Source of the DNA: Pseudomonadota bacterium
GTDB taxonomy: Bacteria; Bdellovibrionota_B; Oligoflexia; Oligoflexales; CAIYRB01
DNA: 56,237 bases
Reading direction: 5' to 3'
Assembly: GCA_031416315.1 (NCBI GenBank)
Contig: JANOTL010000160.1
Coordinates: 1-56,237, forward strand
The first letter of the stretch is position 1. Each line of letters starts with the position of its first letter. This document shows, piece by piece, positions 1-56,237 of this stretch. The notes under the pieces are model-generated. The model did no database searches, was not told where the DNA came from, and saw only the letters and a program-made list of their open reading frames with translations. Both the position numbers and the translations under genes were made by a program.

Positions 1-84
1 GTCTGCATGATCAAGCGATCGGGAAATTGCCGGGGAATCCGGCGAGAGCGAGGGTCGCGTGACGGACGCTATGGGTAGCGCCGC

Positions 85-112
85 GAGATCCCTCGCTCCG
101 CTCGGGATAGAC
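85..112. repeat. REP-like short palindromic element (GAGATCCCTCGCTCCGCTCGGGATAGAC)
   Basis: Imperfect inverted repeat. Its reverse complement GTCTATCCCGAGCGGAGCGAGGGATCTC resembles, from memory, the GTCATCCCGAGCGAAGCGAGGGATCT type of intergenic REP-like repeat. Only one copy is seen in the window. Confidence 0.4.
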
Positions 113-137
113 CCTGGCGCTTTCGCGCCAGGGTCTA
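108..137 (-). terminator. Perfect 13-bp hairpin just after the stop of the minus-strand operon; terminator or 3' stability hairpin
   Basis: TAGACCCTGGCGC-TTTC-GCGCCAGGGTCTA, with a GAAA tetraloop on the minus strand, beginning 1 nt after the TAG at 139-141. There is no U-tract. Confidence 0.5.
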
Positions 138-138
138 A

Positions 139-810
139 CTAACGGTCGGCGCTCCAAAGCGTGGCCTTCTGCACCACCTTCCAGGACGCGCCGGCTTTTT
201 TCCCGAATAGCAAAATGCCGTTACCGGCGAGGTCGCCGGTTGCGGCCGTCATGTAAAGCACGGCGTTTTTCCGCGCGGTGTCCAAGCCGGGACGCGACAA
301 GGTGACTAAAGCATGCGCCTTCGGGTACGCCTTGAAGAAGCGGTCGAAGCCGTCCTCGTCGCCGCGCATCATCTTCTCCAGCGTCTTGACCGGCACGAAG
401 CTCAGCGGCGCCTTCGCGGTCTCGTCCTCCACCGTCACCGGGCGATAGAGGAGGCCTGCCTTGTTCGCTTTGACGAAGGCGTCGACGAGGCCCGCCGTCA
501 CGGCCGGCAGGACCTGCTGCATCGCCTTCAGATCCTGGGGAAAGGAGATCGACGGCTTTTTCGTCACCGGGACCGACAGGTCGCGCACGACGAGGAGCGT
601 CCGCCCTTTCGCCGGCTTCTTCTTGGCGAACTCCGAGGCGAAGTAGTCCCGCACCAAGGCCAAGGCGACTTCGGCCTCGTTGACGGGCACGCTCACCTCG
701 CCGGTGTTCGCGTCTTTGACCGGCTCCCAGCCTTCGGCGGGGGGCTCGTGGGCACAGGCGGGGGCGAAGACGAAAACGAAAACGAGCGCGAGCGCGAGCG
801 CGGGGTTCAG
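139..810 (-). CDS. Exported protein or probable lipoprotein of unknown function (about 223 aa; start uncertain, possibly CTG)
   Basis: 3' part of ORF 139..1791. The hydrophobic stretch ALALALVFVFVFAPAC is followed by a normal globular sequence. The upstream part of the ORF is only an out-of-frame overlap with the MFS-hydrolase gene. Confidence 0.65.
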   Translation of the reverse strand: MNPALALALVFVFVFAPACAHEPPAEGWEPVKDANTGEVSVPVNEAEVALALVRDYFASEFAKKKPAKGRTLLVVRDLSVPVTKKPSISFPQDLKAMQQVLPAVTAGLVDAFVKANKAGLLYRPVTVEDETAKAPLSFVPVKTLEKMMRGDEDGFDRFFKAYPKAHALVTLSRPGLDTARKNAVLYMTAATGDLAGNGILLFGKKAGASWKVVQKATLWSADR

Positions 811-3119
811 GCCGCTGAGTCGGCCGTGGTTTTGCGCGAGGTTTCCTGCGTCTCTTGCGATGTGAGCCAGTTCTCCAGGGCGATGACGGTCTTTTCCCGC
901 ACGTTCGAGTAGAAGCAGTTTGCCCCGGCGACGACCTCGAGCGCAATGTTCGGGCGGTCGTCCGCGAGCAGGCGGAGGTCCTTGGTCAGGCCGCGCGCGA
1001 CCACGAGGCCGCGCTCTTCGAGCGAGCCCATCATGAAGAGCGCGGGACACTGGATCTTCCGGGCGAAGGCCAGGACGTTGTAGCGCTCTTCCGGGCCGTA
1101 CTTGTCGTAGTACGTCTGGGCGCTGGTCAAATCCGGGGCAGGGTAGCTCGCCTCGAAGTAGGCGAGAGGCTTTCCAGCCTTCAGGAGCTTCTGCGCCTCG
1201 GCGAAGTCGCGGGCGAAAAGGCCTTCGGGATCGTTCTCGAGGAAAAAGGCGTGCGAGAGGCGCGGCGGCGACAGCGCGACGATCCGCTGCACGATCTTGG
1301 CGTCTTCGCCCTCCGCGCCGTAGTATAGCGCCTTGACCGCGCCGAGACGATGCCCGACGAGGGTGACTCGGCCGTAGCCCTGGCGCCTGAGCCAAGCGAT
1401 CCAGGTGTCGATCTCGCCGAGGCAGTCGTGCACGATCTCGTAGACCGTGCCGTGGCGCTCGGCGCCTTTGTGGACGTTGTAGTAGTTGACGACGCCCTTT
1501 CCCGAGGTGTTGATGCGCAACACCGCGCGGCCTTGCTCGAGGAAGAGATTCTGCACGGTCTCCAGGATCGAAGGCGAGGTGAAGTCGTCGCCGTCGGCGT
1601 GAATCATGAGCACGATCTCGCTCGGGTGTGCGGCCTGCGTCGCGCTCGATACGCTTTGTTGACCGGCCGCGTCGACGACGCCGAGCTGCGGCCGCGCGGC
1701 GTTGGCCGGCTTGTGGAGCGCGCCGTCGAGGCGGATCCCGGTCACGGTCTTCACATAGACCAGGCTCACGCGCGAGGTCGACTCCGTCCACTGGCCCTCC
1801 GATCGGTCGGAGCGGCGGCGGCTGCGGAAATCGTCTTTACGCCGCTTCAGGTTCTGCGAGTCCCCCGAGGCGCGCTCGCGCCAGGCGAAGAGGCCGGCCG
1901 AGCCCGCGATCACCGCGGCCGAGATCGCGATCGTCTTTTCGTAGCCGAAGGCGACCGAGGTGACGCCGAGGAGGCTCGCGCCGAGGAAAAAGCCGAGATC
2001 GTAGGCCAAATGCACGTGGTTCGTGGCGGCGCCTTTCACCGTGCGGGCGTCCGCGTTCTCCGCCAGACCGACGAGCGCCGGGCCGACCATGGCGCGCGCG
2101 ATGCCGCAAAAGACCGCCGGGAAGACCAGGTGCCAAGCCTCGGTCGAGTTCAGAAAGAACAGGATCCCGAAGACGTAGGCGAAGGAGCCGAGGAGGGCGA
2201 CGCGGTATTGGCCGATCATGCGACCCCATTCCTTCGTCGCATAGCCGATCAGGAAGGCGGAGGCGCAATAGGCGAAGAAGAAGTACAGGTAGCCGCCGCC
2301 GAGCTCCTTCACCGCGAGGTAGCGCGTCAGATAGACGCCGAGGAAAGTGAACGCGAAGCCGGTCGCCAAAGACAGGAGGAGGAGGCTCCAGCGCTTAGCC
2401 GGCGCGGCGGGCAGCGTGCGTTGCGCCGTCTCAACGTTCTGCGGCTGCGGCGCTCGATCCGGGAGGGCCTCGAACGCGAGCGGCGTGTCGCGGCGGCGAA
2501 TGACCAGGACCGAAAGGAGGCCGACGGCGCCGAACAGCGTGGCGAGGCCGAAGAGCACGGGAAAACGCCAGACGCCCTTGCCGCAGACGAGGAAGACGAG
2601 CTCGCTCAAGGCGGCGCCGGCCATCATGCCGAGGAAGACGCCGCCGGAGGCGAAGCCGACCGCCTCGGCGCGGCGCTCGGCGGCCGTCGTCTTCTGCACG
2701 AAAACCAGCGGGAGGGTGAGGCCGCCGGCGGCGCCGGAAGCATACAGAACGCGGCCGAGGAAGAGCCAGGGCGAGATGCCTTCGCGCTGCGACCAAGAGA
2801 CGGCGGCGACGATCAAGGCGCCGAGCATCATGCTGGAGATCGAGGCCATCCAGGCTAGGTGCAGGCCGAAGCGGCTCGTGCTGCGGTTGAGGCTCGCGCG
2901 CGCGCCGAGGCCGACGAGGCTGCCGATCGCGACGACGAGCCCAAGCATGCGGTCGCTGCCGCCTAGGTGGTTCACCAGGTCGCCGAAGCGGTAGAAGAGG
3001 GCGATCTGCGCCATCACCAGGAAATTGGCGACGTAGGCTAGCCAGAAGTCGACGGTCTTGAAACCTTCGGCCGGCGCGGGCTTGGGGGTCTGCGAATTTT
3101 CGGGAGAAGTCGCGGTCAT
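807..3119 (-). CDS. MFS transporter fused to a C-terminal alpha/beta-hydrolase-fold domain with substituted catalytic residues
   Basis: The N-terminal ~410 aa have about 12 hydrophobic segments and MFS-like motifs (LFLGRVLYASG, ERRAEAVG, AYDLGFFLG). The C-terminal ~330 aa have hydrolase-fold motifs (LMIHADG, VLRINTSGKG, LVGHRLGA, IVALSPP, VVAGANCFY). Confidence 0.8.
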   Translation of the reverse strand: MTATSPENSQTPKPAPAEGFKTVDFWLAYVANFLVMAQIALFYRFGDLVNHLGGSDRMLGLVVAIGSLVGLGARASLNRSTSRFGLHLAWMASISSMMLGALIVAAVSWSQREGISPWLFLGRVLYASGAAGGLTLPLVFVQKTTAAERRAEAVGFASGGVFLGMMAGAALSELVFLVCGKGVWRFPVLFGLATLFGAVGLLSVLVIRRRDTPLAFEALPDRAPQPQNVETAQRTLPAAPAKRWSLLLLSLATGFAFTFLGVYLTRYLAVKELGGGYLYFFFAYCASAFLIGYATKEWGRMIGQYRVALLGSFAYVFGILFFLNSTEAWHLVFPAVFCGIARAMVGPALVGLAENADARTVKGAATNHVHLAYDLGFFLGASLLGVTSVAFGYEKTIAISAAVIAGSAGLFAWRERASGDSQNLKRRKDDFRSRRRSDRSEGQWTESTSRVSLVYVKTVTGIRLDGALHKPANAARPQLGVVDAAGQQSVSSATQAAHPSEIVLMIHADGDDFTSPSILETVQNLFLEQGRAVLRINTSGKGVVNYYNVHKGAERHGTVYEIVHDCLGEIDTWIAWLRRQGYGRVTLVGHRLGAVKALYYGAEGEDAKIVQRIVALSPPRLSHAFFLENDPEGLFARDFAEAQKLLKAGKPLAYFEASYPAPDLTSAQTYYDKYGPEERYNVLAFARKIQCPALFMMGSLEERGLVVARGLTKDLRLLADDRPNIALEVVAGANCFYSNVREKTVIALENWLTSQETQETSRKTTADSAA

Positions 3120-3188
3120 GTGCGGGTCTGATCGGCCGGATGACCAGGCTTCGGAAGGTGGTCCACGGGCGGCGATCTTGGCTAAACG

Positions 3189-3785
3189 CTAATTGGCGAG
3201 GCCTTCGATCAAGATCTCGGCGAGTTCACTCGTGCGGGCTTTGTCCCCCCAGAAGCTCTGCTTCAGCTCGCCGGAGGCGCTCTTGAGCATGACCGAGGTC
3301 GATATTTGCAAGAGGACCTCGCGCAGGAGCCCCTTCTGATCCTTGCGCAGGCGCCCTTCTCGCATGATGAACTCCTCGACGATGCCCAACACCGGCAGGC
3401 CCTGCTCCTGGATGATGCGGCAGCCTGGGCCGTGCTCGTCGATCACCTCGCGGATCATCAGCTTCGCCAAGTGCGGGTTCTCGTCGAGGTGCGTGAGGAA
3501 GCCGCGGACCATGCGGCGCACGCGCCGTTTGAAGTCGCCGCCGCCGAGCATGCCGGAGACGAGCTTGGTCGAGAGCCGCGTGAACGCGTCCTGGACGACG
3601 GCGTCGTAAAGCGCCTCTTTCGTGTCGAAGTAGTAGAGGAGGGTCGTGCGCGTGACGCCGACGCTCTTCGCCACGTCGGCGAGGGAGGTGCTCTCGTAGC
3701 CGAAGCGACCGAATTGCTCGAGGGCTTTGCCGCGGATCGCCGAGGCCGTGTCGACCCTGCCGCTGCCTTTACGAGGGCGGGCCAT
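3189..3785 (-). CDS. TetR/AcrR family transcriptional regulator
   Basis: N-terminal HTH ALEQFGRFGYESTSLADVAKSVGVTRTTLLYYFDTKEALY; 198 aa; start overlaps the end of oleD. Confidence 0.92.
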   Translation of the reverse strand: MARPRKGSGRVDTASAIRGKALEQFGRFGYESTSLADVAKSVGVTRTTLLYYFDTKEALYDAVVQDAFTRLSTKLVSGMLGGGDFKRRVRRMVRGFLTHLDENPHLAKLMIREVIDEHGPGCRIIQEQGLPVLGIVEEFIMREGRLRKDQKGLLREVLLQISTSVMLKSASGELKQSFWGDKARTSELAEILIEGLAN

Positions 3786-4800
3786 CTTGCCCCCTGAAAT
3801 GCGCGGTGAGACGCGCGAAGCCTTCTTGCATCGGCACGGACGGCCGGTAGCCGAGGACGAGGCGTGCGGCGTCGGTACGGTACCAGTGCGAGGTCGCTAG
3901 CTGCCGGGCGACGAAGCGCGTCATGGCGGGCTCGTCCTTGCGGCGCAGGACGCCGTGCACGCCCTCCAGAATGGCGCCCGCCAGATAAGCCGCCGTCGCC
4001 GGGACGCGGCGCGTGACCGCGGCGACCCCGGCTGCAGTGAGGATCGCGTTCATGATCTTCTCCAGCGGCCAGGGCTCCTCGTTGGTGACGAAGTAAGCGC
4101 GACCGCCGACGCACTTCGGCCGCAGCGCCAAGGCCTGCAAAGCCGCGAGATGCGCGTCCGCCGCGTTGTCGATGTAGACGGCGTCGACCAGCTTTTCGCC
4201 GCGGCCGACGAAGCGGAGCTTGCCGGCGCGCGCCAGCGCGACGACCCGCGGCACGAGATGCGGATCGCCTGGACCCCAGATCAGGTGCGGGCGCAGCGCG
4301 ATCACCGAAAGCTCCGCGCCGTGCGCGGCGAGGGCGCGGCGTTCGGCCTCGGCCTTGGTGGCGGGATAAGCGGCGAGAAAATGGCTCGGGTAGGGGACGC
4401 GCTCGTCGACGCCCTCCTGATCCGTGCCGTCGAAGGTCACGCTCGGGCTCGAGGTATAGACGAGGTAACGCACGCGCTCGGCCGCACAGGCGTCGAGGAC
4501 GTTCTGCGTGCCCTGCACGTTGGCGCGAAAAAAGTCGGCGTAGGCGCCGTATACGCCGGCTTTCGCCGCGGTGTGGACGACGGCGTCGACGTTTTCGACG
4601 GCGCGGCGCACGGCGGTCCAGTCGGCTATGTCTCCTTGAAGCTGGCGCACGGCGGGATGGAGCGTCGCGTCCGCATGCCGGGCCAGACTGGTGACGACGA
4701 AGCCGCGCGTGACGAGACGCTCGGCGACGGCGCGCCCGAGGAAGCCGGTGCCCCCGGTGACCAGTACGTGCTCGAGTCCTCGTTGTGGCCTCAGTTCCAA
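3769..4800 (-). CDS. oleD: OleD, NAD(P)H-dependent 2-alkyl-3-oxoalkanoate reductase (3-beta-HSD-like extended SDR)
   Basis: Motifs VLVTGGTGFLG, HTAAKAG, YTSSPSV, YPATKA (YxxxK) and LRPHLIWGPGD. Probable TTG start at 4800 overlaps the oleC stop. Fourth gene of an oleABCD array. Confidence 0.88.
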   Translation of the reverse strand: MELRPQRGLEHVLVTGGTGFLGRAVAERLVTRGFVVTSLARHADATLHPAVRQLQGDIADWTAVRRAVENVDAVVHTAAKAGVYGAYADFFRANVQGTQNVLDACAAERVRYLVYTSSPSVTFDGTDQEGVDERVPYPSHFLAAYPATKAEAERRALAAHGAELSVIALRPHLIWGPGDPHLVPRVVALARAGKLRFVGRGEKLVDAVYIDNAADAHLAALQALALRPKCVGGRAYFVTNEEPWPLEKIMNAILTAAGVAAVTRRVPATAAYLAGAILEGVHGVLRRKDEPAMTRFVARQLATSHWYRTDAARLVLGYRPSVPMQEGFARLTAHFRGQDGPPS

Positions 4801-6413
4801 GAAACGCTCCGGGAAGTCTTGCGGTCGACGACCGCCTTCAGGCGCTCGCGAAAAATCTTGGCATTGTGGCGCGTGTCGACCGGCAACGCACGGAAAAAGC
4901 GAATTTCTCGCACCGAGGCCGTCAGCGGCGAGGCGCGGCCCAGGGTGAGAAGCTCGGCGGCCAGACGGGCGCGCGCGCCCGAGCTCAGGCGCTGCTCCGG
5001 CTCGACGCAGAGGACCGGGGTCATGGCGCCGGCGGTGCCGCGGCCGACGAGCGCGGTACGGTGGACGGCGGCGTGCCGGTTGAAGACGCCTTCGCAAGGA
5101 ATCGTATACAGCTCGCCGGCTTTGGTCGCGACGCGGTGGGTCTTGCGGCCGCAGAACCAGAGGCGACCGGAGGCGTCGAGGTAGCCTAAGTCGCCCATCC
5201 GGTGCCAAAGGCGACCGGTGGCGAGATCTTTGAGCTTCGCCGCGGCGTCGGCCTCCGGCCGGTGGAAGTAACGCTCGGTTGTCTGCGGACCCGCGACGAG
5301 GATCTCGCCGATCGTGCCGGGCGCGGCATGAAGGGACGCATTCCAGAGGCCGGCCGGCGTATCGCAGATGCGCATGATGCGGACGTCGACGCCCGCGACG
5401 GGGCGCCCGACGCAGATGCCTTTGCCTTCGGCAGTAGCCTGAGCCGTCTCGCCGAGGACTTCCTTGTGACCGATCGTGGCGACCGGAAGAGCCTCGGTGG
5501 CGCCGTAGGGCGTGTGGATCTCTGCCTCGGGCGCGAGAAAGGGCGCGAGCGCCGCGAGAGTCTTCGCCGGCACGGGCGCGCCGGCGGAGATCACGCGCTT
5601 CAAGCTCGGGAGCGGCGTCGGCGCGCCTTCCGCCACACGGCGCAGAAGGGCCGGCGAGCCGAAGAGGTTCTGGACGCCGAACCGCCGCACGGGCCCGGTG
5701 ATTTCGCGCGGGTCGACTTTCGCCGGGCGGGTAAAATTCATCTTCGGGATGACGGCGCTCATGCCGAGCGCGGGGGCGAAGAGGGCGAAGAGCGGGAACG
5801 TGCACAGATCGATCTCTCCCGGCTCGATCGCGTAGGTCTCGCGAAGGAGCTCGATCTGCGCCAGGAAATGCGCGTGGCGGTAGACCGCGCCCTTTGGCGC
5901 GCCGGTCGACCCGCTCGTGAAGAGGATCGCTGCCGTGTCGGCCTCGGCTGGCGCGTGGCAGGTGTGGAGCGCCGTGCTCGCCAGGCGGCGAAGGCGCTCC
6001 GGCGTGATCGAGAATCGCAGACGCCCGCGCTCCCAGCCGAGAATGAGTCGCGCGAGCTGCGCCCTGCGGACGCCGATGAACGCGTGCGGAGCGGCCTCCG
6101 CGAGGCAACGCTTCAGACTGCGGAGGCCCATGCCGGGATCGATGAAGACGGGAACGACGCCGGCGCGAAAGAGGCCGAACGTCAGGGCGAAGAAGGCGAT
6201 CGAGGGCGGCACCATCACGGCGACGCGGTCGCCGGGCACGAGCCCGGCCGTAAGCGCCGCGGCCGCGTAATGCGCCGCTTCTTGCGCGAGCGTCGCGTAG
6301 GTGATCTCCCGGTAAGTGCGCGTTTCTGGGCCGCCGCGTCCCTTCGGCTCGCGCACGGCGATCTGCGCGGGGGCGAGCGCGGCGCGGCGGTCGAGGGTGG
6401 CGGCGACGTTCAT
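4791..6413 (-). CDS. oleC: OleC, AMP-dependent beta-lactone synthetase
   Basis: Adenylate-forming motifs FTSGSTGAPKG, PYGATE, HRMGDLG and FCGRK, plus the OleC-like C-terminus VDTRHNAKIFRE. ATG at 6413 overlaps the oleB stop (ATGA). Confidence 0.9.
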   Translation of the reverse strand: MNVAATLDRRAALAPAQIAVREPKGRGGPETRTYREITYATLAQEAAHYAAAALTAGLVPGDRVAVMVPPSIAFFALTFGLFRAGVVPVFIDPGMGLRSLKRCLAEAAPHAFIGVRRAQLARLILGWERGRLRFSITPERLRRLASTALHTCHAPAEADTAAILFTSGSTGAPKGAVYRHAHFLAQIELLRETYAIEPGEIDLCTFPLFALFAPALGMSAVIPKMNFTRPAKVDPREITGPVRRFGVQNLFGSPALLRRVAEGAPTPLPSLKRVISAGAPVPAKTLAALAPFLAPEAEIHTPYGATEALPVATIGHKEVLGETAQATAEGKGICVGRPVAGVDVRIMRICDTPAGLWNASLHAAPGTIGEILVAGPQTTERYFHRPEADAAAKLKDLATGRLWHRMGDLGYLDASGRLWFCGRKTHRVATKAGELYTIPCEGVFNRHAAVHRTALVGRGTAGAMTPVLCVEPEQRLSSGARARLAAELLTLGRASPLTASVREIRFFRALPVDTRHNAKIFRERLKAVVDRKTSRSVSWN

Positions 6414-7300
6414 TGCAAGAATTCCCGCACCAAGGCGAAGCTCTTCTCCGGCTCGTCCTCGAACAGGAGGTGGCCCGCATCCGCGAAGCGGTGGACGGTC
6501 GCGTGCGGCAGGCGCATGCGAAAGCCGTCGAGAAAGTGGTCGTCGAAGACGAAATCCCGGGCGCCCCAGAGGATCATCGTCGGGATGTGCGCCAGGCGCG
6601 GCAAGGCGCGCTCGACGGCGGCGACGGCCTCCCAGCTCGGATGCGAGGGGTCGAGCGGGATGTCCTCGACGAAGCGCAAGACGGCGAGGCGGTCGTGCCA
6701 ATTCGCGTATGGCGAAAGGTAGCCGCGCGCGACGGCCGGCGCGAGCCGACGCTCGGAGCAGGTCTTCACGGTGCCGAGGCTGAAGGCATTGAGGCCGCGC
6801 ACGAGGAAAGGGCCGGCAAAGGGGGTGCGCGCGAGCTTGAGCGCGAGCGGCAGCTTCTTCGCGCGGGGGAGCTGAAAGCCGCTGGTGTTGGTCAGGACGA
6901 GGCGCTTGACGCGCTCCGGATGGCGCGTGGCGTAGGCGAGTCCGATCATCCCGCCCCAGTCGTGGAGGACGAGGGTGACGTTCTTCGTCACGCCGAGCTG
7001 CTCGAGCAGGCGCTCGAGATCCTCGACGCGGCGCTCGAGCCGGTAGGAATAGAGGGCGTCGCTCGGGCGGTCGGAAAGGCCGCAGCCGACGTGATCGGGG
7101 ACGATGGCGCGGTAGCGGCCGCCAAGCGCCTGCACGAGGCCGCGGTAGTAGAAGGACCACGTCGGATTGCCGTGGACCATGACGACGGGCTCGCCGTCCT
7201 CCGGGCCTTCGTCGAGGTAGTGGCAGCGCACGCCGGAGAGATCGGCGTAGCGGCTTTGGAACGGATAGAGCGAGCGGACTTCGGGGCTCAAGGTCACCAT
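6410..7300 (-). CDS. oleB: OleB, beta-lactone decarboxylase (haloalkane dehalogenase-like alpha/beta hydrolase)
   Basis: Motifs HYLDEG, VHGNPTWSFYYR, LHDWGG (Asp nucleophile) and DAGHLLFED; located between oleA and oleC. Confidence 0.9.
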   Translation of the reverse strand: MVTLSPEVRSLYPFQSRYADLSGVRCHYLDEGPEDGEPVVMVHGNPTWSFYYRGLVQALGGRYRAIVPDHVGCGLSDRPSDALYSYRLERRVEDLERLLEQLGVTKNVTLVLHDWGGMIGLAYATRHPERVKRLVLTNTSGFQLPRAKKLPLALKLARTPFAGPFLVRGLNAFSLGTVKTCSERRLAPAVARGYLSPYANWHDRLAVLRFVEDIPLDPSHPSWEAVAAVERALPRLAHIPTMILWGARDFVFDDHFLDGFRMRLPHATVHRFADAGHLLFEDEPEKSFALVREFLQ

Positions 7301-8346
7301 GACATTCCGATCATCATGCAGTTGAGGCCGCTGCCGATGCCGAGGAGGCCGACGCGGTCTTTGGCTTTGAGGAGGCCGCGCTCCGCGGCGAGCGCCGCGG
7401 TGAGCGGCACGCTGACGCTGCCGACGTTGCCTAGGAACGGATAGGTCGCGAAATCCTGCTCCGGCGCGAGCGCGAGCGCGGCGTGCATCTCGCGGCGATG
7501 GGCGTGGCCGATCTGATGGGAAAAGACGCGCTCGATCTCCGGACCCTGCCAGCGCATGGTCTCGAGGAAGCGCCGCCAAGTGCGACGCCCGAGCTCCGTG
7601 CCGTGCTTCAGGACGGCGATGGCGTCGGTGCGCATGAACTGCTCGTAGCGCGCGGGCTGGGCCGGGCTTTCCACGCGACGGTGGCCCCAGCGGCAAAGCT
7701 CGTGTTGGCGCACGTCGTTCATCCAGGCGGCGCCGAGGAGCCGACGCGCGTCGGGATCGTCGCCGCGCGTGAGGAGGACGGCCGCGGCTCCCGACCCGCC
7801 GGTCAAGGTCGCGAGCGTCTCATTGAAGAGGACACGGTCATCGGCATGCATGAGAAGGCGCTCGCTCATCTCGTCGACGATTTCCCGTGCCGACTCGCAG
7901 GCGACGACGAGCGCGCTCTTAATGAGACCGAGCTCCAGCTTCGCCGCCAGATCCAGCATCGCGGTCAGCATGCCGAGGCAAGCGTTGCTCACGTCGTAAA
8001 CGAGAGTGTGCGGCCCGCAGCCGAGGCGCGCGGCGACGGCGGCGGCCGTGGCGGGCTCGGCTTGGTCGCGGCAGACGCCGGCGTAGACTACGCAGTCGAG
8101 AGTTTTCGGGTCGAAGGCGGCGGTCTCGAGGGCCCGGCGCGCGGCCGCGGCCGCTTTCACGTCGAGTACGGTCCCGCGCGGCCAAAAGCGGCGCTCGGCG
8201 ACGCCCGTGAGCTGCTCGACCTGACCCATCGGCACGCGCAGACGCTCATAAACCGGGGCCAGCCGCGCCTCGAGGGTGGCGGTGGCGACCGTCTCGAGCG
8301 GGAGCTCGTAGGCGATCGCGTCGACCTGTACGTGGGAGAAGCGCAT
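7294..8346 (-). CDS. oleA: OleA, thiolase-fold acyl-CoA:acyl-CoA alkyltransferase (head-to-head condensation)
   Basis: RDQAEPATA (Glu base), VSNACLG (Cys), ATLTGGSGA, SHQIG (His), GNVGSVSVP and LLGIGSGLNC. Confidence 0.9.
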   Translation of the reverse strand: MRFSHVQVDAIAYELPLETVATATLEARLAPVYERLRVPMGQVEQLTGVAERRFWPRGTVLDVKAAAAARRALETAAFDPKTLDCVVYAGVCRDQAEPATAAAVAARLGCGPHTLVYDVSNACLGMLTAMLDLAAKLELGLIKSALVVACESAREIVDEMSERLLMHADDRVLFNETLATLTGGSGAAAVLLTRGDDPDARRLLGAAWMNDVRQHELCRWGHRRVESPAQPARYEQFMRTDAIAVLKHGTELGRRTWRRFLETMRWQGPEIERVFSHQIGHAHRREMHAALALAPEQDFATYPFLGNVGSVSVPLTAALAAERGLLKAKDRVGLLGIGSGLNCMMIGMSW

Positions 8347-8434
8347 GCATCAGGTATAGAGCAGCTCGCCAAAAAGCGGTAGGCAATAATAGACTCACGA
8401 GTATATAAATTTCGGCGACCCACCGGGAAACACG
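8347..8434. promoter_or_regulatory. Divergent ole/pfa promoter region with a candidate operator palindrome at 8389-8406
   Basis: An 88-bp AT-richer gap between divergent oleA and pfaD. ATAGACTCACGAGTATAT matches its reverse complement at 14 of 18 positions. Confidence 0.55.
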
Positions 8435-9964
8435 ATGAGACCAAATCTGGAAGCCGCGGCACTCGACGTCAACGGGGAGCACGAGCTGAAGACGGCCGAA
8501 GGCCGGCGGATGTTCCTGCCGCGCACGCCGCTCGCCGCTTTGGGCGACGCCGCGTTTCGCGAGGCGCACGGCCTCAAGTTCAACTACGTCGCCGGCGCGA
8601 TGGCGAACGGCATCGCTTCGGTCGAGCTGGTGGTCGCGATGGCGCAAGCCGGAATGCTCGGCATCTTCGGCGCGGCGGGGCTCGCGCCGAAGGCGGTCGC
8701 GGCGGCGATCTCCCGCTTGAAGCGCGAGCTGGAGGGCCGCACTTTCGGCGTCAACTTGATCCACAGCCCGTCGGAGCCCCACGTCGAGGACGAGATCTCG
8801 CGGCTTCTCGTGCGCGAAGGCGTGCGCCTCGTCGAGGCCTCGGCCTTCTTGCGGCTGACCCTGCCGATCGTGCGGTACCGCGTCGCCGGCATCCATCGCG
8901 ACGCGGCGGGGCGGATCGTGACGCCGAACAAAGTGATCGCGAAGGTCTCCCGCGTCGAGATCGCGACGCCGTTCCTGATGCCGCCGCCGAGAGCCATGCT
9001 GCAGCAGCTGGTCGACGCGGGCGAGATCACGGCGGCAGAGGCGGAGCTCGCGGCCGAGGTTCCGGTCGCGGACGATCTCACCGCCGAGGCTGATTCCGGC
9101 GGTCATACCGACAATCGGCCGGCATTGGCGCTCATTCCGACGATGATCGCCTTGCGCGACCGGATCGCGGAGGCAGCAGGCTATCCGGCGGAGCGCTGGC
9201 CCCGCGTCGGCGCGGCCGGCGGCATCGCGACGCCGGCGGCCGCGGCGGCGGCTTTCGCGATGGGTGCGGCCTACGTCGTCACCGGGTCGGTGAATCAAGC
9301 CTGCGTCGAGTCCGGGTCGAGCGATCTGGTGCGCGGCATGCTCGCCGGCGCGAAGCAGGCCGACGTCGCGATGGCGCCGGCGGCCGACATGTTCGAGATG
9401 GGCGTGAAGGTCCAGGTGCTGAAGCACCAGACGATGTTCCCGATGCGCGCGGCTAAGCTCTACGAGCTCTATTCGAAGCATCGCGCCCTAGACGAGATCC
9501 CGACGGCGGAGAGAGAGCAACTGGAAAAACAGTGGTTCCGTGCGCCGATGGCGGAGGTCTGGGAGAAGACGCGGGCGTACTTCGCGGCGCGCGATCCAGC
9601 ACAGATCGAGCGCGCGGAGCGCGACCCAAAGCACAAGATGGCCTTGGTCTTCCGGAGCTACCTCGGCCAGTCTTCGCACTGGGCGAATGCCGGCCTCGAA
9701 GACCGGAAGTTCGATTTTCAGATCTGGTGCGGCCCGGCGATGGGCGCCTTCAACGAGTGGGCGCGCGGAACGCATCTGGAGCAGCCCGAAGCGCGGTGCG
9801 TCGCGAACGTCGCGCGCAACATCTTGTTCGGCGCCGCCGTGCAGGTGCGACTCAACATGCTGCGTCTCCAGGGCGCGCCGGCGGCGGAAGTCGCTATGGT
9901 GCGTTTTCGGCCGCAGCCGGACGACGAGCTGATGCGTCGGCTCGAAAGCGGGAGTGGCGGGTGA
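8435..9964 (+). CDS. pfaD: PfaD, FMN-dependent enoyl reductase of PUFA synthase
   Basis: Motifs YVAGAMANGIAS, FGVNLIHSP, EASAFL, AEADSGGHTDNRP, GAAGGI, APAADMFEMGVKVQVLK and FQIWCGPAMGAFN. Confidence 0.95.
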   Translation: MRPNLEAAALDVNGEHELKTAEGRRMFLPRTPLAALGDAAFREAHGLKFNYVAGAMANGIASVELVVAMAQAGMLGIFGAAGLAPKAVAAAISRLKRELEGRTFGVNLIHSPSEPHVEDEISRLLVREGVRLVEASAFLRLTLPIVRYRVAGIHRDAAGRIVTPNKVIAKVSRVEIATPFLMPPPRAMLQQLVDAGEITAAEAELAAEVPVADDLTAEADSGGHTDNRPALALIPTMIALRDRIAEAAGYPAERWPRVGAAGGIATPAAAAAAFAMGAAYVVTGSVNQACVESGSSDLVRGMLAGAKQADVAMAPAADMFEMGVKVQVLKHQTMFPMRAAKLYELYSKHRALDEIPTAEREQLEKQWFRAPMAEVWEKTRAYFAARDPAQIERAERDPKHKMALVFRSYLGQSSHWANAGLEDRKFDFQIWCGPAMGAFNEWARGTHLEQPEARCVANVARNILFGAAVQVRLNMLRLQGAPAAEVAMVRFRPQPDDELMRRLESGSGG

Positions 9965-12900
9965 TGGCAGGAACCGAGATCGCGATCGTCGGGATGGGCT
10001 GCCTTTTTCCGCAGGCGGACGGCGTCGCCGCTTTCTGGGAGCGCGTGCGCCGCGGCGCCGACGCGATCGGCGCGGTCCCCGCCACCCATTGGCGGCCGGA
10101 GGATTTTTACGATCAGGACAAGAAGGCGCCGGATCGCACCTACGCGCGCCGCGGCGCCTTTCTATCGCCCTACGCCTTCAACCCCCTGGAATGGGGCATC
10201 GCGCCGAACGACCTCGAGGCGACCGACACGAGTCAGCTCCTCGGCATGGTCGTAGCACAGATGGCCTTGACCGACGCCGGTTACGGGCCGAAGCGCGCGT
10301 TCGACAAGAGCCGCGTGAGTTGCATCATGGGAATTACCGGGACGCTCGAGCTGGTGATCCCGCTCGGGGCGCGCCTCGGGCATCCGATCTGGAAGAAGGC
10401 GCTGGCGGATGCCGGCGTCGAGGCTGGCGTCGCCGCCGACGTGATGGACCGCATCCAGTCGAGCTACGTCGGCTGGCAAGAAAACTCGTTCCCCGGCCTT
10501 TTGGGCAACGTCGTGGCCGGCCGAATCGCCAACCGCCTGAATCTCGGCGGCACCAACTGCGTCGTCGACGCGGCGTGCGCGAGCTCGCTCAGCGCGCTGC
10601 ACTTGGCGACGATGGAGCTGGCCGCTGGCCGGTCCGACATGGTCGTGACGGGCGGCGTCGACACCTTCAACGACATCTTCATGTACATGTGCTTCAGCAA
10701 GACGCCGGCCCTGAGCCCGACCGGCGACGCGCGTCCGTTCGCTGCCGACGCCGACGGCACGATCCTCGGCGAGGGCCTGGGCGCCCTGATCTTGAAGCGT
10801 CTGGCCGACGCCGAGCGTGACGGCGACCGCGTGCATGCGGTGATCAAGGGCATCGGCACGTCGAGCGACGGCAAGGGCCAGGCGATCTACGCGCCGAGCG
10901 CGAGCGGGCAGGAGCGCTGCCTGCGCTCGGCCTATGCCGAAGCCGGTGTCGAGCCCGCTTCGATCGACTTGGTCGAAGGGCACGGGACGGGGACCAAGGT
11001 CGGCGACGCGGTGGAGGTGAGCGCGCTCCGGTCCGTGTTCGGCGCCGCGCCGGACGGCGCGTGGTGCGCGCTCGGCTCCGTGAAATCGCAGATCGGTCAC
11101 ACGAAGGCGGCCGCCGGCGTCGCCGGGCTGATCAAGGCGGCGCTGGCGCTCGAGCACGCGGTGATCCCGCCAACGATCAAGGTCTCCCTGCCGGCGGAGG
11201 GTCTGGCCGGCAGCGCGCTGTATTTGCCGCGGGAAGCGCGGCCCTGGCTCCGGCGCGGCACCGCGCCGCGGCGCGCGGCCGTAAGCGCGTTCGGCTTTGG
11301 CGGCAGCAACTTCCACTGCGTGCTCGAGGAGGCTCCGGAGCGTTTGGCCTTTCCCGTGCAGCGCTACGGGCGGTCGGGTGAGGCGAAGGTCTTGATCGTG
11401 CCGTTCGGCGAGGTGAGCGTCGAGGCGCTGAAAACCGCCGTGCGCGCCGAGATGGCGCGCGGCGAAGCCGATTGGCAGGAGCTTCGGCGCATGGCTGCTG
11501 GACGCCGCAGGAGCTTCGAGCGCGACGCAGAAGAGCGCCTCGTGCTCGTCGTGGCGCGCGAAGATCGCGAGACGTTTGGGGCGCTGCTCGAGCGGGCCTT
11601 GCGTCTTCTCGACGGCGAGAGCTTCGCGGCGTCCGGCGCCAACAAGATCTTGCGGGGCTCCGGCGCGCCGCTCGCGGCCGCGCAGGTGGCCGTGATGTTT
11701 CCTGGCCAGGGGGCGCAGGCGACCGGAATGCTGCGCGAGCTGGCCTGCGATTATCCCGAGTTCCGCCAGAGTCTGGAGGCGGCGAATCGTGCCGTGCAGG
11801 AGCTCGCGCCGGATGCTCGGCGCTTGAGCGACGATCTCTACCCGACCGACGTGTGGTCGGAGGACGATCGCGCGCGTGCGGAGGCGCGACTGACGGCGAC
11901 GGAACGGGCTCAGGCAGCGATCGGCGCCGTCTCGGCTGGCGCCTGGGCCGTCCTGCGCGGCTTGGGCTTGGAGCCGGGTTTGGCCTTCGGCCACAGCTTC
12001 GGGGAGCTCTGCGCCCTGCATGCGGCGGGCGTCCTCGACCTCGAAGGTTTGGCGCGCGCGGCGGCGCAGCGTGGCGCGGCGATGGCGGCGGGCGGCGGCG
12101 AGCTCGGGACGATGCTCGCGGTCTCCGCGGCGAAGCTGCGGGTCGAGGCAGCGCTCGCCGCGGCGTGCCTGACCGATGTCGTCATCGCCAACGACAATGC
12201 ACCGGAGCAGGTCGTGCTGGCGGGAACGCGCGCGGCCATCGAGGCGGCGCGGGCCGAGCTCGCCAAGCAAAAATTCGCCTGCACGTCGCTCAACGTCAGC
12301 GCCGCGTTTCACAGTCCGCTCGTGGCGGGAGCGGCGACGCCGTTCGCGGCTTTTCTCGCGGGCGAGCCCTTCGCCCAGGCGAGGATCCCGGTCTTGGCGA
12401 ATACGACGGCGGCGGCTTATCCCGAGGCGCCGGAAGCGATGCGGACCCTGCTCGCGCAACAGCTGGCAGAGCCGGTCCGGTTCGTCGAGCTCGTCCTGGC
12501 GGCCTACGACCGCGGCGCGCGGCTTTTCGTCGAGATCGGGCCCGGAGCGCGGCTTTGCGGGCTCGTGCGGCGCATCCTGCCCGAGCGGGGCGCGCGCGTG
12601 ACGGCGCTCGACGCCAAGGGCGAGGGCGGCGGCACGCTGGCGTTGGCGCGCTTGGTCGCGGAGCTCGCCGCGGCGGGCGTCGCTCTCGCGCTGGAGCGCT
12701 GGGATGCGGCGGCCGCGGAGATCGAAGCGCCGCCGGCCGTGACGAAAAAGGCGATGACGGTGCCCTTGGCCGGCGCGAATTTCGTGCGGCCGGAGCGACG
12801 TGTGGGGCGGCCGCCCGTGGTGAAGGCGGCCGCGCCCGTGCCGGCAGCGCCTTCAACCCGGTCGATTGCCACGTCGACGCCCGTGGCGTCTTCGCCTCAG

Positions 12901-15900
12901 CCGGTCGTCGCGAAAGTCGTGCCGCGTGCGGCGGCGGTTCCCGCTTCCTCGTCCGTTCCAGTCCCTCATTTTCCAACGACGGTAGGACCAATCATGTCGA
13001 ACGAGCAAACGCAGCTCACGCGCGAGACGGTGCTGGCGCTGCAGAAGATCCAAGAGCAGAGCGCGCAGCTGCATCGCGAGTTCCTCGAAGGCCAGCGCGA
13101 GACGCAGCGCCTGCTCGTCGAGCTCTTGTCCGGAGCGCCGTCGCAAGGACGCGGCCTCGCGGCCGGGGCGGCGCAGGCGCGGTTGCCGGCGGCTCCGGTG
13201 CTTCAAGCGCAGGCGCCGTTCCCGGTCGCGACCCGGCCAGCTCCGGTCGCGCCGCAGACTGTTTCTCCCTCTGTGCCCTATGCGCCGCCGATCCGCACGG
13301 GGTCGACTGCGACTCCTCCGCGTGGCGCGCCGCAAGCAGAGTCCTCGTTCGCGCCGTCGCCTGCGCCTCGGCCGACGCCCGCCGCGAAGCCGGTCCCAAG
13401 CGCCGCAACGCCGCCGAAGACTTCCGGCTCCGCCGCGACCGCCGCCACCATCCTGGCCGTGATCGCGGAGAAAACCGGCTATCCCACCGACATGCTCGAG
13501 CTAGGCATGAGCCTCGAAGGGGACCTGGGCATCGATTCGATCAAGCGCGTTGAGATCTTCTCAGAGATGTCCGCGCGGTTGCCGGCCGCGGCGGCGATTC
13601 CGACGGAGGAGTTGACGCGCTTGAAGACGCTGGCAGAGATCGTCGCCGCCGTGGATCAGGGAGCGCCAGAAGGCGAATCGCAGACGGCGTACACGCCGGC
13701 CGCGCCACCTTCTGCCGCGCCCGCTGACGGGATGGCGACAAGCGCCGCCGCGTTGATCGCCGTCATCGCCGAAAAAACCGGGTATCCCACCGACATGCTC
13801 GAGCTCGGCATGAGCCTCGAGGGCGATCTCGGCATCGACTCGATCAAGCGCGTGGAGATTTTCTCGGCTTTGCAAGAGACCCTCCCCGAGGCGCGCGCCT
13901 TGCCGCCCGAGATTCTTAGCGCCGCAAAGACGCTTGCGGAGATCGTGGCCGCGCTCGACGCGCTCGGCGGTCGCGCGGCGCCGAACGCCGCCGTAGCCAA
14001 GGCCGAGGCCCTACACCCAGCGACGCCGAGCGCGCCGCGTGCCGCAGCCCCAGTCGATCGTTACGCCGTCGACGTGACGACGCTCACGGCGCCACCCGCC
14101 GCGCGGAGGCCCGAGGGAGACGACGCGCCTTTTTTCGTCGTAGCCAGCCAGGATGACTTCCTGGCTGGCGCACTGACGGCGGAGCTCGGCGCGCGCGGCT
14201 TCAAGGCCTCGCTCCTGCCGCTGGCGTCGGCATGGGATACGCTGGCGCTGCCTCCGCGCCTCGCGGGTCTGATCCTCGTGGCGCCGGAGACGGCGCCTTC
14301 GGACGCTCGGGCGCTCGTCCCGGCGTTCGCGGCGGCCCGGCGGCTCTTGCCGCAGCTCGCCGCATCGACGGGCGGCGCGGCGGCGGTTTTCGCGACGGTC
14401 ACGCGGCTCGGGGGCCGCTTTGGCATCGATTCCGGACCAGACATCAACGATAGCTTGTTTACGGCCGGCCTGGGCGGCCTGGCGAAATCCGCGGCATGGG
14501 AATGGCCCGCGCTGCGTTGCATCGCTCTCGACGTCGAGCCCGAGGCGCGCGCCGCCGCGGCCGTCGCCGACGAGCTCACGACCGCGCGACCCGCCTCCCG
14601 GCCGGTGGAGATCGGCTGGGCCTACGGCGTGTGGCATACGACGGCGCTCACCCGCGTCGACCTGATGGCGGAAGAGGCTCGGGAAGTGCCGCAGATCACG
14701 CCGGGCGCGCTCGTCGTCGTCACGGGCGGCGCGCGCGGCGTCACCGCCGCCGTCGCCGACCGCTTGGCGCTTCTCTACCAGCCGCATTTTCTCGTTCTCG
14801 GCCGCAGCGCGGCGCCGGAAATCGAGCCTGAAGGACTTCGCGGTCTCGTCGCGGAGCCGGAGGTCAAGAATGCCCTCGTCCGCGCCAACGGCGGCCGCAT
14901 GACCCCGCGCGAGCTGAAAGAGGCCTACGATCGCGTCGTCGCGGATCGGGAGATGCGGGCGACCTTCGCCAAGCTCGAAGGTCATGGCGCCCAGGTCACG
15001 TATCGTGCCGTCGACGTGCGCGACCGAGCGGCAGTGGCGCAGAAGATCGCCGCCGCGCAGGCTCTGCACGGGCCTGTGCGCATGCTCGTGCACGGCGCGG
15101 GCGTCCTTCATGATCGTTTGATCGTCAACAAGACGCCGGAGCAGGTCGAAGCCGTGCTCGGCACGAAGCTGGAAGGCCTGGCCGCGCTCCTCGCCGCCGT
15201 CGATCCCGACGCGCTCGATGCGCTCGTGCTCTTCGCCTCGTCGACCGGGCGTTTCGGCCGCAAGGGCCAGGCCGACTACGCCGTCGCCAACGAGGCGCTC
15301 GCGAAGCTCGCATGGAGCTTTCAGCGCCGGCATCCGCGGTGCCGCACCTTGGCGCTCGACTGGGGCCCGTGGGACGGGGGCATGGTTCATTCGGGCCTGA
15401 AGAAGCTCTTCGCGTCCGAAGGCATCGAGACGATCGGCTTGAACGCCGGCGCTGCGTGCGTCACGGCTGAGCTGCAGCGTCGCAGCGACGGCCCGGCCGA
15501 GCTGGTCATCCTCGGTGCTGGATCGCGGGCCCCCGGTCCGAGCCTCGTGGCGGAGCCCGAGGCCTCAGCCGAAACGCCGCGCGAGGCGTTCCGCCTGCCG
15601 GTCTCGGTGGCCGAGCTGCCGGTGCTCGCGGATCACGTGCTGAACGGCCGCGCCGTGCTGCCGGCCGCGCTCATGATGGAGTTTCTCGCGCTCGCCGCGA
15701 CGCAACGTCACCCTGGGCTAACGCTCGCGGGCTTCGAGGATTTCCGCGTCCTGCGCGGACTCACGCTCGGCGCCGAGGAGCGCGTCGCTTTGATCGGCCG
15801 CGCGGGGCCCTTGCGCCGCGAGGCGGACGGTCTTTTCGTCACGACCGTCGAGCTCGTCTCGGAGGCTACCGACTCCGGACCATTGCGCCACCACGCGCAC

Positions 15901-16449
15901 GCCGTCGCCATTCTCGCCCAGACCTTGGCCCCGGCCAGGCCAGCCGAGCTCGGCGCGCCGCTCGGCTCCTACCCGCGAACGATCGACGCGGCTTATGCCG
16001 AGGTCCTTTTCCATGGGGCGGCCATGCAGCTTTTGGCCGGCGTCACCGGCTTGGACGAGACGGGAATCGCCGCCGCCCTGGCACCAGAGCCCTTGCCCTC
16101 GGCCTGGCTAGCATCGCCACCGCGCGCCACGTGGCTCACGGCCCCCGGACCGCTCGACGCGGCGTTTCAGCTGATGATCCTCTGGAGCGCCGAGACGCTC
16201 GGCGCCGTCTCCTTGCCCGCGGCCGTGCGGCGCTTTCGTCGGCATGCGGGCGGGAAGCCCGTCGCGATGCGCCTCAGGCTGCGGCAGACCGAGGCGGCGC
16301 GCGCCGTCGCGGACGTCGAGGCGCTCGATCTCGAAGGCCGCGCCGTCCTCACGCTCGAAGGCATCGAGGCGACGATCGAGCCGAGCCTCGCCGCCGCGTT
16401 CCGGCGCAATCGCCTCGCAGCGCCAGAACGGGGCGCCGCACGTCCATGA
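9964..16449 (+). CDS. pfaA: PfaA-type PUFA synthase subunit: KS-MAT-ACP-ACP-KR-DH
   Basis: KS: WQENSFPGLLGNV, DAACASS, EGHGTGTKVGD, GHTKAAAG. AT: FPGQG, GHSFGE, AFHS. Two ACPs: LGIDSIKRVEI twice (about 13450-13650 and 13750-13960). KR: TGGARGVT, YAVANE. DH: HVLNGRAVLPAA. The start overlaps the pfaD stop (TGATG). Confidence 0.95.
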   Translation: MAGTEIAIVGMGCLFPQADGVAAFWERVRRGADAIGAVPATHWRPEDFYDQDKKAPDRTYARRGAFLSPYAFNPLEWGIAPNDLEATDTSQLLGMVVAQMALTDAGYGPKRAFDKSRVSCIMGITGTLELVIPLGARLGHPIWKKALADAGVEAGVAADVMDRIQSSYVGWQENSFPGLLGNVVAGRIANRLNLGGTNCVVDAACASSLSALHLATMELAAGRSDMVVTGGVDTFNDIFMYMCFSKTPALSPTGDARPFAADADGTILGEGLGALILKRLADAERDGDRVHAVIKGIGTSSDGKGQAIYAPSASGQERCLRSAYAEAGVEPASIDLVEGHGTGTKVGDAVEVSALRSVFGAAPDGAWCALGSVKSQIGHTKAAAGVAGLIKAALALEHAVIPPTIKVSLPAEGLAGSALYLPREARPWLRRGTAPRRAAVSAFGFGGSNFHCVLEEAPERLAFPVQRYGRSGEAKVLIVPFGEVSVEALKTAVRAEMARGEADWQELRRMAAGRRRSFERDAEERLVLVVAREDRETFGALLERALRLLDGESFAASGANKILRGSGAPLAAAQVAVMFPGQGAQATGMLRELACDYPEFRQSLEAANRAVQELAPDARRLSDDLYPTDVWSEDDRARAEARLTATERAQAAIGAVSAGAWAVLRGLGLEPGLAFGHSFGELCALHAAGVLDLEGLARAAAQRGAAMAAGGGELGTMLAVSAAKLRVEAALAAACLTDVVIANDNAPEQVVLAGTRAAIEAARAELAKQKFACTSLNVSAAFHSPLVAGAATPFAAFLAGEPFAQARIPVLANTTAAAYPEAPEAMRTLLAQQLAEPVRFVELVLAAYDRGARLFVEIGPGARLCGLVRRILPERGARVTALDAKGEGGGTLALARLVAELAAAGVALALERWDAAAAEIEAPPAVTKKAMTVPLAGANFVRPERRVGRPPVVKAAAPVPAAPSTRSIATSTPVASSPQPVVAKVVPRAAAVPASSSVPVPHFPTTVGPIMSNEQTQLTRETVLALQKIQEQSAQLHREFLEGQRETQRLLVELLSGAPSQGRGLAAGAAQARLPAAPVLQAQAPFPVATRPAPVAPQTVSPSVPYAPPIRTGSTATPPRGAPQAESSFAPSPAPRPTPAAKPVPSAATPPKTSGSAATAATILAVIAEKTGYPTDMLELGMSLEGDLGIDSIKRVEIFSEMSARLPAAAAIPTEELTRLKTLAEIVAAVDQGAPEGESQTAYTPAAPPSAAPADGMATSAAALIAVIAEKTGYPTDMLELGMSLEGDLGIDSIKRVEIFSALQETLPEARALPPEILSAAKTLAEIVAALDALGGRAAPNAAVAKAEALHPATPSAPRAAAPVDRYAVDVTTLTAPPAARRPEGDDAPFFVVASQDDFLAGALTAELGARGFKASLLPLASAWDTLALPPRLAGLILVAPETAPSDARALVPAFAAARRLLPQLAASTGGAAAVFATVTRLGGRFGIDSGPDINDSLFTAGLGGLAKSAAWEWPALRCIALDVEPEARAAAAVADELTTARPASRPVEIGWAYGVWHTTALTRVDLMAEEAREVPQITPGALVVVTGGARGVTAAVADRLALLYQPHFLVLGRSAAPEIEPEGLRGLVAEPEVKNALVRANGGRMTPRELKEAYDRVVADREMRATFAKLEGHGAQVTYRAVDVRDRAAVAQKIAAAQALHGPVRMLVHGAGVLHDRLIVNKTPEQVEAVLGTKLEGLAALLAAVDPDALDALVLFASSTGRFGRKGQADYAVANEALAKLAWSFQRRHPRCRTLALDWGPWDGGMVHSGLKKLFASEGIETIGLNAGAACVTAELQRRSDGPAELVILGAGSRAPGPSLVAEPEASAETPREAFRLPVSVAELPVLADHVLNGRAVLPAALMMEFLALAATQRHPGLTLAGFEDFRVLRGLTLGAEERVALIGRAGPLRREADGLFVTTVELVSEATDSGPLRHHAHAVAILAQTLAPARPAELGAPLGSYPRTIDAAYAEVLFHGAAMQLLAGVTGLDETGIAAALAPEPLPSAWLASPPRATWLTAPGPLDAAFQLMILWSAETLGAVSLPAAVRRFRRHAGGKPVAMRLRLRQTEAARAVADVEALDLEGRAVLTLEGIEATIEPSLAAAFRRNRLAAPERGAARP

Positions 16450-19400
16450 GCTCCGCCGCGCCGCGCATCGCCATCGTCGGAATGGCGCTCCGGTTCGCCG
16501 GGGCGTCCGAGCCCGAGGCCTTCGCGCGTCTCGTCGAGGGCGGCGTCGACGCCTCGAGCGGCGTGCCGGACGGACGCTGGCCTTTGGCCCCCGAGGCGGT
16601 CGTCACCGCCGGTGCCTTGGGAATTCCGGGTCGCGTTCCCGCGGCTCGCGGCTATTTTTTGCGACCGGAAGCGAGCGACTGTGCGGACCTGCGCGGCCTC
16701 GGGCTCGATCCTCTGTTCGGCCTGACGCTCGCGGTCGGGCGTGAAGCCTACGCCTCGTGCAGAAACGCCGACCTCGATTTGCGCCGTGTCGGCCTCATCC
16801 TCGGCAACTTGGCTTTGCCGACGACGGCCTCGTCGCAGCTCGCCCAGGAGCTCGTCGGCGCCGCGTTTCTCGAGCGCGCGCACGGTCTCGCGCCTTTGGA
16901 CGCGCTCGGCGTCGCGCCCGCGAATGCTGCAGTCGCGGGTCTGCCGACCTTACTCCTAGCTCGCAAGCTGGGCCTCGGCGGGACGTGCTTCGCCCTGGAT
17001 GCGGCATGCGCGTCGACCCTGTACGCCTTGCGTTTCGCGATGCGTGAGCTGAGCTCCGGCCGCGCGGACGCGATGATCGCGGGCGGCGTCTCGCGTCCCG
17101 ACCCTTTCTACACGCAAATGGGCTTCGCGCAGCTGAGGGCCCTGGCGCCCGACGGCGTCAGCCGCCCGTTCGACGAGCGCGCGGGCGGTCTCGTGGTCGG
17201 CGAGGGCGCGGGGATGTTCGTGCTGAAGCGTTTGGACGACGCCCTGCGCGAAGGCGACCGCATCCTCGGCTTGATCACCGGGGCGGGTGTCTCCAATGAT
17301 CTCGACTCTGGCATGATGGCGCCGAGCAGCGAGGGCCAGCTGCGCGCGCTGCGCGACGCCTATCTCGAGGCCGGCTGGGATCCGCGCGACGTCGACTTCA
17401 TCGAGGCGCACGCGACCGGCACGCCGCTCGGCGACCAGGTCGAGGTGGAAAGCCTAAAATCCCTGTGGCGCGAGGCGGGCGGAGCGATCGGGAAGCATGT
17501 GCCGCTCGGCTCCGTCAAGGCGAACGTCGGTCACCTCTTGACCGCAGCCGGCGCCTCGAGCTTAGCGAAGGCGCTCTTGGCGATCGAGCGCAAAACGGTC
17601 GCACCGACGGCGAACTTCACCGCGCCGGCCGCGCGCCTCGCGCTCGAGGACGGACCGTTCGAGATCCTACGCGAGCCGCGGCAGCTGGAGAAAAGGGGGC
17701 CGCTGCGCGCCGCGATCAGCGGCTTCGGCTTCGGCGGCATCAATGCGCATCTCTTGATCGAAGAATGGTGCGGTCAGACGGAGCGCGCGCCGGCTCGGAA
17801 AGCGCCGGCCCCCCGTGAGGTGGCGATCGTCGGCGTCGGTGCGAGCACGGGACGCTTCGAGAGCTTCGCGAACCTCGCGACCGCGCGAGCGGTCCCGCCG
17901 CCGCCCTGGATGGGGCTCGAGGAAACGCGGACGTTCGCGAATCTGATCGGGACTTTGGCGCCGGCGCTGGCGGTGCACGAGCTCGAGCTCGACGCCGCGG
18001 CCTTGCGCTTGCCGCCGGCGGAGCTGCAGGATCTCAATCCGCAGCAACTCCTTGCCCTCGCCGCGGCGACCGAAGCGGCGCGAGCGGGCGGGCTCACGCC
18101 GGGCGGCAGGCAGCCGAGGGCCGGCGTTTACCTCGGAATGGCGCTGGACGGGGCGACGAACCACTTCAGTTGCCGGTTCGCGCACGGGGATGCCGCGAGC
18201 TTCGTGCCGGAGATGACGGCGACCCGGGTCATGGGCAATCTCGCGAGCGTGGCGGCCAGCCGGATCGCGCGCGCCTTCGGGCTCGGCGGCCTCGGCATCG
18301 CGGTCGCGGCGGAAGCGGAATCGGGGCTGCGGGCGCTTGGGCTTGCGGTCGAGGCGATTCGGCGGGGCGAGCTGGATCTCGCGATGGCGGGGGGAGTCGA
18401 CTGCGCGGCGCAGTACCTGAATGCGCAAGCACGCAGACTGGGAAGAGGCGGGGAGGCGAAGACGACCGAGGACGTGGCGGTGATGCTCGTCTTGAAGGAT
18501 TTGGCAGGCGCGCTGAGGGATGGTGATCGGGTGCTGGGGGTGATTGGCGTCGACGTCGGCGAAGACGCCGACGCTCGCGTCGGACCCGCCGTCCGTCTCG
18601 ATGAGGATTTCGAGCACGGCGCAGCGACCGGTCTCCTCTCGATCGCGCGCGCCGTATCGATGTTGAGCACGGCGCTACTGCCGCATGGCGATTACTGGCT
18701 TCGCGATCGGATCGCAGGACCGCGCGAGCTCTGCCTCTCCGGATTCCGGCTGCGAGAAGGTCCCGGTCAGCACCCGCATTTTGCCGCGCCGTCCCTGGCG
18801 CGACAGGCCCTCTTTCTCGTCGCCGCGGCGACGCGGCCAAAGCTCGTGCTCGCCGTCGAGTCGCTTTTCGCGACGCTCGAGGCGTCGCCGCTCGCGGCCT
18901 GGCCGCGGCTGGCCGCGGATACTTGGGAGGATGCGACCCTCGCCGCGGCGACCGGGGGAACGCGGTGGCGCGCCGCATTCCATTGGTCGGGCGACCCGGA
19001 TGCCGTCGCGTCTTGGCGCGCGGCGTCGTCGGCCGGCCGCGTCAGCGACGAGGCTTGCGGCTTTTGGCTTGCGGACGGCGCGGACGATCCGCCGCGGCTG
19101 GCTTTCCTTTTTCCCGGCGCGGGAAGCCACTATCAGCAGATGGGGCGCGAGCTCGCCTCGGCATTTCCCGCGTTGATGGAGCGGCAGGATCGCGAGTCCG
19201 CGCGCTTGCGCTCGCAGTGGAGCCCTGAATCGTTCTGGAAGGACGGGGCGGCCCAGCCGGAGATGGTCGAGGCGCTGGGCGGACCGTGCGCGCTGGCGGC
19301 GCTCGTCGTCGACACCTTGGCGGCGCTCGGCGTCGCGCCGGATGCGACGATCGGCTATAGCCTCGGCGAGTCGGCGGCCTTGCTCGCGATGCGCGCGTGG

Positions 19401-22400
19401 CGTGGGAGAGACGAGGTCTACGAGCGCCTCGTCGCCTCGACGATCTTCACGACCGAGCTCGCGGGGCCGATGCTCGCCGCGAGGCGGTATTTCGGTCTGG
19501 CGCCGAACGCGCCGCTCTCTTGGGCGAATTTCCTGGTGCGCCGCGGTCAAGCCGAGGTGCGCGCGGCCCTCGAGGGCTCGAGTCGGGTCTTCTTGAACAA
19601 CGTCAACTCGCCGCAAGAGTGCATCATCGGCGGCGACGCGAGTGAGGCGCGTGCCGTGCTGCGCAAGCTCGGGCACGCCGAGTTCGAGTTGCCGCGCATT
19701 CCGGCGCTGCATTGCCCGGTGGTGCGCGAGATCGAGGACGAGTTCCAGAGCTTTCACGAATTTCCGCTGACGGCGCCTGCCGGCGTCACCTTCTACGGAG
19801 GCGCGCAGGGCGAGCCGATCCCGCTTTCGAGTCGGGGTGCGGCCGAGGCGATCCTCGCGCATGCGTGGCACGGGGTGGATTTTCCCAAGATGATCGAGCG
19901 CGCATATGCCGACGGCGTGCGCGTCTTCCTCGAGATGGGACCGGGGGCCGGACTGACGCGCCTCGTGCGCGAGATCCTCGGCTCGCGACCGTTCGTCGCC
20001 GCGAGCGTATGCCCGCGGGAGGGGCAGGAGCGTGCGGGACTTTTCGGCGCGCTCGCGTTGGCGTTTGTGCACGGACGCTCCTTGCGGGTCGACCGTGGGC
20101 TCCTGGTCGCGGCGGAGAGGCCGGTGGCGAGGGCGGGGGTTACGGTGCGGTTTGGAGCTCAGGCGGGGGGTAAGTTCGTGGCGGTGGCGGGGCCGGAAAA
20201 AGCCGAACGGGTGGATGCGATGACCGATCAGATTGTCGAGGCGGTGGTGGCGGCGCGGGCGGCTACGGCGGCGGCGCATTCCAGCTTTTTGGCGTCGACG
20301 CGGGAGATGGTGGGGGCAGTGGGGGTGGCTTTGAAGTCGAGCGCGAGCGCGACGACGTCCACGCCTACGTCTTCGTCTGCGACTGAGTTTCCGGTCGGGA
20401 TTCCCGTTTGGGACCTGACGAACCGTCCGCCCTTTAACCCCGACCCGGCCTGGCTCGACTTCTCGGCGTGCCAAACGCTCGCGCGCGGGCGCCTCGGCGA
20501 CGTGCTCGGCCCCGATTTCGCCGCGGTCGACGCGTTTCCCGTGCGCGTGCGCTTGCCCGACGGGCCGCTCCTCCTTTGCCACCGCATCATGAGCGTGGAG
20601 GCGGTGCCGCGCTCGCTCGGCTCGGGAACTTTGATCACCGAGCACGACGTTCACGCCGACGCCTGGTACCTCGACGATGGCCGAATTCCGACGTGCGTCG
20701 CCGTCGAGGCCGGGCAGGCGGATCTCTTCCTCTCCGCTTACCTCGGCATCGATTTCAAGACGGAGGGCCGCGCCGTTTACCGCCTGCTCGACGCGGTCGT
20801 CACCTTCCACGACCGCTTGCCGACGCCGGGCACGACCATCCGTTACGAGATTAAGGTCCACTCCTTCTTCGACCAGGGCGAGACGACGCTCTTTCGCTTC
20901 TCGTTCGAGGCCAAGGTCTCTGGGAAAAAGCTGATCACGATGGAGCAAGGCTGCGCCGGATTCTTCACTGCCGCTGAGCTAGCCGCGGGGCGTGGCATCG
21001 TGAAGACCAGTCTCGATCTGCGGCCGGTACCCGGAAAAGTGACGGGCGACTATGCGCCGCTCGTCTCGATGGCTCATGAGCGCTACGACGATTCCCAGCT
21101 CGACGCGCTGCGCCGCGGCGACTACGTCGCGTGCTTCGGCGAAGCTTTCGCCGCGCTCGCGCTGGAGACGCCGAAAACGGTGCCGGACGGCATGTTGCGC
21201 CTCGTTCACCGCATCCTAGAGCTCGATCCTCAAGGCGGTCGCTACGGCCTCGGCATGATCCGCGGCGAGGCCGACATCCGACCCGACGATTGGTTCCTCA
21301 CCTGCCATTTCGTCGATGATCAAGTGATGCCGGGCACCTTGATGTACGAATGCTGCAATCACACGATGCGCATCCTTCTGATGCGCGCGGGCTGGGTGGG
21401 CGAGGCTTGCGACTTGCCGTGCGAGCCGCTCGAAGGCGTGGCGAGTCGCTTGAAATGCCGCGGCCAGGTGCTCGCCGGCACGCAGAAAGTGGAGTACCGC
21501 ATCGAGATCAAAGAGATTGGCTACGGCCCCGACGCCTATGCGATCGCCGACGCCTTGATGTACGCCGACGGCAAGCCGATCGTCGAGATTCTCGACATGT
21601 CGCTTTGCCATCGCGGTCTCACCAAGGAGCGGGCCGCGGCCGTTTGGCGCAAGGTCGCGCCGAAGCCTGCGCTCTACGACAAAGACCGGATCCTCGCGTT
21701 CTCGAGCGGCAATCCGTCCGAGGCTTTCGGCGAGCCCTACCGGATCTTCGACACGCCGCGCGGCGCCCAGCGCAAGATCGCGCGCTTGCCGCGTCCGCCT
21801 TATCAATTCCTGGACCGGATCACGGAGACCGCCGCCGAGCCGTGGAAGCTCGAGGCCGGCGGCCGCATCGAGGCGCAGTACGACGTCCCGCCCGACGCCT
21901 GGTATTTCGCCGCTTCCGGCGCGGCGGCTTCAATGCCGTTCGCGATCCTCCTCGAGATCGCGTTGCAACCGTGCGGCTGGTACTCGGCCTACATGGGCTC
22001 GGCGCTGGCGAGCCCCGTCGACCTCTCCTATCGCAACCTCGGCGGCAAGGGCGTCCAGCATCGCGCCGTCACGCCGGAGACGGGAACGCTGACGACTTCG
22101 GTCGATGCGTCGAAGGTGTCGCACTCCGCCGGGATGATCATCCAGAGCTTCGCGTTTCGCGTGACGGCCGCGGCCGGTCTCGTCTACGAGGGTGAGACGA
22201 TGTTCGGCTTTTTCACGAAGGACGCGCTCGCCCAGCAAGTAGGCCTGCGCGGGGTCACCGCGCCTGCGTCGCTCGACGTGCCCGCCGTCGCGCCCTATCC
22301 CGATCGCCCGCAGCTGCCGCGCGCGCCGATGCTCATGGTGGACGAGATCGTGGCCTTCTCGGCGGAACGGCTGCACGGCAGAAAGCGCGTCGATCCCGCG

Positions 22401-22718
22401 GAATGGTTCTTCGAGGCGCATTTCTTCGAGGATCCGGTGATGCCGGGCTCGCTCGGCCTCGAGGCGTTCCTCCAGCTCCTGATGCTCGCGGCGGCCGAGC
22501 TATGGCCCGACGCCCGAGGCTTCCAGGCGGTGGCCCCCGGCGCCGAGCACTCGTGGACCTACCGCGGCCAAGTGATCCCGCGGAACGGCCGGACCGACGT
22601 CCTGGCCGAGGTGACGGCCGTAGATCATGCGGCGCGCCGTCTCACGGGATCGGGCACCCTCCTCGTCGACGGGCTGCCGATTTATGCGATGGAAGGCTTC
22701 GCCATCACGGCGCTTTGA
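16446..22718 (+). CDS. pfaC: PfaBC-type PUFA synthase subunit: KS-CLF-AT-FabA-like DH domains
   Basis: KS: DAACAST, EAHATGTPLGD, GHLLTAAG. A Cys-less second KS-like (CLF) segment. AT: GYSLGE. FabA-like dehydratases WFLTCHFVDDQVMPGTLM and WFFEAHFFEDPVMPGSLG. ATGA overlap with pfaA. No C-terminal acyltransferase domain. Confidence 0.92.
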   Translation: MSSAAPRIAIVGMALRFAGASEPEAFARLVEGGVDASSGVPDGRWPLAPEAVVTAGALGIPGRVPAARGYFLRPEASDCADLRGLGLDPLFGLTLAVGREAYASCRNADLDLRRVGLILGNLALPTTASSQLAQELVGAAFLERAHGLAPLDALGVAPANAAVAGLPTLLLARKLGLGGTCFALDAACASTLYALRFAMRELSSGRADAMIAGGVSRPDPFYTQMGFAQLRALAPDGVSRPFDERAGGLVVGEGAGMFVLKRLDDALREGDRILGLITGAGVSNDLDSGMMAPSSEGQLRALRDAYLEAGWDPRDVDFIEAHATGTPLGDQVEVESLKSLWREAGGAIGKHVPLGSVKANVGHLLTAAGASSLAKALLAIERKTVAPTANFTAPAARLALEDGPFEILREPRQLEKRGPLRAAISGFGFGGINAHLLIEEWCGQTERAPARKAPAPREVAIVGVGASTGRFESFANLATARAVPPPPWMGLEETRTFANLIGTLAPALAVHELELDAAALRLPPAELQDLNPQQLLALAAATEAARAGGLTPGGRQPRAGVYLGMALDGATNHFSCRFAHGDAASFVPEMTATRVMGNLASVAASRIARAFGLGGLGIAVAAEAESGLRALGLAVEAIRRGELDLAMAGGVDCAAQYLNAQARRLGRGGEAKTTEDVAVMLVLKDLAGALRDGDRVLGVIGVDVGEDADARVGPAVRLDEDFEHGAATGLLSIARAVSMLSTALLPHGDYWLRDRIAGPRELCLSGFRLREGPGQHPHFAAPSLARQALFLVAAATRPKLVLAVESLFATLEASPLAAWPRLAADTWEDATLAAATGGTRWRAAFHWSGDPDAVASWRAASSAGRVSDEACGFWLADGADDPPRLAFLFPGAGSHYQQMGRELASAFPALMERQDRESARLRSQWSPESFWKDGAAQPEMVEALGGPCALAALVVDTLAALGVAPDATIGYSLGESAALLAMRAWRGRDEVYERLVASTIFTTELAGPMLAARRYFGLAPNAPLSWANFLVRRGQAEVRAALEGSSRVFLNNVNSPQECIIGGDASEARAVLRKLGHAEFELPRIPALHCPVVREIEDEFQSFHEFPLTAPAGVTFYGGAQGEPIPLSSRGAAEAILAHAWHGVDFPKMIERAYADGVRVFLEMGPGAGLTRLVREILGSRPFVAASVCPREGQERAGLFGALALAFVHGRSLRVDRGLLVAAERPVARAGVTVRFGAQAGGKFVAVAGPEKAERVDAMTDQIVEAVVAARAATAAAHSSFLASTREMVGAVGVALKSSASATTSTPTSSSATEFPVGIPVWDLTNRPPFNPDPAWLDFSACQTLARGRLGDVLGPDFAAVDAFPVRVRLPDGPLLLCHRIMSVEAVPRSLGSGTLITEHDVHADAWYLDDGRIPTCVAVEAGQADLFLSAYLGIDFKTEGRAVYRLLDAVVTFHDRLPTPGTTIRYEIKVHSFFDQGETTLFRFSFEAKVSGKKLITMEQGCAGFFTAAELAAGRGIVKTSLDLRPVPGKVTGDYAPLVSMAHERYDDSQLDALRRGDYVACFGEAFAALALETPKTVPDGMLRLVHRILELDPQGGRYGLGMIRGEADIRPDDWFLTCHFVDDQVMPGTLMYECCNHTMRILLMRAGWVGEACDLPCEPLEGVASRLKCRGQVLAGTQKVEYRIEIKEIGYGPDAYAIADALMYADGKPIVEILDMSLCHRGLTKERAAAVWRKVAPKPALYDKDRILAFSSGNPSEAFGEPYRIFDTPRGAQRKIARLPRPPYQFLDRITETAAEPWKLEAGGRIEAQYDVPPDAWYFAASGAAASMPFAILLEIALQPCGWYSAYMGSALASPVDLSYRNLGGKGVQHRAVTPETGTLTTSVDASKVSHSAGMIIQSFAFRVTAAAGLVYEGETMFGFFTKDALAQQVGLRGVTAPASLDVPAVAPYPDRPQLPRAPMLMVDEIVAFSAERLHGRKRVDPAEWFFEAHFFEDPVMPGSLGLEAFLQLLMLAAAELWPDARGFQAVAPGAEHSWTYRGQVIPRNGRTDVLAEVTAVDHAARRLTGSGTLLVDGLPIYAMEGFAITAL

Positions 22719-22805
22719 GCCGAAGCTGGCGGAAATGCCGAACGGCCTTGCTACCAAGGCTCAGCCGCCGTTGCTATCATCGAGGGAGAGAGAACTCCCG
22801 CCTCC

Positions 22806-24836
22806 ATGAATGCTCCCCCTGAAATGAAGCCTGCTCCCGAAGCGCCGGCCCTCGATGGCGAGGCGTCTTCGATGCGCGCGGTGTTTCCGGACCGCGCCTA
22901 CCCCTGGCGGGTGGTGAAGCGCCATGCGCTCGCCTCTCTCTTGCTCGCGGCGCTCGTCCTGCCGCTCGGTCTGGTCAAGATCGCGGGACAACCCGAGCGC
23001 TTTCCCTCCTGGATCGGCGTCGTCTTCGACCCGCGCGACGGCAACGACTCCTTCCGCGATTATCCGCGCTTCAAGCAGCTGGCGGAGAGCCTGCGCCGGG
23101 TCGCGACCGAGCCGGTGCTGAAGCCGATCGTCGCCGCCAACATGCCGCGCGGGGTGGAGCTCGTGCCGGAGTCGAGCCTCGTTCAGCAGTTGAGGGCGCG
23201 CATCGAGACGGCCGTGGGCCTGCCGCCGCCGCCGCCCTTGACCCCCGAGCGCTTGCGCGAGCAGCGCATCGACCGGAAGGTCGAGGAGATCAGCAACAGC
23301 GTCGCCGTCACGGTCGACGAGCCGACCCTGACGCTCTCGCTCCGCGTTTCGGCGAGCTCGCCCGAAGAGGCGCAGGCCTGGGCCGATCGGATCATGGACG
23401 CGTGGATCAAGCTCGAGCTGAAGGTCGACGCCGACCGCCTCGGCTCGCAGCAGGATACCTACCGCAAAATCCTCGACGAGGAAGTCGAGAAGACCAAGGT
23501 CGCCACCGGCGACACGCCGGAAGAAGAGCGCTCGAAGCGAGACGCGAGCCTGAAGGTCGCGAGCTTGCAAGAGCGCGAGACCGAGCTCATGGGTCAAATC
23601 CAGGACCGCCGCTCCGCCAGCTCCGAGGCCAGCGCGTCGACCTCGCGGCGCCGTGCCGAGATCGAATCCGAGCTTTCACGCCGCCGCACGACGCTGAGCC
23701 CTTCGCACCCCGACGTCATCGCGAAAGAGGCAGAGCTCCGCGATTTCGAGCGCAGCTCCGGGGGCGGCGGCACGCGAGGCCAGCTGCGTCGCTTGGCCGA
23801 CGAGCTGGGCGAGGTCCGGACGCAGCTGAGGGCCGCGGGCGCGACGACGCGCGAGGACTCGCCAAACGCCAGCTATGCGACAAGCCTCACCGAGCGGCTC
23901 AACTGGCTGATGGCCGAGCGGCTCAACCTCGAGCGGCAGATTCAGGACCCGATCCGCCGCACGCGCCTGAGGGTCGTCGAAGGGCCGACGATCGCGACCT
24001 TGCCGGAGAAATCGCGTTTCGCGATCGCCGCGACCTTCGTCGTCTTCTCCCTCCTCGTCATCGGCGTGCTCGCCGCGACGCGCGAATTCTTCTCCGACCG
24101 CGCGCGCGACGCCTGGCGCGTGGCGATGGCCGTCGGCCGCCCGCCGCTGGCGGTCCTTGAGCGCCGTTACTTGCGGAAGTTCCCCGAGATCTCGCCGCAG
24201 ACCGCCGAGCATTTGCGCCGCGCCGGCTCCGCGCCCCATGCCGAGCGCACTCCCGCGGGCAGAGTGCTCAACGCGTACCGCGAGCTGATCGTCAATCTAA
24301 AGAAAGAGTGCCGCGGCCGCCGCATCCTCTTCGTGAGCGTCGGCGACAAGCCGGAGCTGCAAGGCTTCTACTACAGTCTCGCGAACCTTTTCGCCTCCGA
24401 CACCGGCGACAGCCTCGTCTTGCTCGACTTCGACGCCGAGCATCCGGTCGCGAGCCTGCCGCAGGCGACGTCGCGCGGCGACGTGTTGACGCTCCTCACC
24501 GGCGAGACCTCCTGGCAAGACACGCGCATCGCCCGCTCCTCCGACAAGAGCTTCGACCACGTCCCGCCGCCGGCGCCGCACTCCGAGCGCCATGCGCAGG
24601 CGTTCCGGTCCGTCTCGGTGCGCCGTCTTTTCGACGCCTTGGACAAAGCCTACCGCGCGACCTTCGTCCGCGGTCCACGCTGCGACCACATCCTCGAGAA
24701 CGGCGTGCTCGGCGACGCCGCGACCGACATCGTCTTCTGCATCGCCGCGGAGGATGCGCGGCTGGCGAGCCTGAAGCGCGCGCTGAAATTCTCGGATCTC
24801 AGCAAGGTGCGCGGTTTCGTGCTCGTCGGCGCCTAG
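22806..24836 (+). CDS. Polysaccharide co-polymerase (Wzc/GumC-like) with a degenerate C-terminal BY-kinase-like domain
   Basis: N-terminal TM, a SASSPEEAQAWAD motif, coiled coil with SPSHPDV, LRVVEGPT before a second TM, then YRELIVNL...ILFVS...LVLLDFD as kinase-fold remnants. Confidence 0.75.
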   Translation: MNAPPEMKPAPEAPALDGEASSMRAVFPDRAYPWRVVKRHALASLLLAALVLPLGLVKIAGQPERFPSWIGVVFDPRDGNDSFRDYPRFKQLAESLRRVATEPVLKPIVAANMPRGVELVPESSLVQQLRARIETAVGLPPPPPLTPERLREQRIDRKVEEISNSVAVTVDEPTLTLSLRVSASSPEEAQAWADRIMDAWIKLELKVDADRLGSQQDTYRKILDEEVEKTKVATGDTPEEERSKRDASLKVASLQERETELMGQIQDRRSASSEASASTSRRRAEIESELSRRRTTLSPSHPDVIAKEAELRDFERSSGGGGTRGQLRRLADELGEVRTQLRAAGATTREDSPNASYATSLTERLNWLMAERLNLERQIQDPIRRTRLRVVEGPTIATLPEKSRFAIAATFVVFSLLVIGVLAATREFFSDRARDAWRVAMAVGRPPLAVLERRYLRKFPEISPQTAEHLRRAGSAPHAERTPAGRVLNAYRELIVNLKKECRGRRILFVSVGDKPELQGFYYSLANLFASDTGDSLVLLDFDAEHPVASLPQATSRGDVLTLLTGETSWQDTRIARSSDKSFDHVPPPAPHSERHAQAFRSVSVRRLFDALDKAYRATFVRGPRCDHILENGVLGDAATDIVFCIAAEDARLASLKRALKFSDLSKVRGFVLVGA

Positions 24837-25018
24837 ACGCGCGGATCCATCAAGCTCGGGAAGCGCGCGAACACGAGCCCCATCGCGAGATGAAACGCAA
24901 AGAGGTAGCAAAAGACGGCGCCGACGAGACGGCGTGTCAGCGGCTTTTCTCGGACGCCGAGGAGCATGCCGAGGGCGATGAAGTGGAACGCGAAGCTGGC
25001 TGCGACGAAAGTCAGCAT
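24833..25018 (-). CDS. Small two-TM membrane protein (61 aa)
   Basis: MLTFVAASFAFHFIALGMLLGV...LVGAVFCYLFAFHLAMGLVF. The ATG overlaps the stop of the upstream ligase-family gene. Its stop overlaps the convergent Wzc-like stop in a shared CTAG. Confidence 0.55.
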   Translation of the reverse strand: MLTFVAASFAFHFIALGMLLGVREKPLTRRLVGAVFCYLFAFHLAMGLVFARFPSLMDPRV

Positions 25019-26535
25019 GCGGCCTTGGTCTCCACGAGCTCGAGCATGCGCACCGTGGCGCCGATCATCACGCCGACGAGACCGATGAGGCGCACTTCGA
25101 TCAGGCCGAGGTCGCCGTACACCCATACGAGCCAACGCACGACGCATGTGAAAGTGACGACGCCCAAGGTCGCGGCCCACGGCGATTCGAGCTTGCGAGC
25201 CAGGCGAACGCTGACGGCGAGCGCCATCACGGCGAGCGTGCCGAGGCCGGCGATGCCCAAAGGCCCTGCGAAGGCCCAAGTCGCGAAGAGCTGGTTGTGC
25301 GGGATCGAGTCCCAGAAGGGGAACCACATGCTGATGTCGGCCATCGGCGCCGTTTTCGGGAACTTCGAGCCGAGGCCCATGCCGAGGAAAGGGTCGAGGC
25401 CGAGGCCCGTCACCAAGTTGAAGTTCTCGAGCTCGCGGTAGTCGAAAGCGTAGATCCCGCCGAGCTCGCTCGGCTTCGGGAAGAGGACGGAGTCGAAAGT
25501 CGAGGCGACGAAATTCAGGGGCGGCGGCGCGTTCCAGGTGAGCAGGACGAAGCCGACGCCGGCGAGCGCGGCCGCGCCGAGCCAAGCCAGATGCCGCAGC
25601 CGCAGGAGGTGGTACCAGATCACAGGGAGGAGGACGATCGTGAGCAAGACGCCGAAGAGCGAGCTCCGGCGATCGTTCAGGATCCACGGCAGGCCGATGA
25701 CGGCGACCCCCGCGAGCGCGGCCCAAATCGGCAGGCGCCCGCGCAGGTGACGCACCCAGACGGCGACGATGATGGTCATCGCCGTCGCCATGTAGTCGGA
25801 GGTCCAATGCTCCATCAAGTATTCGTAGCCGCGGAGGTTCTGGTTCAGCACGCCGTAATAGAGGTAGAGAGCCTCGGCGCTTTTCCCCAGCATGCAGGCA
25901 ACGACGACGCCGAACAGGAGCTTGATGTCACGCACGCCACGAAGGCTCGCGTAGCCGAGGTAGATCGCAAACGGGTAGATGAAGATGTAGCGGAAGAGCG
26001 TGATCGCGGTCTCGATGTTCCGGCCCTTCAGGATGCCGACGAGGACGGCGATGCTTTCGACGGCGGGCACCAGGAGCGCCAGGATCAGCATCACCTGGAA
26101 GTGCCGGCTGACGCGCCATAACTTCCAGTCGAGATGCCCGCGCTTGAACGCGACCCAGGCCGCAAAGCCCAGGAAAAAGGCGTCCTGGATGCGGAACGGC
26201 AGGCCGATCAGCCGCTTGATGAAATACGGCGAGTTCAGGTAGTGGCCGAGTACCTTGAACGGCGTGGCGAGGCCGATCCAGCCGTCCTCGCCCTCGGAGA
26301 TCAATGAGAGGCCGAGAAAGACGACCAGGACCGGCCACTGTGGCGACTTGGCGATCACGCCGAGGAGGAGCGGGAGGGCGATGACGAGAAGGGGCGTCAA
26401 GCCTAGGAAGAAATCGCCCTCGACGCGCACGATCTCCCGCGTCGCGAGGAGCGCGGAGGCGGCCATCGCGAGGCCAACGGCCGCCTGCTTCGAGAGCTGC
26501 GCCCACTTCGTGCCGCGCCCCGCGCTCGAGCTCAC
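25012..26535 (-). CDS. O-antigen ligase / Wzy polymerase family membrane protein
   Basis: Many TM segments, NDRRSS, YRELEN...PFLGMGLG, and PHNQLF...GPLG, typical of the Wzy_C domain. Confidence 0.8.
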   Translation of the reverse strand: MSSSAGRGTKWAQLSKQAAVGLAMAASALLATREIVRVEGDFFLGLTPLLVIALPLLLGVIAKSPQWPVLVVFLGLSLISEGEDGWIGLATPFKVLGHYLNSPYFIKRLIGLPFRIQDAFFLGFAAWVAFKRGHLDWKLWRVSRHFQVMLILALLVPAVESIAVLVGILKGRNIETAITLFRYIFIYPFAIYLGYASLRGVRDIKLLFGVVVACMLGKSAEALYLYYGVLNQNLRGYEYLMEHWTSDYMATAMTIIVAVWVRHLRGRLPIWAALAGVAVIGLPWILNDRRSSLFGVLLTIVLLPVIWYHLLRLRHLAWLGAAALAGVGFVLLTWNAPPPLNFVASTFDSVLFPKPSELGGIYAFDYRELENFNLVTGLGLDPFLGMGLGSKFPKTAPMADISMWFPFWDSIPHNQLFATWAFAGPLGIAGLGTLAVMALAVSVRLARKLESPWAATLGVVTFTCVVRWLVWVYGDLGLIEVRLIGLVGVMIGATVRMLELVETKAAC

Positions 26536-28429
26536 GGCGTGAGCTCCACCAAGGTCATGCTGGCGGGCGGCAAGCTCACGGAAAGGCTCGTGACGCGGCC
26601 GTCGAGGCTCGGCGCCTCGATCTTCGTCTTCGCCAGGCCAGTCGTGTCGAGGACGAACTGACGGGCGTTGCTCAAGCCGGCGTCAAGCGCGAGGCGTTTG
26701 GTGCGCGGCAGGGGGCTCTTGTTCAGAAGGTAGACGAGCACGCGTTTCTCGACGCCGATGGCGTAGCTCAGGACCGGATCGCGCTCGGGCTTCACGCCCT
26801 TCGGCTCCTCGACGCGGAGACTTTGGCCCGAGCGCGCATTCGCGCCCTGGCCGTCGTAGTCGAGGAAGAGGCGGAAGGCGCCTTCGTACAGGCCGCCGCT
26901 CTTGATCTCGCCCCAAGTGGTCGCGAGGTCGACGCCGTCGCGGCCGAAGACCAGGAGGGCTTCGGCCTGAGCCAAGGTCGACGAGAGACTGTCGTTCTCG
27001 TAGCCGAAGCGGTACTCGGTGACGGCGAGCTTCGTGCCGGGGCACTCGGCCGCGATCCAGCCGCGCAGGCGCGGAATGAGCTGCACGGCGTCGCGGATCC
27101 AGGAAGGATCCTGGAAGCCGGCGTCGTAAAGCGCGCGGACGCGCTCCAAGCGGTCGCGCGCGACCGGGGCCGTCTCGGCACGCAGGTCGAGATCCTCGGG
27201 GTAGTAGTGGACGTCGAGATAGTCGACGAGGCGCAAGCCCGTCTTCTTCTCGTGCGCGCAAATTTGCCGCAGATACCACTGCAGGAACGGAAGGCCTTCG
27301 TGGCTCGTGCGGTCGCCGCCGGTTTTGCAGTCGCCGTCGGCGTCGTAGATGTCCTCGCCGCTGCCGAAGTAGCCGCACCAGGTGCCGACGACGGGACCGG
27401 TGATTTGCAGCGCCGGATCGGCTTTTTTCAGGGCGGTGGCGTAGGCAACGGTGCGGCCCCAGAGCTCGTCCCTGCCGACGGCCACGGTTTTCAGCTGCGC
27501 ATCGCCCTGGCGCAGATCCCGGTGCGTCGAGGACCAAAGGTCGGGCTCGTTGTCCAAGGCGAAAAAGCGCATGCCGCCGTTGGCCGCGGTCTTGCCCCCG
27601 AGGATCTCCCGCATGTGCGCCAGCCAGGCGACGTGCCAGTCGGGACTGATGCGCATCGAGGTGTCTTCCGGGTCGTTGCCGGTCAAGGTCTCGCCCGAGG
27701 GTTTGAGGCCGTTGCCGGCGTCGGTGTCGTAGGGCTCGGTCTTCTGCTGCGCTCCGTACTTCTTGACCGAGAAGGCCCAGCGTTTTTCGCCGTCCTTCGG
27801 GATCCAGCCGAGCATCGGCAAGGTAAACAAGACGTCGCGGCCCGCGCTCTTGTTGGCGAGGATCACGTGGTCGGCGATGCTCACGGGCTTGCCGGAGCGT
27901 TGGTATTTGCCGCTAGGGATGTTGATGAAGAACAGTCGGCGCCGCGGTTGGCGATGTTCGCGCGCCAGTTGTATCGGGAGGTGTGGTTGCCGCCCCAGCG
28001 GACGATCGGGTAGGCGAGCTCGGTCGTGTGGGTCTCGGCGTTCTCGGCGTGGAAGTTGGCGCCGTAAATTAGGTCGGAGATCGGACGCGCCGGCTTTTGG
28101 GTGTGGACGGTGAAATCGGCGGCCGGTAGGGCTCCCGCTTCGGCGGGGGCCGGGTCGGGCGCCGGCGTCGCCGCGGGCGCGGCGGCATGCGCCGGCGTCG
28201 GCACGGGCGCCGCGGTCGCGGCCGCCGTGTTCATCCGCGGAGCGGTCTCTACCGTTCCCGCCGCCACCTGCGCCGACGCGGACACTGGCACCGCCTCGTA
28301 CCGCGTCGATTCGAAGCCCGATCGCGTCGCGCCGGGAAAAAGCGTCGTCCCCAGCCAATACGATCCGGTTGCTGCCCCGGCGATCAGCGTTATACCCTTA
28401 ATGAGCTTGGCAAAATCACCTAGCGCCAT
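26532..28429 (-). pseudogene. Glycoside hydrolase family 44 (endoglucanase-like), split by a 1-nt deletion near 27933
   Basis: The N-terminal frame gives ISDLIYGAN...RWGGNHTSRYNW...NRGAD. The second frame continues FFINIP...TLPMLGW...LDNEP...DVHYYP...TEY. The junction reads GAC TG TTC TTC, so one G restores D-W-F-F. GGAG RBS precedes the ATG at 28429. Confidence 0.8.
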
Positions 28430-28475
28430 GACGTCTCCGTGCCTCCATGATAGCACGCCCGAGGGAAGCGGACCG

Positions 28476-29531
28476 ATGCTCCGAATTCGCGGATTTCTGC
28501 ACCTTTTGGGCATTGTACCGGCCGTCCTGGTGCTGGAGCTCGCCATCCGCCAGTACTGGGTGCATGCGCGCGTCTGGGAGCCCGGCTACGTCAAGATCCC
28601 GGCGCCGAATTCCACCTCCGTTTGGCGCACCGAGGGCAAGGGCCTCGTCCACCGCGTCGAGCACGGCGCTCGCGCCGGCACCCTCCCCGACGCGCCGAAG
28701 GTCGTGGTGCTCGGCGACTCCTTCACCGAAGCGCTCGAGGTGAACGACGACGAGGTCTACACTTTCGTGGCGCAATCCGCGCTCCAGGCGCAAGGCGTGA
28801 GCCTCGGTCTCGTGAACCTCGGCAACGCCGGCCGCTCCGTTGCCGACTACATTGGCTTCGCCGACCGCGGGCGTAGGCTCTACCAGCCTGTCTGGACCGT
28901 CGTGACCCTGCGCGACGACGATCTGGCGGAGGACACCGTCCGGCCGGCGAAAACCTCCTTGAGAAAGGGCCCGGACGGGAAGCTCTTGGTCAGCTTCGAC
29001 GAGAAGGCCGAAGGCGAAGACGCCCGCGACTTGATTTGGAGGAGCCCCTCGATCTTCGTGCGTTACACCTTCTACCGCCTGCAGAAATTCATCGACGCCG
29101 CGGCGGAGGAGCCGCCGATGTTCCGCGCCGCCGACCACGAGGGCAAGAAAAAGGGCCCGCCCACGGCGGCGGAGCTCGAGGCGTACTATGCGACCTTTGA
29201 CGTCGAGCAGGCGCTGGATCTTCTCCACACCGCGCACGACGGCAAGCTGACGATCGTGACCCTGCCTTATCTAGAGTACGAGAAGGACGGCACACCCCAA
29301 CTCCTCGATGCTCCCGTGCGCCGCCGCGTCCTTGCCTGGTGCGCCGCGCGGAAGGCGAGCTGCGTCGAGCCGGGACGCGCCTTCCTCGAGCTCGCTCGCG
29401 CGCACCTTTCGCCGTTCGGCTTCCCGAACACGCGGTTCAACCACGGACACATGAATCGCGAGGGTCACCGCCTGGTCGGCAATGCCTTGGCCGCGGAGCT
29501 TGCGAGGTTGAAGACCGATGCTGTTTTCTAG
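28476..29531 (+). CDS. SGNH/GDSL-family protein, probable periplasmic polysaccharide O-acyltransferase partner (AlgJ/PatB-like)
   Basis: N-terminal TM, VVVLGDSFTE, VNLGNAG and C-terminal NHGHMNREGHRLVG; overlaps the MBOAT start. Confidence 0.75.
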   Translation: MLRIRGFLHLLGIVPAVLVLELAIRQYWVHARVWEPGYVKIPAPNSTSVWRTEGKGLVHRVEHGARAGTLPDAPKVVVLGDSFTEALEVNDDEVYTFVAQSALQAQGVSLGLVNLGNAGRSVADYIGFADRGRRLYQPVWTVVTLRDDDLAEDTVRPAKTSLRKGPDGKLLVSFDEKAEGEDARDLIWRSPSIFVRYTFYRLQKFIDAAAEEPPMFRAADHEGKKKGPPTAAELEAYYATFDVEQALDLLHTAHDGKLTIVTLPYLEYEKDGTPQLLDAPVRRRVLAWCAARKASCVEPGRAFLELARAHLSPFGFPNTRFNHGHMNREGHRLVGNALAAELARLKTDAVF

Positions 29532-30963
29532 CCCGCGCTTTCTCGTCTTCATGGCGATCGTGCTCGCGCTCCTGAGCCTCCCGCTCGGGCTGCGCGGGAA
29601 GAAGAACGTCCTCGTCATTGCCTCGAGCCTCTTCTACGCCGCGTGGGACTGGCGCTACCTCGGCCTTTTGGCGCTGATCAGCGTCATCGACTACGTGTGC
29701 GCCGAGAAGATCCACGCGACCGAGGCGAACCACACGCGCAAGACCTGGGTCGTCTTCAGCGTCGTGTCGAACCTGGCCATCCTCGCCTACTTCAAGTACT
29801 GCAACTTCTTCCTCGACAACCTGAACAACGTGTTCGGGCTCCACTTTCCTTACCAGGAGATCCTGCTACCCGCCGGCATCAGCTTCTACACGTTCAAATC
29901 GATGAGCTACACGATCGATGTCTATCGCCGGCATATCAAGCCGTGCGCGAACTACGTCGACTATGCGATGTTCATCACGTTCTTTCCGGAGCTGATCGCA
30001 GGCCCGATCGTGCGCGCTTCGGTCTTCCTGCCGCAGATGGCGCGGCCGCCCGGTCCGACTTGGGCGCGCCTGCGCGTCGGCCTCGGCTTTTTCGCGCTCG
30101 GCATGCTGAAGAAGCGCGTGATCGCGGATCATCTCGCGGCTTTCGTCGATCCGATCTTCGCCGCGCCGGAGGTGTACTCGGCGACGAGCGTCTGGCTCGC
30201 CGTCTTAGCGTACGCGCTGCAGATCTACTGCGATTTCTCCGGGTACACCGACATGGCGATCGGCTGCGCCAAGATGATCGGCTACGACCTGCCCGAGAAT
30301 TTCCTGATGCCCTACCTCAGCCCCAACATCACGGTTTTCTGGCGTCGTTGGCACATGACGCTCAGCTTCTGGTTGCGCGACTACCTGTACATCCCGCTCG
30401 GGGGCAACCGCAAAGGCGTCGGGCGCCAGTACCTGAACCTCTTTCTCACCATGCTTCTCGGCGGACTTTGGCACGGCGCCAGCTGGAACTTCATCCTCTG
30501 GGGCGCGATGCACGGCGCCGCGTTGGCGTTCCACAAGAAGTGGATGGAGTGGTTCCCGAAGGGCGCGATGCCGCCCTTCCTCGGCGGCATCTTGACCTTT
30601 CTCTTCGCCGTCCTTTTGTGGATTCCTTTCCGCGCGCCGGATTTCGCCACCAGCGTCGCGATCTTCACGCGCCTTTTCACGCCGGACGCGGGGGCCTTCT
30701 ACGTCTCGCCCACGGTGCTCGGGCTCGCCGCGCTCGTGGGCCTCGGGCATGCGCTGGGGTGGCTCGTCCTTCGCGATCGCCCGCTGGCGCCGCGGATCTT
30801 GGGCTTCCTCGGGCTTCGGCTGGAGACGAGCCAGATCTCCGGCTGGAGCTTCAGCTGGGCCGGCGGCTCGGCACGCGCTTGGTTTTTCCTGACGCTCTTC
30901 GTTTTCGGCGTATGGTGGACAGCAGTGCTGCAGTCGAGTCCTTTCATCTATTTTCAGTTTTAG
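29518..30963 (+). CDS. MBOAT family O-acyltransferase (AlgI/PatA-like)
   Basis: LPAGISFYTF, FFPELIAGPIVR, QIYCDFSGYTDMAIG, FWRRWHMTLS, YLYIPLGGNR, GLWHGASWNF and C-terminal SPFIYFQF. Confidence 0.93.
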   Translation: MLFSSPRFLVFMAIVLALLSLPLGLRGKKNVLVIASSLFYAAWDWRYLGLLALISVIDYVCAEKIHATEANHTRKTWVVFSVVSNLAILAYFKYCNFFLDNLNNVFGLHFPYQEILLPAGISFYTFKSMSYTIDVYRRHIKPCANYVDYAMFITFFPELIAGPIVRASVFLPQMARPPGPTWARLRVGLGFFALGMLKKRVIADHLAAFVDPIFAAPEVYSATSVWLAVLAYALQIYCDFSGYTDMAIGCAKMIGYDLPENFLMPYLSPNITVFWRRWHMTLSFWLRDYLYIPLGGNRKGVGRQYLNLFLTMLLGGLWHGASWNFILWGAMHGAALAFHKKWMEWFPKGAMPPFLGGILTFLFAVLLWIPFRAPDFATSVAIFTRLFTPDAGAFYVSPTVLGLAALVGLGHALGWLVLRDRPLAPRILGFLGLRLETSQISGWSFSWAGGSARAWFFLTLFVFGVWWTAVLQSSPFIYFQF

Positions 30964-30975
30964 CTCGGAGGCGTC

Positions 30976-31734
30976 TTGGAGCTCGTCGTCGTCGCCAGCG
31001 TCCTCGTCTTCGCGCTCGCGCTCTACGCGCTCTTCTCCACGCGCTCGCGCGCGCCGCGGCGCTCTGTGGCGTCGATGGTCAAGCTCTTGCATCGCGTGCC
31101 GGTCTTCGAGACCTTGACGAAGGAGCATCTGCAACGCGTCGCCCTCGTCATCCGCGAGCTGCACGTGCCGCCGAACGTCTACGTCATCCGCGAGCACCGC
31201 GCCGGCGAGGCGATGTTCGTCGTCATCGCGGGGACGCTGCAGATCTTGAAGCGCGGCGTCGTCGAGGAGAACCTGGTGCAAACCGTCGGCCCCGGTGAGA
31301 TTCTGGGAGAAATGGCCTTGCTGACGGGCGGCAAGCGCATCGCTTCGGCGCGCGCGCTCACGGCCTGCTCCTTGCTGCAAATCGACCGCGACGATTTTCA
31401 GGAGCTCTTCGCGGCCAATCACGACGTGATGAAGCTGGTGTGGGACGCGTGCGAGATCCACAGCATCCGGCTCTTGATGGCGGATCATGCGGCGACCCGG
31501 GCCGTGCCGCTCGAGCGGCGCGACGATTGGATCGGCCGGCGCACGATCGTCGTGACGACGGCGAGCGAGGCCGTGACGCCACCGCCCGAATCACGTTACG
31601 TGGTCGCCATATCCGGGGCGCTCACGGTCGACGGGCAGGCGGTCCAGGCGCCGCAAATGGTCGCTTTGCGTGCGGATTCCACGGTCCTCGCGACGGGCCC
31701 CGCGCGCATTGCCTGGTTGCCTCGGGAGACCTGA
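30976..31734 (+). CDS. Membrane-anchored cyclic nucleotide-binding domain protein
   Basis: TTG start after GGAGG; N-terminal TM; cNMP motifs [17 protein letters not shown] and [21 protein letters not shown]. Confidence 0.82.
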
Positions 31735-31748
31735 GCGACCCTTTTGTG

Positions 31749-31776
31749 TTGACCGGGCCGTCGTGGGGGCTAGACT
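31749..31776 (+). promoter_or_regulatory. Candidate sigma70-type promoter for dps
   Basis: TTGACC-16 nt-TAGACT, followed by a GGAG RBS at 31801 and the ATG at 31815. Confidence 0.4.
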
Positions 31777-31814
31777 TTGGCGAGCTTTTGCCAATTCACT
31801 GGAGACGCCCCTAC

Positions 31815-32291
31815 ATGGCTAAGATCGACAACGGCATCGACGAAAAAAGTCGCAAGCAGATCGCCGAAGGCCTTTCGCGCCTCCTCGCCGACAGCTACAC
31901 GCTTTACCTCAAGACCCACAATTTTCACTGGAACGTTACGGGCCCGATGTTCCAGACCCTGCATCTCATGTTCGAGACGCAGTACAACGAGCTCGCGCTC
32001 GCCGTCGACCTGATCGCCGAGCGGATCCGCGCGCTCGGCATACCGGCGCCCGGCACCTACGCCGAGTTCACCCGCCTCTCTTCGATCAAAGAGACCGAAG
32101 GGCCGCGCCCAGCGAAGAAGATGATCGAGGAGCTCGTGCAAGGCCAAGAGGCCGTCGTGCGCACCGCGCGGTCGATCTTCCCGGTCGTCGACGAGTGCCA
32201 CGACGAGGCGACGGCCGATCTCCTGACCCAGCGCATGCAGATCCACGAGAAGACCGCTTGGATGCTGCGCAGCTTGCTCGAAGGCGAATGA
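31815..32291 (+). CDS. dps: Dps DNA-binding ferritin-like protein
   Basis: [39 protein letters not shown] and HEKTAWML; 158 aa. Confidence 0.96.
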
Positions 32292-32312
32292 TCGAGGCGC
32301 GATCTTGGGGCG

Positions 32313-33473
32313 TCAGGCCCCTCGTGCCAATCCCCGATGCGGCGCCTCGGCGCTGCGGAAGAGATCGCCGGCGGCCCACGAGCGCGAGAGGTGCAGCGAT
32401 TCGCTTAGGCGCAGCGCGGCGACAAGCTCGGCGGCCGAGAGCGGCGCGATCTTTTGCGCGAGGCCGAAGCCGAAGGCGCCGTGCCCGCCGGCGCGGTTGA
32501 TCTTGTGGTGCTGGTCGATCCAAACGGCAGCCTGAGCGCCGCCAGGAGCCTCGGCGACGAGCTTGGCGTATGACGATTGATCGGTCGTCACGTCGACGCC
32601 CTCGAAGGTGTCGAGCGCCAAGGCGAAGCCTAACGCCGAGCCCGATGCCGCCTCGATCAGGGCGCCCATCATCGCCGCGTAGGCCGGCAAGAGCGGCAGA
32701 ACGCCGGGCGAGGCGATCCCGAAGGCTTTTAGAGCTTTCTCCATCAAAGCATCGTGACCGCGCTCTTCGACGAGGAAGCGCGCGACGTCGTCGGCGAGCT
32801 GCGGCAGGACGCTGAGCGCCGGCGTCACCGCCGCCTCGCAGCGCGAGGTGATGAAGTGCGACTGACGCACCAGGGTCGCGATCAGGCGGCGATGCTCGGC
32901 TTCCCCTCGCGCCGCCACGGCCGTCACGACGTCCCTCAGAACGCGGGGTTCGTTCTTGTCGAGCTGGCAACACCGTGCGAGCCGGCGCGCATGCGTGAAC
33001 GCCGCGACCGCGTCGAAGGTCTCGCCGCCCGCGCGGGCGGAGCGCGACAGCGCTTCGGCGACTGGCCATTGCCAAGCGTGCGTCGCGCCGCGCGCGGCGA
33101 TCTCGCGTGTGATGCTCTCCGGAGCGCCGAGGCGGCGGGCGCCGTCGGCGATGGCCGCAAAGAGGGGCGCCGCGGAAGGCTCGTCGCCGGCAGACTCCGC
33201 GCAAGACGCAAGAGCCTCGCCCTTCGTCCCAGGCTCGAGGTAGACCATCGGATAGGCGGCGAAGTTGGCGAGCGCCGCCTGGGCCGCGTGCGGCACTTCG
33301 GCGTTCGCGTCACCACGGGCTACGTCGTCGAGATGAGCGAGGAGCACGCCGACCGCGTCGGCGAGCTGGCCGCCACATTCGGCTTCGACCGTGATCCAGG
33401 GCGTCGACAGGGAGAAGCGGCGTGCCGGCTCGATCCAACGACCTTTGAGCTCGGGGTAGGGACGATAGAGCAT
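32313..33473 (-). CDS. Heme-oxygenase-like (TenA/PqqC/CADD-type) iron-dependent redox enzyme with an extra N-terminal domain
   Basis: Helical C-terminal half with QSHFIT, FLVEERGHD (ExxH), LDTFEG and QHHKINRAGGH as candidate metal ligands. About 170 extra N-terminal residues. Confidence 0.6.
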   Translation of the reverse strand: MLYRPYPELKGRWIEPARRFSLSTPWITVEAECGGQLADAVGVLLAHLDDVARGDANAEVPHAAQAALANFAAYPMVYLEPGTKGEALASCAESAGDEPSAAPLFAAIADGARRLGAPESITREIAARGATHAWQWPVAEALSRSARAGGETFDAVAAFTHARRLARCCQLDKNEPRVLRDVVTAVAARGEAEHRRLIATLVRQSHFITSRCEAAVTPALSVLPQLADDVARFLVEERGHDALMEKALKAFGIASPGVLPLLPAYAAMMGALIEAASGSALGFALALDTFEGVDVTTDQSSYAKLVAEAPGGAQAAVWIDQHHKINRAGGHGAFGFGLAQKIAPLSAAELVAALRLSESLHLSRSWAAGDLFRSAEAPHRGLARGA

Positions 33474-33513
33474 GGCGGAGGCTTTCGCGCGCGGGAGGAG
33501 CGGCTCCGAAGGC

Positions 33514-33828
33514 TCAGAGCTCGTCGACGGCTATGTCCATGGGTGCTGTTACCATGATCACGCGGATCGTCCCTTTGGCGCAAGTGCGCTCGGCGTCGGC
33601 TTTCGTCACGGCGTCGCTCGTATACAGGGTGGGGTTGGCGACGGCGTACTCGAGCGTCTGCTTCATGAGCTGAGGCTGGACGCAGTAGAAGCGCTCGAAG
33701 GCGACGCTGCTCACGGCGTCTTGCGGGCACTTCGGCGCCTCCATGGCCGGGATGCCGCTGGCCGTGCCCGCCACTAGCGCTGCAAGGGTGGCCAAGCCAC
33801 GGCCGAGGCGAAGGGTCTTTGGATTCAT
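33514..33828 (-). CDS. Small exported 3-Cys protein (104 aa); candidate precursor peptide
   Basis: GAGG RBS; signal-like MNPKTLRLGRGLATLAALVAGTA; C-x14-CVQ...CAKGTIRVIMVTAPMD. Confidence 0.7.
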   Translation of the reverse strand: MNPKTLRLGRGLATLAALVAGTASGIPAMEAPKCPQDAVSSVAFERFYCVQPQLMKQTLEYAVANPTLYTSDAVTKADAERTCAKGTIRVIMVTAPMDIAVDEL

Positions 33829-33841
33829 TGGAAACCTCGTG

Positions 33842-34357
33842 TTACAGCTCTACTGGGCCGTTGATCGGATCGCTGGGCACTTGCACGACGACGATCCGCA
33901 GGAAACCCTGCGGACAGTCCGTCGAAGGCCCCAGCTTCACCTTCTCACGCGTCTTCGCGTCGCTGCCGAGCGTGTCGTGGAACGCCGCCGCAGAGACCGC
34001 CTCGACGCATTGCACGACGTTGCTCTCGGCGCCCGTCGCGAGCGGCTCCTGGCAGGTGTCCACCGGCGTCGGCGGATTCGGCGTCGAAGTCGTGCTCCCT
34101 GTCGTTCCGGTCGTTCCGGTCGTCCCGGTCGTCCCGGTCGTCCCGGTCGTCGCCGTGCCCCCGGTCGTCGCCGTGCCCCCGGTCGTCGCCGTGCCCCCGG
34201 TCGTCGCCGTGCTCCCGGTCGACGTGCCCGTGCCCGTCTCCGAGCCGGTACCCGAGCCTTTCCCCGAGCTCTTGCCCGAGTCCTTCTTCTCTGCTTGTGT
34301 GCCGCACGCGCCCAGAAGCGCGAAGAGAGATACAGCGAGGAGGCGTGAGTTGCTCAT
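33842..34357 (-). CDS. Lipoprotein (171 aa) with a Gly/Thr linker and a C-terminal 3-Cys domain paralogous to the downstream small protein
   Basis: Lipobox LLGAC; GT-rich linker; C-x14-CVE...CPQGFLRIVVVQVPSD. Confidence 0.75.
   Translation of the reverse strand: MSNSRLLAVSLFALLGACGTQAEKKDSGKSSGKGSGTGSETGTGTSTGSTATTGGTATTGGTATTGGTATTGTTGTTGTTGTTGTTGSTTSTPNPPTPVDTCQEPLATGAESNVVQCVEAVSAAAFHDTLGSDAKTREKVKLGPSTDCPQGFLRIVVVQVPSDPINGPVEL
34101..34218. repeat. Coding tandem repeats: 9-bp unit (GTCGTYCCG) x5 and 18-bp unit (GTCGTCGCCGTGCCCCCG) x4
   Basis: Directly visible; encode (GTT)n and (GGTATT)n in the lipoprotein linker. Confidence 0.9.
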
Positions 34358-34542
34358 GCCGTCCGCGTCGGTATTTCCCCGAGAAACGTGAGCCGGCCTC
34401 GCTTTGGACCGCTTGCAAAGCCGGCTGCAATCCGCCGTCGTCGTGCCGACGTAGGAGCTGTGCACACGACGCCTCTGCTACCGCCTCCGAGAGCGACTGG
34501 TCTACAATCGTCCCGTTCCATCAATCTCCGAGGTGACGAATC

Positions 34543-36021
34543 ATGCGCCAACGCTTGAGCCTGGCGGCCGTCGCATTGTTCACGAGTCTCACGCTCGCCG
34601 CGTGCAAGACGCCCGGCTCGGCCGCGCGGCTACGCGCGGCCGACGGCAGCCCGGAGGCCGCTTCGGCGGCGACCGCGGCGCAAGCGCGCGAGGCGGTGAG
34701 GAAAGCACTGCATTATTTGTTCGAGACGCAAGTGAAGGAGCCGGACCAGCTCGCGGGCCCCGTGCGCCTGGAAGGCGAGTGGGCCTCCTACGTCCGCGGC
34801 AGCGTCGCCGACGACAGCAATCTGCAGGCGCTCTACGATTCGAACGCCTTCGTCCCAATGTTCGTCACCTATCCCTTCTTCCTGATGGACGACAAGGGCT
34901 TGCCTGCCGGCGGCCAGAAGCTCAGCGAGATGAGCCGCCGGACGCTCAAGCTCCTGCGCCGCTGGTATCTGGCAAAGAACGGCGAGGTCAACTTCTGGCC
35001 GACCATCGCCGGGTTTCACGGCCCGCAGCAGATCGCCGAGGCGCTGCCGTTCGCGCGGCTCCTCGGGCCGATCTTCGACATCGCCAACGACGCCGACGAC
35101 ACGGCGGTCTACTACGTGACGGCGCTGAAGATGGATCCGGGATCGGTCGACAAGGACTTTCCGAAGCTCTTCGCCGGCTGGCTGGATAAGGACCGGGCGC
35201 GCCGCGACGAGCGCGAGGCCGCCTGGAAGCCGGACGGGACCGGCGCCTACATGACCTGGATGAGCGACGAGGACAAGCCTGGAAACAAGCATCCGATCGC
35301 CTTCAAGCTGGCCAACAACGTCGACTGCCTCGTCCTCGGCAACGTGCTTTACGCGGTCGGCTTGAACAGGAAGCTGAACGGCGGCGCCGCCGAGCCGACG
35401 GGCTACAAGGAAAGCTGCGCGCTCGCGCGCGAGGTGATCGAGAAGAAATCCTACCCGGCCTGCGCGCTCTACTACCCGCCGCAGTGGCTTTTCCCGTACG
35501 CGGTGAGTCGTGCCTTCCGCGACGGCGGCAACGACTGCCTGCAGCCGAGCATGAAGCCGTTAGCACAAGAGATTTTGGCGGCGCAAAAACCGGACGGCTC
35601 ATGGGACGACGTCGGCGTCTACGCCAACCTGCCTGCCGACGTGCAGTCGAAAAACCCGGAGTTCCGCGGCGACGCCCGCGTCTACTCGACCGCGCTCAAC
35701 GTCTCGACCTTGGCGAACGTCGGCGTCGCGGAATGGCCGGATCCGGCCGCGGCGCGCGCCGCGATCGAGAGCGGCGTCCGCTTCCTCGTCGCCAACGTCG
35801 TGAAGGACGACGGCAAGGAGTTCTGGCAGGGGGGCGTTTTCTTTTCGTCCTCCTACCAGACGGTGGCGCGCTGGAAATCAAGGCCATACACGACCGCGGT
35901 CGTCCTCGAGGCCATGGTGAAGTACCTGCGCCATTACGGTGACGGCGACGAAGGCGGCGTCTGGAAGCTGACCGAGAACGACGTGCCGAGCAGCTGGCTC
36001 ATCGGGGAGGTGACGCCATGA
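34543..36021 (+). CDS. Lipoprotein with a prenyltransferase/squalene-cyclase-like alpha/alpha barrel (DxDDTA and QW-like motifs)
   Basis: Lipobox LTLAAC; ANDADDTAVYY; NNVDCLVLGNVL; AQKPDGSW; AIESGVRFL. Confidence 0.6.
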   Translation: MRQRLSLAAVALFTSLTLAACKTPGSAARLRAADGSPEAASAATAAQAREAVRKALHYLFETQVKEPDQLAGPVRLEGEWASYVRGSVADDSNLQALYDSNAFVPMFVTYPFFLMDDKGLPAGGQKLSEMSRRTLKLLRRWYLAKNGEVNFWPTIAGFHGPQQIAEALPFARLLGPIFDIANDADDTAVYYVTALKMDPGSVDKDFPKLFAGWLDKDRARRDEREAAWKPDGTGAYMTWMSDEDKPGNKHPIAFKLANNVDCLVLGNVLYAVGLNRKLNGGAAEPTGYKESCALAREVIEKKSYPACALYYPPQWLFPYAVSRAFRDGGNDCLQPSMKPLAQEILAAQKPDGSWDDVGVYANLPADVQSKNPEFRGDARVYSTALNVSTLANVGVAEWPDPAAARAAIESGVRFLVANVVKDDGKEFWQGGVFFSSSYQTVARWKSRPYTTAVVLEAMVKYLRHYGDGDEGGVWKLTENDVPSSWLIGEVTP

Positions 36022-36698
36022 AGAAGCTCCTGAGCTACGCGGTGGCGGCCTTGACTGCCGGTTCCCTTGCCGTCCCGGAGTCCCGCGCGCAAGGCCTGCT
36101 CACGCCCGGTGTCGCGTACGTCTTCTACACCACGAGCGCGACGGACAAGATCCCGCACGTGAACTGGCGCGTGGCCTCGGCCTTCTCGGCGGGCCTCGCG
36201 AGCTTCCTCTTCGACGTGCGCGTGCTGAAGAAGCTGCCGGCGGAGCGCCTCGAGGCGACGCTTAAGGCCGACGTCGACACGATCTCCTCGTCGCACTATC
36301 TGAAACGCCTCCTCATCAGCATCGAGCGCGCGCTCCTGGCCGAAGCGGCCAAGATCCACGCGGAGCATCCGGACGAGGACTTCAACGCGAGCTTCGAGTC
36401 GATCATCGGCAAGAGCACGTTCGCCTGCGAGCTTCCGAGCTGCGGCGTGCTGGAGCTGAAGAAATTGGTGTCCCTGATGATTCCGCCCGAGGCCGCGGCC
36501 TACTGGACCGGGGACGCCGAGGCCAAGGCGCTGAAGACCCTCATCGACAACCTGCCGCAGGCGCGTATATATGGGTACGCGGCGGGCGAAGGCGAGACGC
36601 GCATGGGCGCTCTGCCTTCGCTGATGCGCCGCCGGAAGTACGACGTGAGCTGCGCGGTCGGCAAAGCTTGTGTCGGCAAGGGCAAGGGCGAAGGCTGA
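36018..36698 (+). CDS. Secreted hypothetical protein
   Basis: Signal-like MKKLLSYAVAALTAGSLAVPESRA; GGAGG RBS; ATGA overlap with the upstream gene; four Cys. Confidence 0.75.
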   Translation: MKKLLSYAVAALTAGSLAVPESRAQGLLTPGVAYVFYTTSATDKIPHVNWRVASAFSAGLASFLFDVRVLKKLPAERLEATLKADVDTISSSHYLKRLLISIERALLAEAAKIHAEHPDEDFNASFESIIGKSTFACELPSCGVLELKKLVSLMIPPEAAAYWTGDAEAKALKTLIDNLPQARIYGYAAGEGETRMGALPSLMRRRKYDVSCAVGKACVGKGKGEG

Positions 36699-36713
36699 GC
36701 GATCGAGGCGGCG

Positions 36714-37592
36714 ATGGGGCGCGGCGCAGTAGCGATGCTCATGGGCTGTGTGCTCTCCGCCTTGGTCGGGCCCTTGTTCGCCCTGGCGCGTGCGGCTGAT
36801 CCAGCCTTGTCGAGCTTGGCGGCGAGCTGCGTGCGTGTGGCGGCGCAGGTCGTCTTCGTCCTCGTCGTGACGCGGTTCGTCAGCGGCTCGGGCTCCTGGC
36901 GCGGGCTCATCCTCGGCGACGGCCGGCGGCTTCTCTGGATCTGGGGATTTCTCGGCGCGATTTGCGTCGCGAGCTTCTACGCTTCGATGGCGCGCATCGG
37001 CTTCGGCGCCGCTTCGGTGCTCGCCGCGGCCAGCGGCATCCTGATGACGGCGCTGTCGCCTTTCGTCCTGGGGCGCCGGATCGGCCTCGCCGGCTGGCTC
37101 GGCACCGGGGCCGGCCTCGTCGGCGTGGCGCTGCTGAATCCAGGCGTCTCGCTCGCGGGGGGCGACGTGTGGGGGTGGATCTTCGGTCTCGTCTCGGCTA
37201 TGACCGCGGCGCTGGCCTATCTCGCCGTGGCGCGGCTCGGGGAGCAGCAACACACGCTTACCGTGATGAGCTATTGGGCCATCGCCTGCGTTCTCACGCA
37301 CGGCGCTGCGGCAATCGTCGAGGCGCCGCAATTTCCCGCGAGCGCCGCTGGCTGGAGCCTGCTTGCGGTCGGCGGCTTCGCGGCCTGTTTGAGCCAGTAC
37401 CTGATGACGGTCGCGTTCCAGCGCGGCGACACGGCGTGGCTTGCGACCTTGAGCTACGCTGCGCCGGTCGCCAGCATGCTGCTGGACGTCGGCTTCTTCG
37501 CGGCGCGTCCGACCGGGGGCGAATGGGCGGGCGCGGCGCTGATCATCGTGGCGGGCGCCGCGATGCCGCTGATGGCGCGACGTTCCGGCTGA
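36714..37592 (+). CDS. DMT/EamA family transporter
   Basis: 292 aa, about 10 TM in two repeats; LSPFVLGRRIG, SQYLMTVAFQRG, LSYAAPV and PTGGEWAGAALII. Confidence 0.85.
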   Translation: MGRGAVAMLMGCVLSALVGPLFALARAADPALSSLAASCVRVAAQVVFVLVVTRFVSGSGSWRGLILGDGRRLLWIWGFLGAICVASFYASMARIGFGAASVLAAASGILMTALSPFVLGRRIGLAGWLGTGAGLVGVALLNPGVSLAGGDVWGWIFGLVSAMTAALAYLAVARLGEQQHTLTVMSYWAIACVLTHGAAAIVEAPQFPASAAGWSLLAVGGFAACLSQYLMTVAFQRGDTAWLATLSYAAPVASMLLDVGFFAARPTGGEWAGAALIIVAGAAMPLMARRSG

Positions 37593-37666
37593 ATCAGCCG
37601 CTCTTGATCGAAGGGCGGCGAATGCGCTTGTGACGGCGCGTCGTAGCCGTTACGATCGCCTCGCAA

Positions 37667-40240
37667 ATGAAGCTTCGACGGCGATGGAAAGTAAGTAAGG
37701 GCTGGACCTGGCTCTTGCGTCTCGGTGGCGCCTTGGCGGTCAGCTTTCTTTTGCTCTTGGCGACGCTCACCGCCGTCGACGCCCTCAGCCTGCGCATGCC
37801 CGAGCCGGGCGAGGTGGTGGTGACCGAGTACATGCGGCTCCGAAGCGTGGCGACGGGCGCGCCAGCGGCGGCCCGCTGGACCCCGCTCACCGGGATGTCG
37901 GGGGCGATCGTCTGTGCGGTGCTGAAGGCCGAGGATCACCTCTTCTTCCGCCACCGCGCTTTCAACTGGTCCCAACTCGAGAAAGCCGCGCGCCTCGCCT
38001 TGTCCGGAACCGGCTCGATGGGCGGGAGTACCATCACGCAGCAACTTGCGCGAAACCTCTTCCTGTCGCCTGAGCGCTCGATCTGGCGCAAGCTGCGCGA
38101 AGCGGCGCTAGCCGTGGCTCTCGAGGTCCGCTTCTCGAAGCTCGAGCTCCTGGCCTATTACCTGAACGTCATTGAATGGGGCGATGGCATTTGGGGCGCG
38201 GCCGGGGCGGCGCAAGCTTATCTCGGCAAGTCGCCCGACGCCGTCGAGCTCGAGGAGGCATTGCTGCTTGCGAGCTTGATCGCGGCTCCCCGCACGGCCC
38301 CGGCTTCGCAATTGGATCGAATGGGTAAGGTCTATGAGCGCGTGAACCATCAGTTTCTGGTGGCGCGGCTGACGACGATGAAGCGTTGGCGCGAGGCGAG
38401 CGGTTCGTGGGGGGAGATCAGAGCGGCGCTGTCTTCTGGCAAGCCACTCGAGAAAGCGGCCTCTAGGCTCTCCATGAAGGCTCCGGCTGGCATTCCCATT
38501 CAAGCCGTCGGAACGGAGTGCGGACTTCAGTCCGAGATCGCGAATCACCAGCGTTTTCAGAACATGAGCGGGCAGGCGACGGCGCCAGGGGATCCTTCGC
38601 GAACGGCCATTGAGCGCACCCTCCTCACGCCGAGCTTGTTTCCGGTCCGCCTGTCTCACGATCGGACGAAGCTGCTTCTGAAGGAATTTGAGCGCGAGAC
38701 GTTCTCGCTGTTGGTTCGAGACGCGACCACCAGCGAGGTCTTGCACCGTGACGACTCCATGGAGACGCAGCTCTCGCCAGCCTTCAACCCATCCGGAGAC
38801 GCGCTGGTCTTCACGGAATTCGATCCGTCCACGCGCGCGTATTTTCTCTATCTAGCCGACATCGGCAGGCTCGGTCGCTCGAGGCTGCCGGCACCTCCGA
38901 GCCGTAGCGCGCCGCCGATCATTTGGTCGCCGACCGGAGCGAGCCTCGCTTACGCGCGCGTGGACCCTCGTACGCTTCGACGTCAGCTCCACGTTCTGAG
39001 CATTCGCGACGGCATACGGTTGGCGCCCCTTGCGGCGCCGATGTCCTCGACGGGCGGCTTCGCCTGGCATCCGGACGGCGATCGCCTCGCGACCATCGAC
39101 TTCGAGCGACCGGGCAATGTGACGATCTGGTCGGTCGCCGGCGTGCGCCTTGCTGCATTTACGGTGAGCGACGGGCAATGCCGCTCCGTGCATTGGCAGG
39201 GCGACCCGGATGAGATTCTCGTCGCTTGTCGCGACGTTCAGAGCGAATACTTCGTGCTCTACAGCGTGCGGCCGGACGACGGATCGGTCACGCTCAAAGC
39301 GAAGGCGGACGGTGACATCAGTGGGCCGTCCCGCCTTCCGAAGGGGCAAGGATTCACGTACCACGTGACTTACCGCGGCGACACGGTGCCTTGGATCGCG
39401 GATGAGGCAGGACCGCGACGACTCGGCGCTTTCGAGGGGTCGGCGCTCATCGCGAGCATGGACCGACGCACGGCGACGGCGAGCGTCATTCATACCGGTC
39501 GCCTCCTCCCGCCGCGACTGGTCGACGTGGCGTTCGCGACGGGACTGGAATCGCGAGTCGTGTTCGAGAGCGGGCCGAGAGCTAAGCCGGAGCTCGAAGC
39601 CGAAGCCGTCTCGATCCCAGTCAACGGGCTCGAGGTCCCTGGCTTCCTGTGGAAAACCCCGCAGCCACCGCCGGAGCGCGCAGGGATCGTCCTCGTGCAT
39701 GGAGGGCCCGAGGCGTTCGTGGCTCCGGTGTGGGGGCCGAATAAAGTTCTCATCGCCGAGCACGGAGTCGATTTGCTCGCCGTCAACTTTCGCGGCTCCA
39801 CGGGATACGGGCATCGCTTCGAGGCCTCAGGGAAGGTCGCCGAGCAGGTCGAGGACGTCGGCGCGGCGGTCGCTTTTCTGGAGAAGACGCGCGGAATTCC
39901 GCGTTCCAAAATCCTCCTCTTCGCGCATAGTTACGGCGCGATGGTCGTCGCCGAAGCGCTTCACGGTACGCCGGACCTCGCAGGCGCCGCCGCGCTCCTC
40001 GGCTTGGCCGGTGTCCCGCGACTGATGCCGCCGCGCCCTTTTCCGGGGCGCCTGATCGTATTCCACGGGACTGCCGACATCGCTCAGACCTCGGCGCAGG
40101 CGCGCGCGGCGCTTGCCGGCATTTTGCCTCCCGCAGACCGTCTTCTCTGGCGCGACGTCGTGGGCGAAGGCCATACGTTTCACCGCAATGCCTCCCTCGC
40201 CGAAGTTCATGCTGCGATCTTCGCAGCGCTCGGACGCTGA
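37667..40240 (+). CDS. Fusion protein: TM + GT51 monofunctional transglycosylase (MtgA-like) + TolB-like propeller + S9-type serine peptidase
   Basis: GT51: AEDHLFFRH, GGSTITQQLARNLFL, RKLREA, SKLELLAYYLNVIEWG. Propeller: SPAFNPSG, WSPTG, AWHPDG. Peptidase: VHGGP, NFRGSTGYG, AHSYG, HGTAD, GEGHTF. Confidence 0.85.
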   Translation: MKLRRRWKVSKGWTWLLRLGGALAVSFLLLLATLTAVDALSLRMPEPGEVVVTEYMRLRSVATGAPAAARWTPLTGMSGAIVCAVLKAEDHLFFRHRAFNWSQLEKAARLALSGTGSMGGSTITQQLARNLFLSPERSIWRKLREAALAVALEVRFSKLELLAYYLNVIEWGDGIWGAAGAAQAYLGKSPDAVELEEALLLASLIAAPRTAPASQLDRMGKVYERVNHQFLVARLTTMKRWREASGSWGEIRAALSSGKPLEKAASRLSMKAPAGIPIQAVGTECGLQSEIANHQRFQNMSGQATAPGDPSRTAIERTLLTPSLFPVRLSHDRTKLLLKEFERETFSLLVRDATTSEVLHRDDSMETQLSPAFNPSGDALVFTEFDPSTRAYFLYLADIGRLGRSRLPAPPSRSAPPIIWSPTGASLAYARVDPRTLRRQLHVLSIRDGIRLAPLAAPMSSTGGFAWHPDGDRLATIDFERPGNVTIWSVAGVRLAAFTVSDGQCRSVHWQGDPDEILVACRDVQSEYFVLYSVRPDDGSVTLKAKADGDISGPSRLPKGQGFTYHVTYRGDTVPWIADEAGPRRLGAFEGSALIASMDRRTATASVIHTGRLLPPRLVDVAFATGLESRVVFESGPRAKPELEAEAVSIPVNGLEVPGFLWKTPQPPPERAGIVLVHGGPEAFVAPVWGPNKVLIAEHGVDLLAVNFRGSTGYGHRFEASGKVAEQVEDVGAAVAFLEKTRGIPRSKILLFAHSYGAMVVAEALHGTPDLAGAAALLGLAGVPRLMPPRPFPGRLIVFHGTADIAQTSAQARAALAGILPPADRLLWRDVVGEGHTFHRNASLAEVHAAIFAALGR

Positions 40241-40369
40241 CCACCCCAGTGGTTGATCACAACCAAATGAATTTAAAGGATATTTCGAATGAGTGCGCGA
40301 CGGGCGGCGCTTGCCCGCGGCGCCGCGCGCGTGCTAGCCTGCAGCGAAATTCTTCCACAAGGACCGTCC

Positions 40370-42001
40370 ATGGCGATCGACCGGGACCGCGCCGTCGCGC
40401 TGGCGCAAAAAACCGTCCTCCTCGGCGCGGTCGCGGGGCCGGCACTGCTCGCCTCCCGGCAATCCACGCCGTTCATGGGCGCCGCCATCGGCTTTTTCGA
40501 TGTGAAGATCCTTGCTTTCGGCTTAGCCGGGGCGTTCGCGGCGCTGCTTCTGGCTTGGTCGCGACCGACGACCGAGGCGCCGACCGTCCGTCGCACGGAC
40601 CTCGCGCTCTTGGGCTTCATCCTGTTTGGAATGATCGGCTGGGCCTTCGGAGCGCCTCGGCAAGCGTTCCCGACCGAGTGGCTCGCGGGCTTCGCCGGGA
40701 TCGCCTTCATCGCGGGCTTGACGGCGCGAGTGGTCGAGCGACCGAAGGGTGAGGACTTCGTCGTCGGCGTCGTCCTCTTGACAGCCGCCGCCGTGACGCT
40801 CGTCACCTTGTTGGAGGCGGCGGGCTGGCTCGTCGTCCCCGACGTGTCCCGCCGCCCCGTCTCGACGCTCGGGAATCGAAACCTCGTCGCGCTGTACGTC
40901 GCGATCTCGGTGCCGGTTTTGGTCGCGCGGCTTTGCGCTAGGGTGCGCTTGCTCGACGTGGTGCTCCTGGCGGCGATTACGTTGGTGATCATCATTTGCC
41001 GATCGCGCACGGTGTGGATCGCGACCGGAGGGTTCGTGCTTGCGGTCTTTGCGGCCGACGCGTGGCGGCGCTTTCGCGGGCAACCCGTTTTCGCGCCCTT
41101 CGGCGGCCCGGCCCTCGTGTTGGCGCTCGGTCTTGGGCTCACGGTTTACAACGCGGCATCGTGGAGTGGACTGCGCTGGTCCGAAGCCTCGCCCGCCCTA
41201 ACTACACTCGGCCGCATCGTCAGTTTAGACAGCGGCTCAGGCCAAATCCGTATGCAGCAACATCGCGCGGGCTTCACTCTGTGGCGTGAGCATCCCCTCC
41301 TTGGCGTTGGTCCGACCGGCTGGACCGAGGCGGCGCCGCGTGTCCTGACGCCGCCGCCGCTCGACGACCGCGAGTGGTTAGCCCGTATCGTCCCGCCGAA
41401 CTCCGACTTCGTCCGACTCGCGGCCGGCCATGGTCTGCTCGGGCTCCTTGCGTTTGCGGCCATCCTGGTCGCGGTCGTGCGCGCGGGGTGGCGCAGCCGC
41501 ACTATGATGGGCCGGGCCAGCGCCGGCGCGGTGGCGTTGATGACGGTGATGGCTGCGGGGGACACGCTCTTCTTTCGCGCGCCGATGATGGCGCTTCTCG
41601 GCCTGTTCGTCGGCGTGACCCAGACCTCGGCGCCGATGGTGGCCTTGACGCGTTCAGCAGCTCGCATGGCGCGACCGGGGCTCGTCCTCGTAGCCGCGCT
41701 CATGGCCGTCGCTGCCATCCACGTCTATGACGCGTCGCGGGCTCTGCATACGGCCACGACGGTCGTGGCATTTGAAAGGGCGTGGTCGCGAAGACCCATG
41801 CCACTCGAGGGCCTGATGATTTTGCGCTTATTGCCCGTCAACCCGCAGGCCTGTACGGTATCGGCCCCGCTGATGGGCGGGCTGACGAGGTACGTCCCGC
41901 AAGACTTGATCCTGCAGAGAAGAGTCGAAGCCTGCGCAGGGGCCACCGCCGATCAGATGCGCCAGCGGACATTTGCCGGCGATCTCCGAGACGCGCCTTG
42001 A
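40370..42001 (+). CDS. O-antigen ligase-family membrane protein
   Basis: AAGGA RBS before the ATG at 40370; STLGNRN, CRSRTVW, SGQIR...HPLLGVGPTGW and PNSDFVRLAAGHGLLG. Confidence 0.75.
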   Translation: MAIDRDRAVALAQKTVLLGAVAGPALLASRQSTPFMGAAIGFFDVKILAFGLAGAFAALLLAWSRPTTEAPTVRRTDLALLGFILFGMIGWAFGAPRQAFPTEWLAGFAGIAFIAGLTARVVERPKGEDFVVGVVLLTAAAVTLVTLLEAAGWLVVPDVSRRPVSTLGNRNLVALYVAISVPVLVARLCARVRLLDVVLLAAITLVIIICRSRTVWIATGGFVLAVFAADAWRRFRGQPVFAPFGGPALVLALGLGLTVYNAASWSGLRWSEASPALTTLGRIVSLDSGSGQIRMQQHRAGFTLWREHPLLGVGPTGWTEAAPRVLTPPPLDDREWLARIVPPNSDFVRLAAGHGLLGLLAFAAILVAVVRAGWRSRTMMGRASAGAVALMTVMAAGDTLFFRAPMMALLGLFVGVTQTSAPMVALTRSAARMARPGLVLVAALMAVAAIHVYDASRALHTATTVVAFERAWSRRPMPLEGLMILRLLPVNPQACTVSAPLMGGLTRYVPQDLILQRRVEACAGATADQMRQRTFAGDLRDAP

Positions 42002-43161
42002 GGAAAAGGGCTTCCGGGGAGCGATTCGGCTCGATCTGGTGGCGTTGGCCGGCGGTCCTCGTCGCAACTCTGCTTCTGACCGTCACGTTCGTGAAAGCTG
42101 GCGTCGGAGAGGTATTGGCGCGGCGCATCGCTGGTACGAGCGCTCGTGAAGCTCCGGCCTCCATCGGTCTGGCGGCGCCGATGGCGCGCGTTCAAGCGCT
42201 GGCTCGTGTTGCTGCCTTAGAGGCAGGCGTCCCCGCCGCCGTCCTGCTGGCCACGGCTTACGCTGAACGGCGATTGCAGTTGCCGCGCGCGCCGGCCGCC
42301 GGCGCGGGTTGGATCCAACTCTTGCCCTGGCGGCCGACCCGAAGCGCGTTCTCGGTCGCGCCCGTGCTCGGTCTAAGTCGCGACGCGATTTATGCGAAGC
42401 CTGAGCTTGGCCTACGGGCCGCGGCCCAGCTGATCGCCCACCAAGGCGCGTTGCACGGCGCGCATCTCGACGATCCGCTTTCATGGCGCGACGCGCTCGC
42501 GGCATGGAACGGGGCGACCTTCGAAGAATCCGACAGTTTGTATGCCGAAGACATCATGGACATCGTCGCCCACGGCCTCTCCGTCATGAACACGGACGGC
42601 TCTACGGTAGAGACGCGAAGGTCTCCTGACCGCCCCAGAGAGGCGCCCGCGGTCTCAGCCCGGCCCGATGACGTGGTCGGGGACGAGCGCGTGCCCTTCC
42701 TGCGCGGATCCGACGCCGCCGGACTGCCCTTGGCCGTCGAACCGCGGCGGGTGCGGTACGTCGTGATCCACACGATGGAGAATACGTTCGCGACGATCGT
42801 CGATTTTTTTCGGCGGCCGACGACCGGCGTCGCCGCGCATTATCTCGTGCGCGCGCGCGACGGTTTCGCGCTGCAGATGGCCGACGAGCGCGCCGTCGTC
42901 TTCCACGACGCCTGCTTCAACGAGGAATCCATCGGGATCGAGCACGAAGGCTACCTCGCCGACGGGCCGCTGTGGTTCAGCGACGCGATGTACCGAGAGT
43001 CGGCGCGGATCGTGCGTGGGATTGCCTTGCGGCACCACATTCCGTTGGACCGCGAGCACGTCCTGGGCCACAGCGAGGCGCCCGACTGCTCGGAGCATTC
43101 AGATCCTGGGCCGCATTGGGACTGGAAGCGCTACATGCAGTACCTGCGGGAAGACGAATAA
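41998..43161 (+). CDS. N-acetylmuramoyl-L-alanine amidase (Amidase_2) with an N-terminal TM and a lysozyme-like domain
   Basis: Probable TTG start overlapping the upstream stop. Lysozyme-like segment LLATAYAERR...GWIQL...ALAAWNG. Amidase motifs VIHTME, AHYLV, SIGIEHEG, LGHSE and HSDPGPHWDW. Confidence 0.85.
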   Translation: MRKRASGERFGSIWWRWPAVLVATLLLTVTFVKAGVGEVLARRIAGTSAREAPASIGLAAPMARVQALARVAALEAGVPAAVLLATAYAERRLQLPRAPAAGAGWIQLLPWRPTRSAFSVAPVLGLSRDAIYAKPELGLRAAAQLIAHQGALHGAHLDDPLSWRDALAAWNGATFEESDSLYAEDIMDIVAHGLSVMNTDGSTVETRRSPDRPREAPAVSARPDDVVGDERVPFLRGSDAAGLPLAVEPRRVRYVVIHTMENTFATIVDFFRRPTTGVAAHYLVRARDGFALQMADERAVVFHDACFNEESIGIEHEGYLADGPLWFSDAMYRESARIVRGIALRHHIPLDREHVLGHSEAPDCSEHSDPGPHWDWKRYMQYLREDE

Positions 43162-43199
43162 AGCCACTTGCCGAATGACGGATCATCCGGCAAGTGGCT
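43162..43199. terminator. Hairpin between convergent genes
   Basis: AGCCACTTGCCG...CGGCAAGTGGCT 12-bp stem with an inner ATGA/TCAT pair, directly after the amidase stop. Confidence 0.65.
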
Positions 43200-43217
43200 A
43201 ACTTGAGAGCCGACGGA

Positions 43218-43529
43218 TTACTGACTCTCCGCCGTCATCGCATGGTCGCTGCTGTTTGCGATCGAAATGTCCGAAAGGAAGTCGCCCTGCGACGCGCCGG
43301 TGGCTTCCGTGGCCGGAACTAGCGTGGACGCATAGCTCGGATTGGCGGAGACGACGGCCAGTCCAGTAAACACTCCCTTGGTGTCGGTTTGAACACCGGT
43401 CGTGCCATTGACTGATGGGTTGACCGAGAACTTGATTGAGGCGCCAAGGAGCGTATAGGCTCCGGCGGCTCCGGCGGCGGCGACGCATGCCAACCCCGCG
43501 CCGGTCAGCCATTTCATAGCTTGGTTCAT
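43218..43529 (-). CDS. Small exported hypothetical protein (103 aa, Ser/Thr/Gly-rich)
   Basis: GGGAG RBS; hydrophobic N-terminus WLTGAGLACVAAAGAAGA. Confidence 0.6.
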   Translation of the reverse strand: MNQAMKWLTGAGLACVAAAGAAGAYTLLGASIKFSVNPSVNGTTGVQTDTKGVFTGLAVVSANPSYASTLVPATEATGASQGDFLSDISIANSSDHAMTAESQ

Positions 43530-43574
43530 AATATCTCCCTAGTGAGTCCAGTCGACCAAAAGTCTGACGCAGAC

Positions 43575-44018
43575 TTAGTTGATCGTGCCGCTGTAACGCT
43601 GCCAGGTTTTGCCGCCGTGGACGCACGTGTCGTCGCCGGTGGTGGCCATCGCGGTGATGTTCTGGCCGTTGGTCGGGCGGGAGCCGACGACCATGACCTC
43701 GGGAAGACGCGAGGGGGCGCCGCCGGTGGTGTGGGTGAACATCAGCGCGCTCTCGTAGACGGTGCCGGTGAAGCCGGTGACCGCGCCCATCGAGTCGTCG
43801 GTGCAGTCGGAGCTGATCGTGCCCGAAGCCGAGGGTTGGCCGTAGGTGAAGGCGCGGTCATAGGTCGTGTTGACGGTCGTGTTCGTCTGAACCATGAAGT
43901 AGACGGTCGTGAACGTCTCTTCAGGCGTCGCTTGCGCCTTCTGGACGAACTGGGAGGCGGCGAATCCGGTGGCGAAAACGGCGATCGGCGCGACGAACTT
44001 CAGGATGCGATTCTTCAT
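43575..44018 (-). CDS. Secreted hypothetical protein (147 aa, two Cys)
   Basis: AAGGA RBS; signal MKNRILKFVAPIAVFATGFAASQFVQKAQA; strong GC3 codon bias. Confidence 0.78.
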   Translation of the reverse strand: MKNRILKFVAPIAVFATGFAASQFVQKAQATPEETFTTVYFMVQTNTTVNTTYDRAFTYGQPSASGTISSDCTDDSMGAVTGFTGTVYESALMFTHTTGGAPSRLPEVMVVGSRPTNGQNITAMATTGDDTCVHGGKTWQRYSGTIN

Positions 44019-44250
44019 GCATGGTTCCTTCGTCAGAATGGAGATGTCGAGAGATTTCGTTTGGACACAATAGAGCCTGCGCCAAAATGAAGTCAATCTT
44101 CCGACGCAGCTTTCCTTCGCCGAGCTGAAAGCAAGCGCTAATCGGAGGCGACTCGAATCTTTTTCTTCCGAGGGAATTGTGGAACGAGGCACGAGGCGGC
44201 GAACGCCGCCTCGGCTCAGAGGCAATGGCGAGGGGTGCGGCGGGAGACGA

Positions 44251-45804
44251 TCAGTTGGCGCGGATGCAGACGCGGAAGCGTGACCCCGAGTCGTTAGCGG
44301 TCGTGACCGCGCCCGTACGCAAGTCGACGATGGAGTGCTTTGCGCCGCTTCCCGTGCTGGTCCAGAAGGTCGGCGTTTGGCCCGCCGCCGGCGGGTTGCT
44401 GAGATGTGTGAGCGCGGCGTTGGCGCCGGAGACGTCGACGAGCTCTTGCTTCGTCGGGAGACGCCAGCTGCCGGCCGCCGCGCCGCCTTCGGTGAGCGCC
44501 GCGCAATAGGCGCTCGCCGCGTTCCACGTGGTCGAGCTTTGCGCCTGGCTAAAGCTCTTGCCGGTGGCCGAAAGGCCAGCCTTCACGAGCTTGCAGCCCG
44601 TGGTCGAGGTCGTCCACAGCGCGTCGTTCACCTGGCAGAAGCCGACCGGGCCCACGCGCAGCTTGGGCAAGGGCGAGTACACGGCCGTGCTGCCGTCGTC
44701 GAGGCGACCGCATAGGTGAAATTGGCCGGGGCCGCCGACCAACGAGGCGCTCGTGTCCCAAGCGAACGTCGTCGCGCTCTGATCGAGCGCGGTCTCGGTG
44801 AGCCGCGTCCAACCGCTCAGACTGCGGTCGGTGCAACCCGCGTCGCTGCCGCGACGGTAGAAGAGGTCGACGCTCGCGGTCGCCGCGTTGGCGGGACGCG
44901 CGTCCAGAGTCATGGCGACCGTCGCTCCGATCGCGTAGACGCCGGTGCCCGCCGCGGGCACGCCGCCGACGGCGAGGCGAGACTGGCCCGAGGTGTGGGC
45001 GCAGCGGAAGCCGATCGACGCGGTCGGGACGTTGCTCCAGTTGCGGAAAGAGTAGCGACCGGCGTCGGCGCCGGAGCTGTAGGAGCCGCCGCGCGTCACG
45101 GAGAAGCCTTGCACGTTGGCGGAATAGTAGGTGGCATCGTCGATCGCGACCGGGTCGCCGTCGGTCGACGGAAAGCCGAGGGCCGCGGACCAATTGGTGA
45201 TCGGGCGGACCGGGACGCCGCTCGCGCCGACCCAGGTCTTGCCGTCGTAGGCGGATGCCGAGGCGCCGTTCCAGCCAGGCTGGAACGCGGCGTCGATGAC
45301 CGTCGCGGAGACCGTTCCTGAGGTGATGCTCATTTTGACGTCAGTGACCTCGGCGGCGTTGCCGACCATGTCGATCGCGCCGTGCGCGGAGACGCAGGCC
45401 GACGTGGCAGGTCCGGTGACCCTAGCCGCGCCGAGGTTGACGTTGCAGACGCTGGAGTCGGGCGTGCCGTCGGCCGCCGCTTGCCATTCTTGCAGCGTCG
45501 GCAGGCGCAGGCCGCGGCTCGCGCAAGCGCCGCGCGCGTCGATGAACGAGATCGAGGTCAACGGCGTCGCGCCTTCCACGGATTCGACGGCGCCCGCAAC
45601 GAGGCTCGCCTCGTACTTGTCGAGGAAGAAGTCGTAGGGAAGGCCCGACGCGGACGCGGGGACGGGCACCATGCCGGCGGCCGCATTGCCCGTCGGAGCC
45701 GGCGCTTGGCCGGAGGCCGCCGTCGGCGCCAGCACGAGGCAGGAGAACAAGGCACGAGCGATCGCTCGCTGGGAACGACGGGACGAATGCATGGAAACCT
45801 CCAA
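44251..45804 (-). CDS. Secreted protein: FGE-sulfatase-like C-type-lectin-fold domain + Ig-like domain + DUF1566-like domain
   Basis: FLDKYEAS, ARGACASRGLRLPTLQEW, DMVGNAAEVTD, TRGGSY, IGFRCA; C-terminal WNAASAYC, WRLPTKQEL, FWTST, RVCIR. Confidence 0.8.
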   Translation of the reverse strand: MEVSMHSSRRSQRAIARALFSCLVLAPTAASGQAPAPTGNAAAGMVPVPASASGLPYDFFLDKYEASLVAGAVESVEGATPLTSISFIDARGACASRGLRLPTLQEWQAAADGTPDSSVCNVNLGAARVTGPATSACVSAHGAIDMVGNAAEVTDVKMSITSGTVSATVIDAAFQPGWNGASASAYDGKTWVGASGVPVRPITNWSAALGFPSTDGDPVAIDDATYYSANVQGFSVTRGGSYSSGADAGRYSFRNWSNVPTASIGFRCAHTSGQSRLAVGGVPAAGTGVYAIGATVAMTLDARPANAATASVDLFYRRGSDAGCTDRSLSGWTRLTETALDQSATTFAWDTSASLVGGPGQFHLCGRLDDGSTAVYSPLPKLRVGPVGFCQVNDALWTTSTTGCKLVKAGLSATGKSFSQAQSSTTWNAASAYCAALTEGGAAAGSWRLPTKQELVDVSGANAALTHLSNPPAAGQTPTFWTSTGSGAKHSIVDLRTGAVTTANDSGSRFRVCIRAN

Positions 45805-45886
45805 AGGGGGATGGCGGGCCTACTAAACAGGATCGATACAAAGGCATCGGAAGGGGCGCGGCCGACTTGACAGGCGGGCGGCGAAT

Positions 45887-45916
45887 AAAAAAAAGAGGCC
45901 CCGAAGGGCCTCTTTT
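45887..45916 (-). terminator. Rho-independent terminator of the giant adhesin gene
   Basis: On the minus strand AAAAGAGGCCC-TTCG-GGGCCTC followed by T8, about 46 nt after the stop; A/T tracts on both sides. Confidence 0.88.
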
Positions 45917-45962
45917 GATTCGCTGTTCCGTTGCAGGACTTATGGTCCGCAAAGTTCCCTCT

Positions 45963-48900
45963 TTAGGGGTTCGGACCCGAGAACTTCCTCACGATGCCGT
46001 CCGCGCCGGAGGCTGGACTGGCGGTAATGTTTGTCACGTAGCCCGCGACATAGAGGTCGTTGTTGCCGTCGATCGCGATCGCGTAGAGCGCGTCCGCCCC
46101 GGCCGTGCCCGTCACGGCGGTCGTCATGTCCCAGTTCGAGTAGAGCCAATTTTTGCCGCTGCCGTTGTCCGTCGTACAGGTCGTGCTACCCAGATGGTAC
46201 TGCAAGAGCGAGGAGTTGGAGTTGGTGCTCGTCGTCGCCGTGATGTAGAGGTTGTCGATGCCGCCAGCCGTGTGGATCTTGAGGTATTGGCCTAGGGCGG
46301 TCGTGTCGCCCCCGGTGAAGTCCAGCATGTGACAGCCGTAGTTGACGTCGGTGGTGTCGTTGGCGCGCACGAGCCCCGCCGTGTAGCGGGCGACATACGG
46401 TGCGACGCCGGTGGCCTTATGAAGCGCCCAAACGTACTCGGTCGAGCCCGACAGACCGGCCGCAATTTGGATGTTCGAGGTGTCGGTGATGCCCGTCGCC
46501 GTGATGCTCTGATAGGTTCCGGCGTAGTCGTATTTGCGGATCGCCCACTTGGTCACGGCCCCGGTGTCGACGATGATGCCGGCCGCGTAGAAGTGCGAGG
46601 TCGACGGGCTGAAGGCCAAACCCGACATCGACTTCAGTTGATCCGCACCGGCGCCCGCCCCGTTGAAGGTGATATCGGTCCAACCGGAGGCCGGAATCGC
46701 GCCGGTCGTGGGATCGAGCTTCGTGATGAACCAGTCGCTGGTCGCGTTTGCGACCGATCCGCCAGCGTAGATGTAGTCGGTCCCTGGAGCCGTACCCTCG
46801 TTGTGGACCAAGACCGACCAGCAGGTGTCGTTCGTATTGCCGGTACCAGCCTTGTTGTAGGTCCACAAAACGGAGCCCGTGGGGCTGATCTTCTTGACGA
46901 CGAAGTCCAGGAGCGGCGTCGCGCCATTGTAAGCCTGGCCACAAGCGTAGACGTTGCCTGCGGAGTCCGTGGCAAGCGATTGGATCTTCTCCGTCGTGCT
47001 CGTGCCGATGTTGATGTCCAAGATTCCGGGGATCGCGCCACCGGAGTTGAAGGTGGTGATCAAGGCCCCGGTCGTCGGATTCCGGGCGATGACCCGCCAG
47101 TCGGAGTCCGTGCCGCCGGAGTTCACGAACCCGCCGCCCGAGTACACCCGCGTGTTGAACGAATCGTAGGCGACGGCCAACAAACGGTCATCGTTGACGA
47201 CCGGCGTCGCGAGCTGCCCCGTCCACTTGGATTCGCCTTCCAGCTTGTTCGCCAGGGTGCCCTTCACGTTCATCACCAGACTGAAGCCGCCAGCCGCGGT
47301 CCAGGTGACGGCCCCGCCCGTGTACAGTGTCGGGCCCGGCGCGTTGGTGTTGTCGGGGTCGAAGTCGAGGGCGAGCACGCAGCTCCCGCCCGCGGCCGCA
47401 AGGCTCCCGGCCGTGTCGCACGTGGTCGAGGTGGAGACGTCGTTGCGGCAGAAGACTTTCCCCGTACCGGCGCCGGTGGGCGGGCAGGTCGTGCCGTCGC
47501 TGTTGGCGCCCGACATCGCGAACCCGAGCGTAAAGGCGCCGCCGGTGCCGACGTTGCGCACCGTGAAGAGGGTCTGTACCAGCGTATCCATGTGCGTGTT
47601 GCCGAAGTCGTACGTCGGGCAGGTGATCTGATCGCAGTTGTAGCTGCCCGGAGCCGTAACCACCAGGAACGGATCGCCGAGGAATGACTTCACCTTCAGC
47701 ACGATGTTGCCGAGGACTGTCGCGCCGTTGAGGACCCTGAAGCCGAGCGTGCCCGCCGCATCGACGTCGGTTTGGGTCGTGTTGTAGTAGGAGATGTTGA
47801 TGTCGCAGCTGGCGCCTACGGCGAGCGTCGCCCCGACGGTACACCCGGTCGTCGCGCTCTCGATCGTGAACACGCCGTTCGCCGTACCAGTGAAGTTGCG
47901 CTGGAAGTTGGTGATCCCCGTGGCGCCGGTATTGGTGACCTTCAGCGTCTTGAACACCTTTTTGTTGGCGTCTCCGGCCTTGATGTAGTCGAAATCATAA
48001 GAGGCGCCGTCGGCGAAGGTGATCGCGGGGCCCTTGTCGGCGTAGCCTTCGAGCGTGATATAGAACGTCGCGCCGTTGGCGGTGACGGCCACCTTCTCGT
48101 ACTGCAAGCCGGAGTCGGCAGCTGCCGGGCTATAAGTGTATTGCACCGTGCAGCAGGCGCTTGCGGCCGGTGCTGCGGTACACCCGTCCACCGACTCGGT
48201 GAACTTGCCGCCGACGGGGGCCGCAAAGACCGGGGCTGGCGGCGCGGCGCCCGTGGTGGCATCGCGGCAAAGCTGCACCGTTTTTGCGGTCGACGTCGTT
48301 CCGGAGGCCTGGTTGCCGAAGACCACCGCGTACGAGTTCAACTCGTACTTCGCCACCTCGGTGAACGTGGCTGCGACTGCAATGGAAGACGGCACGGCAT
48401 GGGCCGAAGTGAGCGCGAAGCTCAGGGTACAAGCTTGGTTGGCCACGGCGGTGATGTCGAGCTCGAGCGTGACGAAGCAGTAATCGCCGGCGGCGATCGC
48501 CGTGCCACAGTTCTTGGTGTAGGGGTCAACGGCCGTGCGGCTGACGGCCGTGCACCCGGCGCTGAGCGAGGTGGCGAAGCCCGCGACGGCGGCGCCCGAG
48601 CCGTTGCTGACCCGAACCGACCGTCGCGTCTTCTCCGTATGCACGGCGCCGATGGCGTCGGAGTCGTAGTCGAAGACGCCGGCGGAGCTGAAGTTGAAGG
48701 CGTCGTTGGCCGTCACGGTGATCACGCCGAGCGCGACCGCCGTGCCGGAGAGGGAAGCCGAGGTCGACGTGCCCGTCGCCGCGATTTGCAGCGTATCTGT
48801 GAGGGTGCCTGGCGTAGCGCCCGCGACCGGCGTAAATTTCACCGTCACGGAGCATGTGAAGCCCGGGTCGAGCGTCGCAGCGCAAGTCGTCAGCGCCGCG

Positions 48901-51900
48901 ACCTTCGTGAAGTTCGTGCCCGTCGTGAAGGTCTGGGTGAACGAGACGGCTTGGCCATCGCCGGTGTTGCGTACCGTCCAGGTCAAGGAGCTACCGTCGG
49001 AGCCGCCGACCGTGGCGTTGCCGAAGACGCCCGAAGGACCAGTGAGGAGGAGGGTGGCGGAAGTCGCCGCCGTGATCGTCTGGCCCTGGGTCGCAGCGGT
49101 ATAACCGGAAGAGGGTGATTCGTCGGCGGTCAGGGTCGGCGTACCGCCCGTGCTGTCTTTGTAATATGCCGACGCGCTGGACGTGCCGTTGGTGATCGTC
49201 GCCGAGGTGATTGCGACCGAGCAGCCCGCGTTGCTGTAGAAGGCGCCGCCGCCCGAAGTGCTGGAGAGCGCGACGGTGAGGTCGGCGCCGACGGTCTTGG
49301 GGTTGCTGTTGACGTCCTGCGTCTGGAAGGTGACGGAGCCGCAGGCCGTGGTCGCCTGGCTCAGGGCGGTCGAAGTGAACGCTAGCTTCGTGATGGCGCC
49401 GGCCGAGATCGTGGCGCTTTGCGTCGCCGCGGTCCAACCCGCCGACGGGTTTTCGTCCGCGGTCAGAGTTGCCGTGCCGACGAGCGTCTGCTTGTAGTAA
49501 ACCGTGACGCTAGAGGCTGCATTCGCGATCGTGCCTTGAGTGATGACGCCAGTGCAGTTGCTGGCGCTGTAGAAGACGCCGGATCCGGCGGAGCTCGTCA
49601 GATCCAAGGTCTTCGCGCCGCTGACGGCGACCGCGTTGCCGCCGGCGTCGCGAGCGGCGATCGTGAGCGTGCCGCAATCCGAGGACGTATGCGACAATGC
49701 GGTGTTCGTGAAAGCGAGCTGGGTGATGGCGCCCGCCGTGATCGTGGCGGCCTGGGTCGCTGCGGTCCAGGTCGCAGACGGGTTCTCGTCGGCCGTGAGC
49801 GTCGGGGTGCCGACGAGCGTGTCTTTGTAGTAGACGGTGATGCTCGAGGTCGCGTTGGCAATCGATGTCTGCGTGATGACGCCCGTGCAGTTGCTGGCGC
49901 TGTAGAAGATGCCGGAGCCCGAGGTCGAGCTGAGGTCCACGGTCGTGGCGCCGCTGACGGCGACGGCGTTGCCGCCCGCATCACGCGACTGGAGCGTCAA
50001 GGTGCCGCACCCCGAGGACGTTTGCGACAGGGCCGCGTTGGTGAAGGCGAGCTGCGTGATCGCGCCGGCCGTGATCGTGGCGCCTTGGGTCGCGGCCGTC
50101 CAGCCGGCCGACACGTTCTCGTCGGCGGTGAGGGTCGGGGTGCCGACGAGCGTGTCTTTGTAATAGACGGTGGCGAGGGAGGTCCCGTTGGCGATGGCGA
50201 TCTGGGTGATGACGCCCGTACAGTTGCTGGCGCTGTAGAAGACGCCGGATCCCGACGACGACGAGAGATCGATCGTGGTGGCGGCGCCGACGTTGGCAGG
50301 GTTGTTGCCGGCGTCCCGCGTCCGCAAGGTCAGGGTGCCGCAACCAGAGGAAGTCTGGGACAAGGCGGTGTTGGTGAAGGCGAGGTGGGTGATCGCCCCC
50401 GCCGTGATCGTGGCGCCCTGGGTCGCCGCAGTCCAGGTGGCGGACGGGTTCTCGTCGGCGGTGAGGGTCGGGGTGCCGACGAGCGTGTCTTTGTAGTACA
50501 CGGTCGTGCTGGACGTCGCGTTCGCGATGGTCGCTTGCGTGATGACGCCAGTGCAGTTGCTGGCGCTGTAGTAGACGCCGGAGCCGGAGGTGGAGGTGAG
50601 GTCCAAGGTCTTCGCGCCGCTGACGGCGACGGCGTTGCCGCCCGCGTCACGAGACTGAATCGTCAAGGTGCCGCAACCCGACGAGGTCTGGGACAGGGCC
50701 GAGTTGGTGAAGGCGAGCTGCGTGATCGCGCCGGCTGTGATCGTGGCGCCTTGGGTCGCGGCCGTCCAGCTCGCCGACGGGTTTTCGTCTGCAGTTAGGG
50801 TCGGGGTGCCGACGAGCGTGTCTTTATAGTAGACCGTGACGCTCGAAGTCGCGTTCGCAATCGACGTTTGCGTAATGACGCCGGTGCAGTTGCTAGCGCT
50901 GTAGTAGACGCCTGAGCCCGAGGTGCTCGTCAAGTCGACGGTTTTGGCGCCGCTGACCGCCGCGGCATTGCCGGCCGCGTCGCGCGATTGAATGGTCAAG
51001 GTACCGCAGGCGGAGGAGCTCTGAGAGAGGGCCGAGTTCGTGAAGACGAGCTGGGTGATCGCGCCTGCGGAGATCGTGGCGACTTGGGTCGCCGCAGTCC
51101 AGGTGGCGGACGGGTTTTCGTCGGCGGTGAGCGTCGGCGTGCCGACGAGCGTGTCTTTGTAGTAGACCGTGGTGCTCGAGGCGGCGTTGGCGATCGTAGC
51201 TTGCGTGATGACGCCTGTGCAGTTGCTGGCGCTATAGAAGACGCCTGAGCCGGAGGTCGTGGTGAGGTCCAGGGTCTTCGCGCCGCTAACGACCGCCGCA
51301 TTGCTGGCCGCGTCCTGCGATTGGATCGTGAGCGTGCCGCAGCCCGTCGTGGCTTGGCTGAGCGCCGAGTTCGTGAAGACGAGCTTGGTGGTCGGCCCGA
51401 CGTTGATGGTGGCGCTTTGGCTCGCCGCCGTCCAGGTGGCCGACGGGTTCTCGTCGGCGCCGAGGGTCGGCGTGCCGACCAGCGTGTCTTTGTAGTAGAC
51501 GGTCGTGCTGGAGGCCGCGTTCGCGATCGTGGCTTGCGTGATGACGCCGGTGCAGTTGCTGGCGCTGTAGAAGACGCCGGAGCCCGAGGTCGAGGTGAGG
51601 TCCACAGTTTTGGCGCCGCTGACGACCGCAGCGTTGCTGCCGGCGTCTTGCGACTGGATCGTCAAGGTGCCGCAGCCGGCCGTCGTCTGCGAGAGCGCCG
51701 CGTTGGTGAAGACGAGCTTCGTGGTTGGACCGACGCTGACGGTGGCCGCTTGGCTTGCCGCGGTCCAGCCGACGGACGGGTTCTCGTCGGCGCCGAGGTT
51801 GGGCGTTCCGACCAGCGTGTCTTTGTAATAGACCGTGGTGCTCGAGGCAGCGTTTGCGATCGTGGCTTGGGTGATGACGCCCGTACAGTTGCTGGCGCTG

Positions 51901-54900
51901 TAGAAGACGCCGGAGCCGGAGGTCGAGCTGAGGTCCAAAGTCTTGGCGCCGCTGACGGCGACAGCGTTCCCACCCGCGTCGCGCGACTCGACGGTGACCG
52001 TGCCGCAGGCCGCGGTGGTCTGAGACAAGGCGGCGTTGGTGAACACGAGTTGCGAAATGGCGCCGGCGGAGATGGTTGCGCCTTGGGTCGCGGCCGTCCA
52101 GGTAGCCGAAGGATTCTCGTCGGCCGTGAGGGTCGGCGTGCCGATGGTCGTGTCTTTGTAGTAGAAGGTCGCGCTCGACGCCGCGTTGGCGATGGTCGCT
52201 TGCGTGATGACGCCCGTACAGTTGCTGGCGCTGTAGAAGACGCCCGCGCCCGAGGTCGTGGTCAGGTCGATGGTCTTGGCGCCGCTGACGACGGCCGGGT
52301 TGCTACCGGCGTCTTGCGACTGGACCGTGAGCGTGCCGCAACCCGTTGTGGTCTGGCTGAGGGCGGTGGTGGTGAAGACGAGCTTGGTGGTCGGGCCGAC
52401 GTTGACGGTGGCGCCCTGGGTTGCCGCGGTCCAGCCAGCGGAAGGATTCTCGGCGGCGGTCAAAGTCGGCGTGCCGACGAGGGTATCTTTGTAGTACGCG
52501 ACGGCGCCCGAGGTCCCGCTGCTGATGGTGACTTGCGTGATGCCCACGGTGCAGGTGTTATTGCTGTAGTATGCACCGGAGCCTGACGAGCTCGTCAGAT
52601 CGACCGTCGTGTTGGCGCCCACGATCGCGGCGTTGCCACCGACGTCTTGCGTCTGAACCACGAGCGCGCCGCAGCCCGCCGTCGTTTGCGTCAAGGCGGT
52701 GTTGGTGAACGCCAGCTTGGTGATCGGGCCGACGTTGATCGTCGCGCCCTGGGACGCGTCCGTCCAAAGGGCCGAGGGATTCTCGGCCGCGCCGAGGGTC
52801 GGCGTGCCGACCGTGGTGTCGCGGTAGTAGACCGTGACGGCAGCCGTGCCGTCGGCGACGGTCGCCTGCGTGATGACACCCGTGCAGTTGCTGGCGCTGT
52901 AGTACGTGCCGCCGGCGGAGTTGGTCGAGAGGTCGAGCGTCTTGGCGCCGCTGACGTTAGCGGCGTTGCCGCCGGCGTCTCGCGATTGAATGGTGAGCGT
53001 GCCGCAACCCGAGGTCGTTTGGCTCAGAGCAGCGTTGGTGAAGACGAGATCCGTCGTCGGGCCGACCGTGATCGTCGAGCCCTGGCTCGCCGCAGTCCAG
53101 CCGGCGGACGGGTTCTCGTCGGCAGTGAGGGTCGGCGTGCCGATGACCGTCTGCTTGTAATAGACTGTGACGCTCGAGGCTGCGTTGGCGATCGTGGTCT
53201 GCGTGATGACGCCCGTACAGTTGCTGGCGCTGTAGAAGACGCCCGAGCCGGCGGAAGTGCCGAGGTCGAGGGTCGTGATCGCGCCGACCGGGGCGGCGTT
53301 TGACGCGGCGTCTTGCGATTGAATGGTCAAAGTGCCGCAGGCCGCGGTGGTCTGGTTGAGCACGGAGTTGGTGAAGACGAGCTTCGTGATCGCGCCCACA
53401 GTGATCGTTTCGCCCTGCGTGGCGGCGGTCCAGCCGGCGCTCGGGCTTTCGTCCGCGGTGACCGTCGGAGTGCCGACCGTGGCGTCCTTGTAGTAGACCG
53501 TGACGCTGGAGGTCGCGTTGTCGATCGTCGTCTGCGTGATGCCGGTCGTACAGGTGTTGTTGCTGAAGAAGGCGCCGCCGCCCGACCCGGAGCTGAGGGC
53601 TACGGTCGTGGCCGCACCGACGGCGACTGGGTTGCTGGCCGCATCTTGCGACTGGATCGTGAGGGTGCCGCAGCCCGCCGTGGTTTGGTTGAGCGCCGCG
53701 TTCGTGAAGACAAGCTTGGTGATGCTGCCCGCGTTGACGGTCGCGCCCTGGCTGGCGGCGGTCCAACCGGCCGAGGGGTTCTCGTCGGCGCCGAGAGTCG
53801 GCGTGCCGATGGCGGTATCTTTGTAGTAGACGGTCGCAGTGTGGGCGGCGTCGGCGATCGTGGCTTGAGTGACTGAGCCCGTACAGTTGCTGGCGCTGAA
53901 GAAGGCGCCCGATCCAGACGTCGTCGTAAGATCGAGCGTCTTCGCGCCGCTCACCGTGGCGGCGTTGCTACCGGCATCTTGAGACTGGATCGTGAGCGTG
54001 CCGCAGCCGGAGGTGGTCTGCGAAAGCGCCGCGTTGGTGAAGACGAGCTTGGTGGTCGGGCCGACGTTGATGGTCGATCCCTGGCTCGCCGCGGTCCAGC
54101 CGGCCGACGGGTTCTCGTCGGCGCCGAGGGTCGGCGTGCCGACCGTCGTGTTTTGGTAGTAGATCGTCGTGCTGGACGCGGTGTTCGCGATCGTGGCTTG
54201 CGTGATGGCGCCCGTGCAGTTGCTCGCGCTGTAGAACGTGCCCGAGCCGGCGCTCGAAGTGAGGTCGATCGTGGTGGCGCCGCTGACGGCGGCGGGGTTG
54301 CTGCCGGCGTCTTGCGACTGGATCGTCAAGGTGCCGCAAGCCGCGGTGGTCTGCGAGAGCGCCGCATTCGTGAACACGAGCTTGGTCGTCGGGCCGACGT
54401 TGATCGTCGAGCCTTGGCTGGCCGCCGTCCAACCGGCAGACGGGTTCTCGTCCGCACCGAGCGTCGGCGTGCCGACGGTGGTGTCTTTGTAGTAGAAGGT
54501 CGTGCTCGACGCGGCATCGGCGATGGTCGCCTGCGTGATGGCGCCGGTGCAGTTGCTGGCGCTGTAGAAGGTGCCGGAGCCGGCGCTGGTCGTCAGATCG
54601 ATGGTTTTGGCGCCGCTCACCGCGGCCGGGTTGCTGCCGGCGTCTTGCGACTGGAGCGTCAACGTGCCGCACGCCGCGGTGGTCTGCGAGAGCGCCGCCG
54701 TGGTGAAGACGAGCTTGGTGGTCGGACCGACGTTGATGGTCGAGCCCTGGCTCGCGGCGGTCCAGCCGGCCGACGGGTTTTCGTCGGCGGTGAGGGTCGG
54801 CGTGCCGACGGTGGTGTCTTTGTAGTAGACCGTCGTGCTGGAAGCGGCGTCGGCGATCGTCGCTTGGGTGACGACGCCCGTACAGTTGCTGGCGCTGTAG

Positions 54901-56237
54901 AATATGCCGGAACCGGCGCTGGAGCTCAGGTCGATCGTCTTGGCGCCACTGACGGCTGCCGGATTGTTGCCCGCGTCTTGCGATTGAATCGTGAGGGTGC
55001 CGCAACCGGCCGTCGTCTGCGAAAGGGCCGAGTTGGTGAAGACGAGCTTGGCGATGGCGCCAGCGTTGACGGTCGCGCCTTGGCTCGCGGCGGTCCAGCC
55101 GGCCGACGGGTTTTCGTCGGCGCCGAGGGTCGGGGTGCCGACCGTCGTATCTTTGTAGTAGACCGTGGTGCTGGAGGCGGCGTTGGCGATGGTCGCCGTC
55201 GTGACGACCCCGGTGCAGTTGCTGGCGCTGTAGAAGGTGCCGGAGCCGGCGCTGGTCGTCAGGTCAAGCGTCTTGGCGCCGCTGACTACGGCCGGGTTGC
55301 TGCCGGCGTCTTGCGACTGGATCGTCAAAGTGCCGCAGGCGGTCGTGGCTTGCGAAAGCGCAGCGTTCGTGAAGACGAGCTTGGCGGTCGGGCCGACGTT
55401 GATCGTCGAGCCTTGGCTTGCGGCGGTCCAGCCGGCGGAGGGATTCTCGTCGGCGCCGAGGGTCGGGGTGCCGACGGTCGTGTCTTGGTAGTAGACCGTC
55501 GTAGTGGAGGCGGCGTTCGCGATGGTCGCCTGAGTGATGACCCCGGTGCAGTTGCTGGCGCTATAGAAGGTGCCAGAGCCGGCGCTGGTCGTCAGGTCGA
55601 TCGTCTTCGCGCCGCTGACCGCGGCCGGGTTGCTGCCAGCGTCTTGCGACTGGATCGTCAAAGTGCCGCAGGCCGCGGTGGTCTGCGAGAGCGCGGCGTT
55701 GGTGAAGACGAGCTTCGCGGTCGGGCCGACATTGATCGTCGAGCCTTGGCTCGCGGCGGTCCAGCCGGCGGACGGATTCTCGTCGGCCGTGAGAGTCGGG
55801 GTTCCGACGGTCGTGTCTTGGTAGTAGACCGTCGTGGTGGAGGCGGCGTTGGCGATGGTGGCCTGAGTGATCGCGCCCGTACAGTTACTGGCGCTGTAGA
55901 AGGTGCCCGAGCCGGCGCTCGTCGTGAGGTCAATCGTGGTGGCACCGCTGACGGCGGCGGGGTTGCTGCCGGCATCTTGCGACTGGATCGTCAAGGTGCC
56001 GCAAGCCGCGGTGGTCTGCGTGAGCGCTGCCGTGGTAAACACAAGCTTGGTGGTCGGGCCGACGTTGATCGTCGCGGCCTGGCTCGCGGCGGTCCAACCG
56101 GCCGAGGGGTTCTCGTCGGCACCGAGGGTCGGCGTGCCGACGGCGGTGTCATTGTAGTAGACCGTCGTGCTGGAGGCGGCGTTGGCGATGGTCGCCTGCG
56201 TGACGACGCCAGTACAGTTGCTGGCGCTGTAGAAGGT
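45963..56237 (-). CDS. Giant repetitive surface protein/adhesin, 5'-truncated by the window edge (more than 3400 aa)
   Basis: The frame is open to the window end. About 21.5 tandem 111-aa Thr/Ala/Ser-rich repeats, then about five Ig-like (choice-of-anchor-D/ASH-like) domains with xFG/YDF starts and SCxxxxxF motifs, then a ~420-aa propeller-like C-terminus (LATDSAGNVYACG, IAIDGNNDLYVAGY). Confidence 0.9.
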   Translation of the reverse strand, partial: TFYSASNCTGVVTQATIANAASSTTVYYNDTAVGTPTLGADENPSAGWTAASQAATINVGPTTKLVFTTAALTQTTAACGTLTIQSQDAGSNPAAVSGATTIDLTTSAGSGTFYSASNCTGAITQATIANAASTTTVYYQDTTVGTPTLTADENPSAGWTAASQGSTINVGPTAKLVFTNAALSQTTAACGTLTIQSQDAGSNPAAVSGAKTIDLTTSAGSGTFYSASNCTGVITQATIANAASTTTVYYQDTTVGTPTLGADENPSAGWTAASQGSTINVGPTAKLVFTNAALSQATTACGTLTIQSQDAGSNPAVVSGAKTLDLTTSAGSGTFYSASNCTGVVTTATIANAASSTTVYYKDTTVGTPTLGADENPSAGWTAASQGATVNAGAIAKLVFTNSALSQTTAGCGTLTIQSQDAGNNPAAVSGAKTIDLSSSAGSGIFYSASNCTGVVTQATIADAASSTTVYYKDTTVGTPTLTADENPSAGWTAASQGSTINVGPTTKLVFTTAALSQTTAACGTLTLQSQDAGSNPAAVSGAKTIDLTTSAGSGTFYSASNCTGAITQATIADAASSTTFYYKDTTVGTPTLGADENPSAGWTAASQGSTINVGPTTKLVFTNAALSQTTAACGTLTIQSQDAGSNPAAVSGATTIDLTSSAGSGTFYSASNCTGAITQATIANTASSTTIYYQNTTVGTPTLGADENPSAGWTAASQGSTINVGPTTKLVFTNAALSQTTSGCGTLTIQSQDAGSNAATVSGAKTLDLTTTSGSGAFFSASNCTGSVTQATIADAAHTATVYYKDTAIGTPTLGADENPSAGWTAASQGATVNAGSITKLVFTNAALNQTTAGCGTLTIQSQDAASNPVAVGAATTVALSSGSGGGAFFSNNTCTTGITQTTIDNATSSVTVYYKDATVGTPTVTADESPSAGWTAATQGETITVGAITKLVFTNSVLNQTTAACGTLTIQSQDAASNAAPVGAITTLDLGTSAGSGVFYSASNCTGVITQTTIANAASSVTVYYKQTVIGTPTLTADENPSAGWTAASQGSTITVGPTTDLVFTNAALSQTTSGCGTLTIQSRDAGGNAANVSGAKTLDLSTNSAGGTYYSASNCTGVITQATVADGTAAVTVYYRDTTVGTPTLGAAENPSALWTDASQGATINVGPITKLAFTNTALTQTTAGCGALVVQTQDVGGNAAIVGANTTVDLTSSSGSGAYYSNNTCTVGITQVTISSGTSGAVAYYKDTLVGTPTLTAAENPSAGWTAATQGATVNVGPTTKLVFTTTALSQTTTGCGTLTVQSQDAGSNPAVVSGAKTIDLTTTSGAGVFYSASNCTGVITQATIANAASSATFYYKDTTIGTPTLTADENPSATWTAATQGATISAGAISQLVFTNAALSQTTAACGTVTVESRDAGGNAVAVSGAKTLDLSSTSGSGVFYSASNCTGVITQATIANAASSTTVYYKDTLVGTPNLGADENPSVGWTAASQAATVSVGPTTKLVFTNAALSQTTAGCGTLTIQSQDAGSNAAVVSGAKTVDLTSTSGSGVFYSASNCTGVITQATIANAASSTTVYYKDTLVGTPTLGADENPSATWTAASQSATINVGPTTKLVFTNSALSQATTGCGTLTIQSQDAASNAAVVSGAKTLDLTTTSGSGVFYSASNCTGVITQATIANAASSTTVYYKDTLVGTPTLTADENPSATWTAATQVATISAGAITQLVFTNSALSQSSSACGTLTIQSRDAAGNAAAVSGAKTVDLTSTSGSGVYYSASNCTGVITQTSIANATSSVTVYYKDTLVGTPTLTADENPSASWTAATQGATITAGAITQLAFTNSALSQTSSGCGTLTIQSRDAGGNAVAVSGAKTLDLTSTSGSGVYYSASNCTGVITQATIANATSSTTVYYKDTLVGTPTLTADENPSATWTAATQGATITAGAITHLAFTNTALSQTSSGCGTLTLRTRDAGNNPANVGAATTIDLSSSSGSGVFYSASNCTGVITQIAIANGTSLATVYYKDTLVGTPTLTADENVSAGWTAATQGATITAGAITQLAFTNAALSQTSSGCGTLTLQSRDAGGNAVAVSGATTVDLSSTSGSGIFYSASNCTGVITQTSIANATSSITVYYKDTLVGTPTLTADENPSATWTAATQAATITAGAITQLAFTNTALSHTSSDCGTLTIAARDAGGNAVAVSGAKTLDLTSSAGSGVFYSASNCTGVITQGTIANAASSVTVYYKQTLVGTATLTADENPSAGWTAATQSATISAGAITKLAFTSTALSQATTACGSVTFQTQDVNSNPKTVGADLTVALSSTSGGGAFYSNAGCSVAITSATITNGTSSASAYYKDSTGGTPTLTADESPSSGYTAATQGQTITAATSATLLLTGPSGVFGNATVGGSDGSSLTWTVRNTGDGQAVSFTQTFTTGTNFTKVAALTTCAATLDPGFTCSVTVKFTPVAGATPGTLTDTLQIAATGTSTSASLSGTAVALGVITVTANDAFNFSSAGVFDYDSDAIGAVHTEKTRRSVRVSNGSGAAVAGFATSLSAGCTAVSRTAVDPYTKNCGTAIAAGDYCFVTLELDITAVANQACTLSFALTSAHAVPSSIAVAATFTEVAKYELNSYAVVFGNQASGTTSTAKTVQLCRDATTGAAPPAPVFAAPVGGKFTESVDGCTAAPAASACCTVQYTYSPAAADSGLQYEKVAVTANGATFYITLEGYADKGPAITFADGASYDFDYIKAGDANKKVFKTLKVTNTGATGITNFQRNFTGTANGVFTIESATTGCTVGATLAVGASCDINISYYNTTQTDVDAAGTLGFRVLNGATVLGNIVLKVKSFLGDPFLVVTAPGSYNCDQITCPTYDFGNTHMDTLVQTLFTVRNVGTGGAFTLGFAMSGANSDGTTCPPTGAGTGKVFCRNDVSTSTTCDTAGSLAAAGGSCVLALDFDPDNTNAPGPTLYTGGAVTWTAAGGFSLVMNVKGTLANKLEGESKWTGQLATPVVNDDRLLAVAYDSFNTRVYSGGGFVNSGGTDSDWRVIARNPTTGALITTFNSGGAIPGILDINIGTSTTEKIQSLATDSAGNVYACGQAYNGATPLLDFVVKKISPTGSVLWTYNKAGTGNTNDTCWSVLVHNEGTAPGTDYIYAGGSVANATSDWFITKLDPTTGAIPASGWTDITFNGAGAGADQLKSMSGLAFSPSTSHFYAAGIIVDTGAVTKWAIRKYDYAGTYQSITATGITDTSNIQIAAGLSGSTEYVWALHKATGVAPYVARYTAGLVRANDTTDVNYGCHMLDFTGGDTTALGQYLKIHTAGGIDNLYITATTSTNSNSSLLQYHLGSTTCTTDNGSGKNWLYSNWDMTTAVTGTAGADALYAIAIDGNNDLYVAGYVTNITASPASGADGIVRKFSGPNP
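49070..56237 (-). repeat. Intragenic tandem repeat with a 333-bp period (21 full units plus one partial)
   Basis: The ADENPS-like motif recurs 22 times at about 333-bp spacing. Each unit has CGTLTIQSQD...FYSASNCTG...YYKDT. Confidence 0.93.

Follow-up and report, generated by a model that had tools for sequence, protein, structure and literature searches.

Three adjacent genes, two for small exported Cys proteins and one for a putative metal enzyme, raise the question whether the enzyme modifies its neighbours before they leave the cell and, if it does, on which residue. They lie in a contig of 56,237 nucleotides (JANOTL010000160.1, assembly GCA_031416315.1; the window in what follows). An earlier note made from the letters alone had suggested here a RiPP-like system, in which a heme-oxygenase-like (HO-like) enzyme with a possible RiPP recognition element (RRE) acts on its two Cys-containing partners, one Cys of each staying free.

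Organization of the locus

The features considered are the following.

33842-34357, minus strand: partner 1 (P0003), 171 aa, predicted lipoprotein, lipobox read from the sequence
33514-33828, minus strand: partner 2 (P0002), 104 aa, Sec-like N-terminus
32313-33473, minus strand: enzyme (P0001), 386 aa, without a visible signal peptide
33845..33850, minus strand: C-terminal Glu-Leu of P0003, read from the translation; the tail ends PVEL
33517..33522, minus strand: C-terminal Glu-Leu of P0002; the tail ends VDEL, Leu104 predicted in the metal pocket
33544..33564, minus strand: RVIMVTA, P0002 residues 89-95, predicted follower strand (complex model)
33228..33473, minus strand: putative N-terminal RRE-like domain of P0001, residues 1-82 (structure model)
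32346..33014, minus strand: predicted HO-like helical domain of P0001, residues 154-376, with E237, H240, D241, E291, H322, N326 and H331

The co-orientation of the three genes, with gaps of 13 and 40 bp, was confirmed from the ORF coordinates. The three ORFs look coding; their GC3 (0.83-0.85) is like that of the adjacent dps gene, which is convergent and lies 21 bp from the end of the three-gene unit. Signal peptides were called by eye together with a hydrophobicity filter. Pfam and NCBIfam gave no family name to any of the three proteins, only a sub-threshold mucin match on the tether of P0003; a plasmid search found no match, and a word-indexed protein search returned, apart from the query itself, just two sequences nearly identical to one of the aligned members.

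The enzyme and its putative metal site

The AlphaFold2 model of P0001, built with 18 homologues, had a pLDDT of 91.3. Its best HO-fold match was 3dde (Z 15.6, rmsd 3.3, 218 aligned), followed by CADD (Z 15.0) and HrmI (Z 14.9), and the structural match spans residues 154-382. The top Foldseek rows were HO-like dimetal oxidases (HDOs; HrmI, UndA, FlcD and SznF among them), all with E>0.001. The HO-like fold that had been suspected in the 386-aa protein is supported by this predicted seven-helix bundle, and P0001 is, on its model, an HDO in fold. No member among the 135 homologues described below had a Pfam or NCBIfam match to the DUF692 TIM-barrel, the P0001 model being a helical bundle of the HO type.

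A profile search for relatives gave 487 clusters at E≤1e-3 and 236 at E≤1e-30, the latter mostly from Bdellovibrionota where named; 135 near-full-length members were aligned from the 150 matches listed, and fragments shorter than 290 aa were left out of the enzyme tree. L054 (G060), an HDO not related to the family, was set aside. The family is almost entirely without a name in Pfam and NCBIfam: PF14518 matched 20 of the 135. In the ESM Atlas the enzyme led at 0.92 to an 89-member Bdellovibrionota cluster and then to PF14518/TenA leads, and a partner protein gave no usable match. The profile of the 135 rows had a sole PDB sequence match, the mangotoxin HDO MboA (E 0.016); a single-sequence PDB search found none, and a profile of the Gln-Leu clade enzymes (see below) did not match MboA.

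The putative ligands E237, H240, E291, H322, N326 and H331 are kept in 131/135 homologues. Three His and two Glu are conserved, and the canonical third carboxylate is replaced by Asn in 133/135, so that the diiron site of the family is not assured; an acidic residue at position 241 (D/E in 117/135) could compensate, like D90 of MboA. According to PMC13185094, the MboA ligands are E86, H89, D90, E143, H172, D176 and H181, and its substrate is a tripeptide that binds Fe1 by its carboxylate and is oxidised at the C-terminal residue. The present family shares with MboA the HDO fold and the spacing E-x2-H-D / E / H-x3-[D/N]-x4-H, of which the H-x3-D-x4-H part is unusual, and the extra Asp after the first His. 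It differs in its N-terminal RRE-like domain, in the Asn for Asp176, in gene-encoded exported partners and in a Phe, found in 98/135 members, for Tyr82, the proposed base of MboA; MboA in turn has about 250 aa, acts on a ligase-made tripeptide and needs the redox partner MboB (PMC13185094). Neither ATP-grasp ligases nor an MboB-like redox partner were recognised among the neighbour genes read at the loci, and no MboB-like partner is conserved in them.

The partner proteins and their C-terminal end

P0003 consists of a lipobox (LGA-C18), a Gly/Thr tether, a three-Cys domain (C102, C117, C148) and a free tail, and the corresponding domain of P0002 holds C34, C49 and C83. The translations bear out what had been read in both, namely the Cys spacing (C-x14-C, and after it 30 or 33 residues up to C-xx-G) and EL as the last two residues. 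The shared scaffold proposed for the pair also stands: the similarity is modest and above chance, with a BLASTP E of 0.004 over the last 16 aligned residues and a global alignment score reached by 11 of 2000 shuffles. Against a profile of 11 other partners, from which the window pair was excluded, P0002 and P0003 both beat 200/200 shuffles, and the result was the same after removal of their last three residues. In leave-one-out profiles 16 of 19 partners scored above all shuffles. A profile of the Gln-Leu clade partners did not detect the E-type partners, so a single scaffold across the clades is argued for by the Cys pattern and the leave-one-out profiles.

The common pattern of the partners is C1, C2, C3-x-x-G, a strand, C4 and the tail, and most have four or six Cys in the mature protein. 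Since the window pair is without C4, and the L083 partner without both C2 and C4, the disulfides are likely C1-C3 and C2-C4. The idea that a free Cys matters was not borne out: as a family trait a functional odd Cys was rejected, Cys numbers being mostly even, and the odd count seems to be a trait of the window pair, which lost the fourth Cys. In this pair the two free Cys could tie P0002 to the lipoprotein P0003.

Between 4 and 23 residues follow the last Cys, but the C-terminal end itself is fixed. In a list of 49 partners, drawn up with a table filter which favoured Leu ends, as it did for the first partner counts, the last residue is Leu in 46, Ile in 1 and Gly in 2, and the penultimate one is Gln in 31, Glu in 14, Asp in 2, Ala in 1 and Met in 1; another tally of penultimate residues other than E/Q gives Asp twice, Ala twice and Met once. 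The conserved feature of the partners is a C-terminal [E/Q]-Leu, which the earlier note had mentioned only in passing. The CxxGxxR[IV] motif is present in the window pair and is not family-wide. At L116 two candidate partners end in Gly (SEG); their homology is weak, 0 and 1 of 100 shuffles reaching the score, and as partners they are weak candidates, though the L116 enzyme is sister to that of L140, and the NxxGC scaffold recurs in the L140 partner.

Co-occurrence of enzyme and partner

An exported Cys partner ending in x-Leu or x-Ile lies beside 41 of the 48 ligand-intact enzymes in the tree. By type, 26 of the 48 have a Gln-Leu partner and 15, including the window, an E/D/A/M-Leu(Ile) partner, the gene of one of these 15 being interrupted by an internal TAG; one has the two Gly-ending candidates, three have no partner and three are on contigs too short. 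None of five ligand-less homologues has such a partner. The first nine other loci, taken with no filter, all adjoin a signal-bearing Cys protein, with the ends VQL, SQL, TEL, VEL, IEL or VEI. Because the first table filter favoured Leu ends, a test blind to the C-terminus was also run: exported Cys ORFs with an [EQD][LI] end were found at most 150 nt away at 28/49 intact loci and beside 0/92 control ORFs, and such ends occur in 1.3% of 3024 host ORFs.

In two held-out sets 17/401 and 6/38 genomes had a match; 14 loci were flagged as new and a repeat of L105 was dropped, which left 13. Ten of these have a four-Cys exported protein ending in QL (eight), EL or AL, and at the other three no partner was found within about 4-6 kb. 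With a partner profile searched in 131 genomes, 21/21 matches adjoin an enzyme gene, the profile being partly trained on them. No partner was found near six ligand-intact enzymes (L074, L092, L093, L149, L158 and L161). The expectation that enzyme homologues go with small Cys proteins held at most of the intact loci, and the part of it that named CxxGxxR did not hold across the family. Proteases or a serpin were seen beside four of the E/D/A-type loci checked, a raw count without a background rate.

The genes could be neighbours by descent, without functional contact, as the loci are related and their orientation varies (upstream, convergent, once divergent). We hold this to be very improbable, because enzyme and partner stay together where the enzymes share only 20-30% identity and where the loci are rearranged, and because the ligand-less homologues and the controls are without partners. 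The co-location of enzyme and precursor is conserved, and we take the system to be real.

The distribution is patchy: the enzyme was found in 23 of 131 genomes of the phylum of the host and in 0/11 others of its own family, and contig C65 of the host genome carries a further such system, in which the partner is TPR-fused. The named carriers are Oligoflexales, Bdellovibrionales, Bacteriovoracaceae, one member of Myxococcales, one gammaproteobacterial MAG and Oligoflexus tunisiensis Shr3, the last of which (L080) is a cultured carrier.

Predicted recognition of the partner

Residues 1-82 of P0001, modelled alone, had a pLDDT of 91.3 and form four short strands, two helices and one strand, where the RRE canon has three strands and three helices; the PW at positions 25-26 is invariant. 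The best whole-domain structural match is the RRE PbtF (Z 5.0, rmsd 4.1, 69 aligned), with a score in the background range, and other low-scoring RRE matches were PqqD (4.1), McbB and TbiB1. The top Foldseek row was ThcOx (E 0.28), and residues 1-57 are matched about equally well by PH domains. Of the RRE that had been suspected, what stood is that the best whole-domain matches are RREs; the scores are in the background range and there are two helices instead of three, and we call the domain RRE-like only weakly.

The complex of P0001, two Fe and P0002 residues 30-104 was modelled with scores of 0.90, 0.89 and 0.90, against 0.49 for the best control; the mark for this score is reached by 116/157 solved and 2/215 mismatched pairs, figures only roughly applicable here. 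Contacts agreed across the predictions by at least 61%, and the pLDDT of the partner was 42-45, its own fold being uncertain. On the partner side the confident interface consists of P0002 residues 86-104. There the RVIMVTA strand (residues 89-95) is predicted antiparallel to enzyme residues 26-31, and Leu104 to contact T209, C212 and F290 in the metal pocket. The model thus predicts what had been anticipated, that the R-V-x-x-V segment adds a beta-strand to the N-terminal domain, and has it act as a follower rather than a leader. It supports the binding of P0002 to P0001, but its score may owe part of its height to RRE-peptide and HDO-peptide structures that the predictor had learned.

The predicted interface takes in all six ligand residues and no partner Cys. 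Cys as the target is accordingly not supported, and the position of Leu104 at the metal site points to the C-terminus as the likely target. One might still suppose that the tail is a recognition handle only and that oxidation takes place at Cys or elsewhere inside the partner, similarly to the MNIO enzymes of the bufferins: the Cys are the other conserved residues of the partners, and bufferin precursors, as described in PMC11626156, are Sec-exported, have 4-6 Cys and are modified on them. This is an unlikely account, in view of Cys numbers which are mostly even and co-vary as disulfides would, of the variable distance between the last Cys and a fixed end, and of the Leu, not a Cys, which the model places at the metal.

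A protein glutaminase in the Gln-Leu clade

The Gln-Leu (QL) loci carry a further gene of about 280 aa, mostly with a signal or lipobox by eye, a third component of this clade which could not be seen by the earlier note. The protein glutaminase family PF18626 matched 15/15 genes tested, seven above the curated cut-off, the Cys/His/Asp triad is invariant in 16, and PDB 8z3i was matched with E 2.8e-8; PF04473 matched weakly in 3/15. The gene adjoins 23/26 QL loci, the three misses being at contig ends, and 0/16 non-QL loci, three of which have short flanks; in the held-out loci it was found at 7/8 QL and 0/2 others. The glutaminase profile had no match in the genome of the window and in eight other non-QL genomes, and a weak distant match in a ninth. 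Glutaminase-like genes occur in many genomes without the enzyme.

The QL loci form one derived clade (support 97/94, and 91 in another tree), and thus the link between Gln and glutaminase represents one evolutionary event, not 23 independent ones. In the nearest outgroups the partner ends are of the M, A, E or EG type and the glutaminase is absent. In the simplest reading deamidation would restore Glu next to the modified end, so that the end would be the working part of the product. Even if the enzyme modifies the tail, the glutaminase might be the target of the product or might cross-link the Gln (by transamidation or an imide) instead of restoring Glu. A papain-like Cys/His/Asp triad could transamidate (compare the weak PF04473 matches), and the correlation comes from one clade; the best family and PDB matches are, however, protein glutaminases, and where outgroups lack the gene, the residue in question is mostly Glu or Asp already in the coding sequence. 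This variant therefore seems doubtful to us, and restoration of Glu is the reading that we retain.

The same gene bears on whether there is a matured product at all. The small protein could be a regulator or plug, its tail filling the active site of an enzyme for a small molecule, or the protein could be a metal-gated export chaperone without turnover. Such roles would suit the Asn in place of a carboxylate ligand, the six intact enzymes without a nearby partner, and the substrates of most characterised HDOs, which are fatty or amino acids (PMC13108848). We regard them as improbable, given that export signals on the partners and none on the enzyme would make the contact transient, that no small-molecule pathway genes are conserved across the loci, and that a glutaminase which tracks the Gln fits a matured product.

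Discussion

We propose, with a probability of roughly 0.68, that the enzyme modifies the C-terminal residue of its exported partners before secretion, as a cytoplasmic diiron oxidase. The unfolded, reduced precursor would offer a beta-strand 9-15 residues from its end, bound as a follower by the RRE-like N-terminal domain; the tail would thread into the bundle, where the terminal carboxylate might bind iron as the peptide substrate of MboA does, and O2 activation would lead to oxidation of the terminal Leu. After Sec or lipoprotein export, disulfide formation would give a compact domain, anchored or free, displaying the modified tail, and in the Gln-Leu clade the exported glutaminase would convert Gln to Glu and so yield the same mature end. 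The binding mode is predicted by the model, and we infer the metal, the reaction, its timing and the deamidation. Contact before export is suggested by the export signals of the partners and the lack of one on the enzyme, as in bufferins and DAG-RiPPs.

For the reaction we tentatively favour oxidative decarboxylation (-46.005 Da) to a Glu-enamide, possibly hydrolysing to a Glu-amide, since this is established HDO chemistry (UndA, PMC13108848), Phe stands for Tyr82 in most members, and C-alpha chemistry would also fit the Gly-ending candidates. C-alpha hydroxylation with amidation, and side-chain desaturation or hydroxylation, are each somewhat less probable; amidation and side-chain desaturation are nevertheless close rivals of decarboxylation, and desaturation of a side chain would be excluded at L116, where the candidates end in Gly. 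We propose only weakly that the displayed Glu-plus-cap acts as a metal ligand or a protease-directed warhead. That all parts hold together, namely that an RRE-fused HDO reads a follower strand and oxidatively turns the terminal Leu of folded disulfide proteins, exported or lipid-anchored, into a cap that is reactive or binds metal, which a clade-specific glutaminase completes to a Glu-cap, we consider only slightly better than an even chance.

Validated HDOs number about a dozen, and almost all of them act on small molecules; the ribosomal-peptide case cited in the same review (PMC13108848) is VarO of thiovarsolin, the only HO-like RiPP precedent found in the literature searched. VarO desaturates, on genetic evidence, a residue of a ribosomal peptide product; unlike the present enzyme it belongs to a YcaO/TfuA cluster, whose precursor consists of repeats and is cleaved into tripeptides, its action on the precursor is stated as unclear, and an export signal, an RRE fusion and C-terminal targeting are absent from its description (PMC6511847). 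Also related are the bufferins (PMC11626156) and DAG-RiPPs (PMC13056109) as described there: cytoplasmic iron oxidases act on precursors with Sec or lipoprotein signals which fold as small Cys proteins, with an RRE-related partner, BufC, and with C-terminal motifs that are found on secreted proteins containing TPRs as well (compare L099). Their enzymes are TIM-barrel MNIOs which modify Cys, whereas here an HO fold with a fused RRE-like domain has the terminal Leu as predicted target. The main text of an RRE-mining paper (PMC12710340) contains no HDO terms, and we found no description of an HDO-RRE fusion or of such a gene arrangement in the open PMC and bioRxiv literature. As far as searched there, the logic is that of exported RiPPs, and the enzyme family, its target and the deamidase module are undescribed.

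The glutaminase resembles the Chryseobacterium type of PF18626 (PDB 2zk9, 8z3i) in being exported and in its triad motifs (C-[FY]-x-RA / W-x-[FY]-H-[VM]-A / D), and differs in being tied to one adjacent Gln-Leu protein and an HDO. In pupylation (Pup/Dop) a variant with Gln in the terminal region is likewise accompanied by a deamidase, and in other lineages the gene already specifies Glu; the enzymes are unrelated and Pup is a cytoplasmic degradation tag, so that the likeness is an analogy only. Protein glutaminases are known mainly as food enzymes, and the Gln-Leu proteins would, if our reading is true, provide a candidate natural substrate for one.

The genome itself would name the substrates of this enzyme family, and the proposal is testable by two-gene co-expression. 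If true, it would provide the first case of an HDO that works on a protein terminus and bring protein C-termini within the reach of HDO chemistry; the 19 residues of the tail could serve as a portable tag for modifying proteins at this end. It would also reveal a new class of ribosomal products and a new bacterial way to chemically finish secreted proteins.

Genes surrounding the three-gene unit and at other loci

On either side of the genes for the putative HDO-type oxidase P0001, with its RRE-like N-domain, and its two partners, the small exported Cys proteins P0002 and P0003, the following features were recognized in the window:

16131-22718, (+): ORF of 2195 aa
31749-31776, (+): one sigma-70-like promoter upstream of the dps gene
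34543-36021, (+): gene of a predicted 492-aa lipoprotein, divergent
36018-36698, (+): gene of a 226-aa signal-bearing protein, divergent
37667-40240, (+): ORF of 857 aa, a transglycosylase domain joined to an S9-type hydrolase domain

The dps gene is convergent with the enzyme gene. The 492-aa and 226-aa proteins had no match in Pfam or NCBIfam and no useful one in the PDB, and their genes did not turn up at related loci. The 2195-aa ORF, judging from its sequence, presumably resembles a PfaB/C-type polyunsaturated fatty acid synthase.

At locus L110 (2-2608) a glutaminase domain and an S9 peptidase domain share one open frame of 868 aa, still open at the locus edge. Genes of a serpin, an S15 peptidase, a subtilase and an astacin adjoin the non-QL loci L084, L087, L089 and L091, a frequency for which there was no background control.

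Variation of partners and enzymes

In L131 (G107:C8, near 41375-41524) the partner gene, ending VEL, is broken by an in-frame TAG, and represents either a pseudogene or an assembly error. The glutaminase gene of L074 (4101-4676) is truncated, the enzyme is intact and the partner is absent; its close relatives L075 and L076 carry two partner copies each.

The divergent homologues L095-L098 have kept the architecture, lost the metal ligands and are found without a partner; they are possibly pseudo-enzymes. Two enzyme paralogues, one of them ligand-less, are present in L116 (236-6848), where a unit of an ankyrin protein and an exported 4-Cys protein ending SEG also occurs twice. The ligand-intact paralogue has Met at position 290, in the predicted Leu pocket, and Tyr at position 233.

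The host genome itself carries a second enzyme of the same family (G000:C65, L099 6093-7590) with a shortened N-domain, and its 201-aa partner combines a signal and a TPR-like region with a 6-Cys domain that has VEI at its end.
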